A stretch of 64,000 nucleotides of DNA, taken from assembly GCA_017499595.2 (NCBI GenBank), contig CM038999.1:124001-188000 (forward strand). Direction: 5' to 3'. The position numbers were made by a program, and so were the translations under genes. The DNA comes from Psilocybe cubensis. Lineage: Eukaryota. Positions 1 through 64,000 of this stretch are shown here, piece by piece; the first letter of the stretch is position 1; each line of letters begins with the position of its first letter. The notes under the pieces are model-generated. The model saw only the letters and a program-made list of their open reading frames with translations. It did not search any database and was not told the origin of the DNA.

Positions 1-135
1 TTCCACTAGGAAATCCAGATGTAGATTTGAAATCAATATTACTGGGTAGAGGAACCTGACCAAAACAGAATCAAGTACACCGCAAGAATGCAGCACGAGA
101 TATTCAGTCCTCGACCTCGCGCATACGATGCCCAT

Positions 136-1208
136 GGGCACCAGGAAATCAGCGTGGTTAGCCCGCGTGCGACCTATTTTTGCGTGCCACGCATAAATGT
201 CAATCAGTAAATTTGCGTGTCCTTCATATGACTTTGCGTGCAAAATGCTGGATGTCGCGTGCGCATGATATGTAAATGCGTGCAGCGTCGTTGAAGTACC
301 GTGCTATTTGCGTGCAACACTTTGTATAAAATTCACATGAAGAGTAGTGTATGTTATGCTGTTTTCTGCAAAGAATGTAGTATGTTATGCATCCAGTTGT
401 ACTGAATGATTCATTCTCATCCAGATAAAGCTACTTAATTTAGGGTCTAATAATGTTTTAGCGAGCCTTGATCCATTGTCTTAGCATAAGGGCTCAGCCT
501 ACAAAGCCGAGGCTAGATATTTCTGCCTTTAATTAACAGATCAGCTCAGGTTCAATCTGAAGCCGTTAGGAAAGGCTCAGCTCAGCATCTATGGATTAGG
601 GGCGACATATGTTATTGGATGAAGCTATCAATAGGGATACGGGTTTGGGAGAACATTTTGATACTTACATCTATGCAGGAAGCTAGAGGAAATGGGTAGT
701 TGGAATGTTACTTTAATATATCCTGTTTGCGCTTTAAAACACCCATTCCCATTACAATGTCTAATGTTCGCCTCTTAGAGGAACAGGATTTTAATCCCTT
801 GTATCCTCCATTATTCACTGACTCCTTGCATTAGTAACCGACGGGGTTAGCCACAACAAACTGGAGCGTAAACTCGGGACCGTCGGGGGGAGCGACACCG
901 TTCGTTGTACAAATCCAGGAGATTCAAACCAACAATTCCTATACAATGACGCACTAACACGGTTCCTAAACCCCCTAACCCTACCAAGCACGTCGGCTAA
1001 ACTGATCCACATGGTTTTAAAAATTAAACAACATCGTAAAAAAGAGAATTGAGTACATTACAACCTTACGTGTGACACAACTGTGACATTGCGTGCAGAA
1101 CACATCAATATGCGTGCAGAACATATAGTTGTTGCGCAAAAATGCGTGTCACGCAGGCACACACAAAAACGCACGCACGCGAGCAGCCACGCTGATTTCT
1201 GTATGCCC
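136..1208. mobile_element. Non-autonomous TIR DNA transposon (MULE-like), copy A
   Basis: 9-bp TSD GATGCCCAT at 127-135 and 1209-1217. Imperfect TIRs GGGCACCAGGAAATCAGCGTGG / GGGCATACAGAAATCAGCGTGG (right end, reverse complement). Many subterminal GCGTG/CACGC motifs. No transposase ORF. Confidence 0.85.
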
Positions 1209-2089
1209 GATGCCCATGAGCCACCCACAAACAATCACACTCTCGGTTCTGCCTTTCAGGTAGGGTCAAACCACCCCCGATCCTCTCTTGTACCCCGCCA
1301 CGCCATGGCAGCGCCGCTCAAGCTGTATCGATATGCTACTCCTTGGTGTCACGGTACCGAGTAGCCTATTCTGCATCAGCATTTCACATGCCTCGTCTGC
1401 TGTTAGGCCGGAAGACTATTCGTAGACCGGGGCTGTATGGTCGAAGAAAGCGACGCATGATGGTAGTGTCTGGAGTGCGATTCGTGATACTTGGGAATTG
1501 AGACATGTTGTGAGGGAGCTGTACAGTACAGTACAGGCCAATCACAGCAGAGATAGATTGCACTAACGTTATCAAAGTCATCGTCTGAGGGACGGGGACG
1601 GGGATGGGGGGGAAGTTTAACTGGCGCATTAAATATTACACGCGAACTGCGACTTTGACTCTGAGTAAGGGTCAAGGTTGAATGAAGCATTGGACGGGAA
1701 TTGGAGGTGTAGTGCGTTTTTTTCGGAAAGTGTTTAGCGCTCCAGCGCTCAGCGTTCGTCTCCAGCTCGCACCCCCCGTACCCCCCTAAGCTAACGCCCG
1801 GATATCGGATAATGTGCAAGCCTTGGATCTGGGAGTCAAGTTTTCGCTTTGACTGAACGATTAAATAACAGGATTGTAACACGAATAACAGGATTGGGGC
1901 ACTTGTAATACTCGACAACAGGGATATTTAATGATAAGGTTTTCAGAGGGGCAGGGAGTGATGCGTAGAGCAAGACGAGTCAGCACAAGGAGGGACCGCG
2001 GGATGGAGGACGAGGTGGTGGTTGTGATGGTGAGGCTGAGATAATAGTTTGTGGTACTTTTAGAGAGGTGGTTTATACGGTATTATAAA

Positions 2090-3407
2090 CGGGGAGAGGG
2101 ATGTGATGCGATTCGATTCGATGCGATTCGACGAGCTGCGATTCGATGAAATGCGATCCGATCCGATGAGATGAGATGAGATGAGATGGGATGGGATGAG
2201 AGACCATGCACCATAACCAAGAGGAAGAGCAAATCAGGGAGAGTTTATCATTATCACTCATACCGTCTGGCGCTGAGCGATGAGCGCTGAGCAGGCAATA
2301 TGTGATGCTAGAGAGCAATGCTAGACCGCAGGGACCAGTGAGCAGTGCTAAAGAACAGTGAGCAGGGAACAGCGCTAGTAAGCAGGTAACAGAGAGCAGG
2401 TAACAGAGAGCAGAGAACAGAGCACAGTCAACAGAGGACAGTCAAAAGTGATGCATACGTCCAGCAGTAAAACAGACAAACAGACAAACGACCGCGAGCT
2501 CCCGCGGCGGTGTGGCGGTGTGCCTGCGGTAATTTCCCAGCACGACGAATGACGAATGACGAATGACGAGCGACGAGCGACGAGTGATGAGCAAGGAGAA
2601 ACGAGCGACGAGCGACGAGCGACGAGTGATGAGCGACGAAGGGACGGACTCGCCCTCGACTCGACTCTCAACTCTCGACTCTCGACTCGACGCTCGATTT
2701 TGACTCGACGCTCGATCTCGACTCGACGCTCGAATCGTGATGCTCGACTCGACGCTCGACTCGAATTCGAATTCGAATCTTGACTCCAGACACGACGCAA
2801 CGCACCTGGAAAAAGGCCAATGCAACACAGATTCACAGCGAGACTAGCAAAACAGCAAAATCGCAAAATGGCGCGAGAGCCGCGCGGTGGTGGACCAGTA
2901 TACCATGCTGCTGTTAACAGTTAAGTAGTGTCATCGACTCATGCTGCACGGTGCTACTACCAGAGAGCAGTGCGAAGTGATACTATCAGAGAGCGGTGCG
3001 AAGTGATATTATCAGAGAGCAGTGCGGAGTGATACCACCGGGGAGCAGTGCGCAGTGGTGGAAGGAAGGAATGAAGCAGCGAACGCGGACACGGGCGAGG
3101 GCGCGGTGGGCGCGGGGTTATCCCGGCGGGTGAGAGCGAGGCCTGAGTACCGAGCACTGAGCACTGAGCACTGAGTACTTAGGACAGAGGCCTGAGGCCT
3201 GAGGACTAAGTACTGAGTACTGAGGACTGAGGAATGAGGACTGAGGAATGAGGACAGAGGACAGAGCACTGAGTACTGAGTACTTAGGACAGAGGCCTGA
3301 GGGCTAAGTACTGAATACTGAATACTGAATACTGAGGAGTGAGGAGCGAGGACTGAGAAGAGGAGAGCAACATGAAGGCCACAGTGAAGATCAAGGTCAA
3401 GCTCAAA

Positions 3408-3457
<50 letters not shown>

Positions 3458-4915
3458 CAATGTACACGTGTGAACGTGGATGTGAGGCGGATCTAGACGT
3501 GGCTCTCCTCGCCTCGCCTCTCCTCGACACAGACTCGACTCGACTCGACGCGACGCGACACGCACACGACTCGACAGATGCATGAGCAATGTTGAGGATG
3601 ATAAAGCTCGACTTTGTAAGGGAAGCCAGAAAGCAAGGAAAGACAAGGAAAGACAAGGAAACGGAGGAAGGAAGGAAACGCATGAAACGCAAGGGAAAGG
3701 AAACGTGAGGAAGGAAGGAAACGCAAGAAACGCAAGAAACGCAAGAAACGCAAGGGAAAGAAAACGCAAGGGAAAAGACGAAAAAGAAAGAAATTCAAGA
3801 AATTCAAGAAAACGCAAGAAAACGCAAGAAAACGCGAGGGAAAAGGAACCACAAGGGAAAGAAAACGCAAGGGAAATGCAAGAAGCGCAAGAAAAAGCTA
3901 CAGAAAAGTCGCAGGCGAGAAAGAGCATGAGAACCCGCAACACAACACACCGCAACACCGCAACGCAACACCGCTACACTGCCGATGACAACACTGCTAC
4001 ACTGCCGATGACAAATACAGCGACAACGACAGCGACACGACCTGACGTGGACATGCGACATGCGAAACCCGTCGATCAGAAGTTCCAGCTCTGCACCCAC
4101 TTAACTGAACTTAACTGAACTGAATGGAGTGGGTGTGGTGTGGTGGTTGTCTTGTCAGCGTTGTCATCATCCAGTCCGTGACCATGTCCGAGTCCGAGTC
4201 CGAGTCCGTGCAGTGTGAGAATGGATTACGGGTAGAGAATTGGGAAGATATATTTGGGAATGCTTATGGTATGGGTATGGGGGGAGCGGAGGCTCGGGGC
4301 ATTGGGCGAAGCTCGGTGGATGATCATGATCATGATCGCTGAACGTGGGCATGCTGTGTAATGCATCGGCGAACGGCGTAAGACTAAGACTAAGAGGAAA
4401 AAGTAGTATGGACAGGAATAGCGCGGCGCGGTCGCCGAGTTAGTTTGAGGATGGGGGATGGGTGTAGGAAGGAAGGAAAGGAAAGGAAAGGAAGGTTGGA
4501 TGGTTGAGCAGTGCAGTGCAGTTGTCTGTTGTCTGTTGTCTGTTGTCTGTTGTCTGTTGTCACCTCGACTCTGGACTGCTTCGTCGCCGCTGACGATGAT
4601 CACCATCACCATCACAAACACACCACCAACAACAACCACTATAGTATAAGCTAGTCTATTAGACAAAGAACTCGACTCGGCGACAAGGCGGGCTATTCCT
4701 GCATTGCGTTCTTGCGTCACCACCTTCCTCATCCAGCCCAAATCCGCGTGAAAATCGAGATCGAGAGGAGATTTGCGTGAAATGGAGGTGTGGGAATGGG
4801 TGTACGGAATATGAATTATCATTATCATTATGGATTATGGATTATCATTATCATTATCATTATGGATTATGATTATGATTATGATTATGATTATGATTAT
4901 GATTATGGATTATGA
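2090..4915. repeat. Mosaic of short tandem repeats upstream of the G-alpha gene
   Basis: Consecutive arrays such as (GATGA)n, (CGAGCGA)n, (CTCGA)n, (CTGAGTA/CTGAGCA)n, (AAGGTC)n, (AAACGCAAG)n and (TTATGA)n. Confidence 0.9.
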
Positions 4916-5604
4916 ATTTGTGAATTAGTGCGTTCCTGGGGTAGGCGGTACTTGGCGCGGGCGCCGGAGGTGGGTAAGGAGAGGTGAGGAGAGATGAGGC
5001 GCGTTTCAACTTGGCGCTGCGACGTTCCGATGGGCGTCGGGATCCGGGATGGGTGGGACATTGGACAAGGAGAGCGGGTGTGCGTTGATATTAATAGCAA
5101 GCAGGGCGGCGTGCGCGGGGAGGTTCGAGCCAAGGCAAGGCCAAATAGGGGAATCAATATGTAGCGATGGAGACGCAATCCAAAAGCAGCGCAAATAGGG
5201 GCCCAAAAACCCACGCGTGATCAATTGATGGCGGGGACGGTAAAAAATTTCACAAAGCCGGTGTTTGTTTGTCTGTGACCTTTTGTCATTTTTTTCGCCT
5301 CTTCTCGGCGGGGGCGTGATTCGTTTCTTTTTCTTTCCCAGCCTTTCTTTGGTTGTTGTTGCCCTTGCGGTTGTTTGTCTCTCTCTCTCTCCCCTCCGCG
5401 ACTGACTGACTCCTCCACCCATCCGCCCGTTCATTCCTTTGTCTTTTATTAATTATCTACCCTTTATACCTACCTACAAACCACAACCCCTCCACCCCTC
5501 CGTTCGACGTTCGACGCTGTCCTCGCCGACGACCACAAGAACAACACACACTTAATTCCGGCGCATCCTTTCATACTCTTTTACCTTGACAACCACATAG
5601 CGAG

Positions 5605-8600
5605 ATGGGTTGCGTACAATCTACCGGTGTCGACGATGAGGCCAAGGCCCGTGAGTCCTCTCTTTCCTTGCTCCTCGCCGTCTCCATTACTGCTCTCCAA
5701 CAACCTCACCCTCACCACCTCCTGACGACGATGCTGACTCCACCCTCTGCTCGCAGGCAACGACGAGATCGAGAACCAGCTCAAGCGGGACAGGCTAATG
5801 GCGAAGAACGAGATCAAGATGCTCCTCCTGGGCGCGGGTGAATCGGGCAAGGTTCGTCCCTCCTCCTCCTCCCTGTCTCTCTCCCGCTTCCTCCTTCTGT
5901 TTTCCGCTTCCCCCTTCCCCTCTTTTGTTCTGTTCTTTCATGCCTCACCGGCACCCCTTGTTGCTCTGGCTTCTGGCTTCTCTTCGTTGGGTGCCATGTC
6001 ACATTATGTCATTTCATTTCATTTCGTTTTGTTCTGATCTGATTGTTGTATGGTTCGACTTTTTTTCCCATCATCTTTCATTCATTCATTCATTGCGTTG
6101 CCTTTCGTTTGTTTTTCCTTCTATTTTTCTCTTCTCTTTTTTTCGCACAATCGAGCTATTGCACATGCAACTCAACCAGGCGGGGGAAATGAAGTGGGTC
6201 CGCACGCCCGCCCGCTCCCGCCCCGCGCCGCCTGACGTGGCGGGGTTACACCGCCCATACCCATACCTACCCATGTCCATGCCCGTAACCCTCTCCACCT
6301 CCGCGCCCGCCCTGTGTCCTCCCCTCCCCCGCCCTCTCTCCCCTCTCCCCTCTTCCCCCTCCACTCTCCTGCCATCCAAAATCCAAAACCAACACCAAAG
6401 CCAAAGCTCGTTCTCCCCCCGCACACTGGACCGCACCTGTCCATACTCCGACTGTACAATGTACCGGACCCTCCCTCCCCTGACGTTGATGGTGATGGTG
6501 ATGGTCGGCTGCTCAGGGGTTGTTCGGGATGTCCACGGGCACGCGCGGGCGCGGGCACGGGCACAGGGCGGGATATGGACGGGTATACGTGGGTTCCGGG
6601 TCCGGCTTTTGAGTCGCCGTGCGCACCGCCTTGGATGTGCCTCTGCCTCCTCCTGAACTCCGGCTTGTGGTTATGTGTTGTGGGTTGTGGGTTGCGGTTG
6701 TGCTCGTGCATTTTCGCTCCATTTTTTGTGCCTCATTTTTTGGCTCCTTTTTTGATTTTTTGATTTTTTTGGTTTTTTTTTTTTGATCTTTTCGAGTTTG
6801 GTGGTTTCTGGGAATGGACGGGTACACGGCGCTGCGCTGTACTGCGATACTCTGCAACTGCGACGGCGCTTGCGCTTGCGCTTGGTGGGGTACTGGCGCT
6901 CGTAACTCGCACTCGTACTCCTGACTGTGACCCCTATCTATGCATGTGATAGTGATACTCCTACCCTAGCGCCTGGCATAGCGCCTAGTGCCGGGCTAGT
7001 CTCAATACGCTAGGCTGCTCCCGCTTCTTACTTCTTCGTTTGCTTGCTTCGTTGCTTCCTTCGTTTGCTTCGTTTGATTCGTTTGCTTTGTATGCTTCGT
7101 TTGCTTCGTTTGATTCGTTTGCTTCGTTTGATTCGTTTGATTCGGTGCTTGGTTGCGTGCTTCGTGCTTCCGTTGCCACCGCCTCCATTCGGTTCCGTTG
7201 GTCCTTTGTCACTTCTTGTATTCTGTTCTTTGATTTCCTTGATTTCTTCATTTGATTCCGTCACTTTTCTTTCATTCATCTCTTTGATTTTTCGTTGATG
7301 GATGCGGCGTGGTGGTTGCGCTATGCTGCGTGCGTTACGTTGCCTCACCTCACCTTACCTCACCTTACCTTGCCTTATTCCTTTTTCACTGTTCACTTTC
7401 CGCTTTCCGCTTCCGCTTTCCGCCTTTTACTTTCCTTTTGCATTACATTGCACTGCATCACATCACATCACATTGCAATGCGTTATTTTTCGCCACTGTT
7501 CGCTCGTGCTCTTAGGAGCTATATGGAGCCCAAGTGGGTACTGGGCACTTGTTGGTTGCCGGGGTAGTGTGCTACCTGTCCGTGATGCGATGTGATGCGA
7601 TGTGATGTGATGTGATGTGATGTGATGGAGGGTGATCTTTGATGAAACAACCGTAGACGGGTGACGGGTGACGGGGATGACTGATGCAAATGCAGATGCA
7701 CCCCGGCGACTTGTTTTTTGTGGACTCTTTGCACCCGCTTGTGGTTGGGGTCTTTTTTGATGGGTTTTGATGGTTTTTTGGTCTTTTGTTGTTTTTTGCC
7801 TTTTTGTTGCCTTTTGTTGATTTTTGCCTTTTTGCTGCTTTTTGCTGTTTTTGATTGGGCAGTTTTGATCTTTTTTACTTTTGCCCGCTTTTAACATTTT
7901 TTCACTTTTACCCACTTTTGACCTTCCTTGACCGGGCCCGGGTATCCTCCACCTGCTCCTGCTCCACCGACCTCCATGATGCGCCCGAAAATACATACGA
8001 CTAACACACGTGCTTTGTTATTTTAATAGTCGACGGTGCTCAAGCAGATGAAGCTGATCCATCATGGCGGATACAACGACAATGAGAGGGACTCTTACAA
8101 GGAAATTATCTTTTCCAATACTATCCAATCCATGCGGTGCGTGCCTTCCTTCTCCCTCCAACAACTTCAAAGCGTACTGACATCGACACCAGCGCAATCC
8201 TCGAAGCGATGCCCCAGCTGGACCTCGCACTGGCCCCGCAGAACGACGCGCGCCGCGCCACGATCCTCGCGCTCCCCGCCCAGATCGAAGCCGAAGTCCT
8301 CCCACGCGACGTAGCCGACGCCGTCCGCGCGCTCTGGCGCGATCCCTCCGTGCAAGAAGCCGTCCGCCGCTCGCGCGAATTCCAGCTCAACGATTCCGCC
8401 GTATACTATTTCTCCAGCATCGATAGGATGGCGGCGGCCAATTATATGCCGACTGATCAGGATATTCTGCGGAGCAGGGTGAAGACGACGGGGATCACGG
8501 AGACGACGTTTAAGGTTGGGGAGTTGACGTATAAGCTGTTTGATGTGGGTGGGCAGAGGAGTGAGAGGAAGAAGTGGATACATTGTTTTGAGAATGTGAC

Positions 8601-9272
8601 GGCGCTTGTGTTTTTGGTTAGTTTGAGCGAGTATGATCAGATGTTGTATGAGGATGAGAGTGTGGTATGTTCCTTCCCTTTCCTTTCCCTCCGCTGTTCG
8701 CTGTTGGCTGTTCGCTAGCTCACTACCACTCAACACACAGAACCGCATGCAAGAAGCACTCACCCTCTTCGACTCCATCTGCAACTCGCGCTGGTTCGTC
8801 AAAACATCCATAATCCTCTTCCTCAACAAAATCGACCTCTTCGCCGAAAAACTGCCCCGCTCACCACTCGAAGAGTACTTCCCCGATTACACGGGCGGGA
8901 ACAACTATGATGCCGCGTGTGATTATTTGTTGCATCGGTTTGTTAGTTTGAATCAGAGTGCGGCGACCAAGCAGATTTATGCGCATTATACTTGTGCGAC
9001 TGATACGCAGCAGATTAAGTGTGAGTTGTTCACTCTATCTTTTTACTTTTTTATTTTTGGTTGGGGTTTTTTCTTTGGGGTGGGGGAGGGATAGGAGGGG
9101 CGGGTGTATGTATGCGACGCCTTCCCTCTCCCTCTCGATTTCTTTTTCTTTTTCTTTTCTGATGTGATTGAACGAACGCTGACTTTGATCTCTCTCTACC
9201 ATTACAGTCGTGCTGAGCGCTATCCAGGATATCCTCCTCCAGCTGCACCTGCGCGAGTGCGGGCTGCTGTAA
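5605..9272 (+). CDS. gpa1: Heterotrimeric G-protein alpha subunit, fungal class I (Gi-like), 354 aa
   Basis: Exons 5605-5650, 5757-5851, 8030-8136, 8193-8664, 8741-9020 and 9208-9272 join in frame (1065 nt) through GT-AG introns. N-terminal MGC lipidation motif, GAGESGKST P-loop, RVKTTG, DVGGQR, NKID, TCAT and C-terminal CGLL. The symbol varies among fungi (gna-1/fadA class). Confidence 0.97.
5852..8029 (+). other. 2178-nt intron 2 of the G-alpha gene
   Basis: GTTCGT donor after ...GGCAAG, branch point GACTAAC at ~7999-8005, and TAG acceptor before TCGACG. It splits GAGESGK|ST. Confidence 0.9.
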
Positions 9273-10730
9273 GTTGCGTCGTGGCTCGTGCGTCGTGGCT
9301 CGGTCGTCGTGCGTCGTGGCTCGGTTCGTCGTGCGTTTTTGATTGGTCGTCGGTTCGGTTCGTCGTGCATCGTGCGTCGGTTCGTCGTCGTCGTTGTCGT
9401 TGTTTTTTTGGTAGTTTTGATCTTTGGATCTTTTGGATACCGATATGCAATTGGATTTGGAAAATCTTAATTTTTTTTTTTCTTTTTTTTCTTGTGTGGA
9501 AGTGACTTTGACTTTGTTGACTTTGTTGACCTCGTTCTCGTCGTCGTCGTCGTCGTCGTTTCTATACCGTGCCGTGCCATATCGAAACCCATGCCCGTAC
9601 CATTGCTATTGACTTTGACGTTGATGTTGATGTTGATGTGTTTGACTGAACGATTCCGATTCTCGTTTCTCTTTTCCGATACCGTTTCCGATACCGATGT
9701 CGATAGTGTCACACCGCCCCCGCACCCCCCCCGCAACTTGTTAGTGTTCCTGTTAGCATTAGGATCGTATATAGCATTCTCATTCTCGTATCATCTGCAT
9801 CGTTTGTCTCTTTTCTTTTTTTTTTTTTTACTTTTTCACTTCATGTTCAACTTTTGACTTTTTTGTTTGTTTGTGGTGTCGTATGTGCACCCCCTCCCCT
9901 CCCACTCCCTCTCTATTTCCGGCTTATCTCTCCTCTCCTCTCCTCTCTGTCACGGCTACTCCACGCTCCGTACACGCTCCGTACACGCCACACACACACG
10001 CCACACACACCCGCTCTACGCTCCAATCCACGCTCCACGCCCCGCCACGCTCCTACGTCCCCACGTCCCTCTGTCCCTTCAGTGACCCCGTCCTGTCCTA
10101 TCCTGTTCTATCTCAATCTTGTCTGTCCTGTTTTTTTGTCTGTCTGTCTTGGCTACGATCGTGATATACCTCTTCACCTTTCACTTTTTTTTTCTTTTAC
10201 CTCATCACTGTTACCTTTTTTCTTTTACTCGTTGACTTTAGCTTTTACTTTTAGCGTTTACTTTTTACTTTTTACGTTTTATCTACTTGGTACACTTTTA
10301 CACAACACACTTTGTTTGTTGGTTTGTTTCTTTTTTTATCTAACTACGGTTTTGATTTTTCCTCCTTTTTTTTGAGCTTTGATTTTTGAGTTTGAATCTT
10401 TTTGAGTTGATGTGAGTGGGGTTTGTGGGGAGAGTAAGAATGAGTGTGTCTGGGTTCGTTGTGTACGAATCGCGATTCTTGGATGTTGCCGCGTTACCTT
10501 GCGTTGTGTTGCACTGTTGGCGGCGTTGACTTTTTTTTTTTTTTTTGTTTTGCGTGGCCTTTTTGATACCCATACCCCCTGCCTCTGCCCTGCCTGTCTT
10601 CTCTGGTCATTTCTTGTCTTTTACTCTGCGTCTGCGTTTTTGCTTCACGATTGCGATCCACGACCACTGCGTCAGCGTCAGTGTCTGCATCTGCCGCCTC
10701 TACGTCCACGTAACGTACGCGTACGCGTAC
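9273..10730. repeat. Low-complexity/microsatellite 3' flank of G-alpha (continues at 17157-17730 after the retrotransposon)
   Basis: (CGT)n, poly-T, (CGTACG)n, (GTGTC)n and (CACGGA)n arrays on both sides of the LTR element. Confidence 0.8.
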
Positions 10731-10903
10731 TGTTAGGAGGAGACCCGGAGACGAGGCGGGAGAGAGAGACGAAGGACCAGAACGTGTTGGGTGTGCTAAC
10801 AAAGAAGGAACTGAGGCTACGTAGCTACGGGTGTGTCTACAAATACTGTGTGATATGTGACTACAGGCACGTGTGTGTGTCTACGTTAGAGGGAACTCTA
10901 ACA
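10731..10903 (-). repeat. 3' LTR
   Basis: TGTTAG...CTAACA. Reads identical to 16984-17156. Preceded on the minus strand by the polypurine tract AAGAGGGGGGTGA (10904-10916). Confidence 0.95.
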
Positions 10904-10914
10904 TCACCCCCCTC

Positions 10915-13900
10915 TTAAAGGTGGGCGTCCGGGATGTTGTGGAGGCGTATGTAATTGTTTAGTACTTCAGAGTTAGGGAAGGATGAGTGGCTTGACCACG
11001 AAGCGTCTTCCTCTGTGCAGCCATCGAGCAGCACGAGGAACTGTGTTCCACTGCGCAGGGCCCTGTGGCCGAGCACACTTGCAATGTCTGGGGGTGGTAA
11101 CGCGGGGGGAGGTGTTGGTGTCGCGGGTGAAGTTTGGGAATCGAATTCTGCTGGTATGAAACGGGAGAGTTTAGAGACATGGAAAGTAGGGTGGATCGAC
11201 CACGAGGCCGGTAGGTCGAGGGTGTAAGACTGGATGCCAACGCGTTTCGTCACAGGAAAAGGTCCGTGACGCTTAACATCGAGCTTTTTAGACGGACGTG
11301 AGGACTTGATGTCGGAGGCGCTGAGCATCACCATGTCGCCAACATTGAAGACGGGTGGAGCGCGGTGAGAGGTGTCATAGGATCGCTTCATTGCATCAGC
11401 GGCGAGGTTTAGCGCTGAAGCGGATTCCTTCGCGAGGGAATCCATTTGAGAGGCGAATTCAAGAGCTTTGGGGACACGGTCGTCCGAGAGGCGTGCGGGT
11501 TGCAGGGTTCGGCGGGGGTTGGAGCCATAGTTTAGGAAGAAGGGCGAGAAGCCAGTGGACGAGTGAATCTTATTGTTGATAGCAAATTCGGCGCATGCAA
11601 GCCATTCCACCCAATCATTTTGCCTGTTATTCACAAAGATCCGTAGGTATTGTTCGATTTCTTGATTGACGCGCTCAGTTTGTCCGTCTGTTTGAGGTCG
11701 AAATGCGGTGGACGCGTTCTGTGAAATGCCTAGCAGGTCGTTGAGGGCCCGAGTAAAGTTTGACAGGAAGATTGAACCACGGTCGGAGATGATGCGTCGT
11801 GGCAGTCCGAAGTCTTTCCAGACATGGTCGCGGAAGAGGCGCGCGAGACCCTCAGAAGTGATTGACTTTTTGCATGGGATGATACGAACCATTTTTGAGA
11901 GTCTATCGACGACGACAAAGATCGAATCGAAGCCGCGAGATTTAGGTAAGTCCACGATGAGATCACAGGAAATGATCTCCCAATTGGAGGAAGGGATTTC
12001 GTTGGGGGTCAGTAGGCCCGCGGGCGCCATCCTCAGAGGCTTAGTTGATTGACAGGTGGGGCATCCATCAACGTAACGCTTCGCGTCTTTTGATAGTGAC
12101 GGCCACCAATAGTCGCGCAGGACGAGTTCCATGGTCTTCATCCGGCCAGGGTGGCCTACGGATTGGTGATCATGACAGTCGGCGAGTATTCGTTGACGCA
12201 AGTTGCCTTTGTTTGGCACAAAGATTCGGTTATGCCATGAAAGCAAGCCGTCGTGGAGGGACCAGCCAGGCAGGTTCTTGTGCTTTTCCCACATTTCAGT
12301 GATTTGGTGCTGGTGAGTTCGAATGTCAGCCAGGACGGGGTCATCCCCAATTGAGCATTCAGCAGTACGTCGAATGTGTTCTGGGCGCAGTAAGGTGACG
12401 TTTTCGTTGTCGCCAACACCTTTATCGTAGTCGGGGCGGCGGGACAACGAGTCTGCGCAGATCATGGTCGGGCCTGGCTTGTGGACGAGTACGAAATCGA
12501 ATTCAGCGAGCTGCAGGGACCAGCGAGCCTGACGACGGTTCAATTTCTGAGCGGTCATGAAATACTGAAGGTTCTTGTGATCGGTGTGGATCTCAACAGG
12601 AGAATCGGAGCCGTGGAGGTAGCGTCGCCAGTCATCGAGAGACCTCATGATTGACAGTAGTTCGCGGTCATGTATCTCGTAGTTGCGCTCAACGGGACTG
12701 AGGGCTTTTGAAGCAAACGCGACCGGTTGCCAGGAATTGTCAACAAATTGGCTGAGCACCGCGCCGGTTGCGTATCCAGAGCTGTCTGCCTCTATGCGGA
12801 ATGGGGCACCGTCGCGGGGAAGAAGTAGCACCGGGTGTGAAGCGCAGGCGGATTTGAGCTCGTTGAAGGCGGATGTTGACAAATTGTCCCATACCCAAGG
12901 CGCCGAACCACCCAGGGCATGCAGGGGAGCGGCAATGCGGGAGAAGTTCTTGATAAACCTACGGTAGAAGTTGACGAAACCGAGGAACTGTTGGACGTCC
13001 TTACGACAGCGCGGGATTGGCCAAGAGGTGATAGCGTCAACTTTCTTGGGATCCATGGACATTTTCCCGTGGCCGACAATGACGCCCAAGTATTCCACAC
13101 GGTCCTGCTCAAAACAGCACTTTTCTGGCCGCAGATAAAGCTTGTTGTCCTCCAGAATCTGCAAGACATTGCGGACAAGATGTCGATGGGACTGGACATC
13201 ATCAGTGAAGATGAGGATGTCATCCATATATATCACGACATGGCCGCCAGCAATGAGATCCTTGAACAGATCGTTCATCATATTCTGGAAGGTAGCTGGT
13301 GAGTTTGTCAATCCAAAGAACATTACAAGAGGCTCAAAAAGTCCAAACTCCGTGATAAAGGCAGCCTTGTGCTCATCGCCTTCCCTGATACGAATGTTAT
13401 TGAAACCCCAGCGGACGTCAAGTTTGGTGAATACTTTCGCGCCTTTAAGCTTGTCCATGAGGTCAGAGATGAGCGGCAATGGATAGCGGTTCTTGATCGT
13501 GATATCGTTCAGGCGTCGGTAGTCTTGCACAGGGCGCAGTGAGCCATCCTTTTTCTGGATGAAGAAGAAAGGGGCGGCATAGGGAGAGATGGAGTCCCGT
13601 ATACGGCCAGTGCGTTTTTCCTCTTCTATCCATTCCTTGACCTTCGAGGTTTCAGCGGGCGACAGACGGTACGGCTTTGCTTTGAACGACTTTGCATCTG
13701 GTTTCAGGTTAATAGCATGATCCCATGGGCGACGGGGTGGGAGCTCGTCAAACTCCTCTTTGGAGAAAACAGGTGCAAATTCCTTCAGGTAGCGGTCGGG
13801 ATATGAAGCTGCTTCACGTTGAGTTCGCAAAAAGTGAGAAATGCGGTGGTCGCATGAGCCATGGACTTGTTCGGACGTGAACTCATTGAGGTCAACCGCG

Positions 13901-15180
13901 CACATCGATTCACCATCGGCAAGTTCACCAGCAAAGGCGTCAGCCCATTCCGCAGCAGAGACCGGCGTGAAGGGGCCCGGGCTGTCATCAAAGATGTCGT
14001 CTTCACGGAGCTGGGGTCCTTCGCGGCAAACATTCACGGTTTCGCCATCAGGGTGCGAAGTCGGCAGCACGTCAGCACCACAGGACGTGGGGCAGCGTGC
14101 AAAGCAGAGCTTGGCCTCTCGCCAGTCAACAAGCGGATTATGGAACCAGAGCCAGGAGTGCCCGAGGATGAGGGAAGATGATCCCGTGTTGGTGACTGAA
14201 AGGCGGAGTCGCTCAACATGGTTTTCAATGCGGATGACAAGGTAAACAACATCTGTGATAGCACCGTTGGCATTGCGAGTTCCGTCTGCATTGTAAACGC
14301 TAACGGGGTGGGGCAGCCGCTCAGTCACCCATCCATTGAGTTTGACAAAATCGGAGTGCACGTAACAACCAGTGGCACCGCTGTCTAAGAGCGCTTTCAG
14401 CGACACCAAAGAGGTCGAGCCTGGGGGTGCAGCCGACATTGGAATGTCAAGGCATTTACTCCCCATGCGGGAGATGTAGTCGCGGGGCTTCTTGAGCTGC
14501 TGGAGGACTTTGGCGGCGTCGGTCCAGGGGAGATCGCAAAGAGCAGCAATCAGATCATCGTCAATGTCGTCCCAACGCTCCTTTGGGGCCCAGGATTTGA
14601 GCAGGCTCTCGGTTCGCCAAGGCGTGCTGCGTAATCGGCGCAAGTTGCACAGGACGGTGCGGACAGGTGTAGGGATTGAAGGCGGGCAGTCTGTGTGGTC
14701 AGCGACGGGCGGGCTGCAAAGTAGAGAGTCGCGTGGGGCCGGTGGTGGACTTGCATCGTGTGTCATAGAGACAGATGCATCATCGTGGGCGGAGGTTTGT
14801 TGAGCAGGCTTGGTTGGCGAATCTTCATCCGAATCATCAGAGGCATCTGGGGCTTGCAGCTCTGGTGGATCATCCTCAGGACAGGATAAAAAGAGGTCTG
14901 AATATGGAATGCAATCGGGTGCCATAGTTGGAGGTTGTGGGTGCGCGGGCAGGAGTGTTGGTGTCGGGTAGTCGGAGTTGGGTGATGTTGTTGAAGAAGA
15001 GGGCTTGTCAGGAGTCAATACAGAATTGGATAATGAAGGTTGAGGGGTCGCGTAAACAGGTAACACGGGCAGAGGTACGGATTTTGGAGACAATGCAACA
15101 TGCAATTTGGGAGTAATTACAGGGTTGTTGTACAGAAGCGGCGAGGACGTACTACTCACTCGACGCAAGAAACAAAATCC
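10915..15180 (-). CDS. pol: Pol polyprotein (protease, RT, RNase H, integrase, divergent chromodomain), probably expressed by -1 frameshift
   Basis: LLDSGATG protease, YMDD RT, DSSG/ELLS/TDHKNL RNase H, H-H-C-C zinc finger, SDRG...QTERVNQEIE integrase, GPF motif and a chromodomain-like tail. Uninterrupted ORF of >1400 codons. Confidence 0.95.
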   Translation of the reverse strand, partial: GFCFLRRVSSTSSPLLYNNPVITPKLHVALSPKSVPLPVLPVYATPQPSLSNSVLTPDKPSSSTTSPNSDYPTPTLLPAHPQPPTMAPDCIPYSDLFLSCPEDDPPELQAPDASDDSDEDSPTKPAQQTSAHDDASVSMTHDASPPPAPRDSLLCSPPVADHTDCPPSIPTPVRTVLCNLRRLRSTPWRTESLLKSWAPKERWDDIDDDLIAALCDLPWTDAAKVLQQLKKPRDYISRMGSKCLDIPMSAAPPGSTSLVSLKALLDSGATGCYVHSDFVKLNGWVTERLPHPVSVYNADGTRNANGAITDVVYLVIRIENHVERLRLSVTNTGSSSLILGHSWLWFHNPLVDWREAKLCFARCPTSCGADVLPTSHPDGETVNVCREGPQLREDDIFDDSPGPFTPVSAAEWADAFAGELADGESMCAVDLNEFTSEQVHGSCDHRISHFLRTQREAASYPDRYLKEFAPVFSKEEFDELPPRRPWDHAINLKPDAKSFKAKPYRLSPAETSKVKEWIEEEKRTGRIRDSISPYAAPFFFIQKKDGSLRPVQDYRRLNDITIKNRYPLPLISDLMDKLKGAKVFTKLDVRWGFNNIRIREGDEHKAAFITEFGLFEPLVMFFGLTNSPATFQNMMNDLFKDLIAGGHVVIYMDDILIFTDDVQSHRHLVRNVLQILEDNKLYLRPEKCCFEQDRVEYLGVIVGHGKMSMDPKKVDAITSWPIPRCRKDVQQFLGFVNFYRRFIKNFSRIAAPLHALGGSAPWVWDNLSTSAFNELKSACASHPVLLLPRDGAPFRIEADSSGYATGAVLSQFVDNSWQPVAFASKALSPVERNYEIHDRELLSIMRSLDDWRRYLHGSDSPVEIHTDHKNLQYFMTAQKLNRRQARWSLQLAEFDFVLVHKPGPTMICADSLSRRPDYDKGVGDNENVTLLRPEHIRRTAECSIGDDPVLADIRTHQHQITEMWEKHKNLPGWSLHDGLLSWHNRIFVPNKGNLRQRILADCHDHQSVGHPGRMKTMELVLRDYWWPSLSKDAKRYVDGCPTCQSTKPLRMAPAGLLTPNEIPSSNWEIISCDLIVDLPKSRGFDSIFVVVDRLSKMVRIIPCKKSITSEGLARLFRDHVWKDFGLPRRIISDRGSIFLSNFTRALNDLLGISQNASTAFRPQTDGQTERVNQEIEQYLRIFVNNRQNDWVEWLACAEFAINNKIHSSTGFSPFFLNYGSNPRRTLQPARLSDDRVPKALEFASQMDSLAKESASALNLAADAMKRSYDTSHRAPPVFNVGDMVMLSASDIKSSRPSKKLDVKRHGPFPVTKRVGIQSYTLDLPASWSIHPTFHVSKLSRFIPAEFDSQTSPATPTPPPALPPPDIASVLGHRALRSGTQFLVLLDGCTEEDASWSSHSSFPNSEVLNNYIRLHNIPDAHL

Positions 15181-16340
15181 GAATCATCAAACAAGGCACT
15201 TTCGTCAACATCAACGCATCGAATCTCATGCTTGTCGTCATCAGGCAAAGCATCAAAGCACTCGAGGACGGCCCGAGCTCGTTCCAGTTTTGCGCGTGAT
15301 TTGCGTTGGAATTCGAGATCTTTGGGTTTGGGGCAGACTCGCATGAAGTGGCCAAATACGCCGCAGTTAAAGCAGGGCAGGGCGGCACGTCGATTCGGAG
15401 CAGCGGAGATGTTTGCAGGTAGAGTCGCGTTGGGGGCAGGAGCAGCGGGGCGGGGGTTGCTAGACTTTTGAACAGTGGAAGGGGTGGAGGTGAAAGAAGG
15501 GGGAGGACGCCAGGTGGCGGTGGTGTTGACGACCGGAGTCACCGTGGCATCAGTCTCACGCAGTCTGTGAGCCATCAAGATTGCGGCACTCTTCCATTCC
15601 GCGAATGTGGGCATCTCACGGTGTGTTCGTCCAATCTCCTCCATAATACGCTTATCCAAGGCCATTTTGAAGCATTGGATCAACGCTTCGTCGTTAAACT
15701 TGGAGCGAAAGGCAAGGTTCTCGAAGATAATAATGAACTCTTGAGTGGGCGTGGAGTTCTGACGGATGCACATGATCTCGCGTGCCGCGCGTTGTTGCGA
15801 GAAATGGAACAGGAAGGAGTCTTTCACGCGCTCCTCAAAGTCGGACCAGTTGGTTAAGACGCATTGCCCAGACTCTAGCTCTTCAATGAGCTGGTTACGC
15901 CAGACAGCGGGCGTGCCGGTCTTGAAAGAACTGAGAGCGGTGCGTACTTTGGAATCAGTGGTTTTGTATGCTTCGGGGTCGGAGTGAAAAAAGTTACGCC
16001 ATGAGGCCAGCAAGTCTTCGACAGTATCAGAGGAGCCGTCGAAGGCACCTGGAAAGGGCACCTTATAAGCGCGTGAATCACCAGAGCGGGCGGTAGAGGT
16101 AGTCGCAGAGGAGTGGGTAGAGGTTTGGAGTTGGGGTAACGCGAGGAATGATTTGAACATAGTTTCGGCTTGTATACGCGACAGTTCGAGAATATCTTTC
16201 ATAGTTTCTTTATTGGATTCCTGGCTAGCCTTAATGAGAGCGATAATGGCAGGGTCAATTCGGGACACAGTGTCGTCATCACTACCGTCACGACCACGAC
16301 GGGGGGAGACCGAACGACCTTTACTTTTTCCGGGAGGCAT
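15156..16340 (-). CDS. gag: Gag protein, 394 aa
   Basis: Retrotransposon capsid-like region (PGAFDGS...WSDFEERVKDSF...IRQ) and CCHC knuckle CFNCGVFGHFMRVC. Confidence 0.93.
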   Translation of the reverse strand: MPPGKSKGRSVSPRRGRDGSDDDTVSRIDPAIIALIKASQESNKETMKDILELSRIQAETMFKSFLALPQLQTSTHSSATTSTARSGDSRAYKVPFPGAFDGSSDTVEDLLASWRNFFHSDPEAYKTTDSKVRTALSSFKTGTPAVWRNQLIEELESGQCVLTNWSDFEERVKDSFLFHFSQQRAAREIMCIRQNSTPTQEFIIIFENLAFRSKFNDEALIQCFKMALDKRIMEEIGRTHREMPTFAEWKSAAILMAHRLRETDATVTPVVNTTATWRPPPSFTSTPSTVQKSSNPRPAAPAPNATLPANISAAPNRRAALPCFNCGVFGHFMRVCPKPKDLEFQRKSRAKLERARAVLECFDALPDDDKHEIRCVDVDESALFDDSDFVSCVE

Positions 16341-16970
16341 GAGTGCAAACGATAAGCGAGAAGCGAATTAAAAAAAGGAAAGAGAAAAAAACAGAGAGGG
16401 TGGGTGTATGCGCCAAAAGGGTGAATATATGCGCTTCTAATCGGAGGGTTCAAGGTCAGGTAAGCTGTCTGGGGTAGAGGACCTGGAGAAGAGAGGAGAG
16501 CTGAGAATATCGTCAAGGCGGGCGTGAAGTCCAGACAAAATAGCAGGGCTAAGAGAGGTGGTAAAAGCCAGATTATCAATGCGGCGAGACAGAGTAGCCA
16601 GACAATCTTGTAGGTCGCGAACGCGATCAGCCTGGTCGTGTAGGTAACGCAACTGTCTTTCAGCGGAAGCGAGAAGGTCTCTGGTATGTGAGATTGACCG
16701 TTGACAGTCTATAACAGCAGCAGTAAGTCGCCGAAGGGTATCAAAAGATGCACCCTGGTTGGAAGCAATACGCAGGGTTTCTTCGTGCAACAAGAGGTCT
16801 CTTTGCAAAAAAAATAATTGCCAAGAGTAGCGGTCACAAGTGTCGGTACAGGCTTCGATATCCTGCTGGATGGGCAGGATCGAAGGGGAACGAGGTAGTC
16901 CAGGCAGTTTGGGAAACGGTGGTATTGAAATGCCAAAAGGCGATGAGAGAGGATGTTTTGAATGTGTTAG

Positions 16971-16981
16971 AGTTCCTTCTT
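16971..16981 (-). promoter_or_regulatory. Self-priming-type primer binding site
   Basis: AAGAAGGAACT lies 2 nt after the 5' LTR and is the exact complement of LTR positions 17055-17065. There is no TGG tRNA-type PBS. Confidence 0.75.
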
Positions 16982-16983
16982 GA

Positions 16984-17156
16984 TGTTAGGAGGAGACCCG
17001 GAGACGAGGCGGGAGAGAGAGACGAAGGACCAGAACGTGTTGGGTGTGCTAACAAAGAAGGAACTGAGGCTACGTAGCTACGGGTGTGTCTACAAATACT
17101 GTGTGATATGTGACTACAGGCACGTGTGTGTGTCTACGTTAGAGGGAACTCTAACA
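16984..17156 (-). repeat. 5' LTR
   Basis: Identical to 10731-10903. Confidence 0.95.
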
Positions 17157-18045
17157 CGTACGCGCCCTCTTGCGGCTTGCAAAATGTGAATTGCGAATGT
17201 TCTGCGAATGCTGAATGTCTTCTGAAAGCCACAAGTCAGGTCAAGTCTCGTCACACCGTACACGACACCACACGATACACGACACGACAAACGTTCCGCC
17301 AAGATTTTTATGTTCATGCAATGTTCCGAGACATATTCGAGTGGGTTGGGATTTGGGTGTACACTAACTGTCTTTGTTCATTGTTCATTGTTCAGACTGC
17401 AGTGTCGTGTCGATGTGTGTGTGTCGTGTCGGTGTGTACGTGTCGTGTCGGTGTGTGTGTGTCGTGTCGATGTGTGTGTGTCGCACGAGTCGGTCCAGGA
17501 ATCCAGGGATTGATTTACTCTGACTTTCGGACTTCGCAGGGGAGTGAAATTTGGATGGAATGTTGATCAAGGTGTGTCGCGATCGTGGACTAGCTTGCTA
17601 AGCCAATTTTTTGCGGTTGCACTCGGTTTTTAGATTTAGAGTGTATTGCGCATTTAACAGTACGAGGAAATAAATTTTTAGGTTTGTATGTATATATGTG
17701 ACCACGGACACGGACACGGACACGGATACCAAAAGTGACGGTGAACAGGTCAGTGTGTTACGAGTGTAGAGGATGTTACTAGGTTGCGTGGAGGGGAATT
17801 GTACGGCGGCACTCTTCTCTTCTCTTCTCTCATCTCATTTCTCTTTGACAGTTCAATTTCCATTCATCACCATATATAATACTTGCTTCACCTCTTCCAC
17901 AGGGATATCGGGCTTACCACCATATCCAATAATTCCTACACCTCCCGGACATACAAACGCAACTCTGAGCGCAGAAGTGAGTTTCAATTCAACTGTGTAC
18001 TTTTACAAAGAACAATCAGCACGAATGTTTGTGGTTGTATATATA

Positions 18046-18354
18046 TCAGTACACATTCTGGCAGCAAAGAACTTTCTGCCCTGTCCAGCAACACGCGCCG
18101 TCGCCACAATTGGACGTCTGAGTAGCGACGTAGTTGTTGTTGCATCCTATGCACGTTTGGCCGATCCTAGACCAGCCTACATTGCTTCCTTGGCATGACC
18201 CGGCGCAGAACGGTGCTGTGCCGTCCCAGTAGCATCCCTGAGCTGCGAGCTCGGCGTCGGATAAGGCAGATAAATCTTGCGCTTTGTCGGCGCTCTCAGT
18301 CGCGAATGCGATGGAGGTAATGGCCAATACGAAGAAGGTGATTGAGAATTTCAT
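18046..18354 (-). CDS. Small secreted 10-Cys peptide, copy 1 (102 aa)
   Basis: MKF hydrophobic signal peptide, acidic spacer, CYWDGTAPFC...CC...CC core. One of seven paralogs. Confidence 0.92.
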   Translation of the reverse strand: MKFSITFFVLAITSIAFATESADKAQDLSALSDAELAAQGCYWDGTAPFCAGSCQGSNVGWSRIGQTCIGCNNNYVATQTSNCGDGACCWTGQKVLCCQNVY

Positions 18355-19617
18355 GTTGCAAGGGTTTTCTGTCGAATATTTGGTATTAGTCTGTTGATCC
18401 AGTAGGTGGAATGCAAGGGTGCGATGAACTTAACAGTAGTTTTGAAGAAATCGCTTGAAAAAAAATCAATGTTGAATGGCGTCTTTATAGGACAACTGCC
18501 TTGCATTGTATTCCTATACTAGCTAGATTGCGTGAAGCTTCGACCAAGGATCTTGTAGTTTTCCTTAGCTCATATGTTTACAACAAAACCACGCTACCAC
18601 ACGCCACAAAGTCCATTCAAGTACGCACTGGTCTCTTCCTATTCATCGGAAACTCCCGTTGTATATTGGAACAGCGTCTCGAGCAGGCAAAGACCCGTCA
18701 GAAGCAAATCCCGAAAACGCTGGCACACGTAAACACAGCTGGCATGCAGTACTGGAAACTGCAGTGAATCAGTTCAAAACATATTAAAGGACTAAAGTGA
18801 TAGGGACCTTTGATAAAGCGCTCTAGCACTTTGCCTTCTGGCGCGTTTTCTCGCTCGAGAGCGTGCTGTTCTGATTTGCCGCCGCGGCCGCAGTTTCCAA
18901 GAGATAATGAATATTGAGCTAAGGGAACCAATAAAAGTAACTTAGGACGGAAGTACCCTGAACGCATTTCATGGCTTCTCGTTTATAAACTAAGGGAAAC
19001 GACAAACGTCGGTCGGACGTATCCGGAATAGGTGTAGCCGGTATTGTTCAGCCTTCTAGATCTGATTCCTGCCTAATCTTTAAACTAACTCTCGACGTGC
19101 CATTCAACTATGAATGCACTATACCTATCTACGTTGATCCACATCTAGACCCGCAATACCCCGTCTTCGTTCTTTCAAGCGCTCGACACGCGTACTATAT
19201 CTCCGTTTAGCGCTCAACGACAACGGCAGCGTCGTATACTGTCAGCTCGATACACTCTTTCATATGCCCATTGCACTGCTTTCGCAATGTGAGTATGTTT
19301 CCACCCTCCCCATCCACATCCCGTACTCATCTCCACATCCCACCCTCACATTGCAACCACCCCCTGCCAACACATCGTTCCCTCCGTATTCCCAACACCT
19401 GCCCCACCTCGGTGCATATCACATCTTCGAGTAACAAATTAGGCCACCAATAATAAGTGATGTGAACGTCGCTGCCGAAACTCTGAATCGCCGTGAGAAA
19501 TCAACGCGGCTCATCGATGAGCGGAACTGATAAAACGTGCGAGATCAACAAAAAAAATTGGCATTATACCGCCGTTGACGACATTCTCTACCATCTACTG
19601 ACTGACTATCATACACG

Positions 19618-22600
19618 ATGGTGTTTTCCGCTACCCCATCGCTGAGTGGCCTTCGACTTCCCGCGTCCTCTGGAATTGTTCCGCTGTGGTACATCGGGGC
19701 GACCGGTCCTTTGAAAATCACGGCATGTAAGTCACTATCTTATCTGAGCGATGCGGAATCAAAAAAACACTTACACGATAGTTATGTTCTCCATGTTGAC
19801 GGACATTTGGTGGTGGGCAAATGCCTTGCTAGCCGCTTTTGTGTCTGCGGTGACGAGTGGGACAAATCCACCTTCCTTGGCCTCAGGCGTCGTCAGTGGC
19901 GTCAAGTTGTGTGCGTACAACTTCATCATTGCTGGAGCCCTCGGGTTCAGTTTTCTGCGCTTCCCCCTGGCGCCCTGCACCGCTGTGCTTTGGTCTCCTG
20001 GCAAGGAGTCCGGGGTCTCCTTTACTTTGGGTTTCTTGGGCTTGTGGGAGCCTCCAGCTGACTCCATCTCCGAGTCAGACTCCTCGCGTTGTCTCTTTCG
20101 AGACCCGCTTTCACCACTGGAAACAAATATTTTTCCTCGTGAGCTCGCAGCCTCGAAGTAATTGCTGATGATCATGCCTCCCAATTTTTTGGCCATGCCC
20201 TACCATCCTCCGCTCTCCGTGTCTGTATTCAAGAAAGCAGCGTCAGTGTCTACGATGAAGAGAGGAAGACAAAATTCATACCCTCCGTCATTTGTTTGGA
20301 CTTTGTTGATGTCTTGTTGCTCTACGGGCTCCTTTGTGTGCCCGGAGCGGCATCTGTCGCTTCCATCGATGACGGATACTAGTGTTTTGTTTTCCTCTCT
20401 TCTCGAGGAAAAACACATTGATGGACCATGGGTGGCATTGGAATCCTCTCCCACGTCCAACCATGACTGAGAATTGTCGGAAAATATGCCCTGATGCTGG
20501 GCTGTATGTGTGCTTCCCCCTATGTATAGAGGCTGAGGAGATGTTTTGAAACTAATGCTCTTTTTTGGCCAAAGCTGTCGTGAGTGTACTGGTAAAAATG
20601 GCATATCATTGCCATCCGCATTCTCGACGGGCGCCGTATGCTGGTCAAGCATTAGGTCTGCGAATGATGAGATTAGCAATAGTCATTAGGTTTATAGTTA
20701 AACAAACATACTCTTCCCGTTATCCAGATGACTCAAAGTACCGTCGACGGCATCGGGTACTGTTTGGTGGGTTGAAAAACCCGTGCTCTCTGAATCCAGG
20801 TAAACCGCGGATGGTTCTGTCTGTGGATGAACTAATGGGTGATGATGGAACGGCTCGTCAAATTGATCTTGTTGCCAATGAGAGGGACCTGGCTGTCCCA
20901 TTGCTGGTATTGCAGGCGATGTTGATCTAAATGAGAAAGTTGTTGTCAATAGGGCTATCACATATGGGACTTTAGGACTGACGGTTCACGCCTACTTCCT
21001 TCGGAAGTCGCATCCCGACAGTTGATTAGCTCCTGTAAGGAGCTTGTATGTACGGGTACCATCGCTGGAGGGGATAGTATCTCATATTGACTGCTGGTAT
21101 ATGCCGATGGAGTGGCATAAACTGTATAACGGTTGTGGAAATCCTCGATTTCACCAGGGATTGGCTGGTGATTATCCTGGGCATACAGAAATCAGCGTGG
21201 CTGCTCGCGTGCGTGCGTTTTTGCGTGTGCCTGCGTGACACGCATTTTTGCGCAACAACTGTGTTCTGCACGCATATGGATGTGTTCTGCACGCAATGTC
21301 ACAATTGTGTCACATATAGTGTTGGATTATTTCCCGCCAGTACTCGGTTATCTCGTGCGTAAGGAAACAAGGATTCTCTTCTACTGGATTAGTTCAATAA
21401 TAAATGATAATTATTCAATGCCTTGCCAGCACACTTGCATGATTCTTGCCATTTATAGCATTTGGCTTAATTAATAGACATCTACTCAAAATTCTACTAT
21501 ACAGAGGTAAATCCTGTTTTCTTGTGACTTCAGCATTGCTATCACGTCCTACTTATGAGCACAGTTAGCTTGCTCGGATGATTTGGTGTACCTGGGCGTG
21601 TTCCTCGACACCATCTCCGGCCGACTACGCGACCAGCCGCATTGCATCCGGCAACACCTTTTATTCAATGATGTCCGACCACATTACCAGGCCCGCGAAC
21701 TTGAATAAAATCTTTTTTTTTGTCCTTTGGACAAGTATTTGGTGTCGTCGAACGACGATGAGCGTGACATCACAGCACGCTAATCGCACTCAAACTCACG
21801 CATCTGACACGCAAGCAGCACGCGACCTACTTTCCCACGTGCACGCGAGGACATGCGATGATACGCGACCCGATTATTGCGTGTAATTGACACGCTAACA
21901 CCTGTGGTTCGCACGCGATGACCCCGCACACAGATTCATCTTGCACGCCAGTACGAACTTATGCGTTTCTGGCTCGAAGTATCCTACCGAAAAAATGTAT
22001 TCAATGAAAAGTTCACTGTACATCCCAGCCGCTTGTGGAGGGATAATTATAGAGATATTGTCATTTGTATTGTGTATCAACGGTGTAGTACGGCTTGAAA
22101 ATACTTTTATATTCACACCTTGTGCCGTAGGTGCATCCTTAGATGGACTGGTAGTGTTGTCTTCTTCAACTGCCTTGATGCTATTTGAATCCAAGTGCGG
22201 ATGGATATCTAAGGGATGGCATCTATTCCATGAATAAATGAAGATGAAGAAAGTATAGTACTCATGTATCCTGAGTCTGTAGTGGTGACTTCTGGCTGCT
22301 TATGATCTCGTTTCATCATGTCCTTATTAATTTGCATAAAGCTCGTAAGGAGGAAGGTCCACTAACTCCAAAAGAATTCAGAAGTCTTCTGTTGACAACT
22401 CAGTAGCGAGTGAAAGACGAAAATTATGTGGGGGAATAGTACCTTATTAGGCTATACACCACTTGTTCTGGAGTCAGAGTCTATTTAAATGAAAAGAAAG
22501 GTGTATAACAATCCAGTGCTTGCAATAGTATATCTAGTACTTAGTACAACTTGCTAAATGTCAGATTTGTGTTGAGATATGCACGCATATATCACGCTAC

Positions 22601-23055
22601 CTCAATGACGCTGCACGCATTTCAATGACATGTACACGCAAGATCTGTCAATTTGCACACAAATTCACCGAATAGCATTTATGCGCAGCACGCAAAAATA
22701 GGTCGCACGCAGGCTAGCCACGCTCTTTTCCTGGTGCCCGATTATCCTGATCTCTCGGACTCGCGCCACTCGTGGCTGGAGCTTGTACGTCGACCTCATC
22801 AATGGTATCCCTTCTTGCATCTTTCATTTCATGGTAGCTGGGTAGGCCTGGAAAAAGTCGCGATATACTGCGCAACACATCCGTACAGAATTGAAAAGTA
22901 GGGTCAGAAAGAGGTGCATCGATGGCATCAACTGGATTACTGTCTCCGGCTATATATGAGGCGCCACTCAATGCATCAAGGTCGCGGTTGTCATCGCATG
23001 GGTTATGTGGCACATAGTCTTGCAGGTCAGACAAAGTGAAGTCGGAATATGGCAT
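19618..23055 (-). pseudogene. Disrupted multi-exon gene for an unknown, largely low-complexity protein with basic NLS-like clusters
   Basis: The MPYSDF... frame reads through (QDN|HQPIPG) when TIR element B and one TSD are removed. GT-AG introns link ORFs 20698-20961 and 20200-20679. An in-frame TAG at 20200-20202 precedes ORF 19771-20196. The 3' end is approximate. Confidence 0.6.
21179..22739. mobile_element. Non-autonomous TIR DNA transposon (MULE-like), copy B, inverted relative to copy A
   Basis: 9-bp TSD GATTATCCT at 21170-21178 and 22740-22748. Both ends match copy A in reverse orientation, but the interior differs. Confidence 0.88.
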
Positions 23056-25826
23056 AGTTGGGACGTTGGGTGGTTGACGGATGGTGGAAGAGGGGAGGAA
23101 TAATCTGTCGAAAGGGAACAATGGTACTCAAATATGTGTATAGAAAGTCCCAGGCTCCAGCTCTTTATCCGGTGAACTGGGTTATGACTTACGCTTACAA
23201 CGTGTAAGTATTCCGATGATTTGATGATGGATTCCCATGCCAGATTCTTCTTTACCGGCGCACAAGGCATATATGCACGACTGCGCTCTGACATTACAGC
23301 CTTGAACAAGGCGCATGTTGTATCAAGTCCCGTTCACCCAACCTCATGGCGAACAACGATGTGATCTTGTTTAATTGCTTAATCTCCTCGTTATCTTTTA
23401 ACTACTGAAAATTGTAATCAATTCTCCACATAGTGTTTGCAAGAACTGGCTCTTCGTCATCGACAAAAGTATAAATTTGTCACACTGTCAAAAGGCCTGA
23501 GAATATCTTCGACATCTGATAACGACACCCAACGCTGTGTAGTTACGTTGTTGTGTGCACATCCGTGGGGAATCAGTGAGATCTTATCAGTTTGCGCATG
23601 TAAGCTCGGTTGTCCCTAGACACCACATGACCTAATTAGGCGCAGATTTTTGAGTTCACGGTCTTCGACGGTTTAAGTGTTCGACTAACATTGAGCGCTG
23701 ATTTCGAGTACTAGCTGTCATTCAACCGCTTTTGCCTGACCCCCAGAATGGTAACCGTATTCCAGCATCCACAACAAGTGATAATAAAATCAGATCATCC
23801 ATCACACAGAACTATGTCGGCTATACACATGTTGTACAACATCATAAACCTCTGTCGGTGGACCAATGCGGTTATTATAGGAGGCATAACCTGGAAGAAA
23901 GTAATTTATAAGCGGCTGGTAGAGAGAGATCAAGAGGAGTGAACTCCGATAAGGGGAAGAACTGATACTCGCCAGCACCATCGCTCATGTTTTTGTACTG
24001 CAAGAAGGATGGGAACGAGTCGGTAGAGTGCCGAGGGGAAGCGACCCGGTGATGAACCACGCAATCGACGCGAGAGGGTTCCATTCCAGACTTGTTCATG
24101 CATGTATGGTGTTGGCAAATAGGTGCTTGGTGGGCGTTGAGGTCGAATTGTCAGGAGAGTGTGTAGTATGACGCATAACGACTTGATGGATGAAAGCATT
24201 GTTGAAAAAATGAATTGAACCACGCATATATTTAACAAATAAGATGCAAAACATATCAAAACAAACCTTGCTAAAGCGCGTCGTGACCTCTACCTTCAAC
24301 AACTTTGAGAAGGGGTGGGTGGGAAAGCAGACACTCACTGAAACATTTAGGAGTACACGTGAAAAGGCGGCAGCTGCCTCTCGAAGAGGCGCGACAACCT
24401 ACTCTTCCAACTGACAGGACGAAGTAGGCAAATTGCGACAATTTGTGAGGGTGTGACACTTGTGGGAACAGTATAGATGGCGAGCGGCGGTAGTCAATTG
24501 TATTAAAGGCATAGCAAGAGGGAAGGGGATACAAGACGTTGGACACGCAATGGGAGTTTGAAAAAGGGCCAATGAACTTTGAAAGATGGTACAGAGGTGG
24601 AGGGCGCGAATGTGCCTTCTACGTCACGTCGATACTGGACTTCTTCGTCACTCTTACCTTCCGCTCACGATGTCAAAGAAGGTTGCGTACGGCTTTATCA
24701 AACTCCCTCTTCCCTTGCAACAACCACACAGAAACCTCGTCACGCCGCCTTTTATCCTCTTCTGTTGTTGGTTTCTCCAAGTATCCCGGATCGCTGGAAA
24801 TGGTGGTGGCAAAAGAGGGAGAGAAACCGTTGGGGTGTATGTCCTTGGTGCGCCTAGGGAAGAAGCGGTTTTCCAGGAATACATGGACCGGACAACTAGC
24901 AGCTCAGCGGAATCGATGCAGACAAACACATCGGTGCAAATGGAACAGGAAAGAAGGGAGAGATTGGTGGTTGAGATGAGGTAGACGCACGATGTTGTAT
25001 GACGCCGCCGCCGACAATTGGGAAGCCAGGCCTGATTTGAGAAATTAAACAACTTTGCATATTCAAACTGTTACCGGACTTCTGAGCGGAAAAATCCATA
25101 GAATTGATGCTCACGAGTGGAGCCTGGACGGAGGTCGAGTGTGGGAGTGATGTTAATCATCAAGAGTAGAAACGAGAGCGGGGTCGTTTGTAGGTGGAAT
25201 TTGGGAGGATATCTTGTCTAGGTGTGTTTATCGGTTGATATTGCATGCGGAGTGCAAGCTCCTTACAAGTCATCCCCTCAAAGGACAGCGCAACAGCCGC
25301 GTTGCGCGATTTCTCATCCTTGTCCGTCGGCACTGCGTCTCTCTGCGTCTTGAGTCGTCGGAGGTAGTGGCGGTGAACTGCGCAGACGGCGATGGCGTGT
25401 TTGGCCTTGTTGTGAACGTGGCGAACCCAATGTGGCGCCTTTGCGCTGGCTTTGCGAATAACCAGTGAGCGGTCTTTCTCCAGAGGTAGCACTTCCGTAG
25501 GTGCCTTCCACGGGATTATCCCTCTGCGCTAGTATGTGTCACTGCACAGCAGCGCCCCGCCGACCGGTGAGCATTCTGACCGTTGGAAATCAGACAATTT
25601 CTCTCGTATCACATCCCGGACCTCACACGTGTAAATCACCCACAATCTCCTTCCATATTATATTCCTCATAATCTGTTCATCCCATATTTAAATTTTCTG
25701 CGCCTCTCACACATAGCATGTCTGACATACAACATAATTAAACGGATTTTAATAAAACAGTTTTAATTCAACCGTGAGCTCTACAAAGAACACCCGGTAT
25801 GAATGAACAAGTTCGTGTCACTGGCT

Positions 25827-26135
25827 TCAGTGGTTGGGGCAGCAAAGGGCTTTCGTCGTTCCAAAAGCGCAGCAATACCCGTCTCCACACTGGGATCTTT
25901 CGACTTCGTAATAGTTGGAGTTGCATCCTATGCACGTTTGCGCTGCCCTCGACCAGCCTGAATTTGCGGGTTGGCATGAACCATCGCAAAGCGGCGCGGT
26001 GCCGTCCCAGTAGCATCCCATAGCTGCGAGTTCGGTGTTGGACAATGCAGTGTAATCTACTGCTTTCTCAGCGCTCTCAGCCGCAAAAGCAACAGAGGTA
26101 ACTGCCATTAAGAAAAAACCAATGAAAAGTTTCAT
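25827..26135 (-). CDS. Small secreted 10-Cys peptide, copy 2 (102 aa)
   Basis: Starts at MKLFIG. Same Cys scaffold, CCAFGTTKALCCP subtype. Confidence 0.92.
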   Translation of the reverse strand: MKLFIGFFLMAVTSVAFAAESAEKAVDYTALSNTELAAMGCYWDGTAPLCDGSCQPANSGWSRAAQTCIGCNSNYYEVERSQCGDGYCCAFGTTKALCCPNH

Positions 26136-27827
26136 GCTGGAAAATTCCGCTGTAGATATTTTCTTATCAGCTTTTTTAAGCAAGAATTGGGGTGTGAGAA
26201 GAACTTACAATTGTTCTGAAGTTATTGCTTGAGGGATTGTGAGTCGCAAACGGTATTCTTTATAGGCCAGCCACTTTTTGTTATTTTTGTATACACCGAC
26301 CTACCTAGGTTTGTCGGTTCCCTTAGCTCATAAGTTCTGAAATAACCCTTGATACTAGACGCCACATAATGCATTCAAACACCTACTGGACTCCCCCTAT
26401 CCGTCGGAAACTGCCACCGCAATTTGGAGCAGCAGTCTCAAATATGTGATGATCCGTCAGACGCAAATCTTAGAAGTCGAACATTTGACTGTTCAATCTT
26501 CTATTCGCGAGACGTTTGTGTCGACGTAGTCTTTAAAACAGCTTATATGCTATTAGAGTGAAATATTGCGCAATACGTCAAAGGACTACATGGTAAAACG
26601 ACAGAGACTCAAGAAGCTATACTACTATAGCGCTCTTTTGTCTGCTCCAGAGAGTGCCGCCCCGATCTGCGGCTGCAGTTTGTAAAAGAGTAAATATATT
26701 AGCTCAGCGGAATATCCTCGGTCGTGCTATCAAAAATTCGTGATGATCTTTTCCACTTTCATTCAATGTAACAATAATAATTTAGAGAACTCGAAGTCAT
26801 CCTCAAAGGACAAGACGTGCGCAATGGATAACGCACTAAGTCCAGTATTTCAGAAGTGTCAAAAATGGTCATCAAAGTTGTTTGTGAAAACGAATATTGA
26901 AGCTGTACTGACTCATTAGCAGGTCTACAGTGCCCGGTTCCAACCTTGATATAGTACTGATGGTACTGACAAGCGAATATGAAAGTCCATAGCCATCATG
27001 GGCGTATGTCGGAAGTTTGCGAAATGGTTATGCAATACCAAGGGGGAAACGATTGCAGCAATCCGACCATGGCAATGGCAGCCCAGATACAGAACCTGTA
27101 TGTGTCCATTACTCCTTGCCACTTGGAAAACTGACTATGTAGTATCATTGGTGTAGACGAGTACGACACAATCCCGACATTCAAAGCAAAAAATTAACTC
27201 GCGCTGGTCCAATGCATTGATGGGTATGCAAGGGTGTGACCTTGGAGGGCGCTGAAGACATCCCAACAGCGAACTTTTCAAGGTCGCAATTTGCGTCTAA
27301 AGTATATAGTTCTTCCTGGCCCCTTAGACAACTCCAGTGCGGTATCCTGTCCCTCATTGTCTGTTAGACACCCTCATATTGTGTTACAGTGTCCAAGCAA
27401 CGTGGAATTGAAGTTCCGAATGGCTGCCGAGCTCACGCACCCATCGAAATACTCCCTTGAAACCTCATGCGTAAGATCCCTAGCACAGCCTCTCTAGCAA
27501 TTGTGTTCGTACGTGAAAACACTAGACAAGAAGTGTAACATGCTGACAGAAGGTAGGTTACCTGATACCCCATCTACGCTCAGCATAGCTGCTGAAGCGG
27601 TGGGGAGGTGGTGGAGGTATTGAAGAGCATCGTTAGCGAGCATTCGAACGTCGTGTTGATCGATTCCTCGACAATGACGAGGGTGTGGTCCTGGTGGCAC
27701 GTGGAGCAAAGAGATTTGGTTAGGAAGACGGTGGGGAAGATGATGCGACACTTTCAGAAGGACAGAAATGGTTTGAATTCAACCGTGTACTTTACAAAGA
27801 ACAATCGGCATGAATATTTAATGCGAT

Positions 27828-28133
27828 TTATACCCTTTGGCAGCAAAGGACCTTTTGGCCCGTCATGCAGCAATTGCCGTTCCCGCAATCGGATCGTTCG
27901 GTTTCGACGTAGTCGTCACTGCATCCTATGCAGGTTTGAGACGCCCTCGACCAGCCTGAATTTCTTCTTTTGCATGAACCATCGCAGAACGGCGCAGTGC
28001 CGTCCCAATAGCAACCCTGAGCTGCGAGTTCGCTGTCTGACAAGGCTGATAAATCTTTCGCTTTATCAATGCTCTCAGCCGCAAATGCGACAGAGGTCAT
28101 TGCCATTAAGAAGAAGGTGATTGAGAACTTCAT
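27828..28133 (-). CDS. Small secreted 10-Cys peptide, copy 3 (101 aa)
   Basis: Same signal peptide, spacer and Cys scaffold. Confidence 0.92.
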   Translation of the reverse strand: MKFSITFFLMAMTSVAFAAESIDKAKDLSALSDSELAAQGCYWDGTAPFCDGSCKRRNSGWSRASQTCIGCSDDYVETERSDCGNGNCCMTGQKVLCCQRV

Positions 28134-29801
28134 GCTGGTAAAATTTCTGTCAAGGTTATTATCAGTCTCTAGAAAAAGTGTGTAAGAATTTATGTGGATG
28201 ATGAACTCACAATTTCTTTGAGTTTATTGCTTGAGCAATTATCACGGTCGAGTGGTCTCTTTATAGGAAAACTGCACCGGGTTATTTGCCTATATTACCC
28301 AGATTTTCGAGTTTCACAACCTATTTCTACAGGCATCATGACATCATATATCCGGTTAACAAAACCTCTAAGAGACTCCAATAATGCTTCTGAGCAAGTA
28401 CTGCAATTGGCCTATCATTTGAAACTGCTGCCGTAAATTTGAATGGCAATGTCGTCCTATACGTCAGGCTGACTTCTATTCATGTCTGAAATAGCATGGT
28501 CGACGGATCAGGGCACTCTGTACCATATCATAGTACTTCAAATTGACCTCCTAAACATCAACCATAAATGCGCCTGTATCTCAACGGGTACGTGATTACT
28601 GGGTATATACCCTATCAATGGTCCCTTGTCAGCTACAATCCTACGACAGCGAGCAAGATAGTGTCTAAAGGTGTCCATTGCGGCGTTCAGAGCATGTATA
28701 CGGGCCCGACAGAATCTTTGACAGTGTAAGGCGGCATGTATTTGCTACGCTAACCAGAGCTCTAGGTCACTGTATAACACCTTCTTCACTAATTCCTTAC
28801 ACCACTGTAGCGCATCGCTATGGAATTGAGTGGATTTGGTAGGTCGTTCATCGCCTTTGGTATCCTACTTTTCCAAATCGATATTTTGTCGTCAGTGGCG
28901 GGGAGGTGAGTCGTCGTTCTGTCTGTGCGTGTAGTATACATGCAAAAATTAGTAGTTGCTGTGGCGTGGGATCCTACCTTAACACATCCATCGTAACCGG
29001 GAAGAACGTCAGTCACCTATCTACCTCTGCAGGAGCAAAATCATGTACTCCCGATCCATCTCTTTGGTATGTTCTTTTTCCCTACTCGATTTTCTCAACG
29101 TTGGATCCCACTTTATCTCAGAGAGGTTTAATGCCTGTTTGGAGGTAGAGTGCACGTGTTAAAAAAAAGATAACGATGGAGAATATGTATTCCCATGTCT
29201 CATTTTCACTGGGTTTATTCCCCCACACCGCACTCGTCACTCCCGTATCCGATTGACCATACTCCCCAAATCAAAACTATAAAATAATACTACTACTAAT
29301 ATAATATTAATAGCATTCCTGCCCGCCGCTACTGCCATCGCCCTTTACAAATCTTCATCTTTACGTGCACAATCAAATCCAGTGACGGTGTCCTTGGTTT
29401 ACCTTTCCCATAAGGCAACTCGATAATCCGTCCTATGCGTGGTGGGGTTCCCAGAAAACAGTGAATCAAATGTGTACGGCTTGCCGAGTTAGAGTGAATT
29501 TCGGTGGAGACCTGTGTTCCTGCTGACCGCATTTGCACATGTAACGTATGTGCTTAGTTGTGAGATAGTTCAGTTTGGCTCAAAATATACAGTCCCACGG
29601 TTTTCTTTGTCAATGATCAAATGCCACTGAATGCTTACTGCTTCGTGATTATATAGCCCTAACTCCATTCATCATTAGTACATCTAACACTTGCCGCCCA
29701 CCTCCCACAAGGACATGCATACAACTCATTTATGCGCACTGAAACAGTTTTAATTCAACCGTGGACTGTACAGAGGACAATCGGCATGAATGTGTATGAA
29801 T

Positions 29802-30107
29802 TCATACATCTTGGCAGCAAAGGACTTTCTGGCCAGTCCAGCAGCAGGCGCCATTCCCGCAATCAGACCTTTCGGTTTCGACGTAATCGCTATTGCACCC
29901 TATGCATGTTTGAGCGTCACCCGACCAGCCTACATTTTTTCCTTTGCAAGAACCGTTGCAGAACGGTGCAGTTCCATCCCAATAGCATCCCTGAGCTGCG
30001 AGTTCAGCGTCAGACAAGGCGGATAGATCTTTTGCTTTATCGATGCTCTCAGCAGCAAATGCGACAGAGGTGACTGCCACCAAGAAGAAGGAGATTGAGA
30101 ATTTCAT
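29802..30107 (-). CDS. Small secreted 10-Cys peptide, copy 4 (101 aa)
   Basis: The true start is MKFSIS by alignment with paralogs. The ORF-track extension runs through the UTR intron and promoter. Confidence 0.92.
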   Translation of the reverse strand: MKFSISFFLVAVTSVAFAAESIDKAKDLSALSDAELAAQGCYWDGTAPFCNGSCKGKNVGWSGDAQTCIGCNSDYVETERSDCGNGACCWTGQKVLCCQDV

Positions 30108-32616
30108 TTTTGTAAGTTTCTCTATCAAGATTGTTATCAGTATCTCAAGCATGTCGGTAGAAATTTTGTTGTACACTGAACTTACAATTTTGTTGGAATT
30201 ATCACTTGAGCAATTATCCAGGTCGAATTTCGTCTTTATAGGTCGTCTGCTTTGGTTTGTTTTCCTATGATAGCTAGATTGCGAAAATTTTGACCTATGT
30301 TTGGCGACTCTCTTAGTTCGTAGATACCGAAAGAAATCTTTTTGATACGCCACATAATGTCTTTAACGAAGTATTGGAATATCTTATCCATTGGACACCG
30401 CAGCCGCAGATTGGAGCAGCAGTCATGTGTCATGCATCCGGCAGACTTCTGAGTATTATAATGTCTAAATCGCACGTATCAGTGCAATCTATAATATCTC
30501 ATAGTACTTTAAATTGGTCTACTGAGCATCACATTACTTTTTTTGTTGACAGAGAACAATATTTCTAGTTGGAATCGAGGCATCTGCTGTGTGCTAAAAG
30601 TGAAGGTCGTCTACCTAGACTCCACCGAGATATACACTACTAAGATAAGCGAAGTTCTAGATCACCTTACTTGTAATTGTTTGACACTTTTTGCACTAAT
30701 TACTTGAACGACTGTGGCGTGACGTTATAGCACTTACATATTGAAACTCAGGCATTACTGATGTGCGTTCAGGAAAATGTTGAGGTAGAAGGAATACGAA
30801 GGATATGCTAGACGTAGCGAGTAACCAGCTTCTAAAAATATATGATATAAAGTATTGGTTTACTCTATACGGGATGACAATGCCAGGGAAGGGAGACAAG
30901 AGACGAGAAGATGTTGAGGAGAGTGTGTATACAGGAATATGGTACAGAAAGATGTAGGAGACTCGTGTGACGTATAAAACGGAAGCAATGAAACGAGGCG
31001 CTCGGAAAAGTGACGTGTGAATCGATGTACCTTTATAATCCGACCTTTAACCCTCCTATCCCCTGTCCACACACCCACCCCTGCACCCCCGCACTGCTTC
31101 TCAATAGGATCCATCTTTGTCTACAACGCAAAGCGTGGGTTTTTCGTCTTGCACCCTCGTTATTCGCCATATTCTCTGGTTTTTGTTCCCGTTCTCGTTC
31201 AAGTCGACTGGATAGGGGTGACAATGACGTGTAAAATACAGACCACATCAGTTTTTATCACCGGAAAAGGTCCGGCAGACGTGAGGAAACTGACGAGGAT
31301 GGGAAAGGTGCGTGGTGCTAATGGAGGTGGTGGTGGAGAGTGGACAGTATAGAGTTTCGCGGAGCTCAGTTAACCGCTATGCAAACTGTCTTTATCCTTG
31401 TTGACGCAGGGGAATCTCCTCAGTTGGAAAGTAGTCGTGATATTTTCGTTCATGACGGCATTAATGAGGTGGAGTGGGAGTGGGGGAATCGGAAAATGGT
31501 GTAGTTGACGGCGCTAGTGATAACGGTGCCAGTGGGGTGCATAAAAGAGACCAAAGTGGTGAAGATTATGGCAGATCCAAAGCCTAAACCAGGGAGAAGC
31601 TACCAGTTACCCACTCCCCATTCTTACCTCATGCAAAAACCTCAGCCGTCAAGAACCCCATCAACTCGCGCAGGCGCAAGTCGGAGAAACAAACAAGGGG
31701 GTGGTTAGGTCTCTTGATGTCAATGGTGAGGTTGTGGTTGTGCAGGGAGATTGGGTGGCAGGTGTGGCAGGGTCATCATTGTGCGGGGTTAGCAAAGCGT
31801 CTGTGTGCTCAGCGTCCATTTCTAGTTCGGTGTCGCACTAGTCGTCGGTCTTCTGCAACTCCCGGTGGTACCCATCGTGCAAGGCTCCAAGTCTTGCCAG
31901 CCCCTCGCCCTTCTTCAATATCAGAAACAATGGGGAATCTTCGAGAACAGCATGTTGCATGTCGTCGGTGGTATAGTTGGCAATTGGTGTTGAAAACTGG
32001 AAGACTCAAGCTCAAGGCTTACATATTTGCTCTTGTTAGGCCTGGGTAGGTCAAGCGGACCCTAAAAATGATGCATGCCGGTTATCGGCAGCCTCCAAGG
32101 TTGACCTTAATGACAACTAAAATCCTCCAATGCGTGTCCAAGACGCATACTTGTACTTTCTCGTTTCCCACACTGCCACCGTCATTTGAATGTGAGAGAA
32201 CACCGAGAGAGTTCCCAAGAGATATTGAGATCCATTGACGGTCATCAGACGCGTCTTGCGAGATTGTTCTCGCCTCCGAGTCGTTTGCATTGTTGGTCTG
32301 CACAGCGGAAAGGAAGGGAAACGAAGGGGTGCGATAATCCGTCTAGATACATGTACAGTTCTGGGGTCATACTGTGCCGATGTTATGTTGGGTAATCAAT
32401 CAAACAGTGTTTGACATAGGAGCATTAACATACAGCCTGCATAAGCATTAAGAAAAGTCTTTATGGTATAGACCTTAGATTTGGGGTGGCACTGCACCTC
32501 GTTCATTTCATTGACTCGGATTTGGACATACATCGCCCTCAGTAGCACAAAAATTGTTTTAATTCGACTATGTACATCGCAAAGTACAATAGACATGAAT
32601 ATTTGTGGTAATTGTC

Positions 32617-32919
32617 TTAGATCCTTTGGCAGCAAAGAACCTTGTGACCTGTCAAGCAGCATTTGCCATTGCCGCAGTCGGATGTTTCGCTTTCGACGTA
32701 GTCATTGTTGCATCCTACACAGGTTTGAGCGTCCCTCGACCAACCTACGTTCCTGCCTTCGCATGAGCCATTGCAGAACGGCGCAGTGCCATCCCAATAA
32801 CATCCCATGGCAGCGAGCTCGGCGTCAGATAAAGCAGTTGTATCTATCGCTTTATCAACGCTCTCAGCAGCAAATGCAACAGATACAACTGCTACTAAGA
32901 AGGTGATTGAAAATTTCAT
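32617..32919 (-). CDS. Small secreted 10-Cys peptide, copy 5 (100 aa)
   Basis: Same signal peptide, spacer and Cys scaffold. Confidence 0.92.
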   Translation of the reverse strand: MKFSITFLVAVVSVAFAAESVDKAIDTTALSDAELAAMGCYWDGTAPFCNGSCEGRNVGWSRDAQTCVGCNNDYVESETSDCGNGKCCLTGHKVLCCQRI

Positions 32920-34451
32920 GTTGGTAAATTCGCTGTCAAGATTTTGTTATAAGTCTCTCGATGCCACATGTGTGTATGAGGAACTCACTATTTGCTTAAG
33001 ATTACGGCTTGAACAACGCTGATCGTCGAATGGTGTCTTTATAGGACAACGTCTTTGAGATATTTTACTAATTCTAGCTAGCTTGCGGGAACTCCCGTCC
33101 TACATTTGGTGGGTCCCTTAGTTGACAGATACTGACAGAAACTTTTCTACGATGCGCCACATAATGCGCCTAAGAAAGTGCTAGACTCTCTTTAATTGTA
33201 TATATTCAAACCAGAGCCACAAATCGGAGCAGCATCCTTGAGTGGATTACCGATAAAGAGGAGTCAAAACTCACATGGCGAATATATGCCCTCTGCCTAT
33301 CAACTGAATAGCAATATGTGGATACAAACACACACATTCAAATGTTAGTACAGGTAAGAGCGGGATAGTCTTCCATAGTGCTCACTAGGAACTCAGTGTT
33401 CAATCCGAACAATTGATCACCCATAGTAACAATCTATACGTCAACTTCTTTTGTCGATCAACTTTTTGACACTGAAAGGCCTTGCTACTGAGCGCTAAAT
33501 TTGAATAAGTCCAGTACTCCTAGGTTATCAATACCACTGAATACAGACAACATCATTGTTGATCAACTTCTGTCGACAAATAAATGGCTTTCTAGTGAGA
33601 GTTCACCGTCTACTGGGTACTACATTTGAATAGGTGTTCTACCTAGACTTCGAAACAATTAAAACTGCAAACGACCCCTTGTCCTAGTTCCCTACTACGC
33701 AGCTGGCATGACTTTATCAATATACCGTCGTATGTTTACAACCAGGATTGACTCAAGTTTTGACAGTATCGGGAATACAAATGATACGCTACCGGTAACC
33801 AAAAACCAATTTCTCAGAAATAAGTTATAAAACGTCAGATTATACCGGATGAAAAACGAAGGGAAAACACGAGAGAAACAAATATCACATGGAAGATATG
33901 AGATCACACTCGTCTGCACGGAAGAGAATGTGAACGCATGTGGCAGGTGCGGGATGTGATCCTCACCTTTCCAACCTGTCTTTCATCTCAATTATTTTCC
34001 TGCCCCCTATCAGCAACCTCCGACTCATGTCTCTCTCTCAACACACCGTCAACCATGTCCCTCGCAACACCCTCAACCGGACAGCTTACCCAAACCAGCA
34101 TTGCCATCTTACACTGAATACATCTCAAATTTCAAGTGTCGGGGCTTGAGCTTCATCTATACTTCCGAGATGCACCAAATAACCCCATCTCTGTGCGCAC
34201 AAATGTATAATCTTACTATTTGTGTTATGTTTCCCATTTCTGACAAATAGATTTGGCGTCTGACGTCTGACATCCGGAATGGAGGGAACGACCCCACATA
34301 CGTGCTGTTTACCTAAAGCTGGCATATGAATTACCGATACAATTTCCTGATGAAAAGAAGCAGGCGTCTACAGTATGGTGGAAGATGTCTACTATGTATT
34401 GACATATACTACATACAGCGAGAACGAGGGTAAGCGAAACGGAGATTATAC

Positions 34452-37400
34452 CTAATGGCGCATTGTGTGTTTAGGAGATCCATAATGTGTATGAGCAAAA
34501 GTCTGCGATCTGTAAATGGGTTGGTATAAGACTAGCGCAGTGCGCTCGTCGATGACTTCCAGACGGGAAATGAGGATATCGACAATTGATTGGTATCCTT
34601 TCTTTCGTGCAAGTCCGAGTGCTGTATTACCATTGAGGTCTCGCAAATTGATGTCAATGGCGGTGAATGCAAGGAGTCTTTTCACTGTCTCAACGTGACC
34701 ATTACAACATGACCATGTAAGGGCAGTAAACCCATAATTGTCTTGAACATTGACATCTACCTGCGAAAAATGAAGGATAGCATCCACAATCGAGCAATAT
34801 CCTTTACTCGAAGCATGCATGAGAGCGGTCCATCCATTGGTATCTTGTGCATTGGCATCGACTTCCGGCGCAGACAAAATCCGCGTAACAACATCACAGT
34901 GACAGTTGTATGATGCCCATGTCAGCGCCGTGAATGCAAATTTGTCTTGGGTATTTACATTCACCCCTGGAAAGGAAAGGATGGCATCCACAATAGAGCA
35001 ATAACCATCTTGTGAAGCATATTTGAGAGCCGTGAATCCATCGGTATCTTTCGTATTGACCTTTATACCGGGGACAGATAACAGGCGCTTAACCACCTCG
35101 AGGTGACCATTTCCTGAGGCCCATGACAGCGCTGTGAGTCCAAGTTCGTCTTGTATATTTACATCCACCTCCGTAAAACAAAGGATGGCATCCACAATAT
35201 GGTAGTAACCACTACGTGAAGCATATACAAGAGCCGTCCTTCTATTGATACAGTGTTGATTGACTTTTATTCCGGGGACCAATAACAGGGTTTTAACCAC
35301 CTCGACACGACCATTACCAGACGCCCATGACAGTGCTGTAAATCCAAGGTTATCTTGGATATTTACGTCTACCTCCGGAAAACGAAGGATGGTGTCCACA
35401 GTAGAGCAATAACCATCTCCAGAAGCATATATGAGAGCTGTACATCCGTTGGTACACTGTATATTGACATTGATATTTGGGACAGTCAAAAAGCGCTTCA
35501 CCACATCAAGACGGCCATGAGCTGATGCCCATGTAAGAGCTGTATTTCCCCACTTGTCTTGGATGTTCACGTCAACTTCCAAGGAACCTAAAAGGGTGTC
35601 CACGCAACAAGGGTATCCCATCCACGAAGCATACATAAGAGCTGTCAGTCCATCGCAATCTTGACCATTAACATCAATTCCAGAGACCGTTAAAAGGCAG
35701 TGCAAAACGTCAACGCGACCATGACCAGCTGCAAACATAAGCGCTGTAATTCCACAACAGTCGAAACATGTGTGTTTGAGGTCTAATCCAGCGAGGAAGG
35801 AATCCATATTTGGGTAATCATTGCTTCCACTAGTATACGAGACCAATATGTGACTGGGCTGGTTACCCAGATTGACATCAATTCCGGGAATGGTTAAAAG
35901 ACATTTTACAACATCTGTCTGACCTGCAGATGAAGCGATCATGAGCGGTGTCATTCCTTCAGCATGATCAATGTGTTTTCTTGCCGAGTATCGCAATTGC
36001 ATACGAAAGAACTCGTACAACCGATCTGGCCCCCTTATGTACACGTTGGGATTGATGCTCCCGGATGTCAGGAGAATATTAACAATTGGCACATGGCTTT
36101 TGACAGCAGCACGGAAAAGGGCCATTGTAACCTTATGGTTTGAGATGTCAAGATTGGTGTTAGAAACTGGGAAAAAAGCTTGCACAATGTTGTTGTGGCC
36201 ACGAAGCACCGCGACGGACAGTGCTGTAAGCCCATTTCTATCTCTCAAGTCTGGATTGAGTCCTGGAATGCCTAATAGCCCTTTAAATATTTCTAAAGAG
36301 TTTTTTGTGGCAGCAAGCAGCAGTGCAGTGTGTCCATTTTCATCCTGGGCATTAACCTCAATTCCAGGAGTCCGAAGCAAGAGTCTAGCAACATCTGTAC
36401 GATCCTTTAGGCAGGCATATAGAAGGGCAGTGCGCCCGTTCAAATCTTTGACGTTGATGTCGACGTCGAGGCACGAAAGAAGGACACGTACGGCGCCAAG
36501 ATGACCAATACGTGACGCGTGCATGAGGGCAGTAGCCCCTCTGGCATCCTGAAAATTTGTATTGATTTTTCTGTTCGAAAGAAGGTCCGAAATAATATCG
36601 ATGTGACCAAGGATTGAGGAATACATCAACGCTGTGAGGCCCCGTTTGTTGCATAAATTGGGGTTGGTGTCTTTGCGGAGAAGCAACATGTTTACAATGG
36701 TTTTATGGCCTTCCTTGCATGCGAGAATAAGTGCAGTGTCTCCGTTGCTCGTCTGCGCATTGACATCAATACAACTACATTCAAGAAGGGTCTTGACCAC
36801 TGTGATGCAGCCATTCAATGCAGCAAGTGTGAGAGTCGTGTGTTTCTTTGTTGTACGCAAGTTGCAATAACCATCCCAGGATAACGGCATCTGTAGTCCA
36901 TGGTATGCAATAACATGGCTCGGATCAAGCCAACTGAAACCAATTCGAGAGTCAAACAACGGATAGTTGGGAGTTTTTAGGACAAAGTTGTGTACTGTTT
37001 CAGTTGGATATGATTCCCCCTCACACTCTCGAATGTGAGCTGTCCAATTCTGATATGCGTATTCGAGTAAAGGAGCGTCATGAGATTTTACAAGGGCCTT
37101 GAATGCAGTATATGTCAGCTTTTCCAGTGTGGTGAAGCGGAAAGCAGTGAGGTAAGAATTGCATGTGTTTCCAATAAATGCGTGTGGTGCTTTGATGAGA
37201 TACTCAGGCCAATTACTCAGAAACTCGTACGCTGTATGATCTAAGCATAGATTTTATATCAGTAACACCACCCCAGCGAGCCTGAAAAGATAGATTGACT
37301 GACGGACAAGACGAACAGTTCCACATCTTAGCTGGATTTCAATGATTCCGCAAGACGAAGCAGTGATCATATCTTCAGCAGGAATGTTTCTTTCATTGAA

Positions 37401-38814
37401 TGAATTCTCTCCCTCTCGAATAGCAAGTGCGTGTGCGAGCTCAGCAATGGTCAATGGGCGGCGGGCATACATGATCCAAGTAATAGCCCGTTTTGCAAAT
37501 GACGGGTACTCCCCTTTTTGAGAATTGATCCTGTCCATCAAGGAGATATACATTGATTGTACATCGTCGCGGAGTCCGTCTAGACTGTTTGATAAACTTG
37601 TCATGGTGGTGTACCCCTGTAATGACTGTGACCTGAGCGTCGCAAGTAGGAACCTGGGAAAGGATTGAACACGCATTCGAATCGTCATAGATAGAATAGG
37701 ACACGCACATTCCACCCGAAATATTCAATATTTTATTACATATTTCCTCCAAAAAACCCTCGTTTCTTCGCAATATCCGAGCGACACTAGCCGCTTTTGG
37801 TATGGTCTCATGGAGAAATAGACGGATATCCTCATGATTTTGGTCCCCGATGGTCATGTGCACTAAGTCCTGTGGGAAATCGAAAACCTCGAAGCCAATA
37901 ATTCGTGACGTGAACAATAATGATGCGGGAAGAGCTCGGAGAATAGATACGAGCTCAATCTGATCACGATCCGGCAACTCGTCCAAACCATCCAGTACAA
38001 CCCGAACATGTTTGAATGCTGATACTATGTTGGAGAGAATTGTGACCAACTCGGTTGTTGAAGGATAGCTTTGTCGTGTTTGATGCAGATCGTAAAATCT
38101 ATGGACATGCTCTGCAACGACTGGAAGGCCTCTGTACCTTGTGAGCATCTGGCCAATTAGGGACCCCAAATATTTTGATATAGTCCAGGATTCGTTGTGT
38201 CGACAGTACAGGAATAGAACAGCATTACAGCCTCTGTCATCTGAGAGGCCGAATTCCATGAGGTATTCAATGACAATTGCTCTAGAGTTTGGGGATAAGA
38301 TATAAATACAAAATATGTTCATATAAACTCACGCGAGCACGGTCTTTCCTGATCCAGCTATGAACTAGATGATTAGCCATAGAAATCACTGAAGCAAAAT
38401 GATATGCACGCTTTCCGTCCAACAACAGAATACTTCTTTGTACAGATACCCAGCTGTTGAATTGGGTAGAAGACAAAAACCACTCCCCGGTTCCCGGCGT
38501 GCGTTTCGAAAGGGTATCGTAGTGAATTTCTTCTGACCTTATATGTGTTAACCATTGTACAATACCACTAAGTTCTGCCCAAGCGATCAGGTCCTTTGTG
38601 TAAATTGTGCATATTTTGTAATAAATACCCTGATTACGGGAGTGCACATCTCCATTTCCCATATACACCGTCTCCCCCGCAACAATTGTTGGCTTATGGA
38701 GATTGGTGAAGGTGGCATTGGTGTACGCGCGCAAACCTACAAAGGTACCATGTGCTGTCAGCGGACAATCTAACCAGCAGAAGCCTTGGCCAGAAGTGCA
38801 CCTGTTGAAATCAT
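34452..38814 (-). CDS. Fungal NLR-like protein: short N-terminus, NACHT, winged-helix region and ~21 ankyrin repeats
   Basis: Spliced gene with RTPGTGEWFL, Walker A GKP|GSGKT, Walker B VVLDGLDE, WIMYARRPLT..EL..AL, RLVH|HTAYEFL and PLLEYAYQNW, followed by ~21 TAL-type ankyrin motifs. The start at 38814 (MIST|G) is inferred from a 65-nt intron. Confidence 0.9.
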
Positions 38815-39316
38815 TGAATTGTTTAACGTGCTTATTTCGAATCTGGTGTGCTGGTAATTTATCGTGGTGGGTGGGAAGGCGTTTTTGTGATCACTTCCAC
38901 ACTCTCAGATATAAGTCTTGTACTCGGTGCACTGCCCTTGTTCAGCGGTGTAGGTGTCATAATTAAAATAGCCCATTTGCAGTGTCTTTCACTACGATCA
39001 TGTCGAATAACACTTTAAATAAACCTGTGATGTATCCTACTATGGGTACACCTACCTGTAATTGTAATGTATTACCCACGCTTGATGTCTATTAGTAGGA
39101 CAATCTACTGTTCCAAGGAGTGTCGCTGTTATTAGTTTCATTTCCAGAGCTGGTGATGTGGAGTCAACCTTATTCTTATAAATTATTTCACTCAAAGATA
39201 AAATCCACACTGTCATATACTCGAGTATAATTGACCAGTAAGAAGCTCTGGAATGGTTTTAATTCAACCTTGTACTTTACAAAGAACAATTGGCACGAAT
39301 GTCTGTAACCTCCGAA

Positions 39317-39625
39317 TCAGTCCCTTGGGCAGCAAAGGGCTTTAGTCGTGCCAAATGCGCAGCAGTTGCCGTTTCCGCACTTGGATCTTTCGGTTTCGAC
39401 GTAGTTGTTGTTGCATCCTATGCAAACTTGTGCAACCCTTGACCAACCGACGTTGGTGCCTTTGCATGAGCCATTACAGATCGGTGCAGTGCCGGACCAG
39501 TAACATCCCATGGCTACGAGTTCGGTGTCGGAAAAGGCAGAATAATCCGTCGCTTTTTCAACGTTTTCAGTTGCAAACGCGACAGGGAAAACTACCATTA
39601 AGAAGAAAGCAAAGGACAATTTCAT
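39317..39625 (-). CDS. Small secreted 10-Cys peptide, copy 6 (102 aa)
   Basis: Starts at MKLSFA. CCAFGTTKALCCP subtype. Confidence 0.92.
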   Translation of the reverse strand: MKLSFAFFLMVVFPVAFATENVEKATDYSAFSDTELVAMGCYWSGTAPICNGSCKGTNVGWSRVAQVCIGCNNNYVETERSKCGNGNCCAFGTTKALCCPRD

Positions 39626-41767
39626 GCTGCTAAATTTTGCCGTCAAGATTATGTTATCAGTTTCCCTCTAGACAGTAAGTGGAAAGTGAGCTGTGAGATG
39701 AACTTACAATTTTTCTGAAGTTATCGCTTGGATAATCATGATGGTTGAATGGTATCTTTATAGGAAAACCACCTGGAGGTATTTTTATATACTAATTAAT
39801 TCGTGAGGTTCCGTTCTTAGTTTGGCTGTTACCTTAACTGATAGATGCTAAAAGAACCTTTCTACGAGACGCCAATGTCGTTCAAGCAAGCATTTGTCGA
39901 TCCCTGTCTCCCATCCCTTTGAAAACCACCCCGCCCGATCAGAACAGTACTCGCGATCCGGTAGAAATTGCTGCCCCGAATCGGTGGTACAGTCTCGAAA
40001 GTAAATAACAAGAATATGTACTACTCCTATCCAATGGAAAACGCAACTCAGAACGCATTCTCGATAAGGTAACGAGTAGTCTCAGATAATCAATAAACCT
40101 TTGGCATACGCTTTTGTCAAGGTTAATTTACATGCATTCAAATTAAAATACGGCCATGGTTCTGTTGTATAAGAGAAAATGTTCAGATGTGCTTCCTTGT
40201 AAGTTTTCGTAAAGCAGATATCTCCACACACTCTCCCATAGTACTTCACTGTTACCGTACTGATTAGTAGTTCATATCACAGTATGTGTACCATCGATGT
40301 ATTTTTACAAGTGCAATGGTCACCAAGGCACTGAACAGCTCATGTAGCGTGCGGTGCACGTGGTGCTGATGGGTAGTTGCAACAGGCCAATGAAAGTTCT
40401 GAATAGAAGTAGCATTCTTGACACTGTCGATCAACTTCTTTGTATTGACAGTGAGGAGGCATATTAGTAAGATTTCAACGTTCAGGCCTCAGGCATCTAC
40501 ATGATTTCGTTATAAGATTGGGCTCATCAGGAACCAGCACCCCCTTAGGTAAGCAAAAGTTGGCTAAACGGAGCTCAAATCGTCTCGCTTCAAGTGTTTA
40601 TGCAACACTTTTGTGCTAATTTCCTCCCTGACTGTGGCGTAATCCTACAGTGTGCTGTATTCTAAACCGAGGATGTATTGGTGTGGGTTCCGAACAAGTT
40701 TGAAAGAATGCAAATAAAGTGTTGCATACGCACAAAGATCGAGATTGACCCCTTCAAATCCATCCATCATCGTTCTACCTCTTGCACCCAGACTCTGATT
40801 ACCCCTATCAGTTCCCTCTTCATCTTTCTTTGCTGTCAGCGATCCTCATGCCCAACCACACAAACTTACTTTCGCTTACATTCCATCACTGTCAAGGTGC
40901 CGGTCCAAATGCATACATGCATTCATATCGAGGGTCTGGTGCCTTTCCTACAGTCTTATCCATATTCATGCATCGTTTATGTTCGTTTATGACTCCCGTG
41001 AGCAAACAAATGTCCAAAAAACCAACTGAGAATGATAAAACAGACCACGAGATCAAAACACTCAGCTGGGTGGGGAAGACAGCGAATCTGTCCGGCGGTG
41101 AGGGTCATCAGATGATGCCGAGGTGGTGGCGGCGAAGATAATACATGCTGATCGGAGCTACATGGATAGGTATTAGGATAGTGAGGACCGAGGGGAGGTT
41201 TTGGAAGATCCAGAGCCAGAGTGTACAGATTCAAAAGAACCATATGAGAAATTTTCAAAGACCAGACTCAACAGCCAAGGGTTGACTAGGGTCTTCTCCC
41301 AAGTTCAAATATACGCCATACCCCAACCCCCAGCCATCGTGCCGTCCCCAACCATCATACAATTAAAGCGAATTGTCGAGAGCCCCATCAATCTCATCAA
41401 ATGGATAGTTCACGAGTGCATCAACACACACGTTTCTTGAATTGGAGGAGACTATTTCAGGGTGGGATGTGGGAGTGCGAGTGGTGGTGTTGAGATTATT
41501 GATGTCGATGGTACGTTTAAGAGAGTCTAAAGAAACCCTGAATTGATTGGGTGTCTGCTTGGAAATGAGGATGAGAGTGGAGTTAAATTGGGTAGAAGGG
41601 TCATGACGCAGACGAGGAGATAACGAAGGAGGGGAATAAGGCTCCCGCATGTGTGGCTTCTGGGATATGCAAAAGCTCCGTGGTGGTGGAAAAGTAGTCA
41701 GTGGCGAGCCCCGAAGCTTCGTATTTCCATTCTCGGTCAACAAACCGTCGAGCATTCGGCATATCTG

Positions 41768-42002
41768 TGTGATGACTCGCTCGACTACTAGATTCCTTGT
41801 TTAGTGTAGACTCTCGTGACTGCATGTATAGATTAGATAACGGACACTATCGGTCACTCTAGTTAGGTGTTGGATGATATGTATTTCTGATTTGACTGAC
41901 TATTTGGCTGACAAGTTTGTATGACTCGTTTAACTACGTAGTTAGTTAGCTTCAGAATTCTTGTCGTATATAGTTCTCGGACTCGTCGAGTTGATTCCTC
42001 AC
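41768..42002. repeat. Possible solitary/relic LTR
   Basis: Ends TGTGATGACTCGCTCGAC ... GTCGAGTTGATTCCTCAC form an imperfect terminal inverted repeat and the size is LTR-like. No partner LTR or TSD was found. Confidence 0.3.
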
Positions 42003-42910
42003 GGAATCAACTCAGTGCCAGATTCCAAAATCCCATAATCCATTTCGGGCACCTTCTCCTTTTGTATATTTTGAGTCTCTGACAATCTGTTGGACAGTAT
42101 CTGACTGTTATTTATGTACTTAAATTCCGGCTTTCCATTCATCTCAAGGTTACAACTTGACTGTAATAAATTATAGCTGTGCTTGATGTATTTAAAGCAT
42201 AACGAAGTAGATGTCAAAACTTTCCTATAAAAGAGAAAGTTACGAGTCTTTACGTAAGTAAAGATGAGTTCTTTTATCCCCACAACCCAGCGAGCAAAAA
42301 TGTCCTCGCCAATTGTCCCCATCAAAATATTATTGATGCGATCAATGTCGTTACCGCTATCGGTATTTTCCTTAAGCGGTCACCGGACCCCCTAAGCAAC
42401 CCCTTTCCAATTCATTCTACGACTTCTTTTTACCATTGGTTACTTTAAAGGTTGTTTTTGATTTGTTTTGATCGCAATGTGAATGTGCGTTTCCATAAAA
42501 TTAATTATACCCAACAACAATAGTCCTACTCAATTCACTTTTTTGCGTTGTTGTTTAATTTTTAAAACCATGTGGAACCATCTAGCCAACATGCTTATAT
42601 ATTGTACTAATACTTAGAGATGGAACAAATGCACTCTTTGAACTATGGGTCTGAAAGGTTGGAAATAGAACTGTGCAGGCACACACGTTCCTTGATATTG
42701 GTAGCTTCATCAATCAGAGTTCAAATAGAAATAATTACGTGTTCTTGGGTTCTGGGCGTTCTGTACTATTTGAATTTGATTTCCTGATTCATGATCGTTT
42801 CTCACGCATACCAATTTGTTCTTCCCCTACGTCGGGCATCTATTGGCTTACAGTTAATATATTTATTGACGTAGTATAGACAATGCACTTTTCTCCGCAC
42901 TGTTTTACCC

Positions 42911-45866
42911 ATGGCTTCCGCGTTATCCCCCCGTTTCCAACAGTATGTTCACTGTTTTATCTCATTTGGTTATTACTTATTTTTTAGAGTCTTTCCGCCT
43001 CCCATGGACGATGTGTACATGGATCAGATGGATCTGATAACCCTCTACCGTTTCTCTTAGACTTGCAAGGAGCTAAACGACAGCGTTTCGGGCTATATGC
43101 ACCGCGCCTTCCGTCCCAAAAATTTATTTGCTCCTATCTTCAAACCCAATGAACATTTGCTGTTTTGTCTTCTCTAGTTCAAGACTGGCCTGGTTATTTC
43201 AGGTTCCACCGTTTTGCATTTTACTTGTTTTAGTGGTCCAACGCAAAGCGTGGCATGACAAGACTTTACATCTCACAATTGTATAAAATATTTTTTAATC
43301 TAGATTTATATAACATAGTTAATATATATTAATATGTTCTGAATGTACAGCCAGATACTGGGCAAGGTTATGATTAATTACTATGACTTAGGTCTACTAC
43401 AAGCTTAGTTGTGTCAGACACAAAAAATAGCTGCACAGGTTATAAGGCCTAATTGTAAGGAAGAACTTGTCTATTATAATTTTCATACCTGCTAAATATT
43501 GAAGAATTTCAGATCTGCTGGGAGAATCCCGTATGGAAAACTGATGGAAGAATGCTCATGTGTATGGCTGCCCAAGTGGGGACATATTTCCCATAAATAT
43601 AATTTTCTTATTTTTGAAAAGTGCATCAAGAGTGAAACAATATTGTGTGCAAAAACATTTGTTTGGTGCGCATATTTCTTTTTGGCATAGTTTGATGTTG
43701 CTGTGAACACAATTGGCTGTGTGGAAACATATTTCAAGCATAATTTGCAAGTGTTAGTGTATTATTTCTTCCCCAAAATACATTCAATGCATGGAAAACA
43801 TTATTCAAAATGACCATCCCTTGACCAAAGTGGCCAGTGCTCAATGCAAATTGAGTGTAGTGACCGTGGGAATATCCTGCGTACAGTGTGCGCAGGATAT
43901 TCCCACGACCTGCTTATTAATTCACGGCCAGTACAAACACCACAACAAGTAAAATATAATAAGATCATCTAAACTAGGACTGAAAATAATTATTATTGCC
44001 AAAAATACTTGTATTTTACCTAAAGTATATGCAATGCATCTCAGTAATATATCAGGAATTACCAGAGAAGTTCAAGTTGCTCAATGCAAAGTGCGGCAAC
44101 CGTGAGAATAACTTGCATACACTATATGCAAGTTATTTCCACAGTCTGCTTATTAATTCATGGCCAGTATGAACAGCACAACAAGTTTAATATGACAAGT
44201 TATTTGAAGTGGCATTAAAGATAATAGCTAGATACATAATGTTTATTATTCTTTATTCTATGCCACCACAGTCTGCTAGTCATTCATGCTAAATTTTTTT
44301 TGATAACAATAAAGCATTCTATTTACCTCTACTTGCCATTAGAGGTGTATAAAGCATGCAAAACAGTTGGTATGTAATTGATTGTGACTAATTAATAGCC
44401 TTAAATCAGTTGAATGAGGTCATTATTATAAAATTTTTGGTTATGAGCGATGATTATCTGCGTCAAAATGTTTAACTTGCAATTAAAAAGTCATAATGTA
44501 ATGGTATCTAATTTTGTTTTCTACCATATGGCAGCTAACCTATCTACCTAGCTAATATCTAGTATTTTAATTTCCATATCCCCTTGGTAGGAACAAAAAC
44601 TAACAGAAATTCTATGATAGTAACCGATTATTAAGTCAAGCATACCGGTTAAGTAAAAAACCGGTATTAATCACGCAATTTTGATGGCATCAATGATTTA
44701 CTGATGGGGACAATTGGCAAGGACATATTTTTGTACAGTGGGTTGTGGGGATAAAAGAACTCGCTTTACTTACATAAAGTTTTGTAATCAATCGTGCTAA
44801 TATATGGATTCCGGGTGACATGGACATGTATGTCGAGCACAGATATGCTCTTCCCGTTCTTTCCTGGATAATGTCCATTGGATTTACTATCATGCCGCAT
44901 CCCAAATATCCGGACAACACCATAGCGGAAAAAATTTTGAAAATGGAAAAAATCGTCCTTCAGAAACATCCTCTTCATTGACATTACAATACCACTGGAG
45001 TGGTCGTTAACCTATGGTGCCAAGGTTCTTTTGTCCAACTGATTACGACTTGTCAATCGGTGGTAGAGTACATTTTGGGGTATCATAGCAGTATGTCCCC
45101 AATGTCATGTGTCAAAACAATGTTAACTTCAATTTTGTTCTACTGCAGCCGGCGTCATGAATTTTGTTACCTTTGAGAAGGTGTACAGCCTGTATCCAAA
45201 TGCTACCTTTGGACATCAAGTCTCTCTATTGCAACCTTCTGCCAACCTCAAGCGCGCGCAAAAATTTCTTGCAAAATATCATTCCCGTGGCTTGAAATAT
45301 GTTCTTTCCATTCCATCGCAAACTTTGAAAATGGACCGCCATATCCAAAGCAGGATACAGTCTATCAGGGACAACGTAAATGTTGGGTATAGTTCATCTC
45401 GTGGTCATGTTCTCGTTGTGCTGGATTACGATCCTTATCCAGAGTTGTTCTCTTCTGGGATTAGATGGGTTGGCAACAGGCATTGTTGGGTTTATTCTTT
45501 GCCTCTTTTACCCAAAGCAAATCAGACTTCCTTTGTTGAAGCCAATTTGTGGGCATTGTTGCTCAATGAATTTGATTATTTGCATTTTGGTGTCCGTCGC
45601 ATCAGCGGTATCGCATTAGATTTTCACTACACAGCGGCAAATGTTTACCAATTACACAAGTGTGTCAAAAAAGCTATCAAATCCTGGGAAAGGGGTATAA
45701 GGTGTGTGCTCTTTAGTTTTAGTATTTGTCAATTTAATTCCTGTAATGTAGGCAAAAAGATGACCGTGTACATGCAACTGTTTTGTATTTGCTATCCAGA
45801 AAGGCAGATATTTTTTGGTTGCATTGCCCTCAACCACAAAGCCTCTTGTGGAATGGATATTTGTAA
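42911..45866 (+). pseudogene. Decayed F-box-like + nucleotidyltransferase-like gene inside the outer element
   Basis: Reconstructed as PPPMDDVYMDQMDLITLYRFS*TCK...TGLVISGSTVLHF|INRANIWIPGDMDMYVE...VQLITT...ILGYHS|..VMNFVTFEKVYSLYP. It has three in-frame stops plus the nested insertion. GS...DxD spacing suggests a pol-beta-type NTase (inference). Confidence 0.6.
43223..44786 (-). mobile_element. Nested, inverted non-coding element of the same Helitron-like family (inner)
   Basis: 44690-44786 is the reverse complement of the outer 5' end and 43223-43272 is the reverse complement of the outer 3' end. Removing it restores the host frame (LHF|INR). Confidence 0.78.
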
Positions 45867-46219
45867 TTTCTTCCATCCTTAGTCAAATTTTTGTTCGAAA
45901 TAAACTTGTGTTCTCGTCCTCATTCTTTTTGTCTTAATTTGTAAGTTTGACTTGCAGATGAGCGTGGGAATATCCTGCGTACAGTGTACGCAGAATATTC
46001 CCACGGTCAACCTCTCCCGATATTCAGCCGAGTGTGGGAATATTCTGCGTACAGTGTATGCAGGATTCTCCCATGGGGTGCCAACTAACACCTTCAGATA
46101 ATTTCTGTCATGAAAATGACTTGACAAATTATTCCTTGTTATTTACAATATTCACGCAAATGGATTGATTGTTCGTTCAGCACATTTATGATATCCTTGT
46201 CTTTCTATGTACATATGTA

Positions 46220-47194
46220 TTAATCTTGGGACATAGTATTGCTATTGTGGACTGTGTCCTCATTTAAGCGCATACGTGCCATCCTCTGTTGCGTGTCTTC
46301 AATGTCAATCTGACCTTTGTACAGCTGCCTCTTTGTCCTACACAAAACAGCAACCTGTCTTTTTGCTGGAGTATAGCACGACCGCATTCTGAGAATATCA
46401 GCTTTCTGTTGGAAGTTATGAATGGCTATGAGACTGTTCAATGTAACATTGCTTACCTCTCTTGCCTCCTGGTCCAAGACAAGTATTCTGCGAAGAGCGA
46501 CAACAAATTTGTACTTGTTTCCTTGGGCAGGAAATGCAACAAAGGCAACACTGATCTCGACAATGTCTCCAATTCGTATGGAGGCAGGATTATAAGAATA
46601 ATATCTGTTGCAACATGATATTAGTTTGGTTGTGATGTGTTGTTGGTATTTTCTAAACATACCTGGCTGTTCCTTCAGGAAGTATCTCCTGACGAAGAAA
46701 CTGTACCTTGTTATCAATTGCGTGGATGAAACTGTCCCCTACCATGGACGCCAACACGTTATCAGGGTCAACCAGGGGATGAAAACCTATGTTGTCAGAT
46801 TTGTCTTGATATGCGGATACCTTCGTGAAATATTGGCTATGCGCATGGAAAACATTGAAACCTGTGTCTTTGTGAAGAACTGGGTCATAGCCGCTGACGC
46901 TGTCCGCGGGAAAATTGTTTGCAAAACGGAGGAAAACTTCTTCTAGCTTTTCCATCACCTTATTGAACACAATGTCTCTGAGTCCCGTGATAGCAATGGC
47001 GGTACGTAAATATGGTTGTTGCTTGACCGTTCTGTCGCAGCTGTAACAGTCCTCATTTGTAATTAATTCACCTCAATGGAGTGGACGTATGAAGCAGGCT
47101 TTGCCATTGGTGGTAGCATCTTGTCACTAACTATGCCTTGGAGTCTGAATATCACTTCGTCCATTGCACCGATATCCACGTCAAAGTTGGACAT
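46220..47194 (-). CDS. Uncharacterised spliced gene (DEVIFRLQG...VDP...GDIVEISVAF...LRRILVLD) inside the outer element; possibly OB-fold-like
   Basis: ORF pieces 46653-46970 and 46220-46600 plus an upstream exon are joined by GT-AG introns. The C-terminal half is beta-strand-like. It may be 5'-truncated at the (AT)n tract at ~47195-47228. Confidence 0.55.
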
Positions 47195-48165
47195 ATTTAT
47201 ATTATATTATATATATATTATATTATTACAAAGCGTGACGCTGAATCGTAAAGACTCGTCATGCCACGCTCCGCGGTGGCCCACTAAAACAAGTAATGTC
47301 AGGATACTGAGACGGTGTGCGGAGTTCAAATATATGGCCATCATTGGCCACCAGCCACACTCGGTGCTCGACGGCATCACAAAAATAACTCAACGAAGCC
47401 GATTGGTGCCGACTCAAATACGTAACACAATCCTGCAGAACGTCGCGTCTACCTTGTACGGGACGAGCCCTATGACTCTAATAGAGGACTCGCAACTTAA
47501 ACTTTTACTATATTTACATAACCATCCAGCGAATCTACACATATATTTCACCTTCTTCACCCTTCGATATGGCACGAGGCCGCTTTTAACTGCTAATATA
47601 ACCCAAAGCTCGTAATAAATCCCCGCATTGTTGCTTTCTTCCCAAGAACCCCGTCTTGCACTGTAACATAACACAGTTCATGTCCTCTCGCACTCGGGTA
47701 ACTGGTGAGCATGTTAAGGAACAGGTACAACACTCCATCTTATCCGCACTCCCTCTTTGTACTTGCTCACCTGTCACTTTAGGGGAATGTGGCCTTTAAA
47801 TTGGGCGACTACGCATTGGCAAAATCTCTCTATACACACGCCATGCGTTTTGACCCCAAGAGCCATATCTACCTACTCAATCGACCCTTTGCGAACCTGA
47901 AGCTTAGACGGTAAGATCTTTCTCATCTTCCCCAGCGTCGCTGAAACATTGATCATCATCGACTCCCAATAGATGGGAAGAAGCGGTCGTGGATGCAAGC
48001 AAAGTCCTCGAACATTCCCCATACAATTTGAAGGCCCTATTAAGGCGATCACAAGCTCATAGGGAATTGGGACAGTGGTCGGATGCAAAGAAAGGTGTGA
48101 TGAGTTCTTTTGAACACCGACTTTTTATTGCAATTAATTGAATCACTTCAGATATCCAGACTTTT

Positions 48166-49227
48166 ATGGCCCATGGAGGAGATTCCCAAGTTGCTAGTAA
48201 AGAATTAGAGAGCATCACAAGCGCACAGGAAAGCAGTCCAGTACCAACGTCAACGCAGAAGCTCGAACATGCCATGGCTCCTCTATGCAGCGAGATGCTA
48301 GTTGACAACCACCCTTCTTTTATCATCAGCAACTCCACCTCTATACCCAAAGGTGTCGGTGCATTTGCCACACGAAATCTTAAATGCGGAGAATTGATAT
48401 TATCAGAAGTCCCCACATTCACCATCTTGGAAAATCTTTCTGAACGTGCAAAGGTTGCCTCAATTGAGTCGGAGGTCCTTTCACTTTCTCCAGTTATACT
48501 TAACCAATATCTGTCCCTCCATAATTCACATGATGATTGCGGCTGCGACCGAGGCAATTCAATCATAGTCGGAATATACGCCACCAACACTTTCACTTTA
48601 ACTGACAATAAAGCAGGAATTTGCATGAAGTCGTCCAGGTTCAACCATTCCTGTGCGCCAAATGCACGATACTCCTTCAACGAGCGCAAAGGACAGATGA
48701 CAGTGCACGTGTTGACTGATATCAAGAAGGGCGAAGAGATCTTTGTCATGTATATCATGGGCAGGGGTCTCTATGGGACACCTTCTTCGCGCAGGCAGAA
48801 GGTGCTAAGACAGAGGTACCATTTCACATGTGCATGCAAAATCTGCTCCCTTCCACCCGCAGAAGCAATGATGAGCGATTCCCGGCGCGAAAGGCTTGAT
48901 GTTCTGTGGAACCTCATACCTCGGTTTACGCCCACGCAGGGAATTCAGCGGCTGAAAGTCATCGTCCAAGCCGTGCAGTTGATGAAAGAAGAAGGGTACC
49001 ACGCAGATGCAGATGATTACACAAACGATGCGGGTGTGGTGTGCGCATACCATCGCGATTGGGAATCAACAAAGTACTGGACGGAGATGACATATAGGAT
49101 TAGGGTTGAAGAGTTTGGAGAGGATAGTTCGAGGGCTGAGGAAGTGAGAGCCGCATATCTTGATCCAACTTCGCTTCCGATGGCCGGAATGGGGCCGTAC
49201 TTGCCTTTCAATCATATTCGACTATGA
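48166..49227 (+). CDS. SET-domain lysine methyltransferase (SMYD/Set5-like), intronless, 353 aa
   Basis: KGVGAFATRNLKCGELILSE, RFNHSCAPNA, IKKGEEIFVMY, post-SET FTCACKIC and a helical C-terminus. Confidence 0.9.
   Translation: MAHGGDSQVASKELESITSAQESSPVPTSTQKLEHAMAPLCSEMLVDNHPSFIISNSTSIPKGVGAFATRNLKCGELILSEVPTFTILENLSERAKVASIESEVLSLSPVILNQYLSLHNSHDDCGCDRGNSIIVGIYATNTFTLTDNKAGICMKSSRFNHSCAPNARYSFNERKGQMTVHVLTDIKKGEEIFVMYIMGRGLYGTPSSRRQKVLRQRYHFTCACKICSLPPAEAMMSDSRRERLDVLWNLIPRFTPTQGIQRLKVIVQAVQLMKEEGYHADADDYTNDAGVVCAYHRDWESTKYWTEMTYRIRVEEFGEDSSRAEEVRAAYLDPTSLPMAGMGPYLPFNHIRL

Positions 49228-64000: not shown

Follow-up and report, generated by a model that had tools for sequence, protein, structure and literature searches.

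The window, a 64,000-nucleotide stretch of the Psilocybe cubensis genome, contains two nested transposable elements and two cargo genes (Table 1). A preliminary description had reported nested Helitron2-like units with asymmetric inverted repeats and a 3' hairpin, and every sequence it quoted was found in place. The two units themselves stood, but their exact ends (42241..47294 for the outer, 43223-44786 for the inner) had to be shifted by one base. The invariant span of the outer unit runs from T to T (42240-47294), and the empty site holds one T. In a 45-bp flank duplication at the C3 copy (described below), the 5' T belongs to the element but the 3' T to the target, and the ends were accordingly set at 42240-47293 (outer) and 43224-44787 (inner).

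Table 1. Features of the nested element, in window positions
Feature	Position	Strand	Remarks
Outer non-autonomous Helitron2 (HLE2) composite	42240..47293	+	5054 bp, 5'-TT...CAAG-3', before target T 47294
5' asymmetric terminal inverted repeat, 13 bp	42242..42254	+	
5' hairpin overlapping inverted repeat	42247..42264	+	7-bp stem, 4-nt loop, -4.7 kcal/mol as DNA
Cargo gene A, F-box and class II nucleotidyltransferase fold (predicted)	42911..45866	+	spliced, split by inner copy, 3 in-frame stops
Inner non-autonomous relative	43224..44787	-	1564 bp, sister subfamily, no genes, decayed 5' repeat
Family-specific internal palindrome, in inner copy	43861..43907	.	degenerate second unit 44097-44143
Two units of the same family palindrome	45959..46075	.	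between convergent 3' ends of genes A and B
Cargo gene B	46220..47194	-	spliced; no stop in 4 exon segments tested in window copy
TA-rich tract	47193..47226	.	immediately right of deletion junction (~47194)
3' subterminal inverted repeat	47247..47259	+	ends 34 nt before outer 3' end
3' hairpin	47263..47280	+	compensatory changes among related families

The 13-bp inverted repeat of the outer unit is perfect; its copies stop 2 nt short of the 5' end and 34 nt short of the 3' end, respectively. When placements were drawn at random in the window, none of 3000 reached 13 (best 12, twice). The 3' hairpin directly follows the 3' repeat. Across eight related ends, 89% of its cells were paired, with two-sided changes in three of the seven pairs; these sequences are related, hence no probability is attached. 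The 5' hairpin is weak in the outer unit (-4.7), decayed in the inner copy (-1.9) and strong in a related 24-kb family. Canonical Helitron1 ends (5'-TC, CTRR-3', A|T target) were absent from the outer unit in either orientation, and an Rfam search over 41800-47800 returned no match. The Helitron2/HLE2 reading of the nested units is supported: the checks put forward in the preliminary description (paired ends, absence of duplication as a rule, empty sites, a RepHel master) all favoured it, as set out below.

Sequence comparison matched the ends of the inner copy to those of the outer unit in opposite orientation, as had been described, with 79% identity over 145 nt at the 5' end and 88% over 49 nt at the 3' end. 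Its inverted repeat is decayed, with 10 of 13 positions pairing. Excising the 1564 bp restores a reading frame, as previously noted, but in the window's copy this frame retains two stops before and one after the inner copy. The joined, inner-free form occurs naturally in three older genomic copies, and reads of two sequencing runs (39 and 40) show it as well. Because all 26 nested inner ends (26/26) lie at an identical position, the nesting appears to have happened once, and the composite seems to have spread afterwards as one unit. The nest is the founder state of a multi-copy composite and no local event. Composite copies lie ~0.8% from their consensus, mostly through CpG decay. The inner copy would be a passive passenger, given that it lies on the opposite strand with a decayed 5' repeat.

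The outer ends recur as pairs elsewhere in the genome, which the preliminary description had left to be checked: 28 3' ends and 29 5' ends form 26 pairs, and a control pattern gave none. Among 25 paired copies analysed, the inner copy was present in 22 and missing in three. Three 5' ends had no 3' partner versus two 3' ends without a 5' partner, so a 3' excess of the algal Helitron2 type was not seen. The claimed lack of target site duplication held for 23 of 25 full copies, which had no duplication beyond 3 bp, but failed for the other two, which had long flank duplications; at the copy near C5:313k the duplication is offset, as seen in the flank sequences.

The base preceding the element was a purine in 22/25 copies, and the base following the target T was T in only 10/25. 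Insertion strictly between T and T is not the rule here; empty sites read as a purine and then a single T. Published Helitron2 targets, in the accounts consulted, also vary (TTTT|T/C, TNAT|T; PMC3627910, PMC5148889), so T-T insertion is a tendency and no defining rule. Empty sites with one T were found for the inner element (three genomic copies) and for the outer element (one paralogous repeat). At the window locus itself, reads of run X1 skip 5054 nt at a depth equal to that of the flank, which indicates an empty outer site with one T; the element is polymorphic between isolates. No end-to-end (circle) joint was present among the 15 joints listed of 29 in four runs.

Pfam searches with the products of genes A and B themselves gave no match. 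In an alignment of 94 gene A sequences, G83 is invariant and S84, D100 and D102 are conserved at ≥90%, and the gene A model aligned with the head fold of CCA enzymes (Z 10.3, rmsd 3.9, 173 residues aligned). Gene A is accordingly predicted to encode a class II nucleotidyltransferase fold with a GS...DxD motif; an F-box was detected in just 14 of the 94 homologues. Gene A was found beside none of the metagenome RepHels (0/80 loci, of which only 28 reach 10 kb). Gene B homologues do adjoin related RepHels. For gene B, an OB-fold single-strand binding protein is a tentative label; its fold model came from a shallow alignment (pLDDT 39), and the best match (Z 4.8) covered C-terminal helices only. 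Gene B is open in 16 of 22 composite copies and gene A is destroyed. The number of palindrome units at 45959..46075 differs between copies.

A RepHel-encoding master with the same ends as the outer unit was found in a single 26.4-kb copy (G000:C3:3668727-3695134). Both nested units are non-autonomous, as had been described. Some 22.8 kb of the parent, including the RepHel block, is missing at the deletion junction (~47194) of the 5054-bp unit. The C3 copy carries an open 2781-codon DUF6570-Rep-PIF1 frame on the strand opposite to the polarity defined by the ends, a layout published as 'HLE2-reverse'. This frame matched DUF6570 (E 2.5e-42), Helitron_like_N (1.7e-31) and PIF1 (5.4e-29) in Pfam, contains HUH, YxxxY and Walker A/B motifs, and has a tail resembling UCH/USP; no endonuclease domain was matched by Pfam over the whole frame. 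DUF6570 was taken as the published HLE2 marker for the RepHel class. Another parent gene, for which an HxD motif recognised by eye suggests no more than a tentative JmjC label, gave no match in Pfam or PDB sequence searches.

Against the composite consensus, the C3 copy shows 95.5% identity along 3.46 kb and 99% in the final 101 nt. With 4.5% divergence from the composite, it is a surviving sibling of the donor, not the donor itself. By itself, the open C3 frame is weak evidence of youth, as 2.6 stops would be expected at the composite's level of decay. In a decayed sister of the C3 parent (69% nucleotide identity), RepHel lies downstream of the same 3' end and the layout is likewise reversed, whereas RepHel is in sense in the 24-kb family and in metagenome relatives, which share the end motifs. 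Palindromes as the cause of RepHel inversion were unsupported, since the reversed sister, on C5, has none.

Taken as a whole, the best explanation, which we hold to be highly probable, is that the 5054-bp unit is a non-autonomous HLE2, an internal-deletion derivative of a 26.4-kb autonomous element whose single surviving full copy is on C3. The parent lineage would have lost its RepHel block, with 8-9 kb intermediates on C6. One copy would then have shrunk to 3.5 kb and taken up the 1.56-kb sister-subfamily element inside gene A in opposite orientation, and the composite would thereafter have been copied as one unit about 26 times. By analogy with the family, RepHel acting in trans would nick one end through its HUH/Y2 site, and PIF1 would unwind one strand until halted where the inverted repeat and hairpin form. 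The strand would be joined at a purine|T target, mostly without duplication. The published evidence speaks for initiation at the hairpin/CAAG end.

The C3 RepHel might instead belong to some unrelated element that had inserted into a long non-autonomous copy, the true master being missing from the assembly. Its opposite strand and two other long copies without the block fit this idea, and RepHel passengers do occur: a C7 copy of the inner family contains a broken canonical-type piece with an LTR-like insert. That piece was rejected as a master, and its fragments are 95% identical to another locus without these ends. The 17.9-kb C3 block, however, is single copy in the genome, no element ends lie at its junctions, the left of which is spanned by a 451-codon frame, and it holds four family palindromes, which were absent from all 11 scanned regions of other RepHel elements. 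These features, and the sister with the same layout, show the block to be native; it also holds a gene A paralogue. The nesting alternative is very improbable and already largely refuted. Still further from likely, to the point of being negligible, is a 1-bp T duplication made by a cut-and-paste (DDE, MITE-like) or tyrosine-recombinase element. A one-T empty site with T on both filled sides is formally such a duplication, and an inverted repeat is present. Against this, the repeat is asymmetric, a covarying hairpin comes after it, and in the C3 duplication the 5' T goes with the element. RepHel genes lie between the same ends both in this genome and at four metagenome loci, and such elements refute this reading. 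The long copies examined contained no DDE or tyrosine-recombinase master.

A trans-acting role of the 24-kb sister family, rather than the C3 lineage, in the composite burst is compatible with a C3-lineage ancestry. Two copies of this family are 99.97% identical, which marks it as very young; it has at least seven Rep matches and has in common with the composite the first 9 nt, the GACTCGT repeat, a similar hairpin and CAAG|T. Beyond these motifs, however, its repeat and hairpins differ, and between its Rep domain and that of C3 identity is only 66%. The composite burst (0.8% decay) predates that of the 24-kb family, and the exact composite ends belong to C3. We consider such a driver unlikely.

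DUF6570 as an HLE2 marker and reversed RepHels are both published (PMC5148889, PMC3627910, PMC11417382, PMC4067079). As described by Bao and Jurka (2013, PMC3627910), Helitron2 elements resemble the outer unit and its family in their 5' T start, short asymmetric inverted repeats, hairpins at both ends, compensatory end changes, rare and occasionally long duplications (44 and 50 bp) and, in some members, a reversed RepHel. Our family differs from that account in its purine|T target, in place of TTTT|T/C, and in having neither Fanzor cargo nor a 3' excess. FoHeli4/5 of Fusarium oxysporum, termed 'HLE2-reverse', are likewise fungal, with a DUF6570 RepHel directed away from the hairpin end, but their reported end sequences differ, our host is a basidiomycete, and the C3 parent has 26 kb and about eight or more genes versus their 9-11 kb (PMC5148889, PMC11417382). 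In the survey's account, HLE passengers include UCH, F-box-associated and SSB-like domains, the UCH part being a separate frame, whereas it lies inside the RepHel frame in C3 (PMC11417382). Helentrons and HINE/DINE-1, as portrayed in PMC4067079, share 13-bp subterminal repeats, a 3' stem-loop, deletion derivatives outnumbering the master and, in one member, a reversed RepHel. Unlike them, our elements have no variable T run at the ends and carry a T after the target T in only 10/25 copies, and the C3 frame yielded no endonuclease domain, which makes this a Helitron2 and not a Helentron in the strict sense. By description, HELPO1/HELPO2 of Pleurotus ostreatus (PMC4289320) and the TET-bearing Helitron2 of Agaricus bisporus (PMC12730594) are comparable agaric Helitrons, both with extra, functionally uncharacterised genes.

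The family is new, and the kind of element is already known. In gene annotations, the element inflates two predicted genes some twenty-fold. A broader reading, possible but rather doubtful when its parts are taken jointly, is that the transposase of one agaric Helitron2 lineage was inverted while the ends around it hardly changed, and that these elements are virus-like replicons with several genes, the accessory ones assisting transposition. The putative helpers would be a conserved single-strand-binding gene B, the F-box nucleotidyltransferase, the deubiquitinase tail and a chromatin-type dioxygenase, with family-specific palindromes between them as control sites; the 5-kb composite would be a helper-keeping satellite, with gene B kept and gene A destroyed. 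The Helitron2 mechanism has so far been inferred, and the initiating end and a RepHel working either way round are questions that this genome could address. It offers a ready test set, with a reversed master that is unbroken, a sister family that is young, has its RepHel in sense and shares the end motifs, and natural mini-elements of 3.5-5 kb. If the broader reading is true, the intact, apparently young reversed parent and its short derivative would allow a direct test of which end starts replication.

The preliminary description had read the nested units as Helitron2-like, and their ends, target, copies and parent with a RepHel (Helitron Rep-helicase protein) bore this out. The terminal sequences it quoted lay in the window where it had placed them, and the ends of the inner relative, the same as those of the outer unit, were found on the minus strand, confirming its opposite orientation. 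The perfect inverted repeat of the outer unit was matched in 0 of 3000 random placements within the window, and its 5' arm is overlapped by a second hairpin, weaker than the one after the 3' arm. Across eight related 3' ends the 3' hairpin was 89% paired, and 3 of its 7 pairs showed changes on both sides; one compensated A/T swap distinguished the outer and inner subfamilies in the repeat. All 5' ends began with TT, and all 3' ends carried CAAGT.

Positions of terminal features, cargo genes and the RepHel-bearing parent (plain positions count within the window)
Feature	Position	Size	Description
Outer inverted repeat	42242-42254 / 47247-47259	13 bp	Perfect
3' hairpin	47263-47280		After the 3' repeat
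Gene A	42911-45866		F-box and CCA-enzyme-type nucleotidyltransferase head (predicted fold)
Gene B	47194-46220		
Parent element	G000:C3:3668727-3695134	26.4 kb	Same two ends; encloses a Helitron_like_N match
Parent RepHel frame		2781 codons	Open; minus strand; DUF6570, Helitron_like_N, PIF1

The window corresponds to G000:C2:124001-188000. Using a 3'-end pattern, we searched the 46.6-Mb genome (21 contigs) and obtained 56 matches (control, 0): 28 outer, 26 nested inner and two free inner-family ends. A 5' query gave 56 candidates, and 29 of the 40 scored were outer-type. Pairing by coordinates yielded 26 outer pairs, establishing the genome-wide recurrence that the preliminary description had proposed checking; three 5' and two 3' ends were left unpaired, the latter belonging to 748-bp, 5'-truncated copies. 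Copy analysis took in 25 pairs, omitting one copy interrupted by another. The 18 copies below 5.4 kb lay 0.5-1.5% from their own consensus, and 620 of their 733 substitutions were C>T/G>A, with an approximately 9-fold faster CpG rate, an excess that would fit expectation for methylated repeats. Read depth over the element was ~20x that of unique flank in two runs.

Duplications longer than 3 bp were absent from 23 of 25 copies, so the reported lack of a TSD held for these; it failed for two copies with 41-45 bp flank duplications. The C3 copy (the parent) is flanked by a perfect 45-bp duplication, and the copy at G000:C5:313153-318231 by one of 41 bp, offset by 5 nt. At the target T, the first seven bases of the two duplications are identical. 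The C3 duplication is parsimonious only when the initial T is assigned to the element and the final T to the target, and therefore places the boundaries at 42240-47293 (outer) and 43224-44787 (inner); the nest and ends described earlier stand, with 42241-47294 and 43223-44786 replaced. Excerpts of PMC3627910 likewise report long flank duplications, and short extra sequences, in algal Helitron2.

Empty inner sites with one T were found in three older genomic copies and in read runs (39 and 40 reads), and an empty outer site with one T in a paralogous repeat. Empty sites in other strains had also been suggested for checking, and the insertion site of the copy in the window is empty, again with one T, in run X1, where a contig whose short side is just 26 letters skips 5054 bases at flank-level depth. 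A purine precedes the element in 22 of 25 copies, and the 5' end in 5/5 metagenome 5' ends. The left flank (41768-42240) is a repeat of low copy number, showing elevated read depth and many variants, and a SET-domain gene (48166-49227) lies directly right of the element. The window also holds an intact Gypsy gag-pol (10915-16340), NLR-like NACHT/NPHP3_N and ankyrin genes (34452-38322, 57080-59407) and, at about seven places in 17972-54600, dispersed genes for small secreted cysteine-rich peptides, about 70% alike; the peptide frames tried had no Pfam match.

Among 22 Helitron_like_N matches in the genome, one lay between outer-type ends, thereby providing the RepHel-encoding master that the preliminary description had proposed seeking. 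Its frame carries HUH, YxxxY and Walker motifs. The first ~400 N-terminal codons may be non-coding, and the tail, which had no Pfam match, was grouped with UCH/USP peptidases by language-model search (0.94, 176 features). Two 8-9 kb C6 copies are without the 17.9-kb RepHel block. The reversed RepHel is native to the element, because no element ends were found at the block junction (C6 versus C3), a 451-codon C3 frame spans this junction, and the block is single-copy in the genome and holds four family palindromes and a gene A paralogue. The layout of a decayed C5 sister (69% nt in RepHel) argues likewise, with its own gene A paralogue and a matching repeat-hairpin-CAAG|T end upstream of its RepHel.

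The C3 copy is the least decayed member: it has 7 private C>T changes, whereas the composite founder has 36 and the two C6 copies have 43 and 58. It diverges by 4.5% from the composite (outer plus inner unit) and is a sibling of the composite's donor. Further parent genes comprise an acidic AT-hook-like gene, a Cys-rich gene and a second F-box/nucleotidyltransferase paralogue. Another has a JmjC-like HxD motif, a candidate label that database searches did not support; one homologue stood beside a RepHel in 1 of the best 80 metagenome loci. Within an inner-family copy at G000:C7:3335822-3343761 lie a broken fragment of a canonical-type RepHel and an insert that is LTR-like.

Psilocybe cubensis is the source label of proteins that share 91-97% identity with the cargo genes. 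Gene A has 1022 relatives at E<=0.001. Its model (94-sequence alignment, pLDDT 80) predicts an F-box with a nucleotidyltransferase head resembling the CCA-enzyme fold (Z 10.3, rmsd 3.9 over 173), and GS and DxD are conserved in the alignment. It also occurs in the C3, C5 and 18.6-kb elements of this genome but was found in 0 of the best 80 of 363 metagenome loci; in every composite the inner unit interrupts it. Gene B was free of stops in 16 of 22 composites (four segments tested) and has homologues in the 24-kb family and in 11 of those 80 loci; it is probably 5'-shortened, since its start coincides with a deletion junction. A recurrent 42-47 bp palindrome gave 182 matches, and all 100 listed lay within family copies. 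Its arrays sit between convergent gene ends: those of A and B, and also the end of the RepHel gene in the parent.

The 24.2-kb family shares its first 9 nt with the outer element, ends in repeat-hairpin-CAAG|T, has RepHel in sense and includes two copies 99.97% alike. This young family (G000:C5:2903900-2928130 and relatives) carries an Spt5-like gene (Pfam E 2.7e-4). An 18.6-kb Helitron (G000:C4:329370-347970) has its own asymmetric repeats, gene A relatives and a RepHel that is reversed too and split over several frames. Among the best 80 of 363 metagenome loci, five had the same 5' start and hairpin, four of them with a matching 3' end; RepHel was in sense in all, and three were one element at three different flanks. 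Soil-type metagenome contigs hold whole Helitron2 elements of 10-16 kb that share the TTACGAG...CAAG ends.

The ends, target, copy structure and parent were observed. As in the Helitron2 family, RepHel would act in trans, with single-strand transfer and termination through the repeat and hairpin. In excerpts of PMC3627910, Bao and Jurka propose a start at the hairpin end from a 3' excess, whereas this excess is absent in the P. cubensis family. No circle joint was present among the 15 of 29 joints listed from the read runs. Outer and inner features match Helitron2/HLE2, and a reversed RepHel is already published, as seen in excerpts of PMC5148889, PMC3627910, PMC11417382 and PMC4067079; part of PMC12730594 records Helitron2 from an agaric. 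Our literature search, of limited scope, found no paper on the P. cubensis element family or its cargo pairings, and within that scope the nested units are a new family of the known Helitron2/HLE2 kind.

The inner unit is inside 22 of the 25 analysed outer copies and absent from 3. At G000:C1:4181387-4191569, a composite inserted in the inner element of another makes a four-level nest, and at G000:C14:211452-215134 two composite 5' halves meet head to head, their fusion lying within the inner copy and close to its palindromes. The inner copy is probably immobile, as its repeat has decayed and close free copies are lacking. All 26 nested inner ends sit in outer copies, and free inner-family copies show 80-85% identity across their length, with a single fragment of 100 nt reaching 97%. 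Thus, nesting occurred once, and the composite then spread as a unit.
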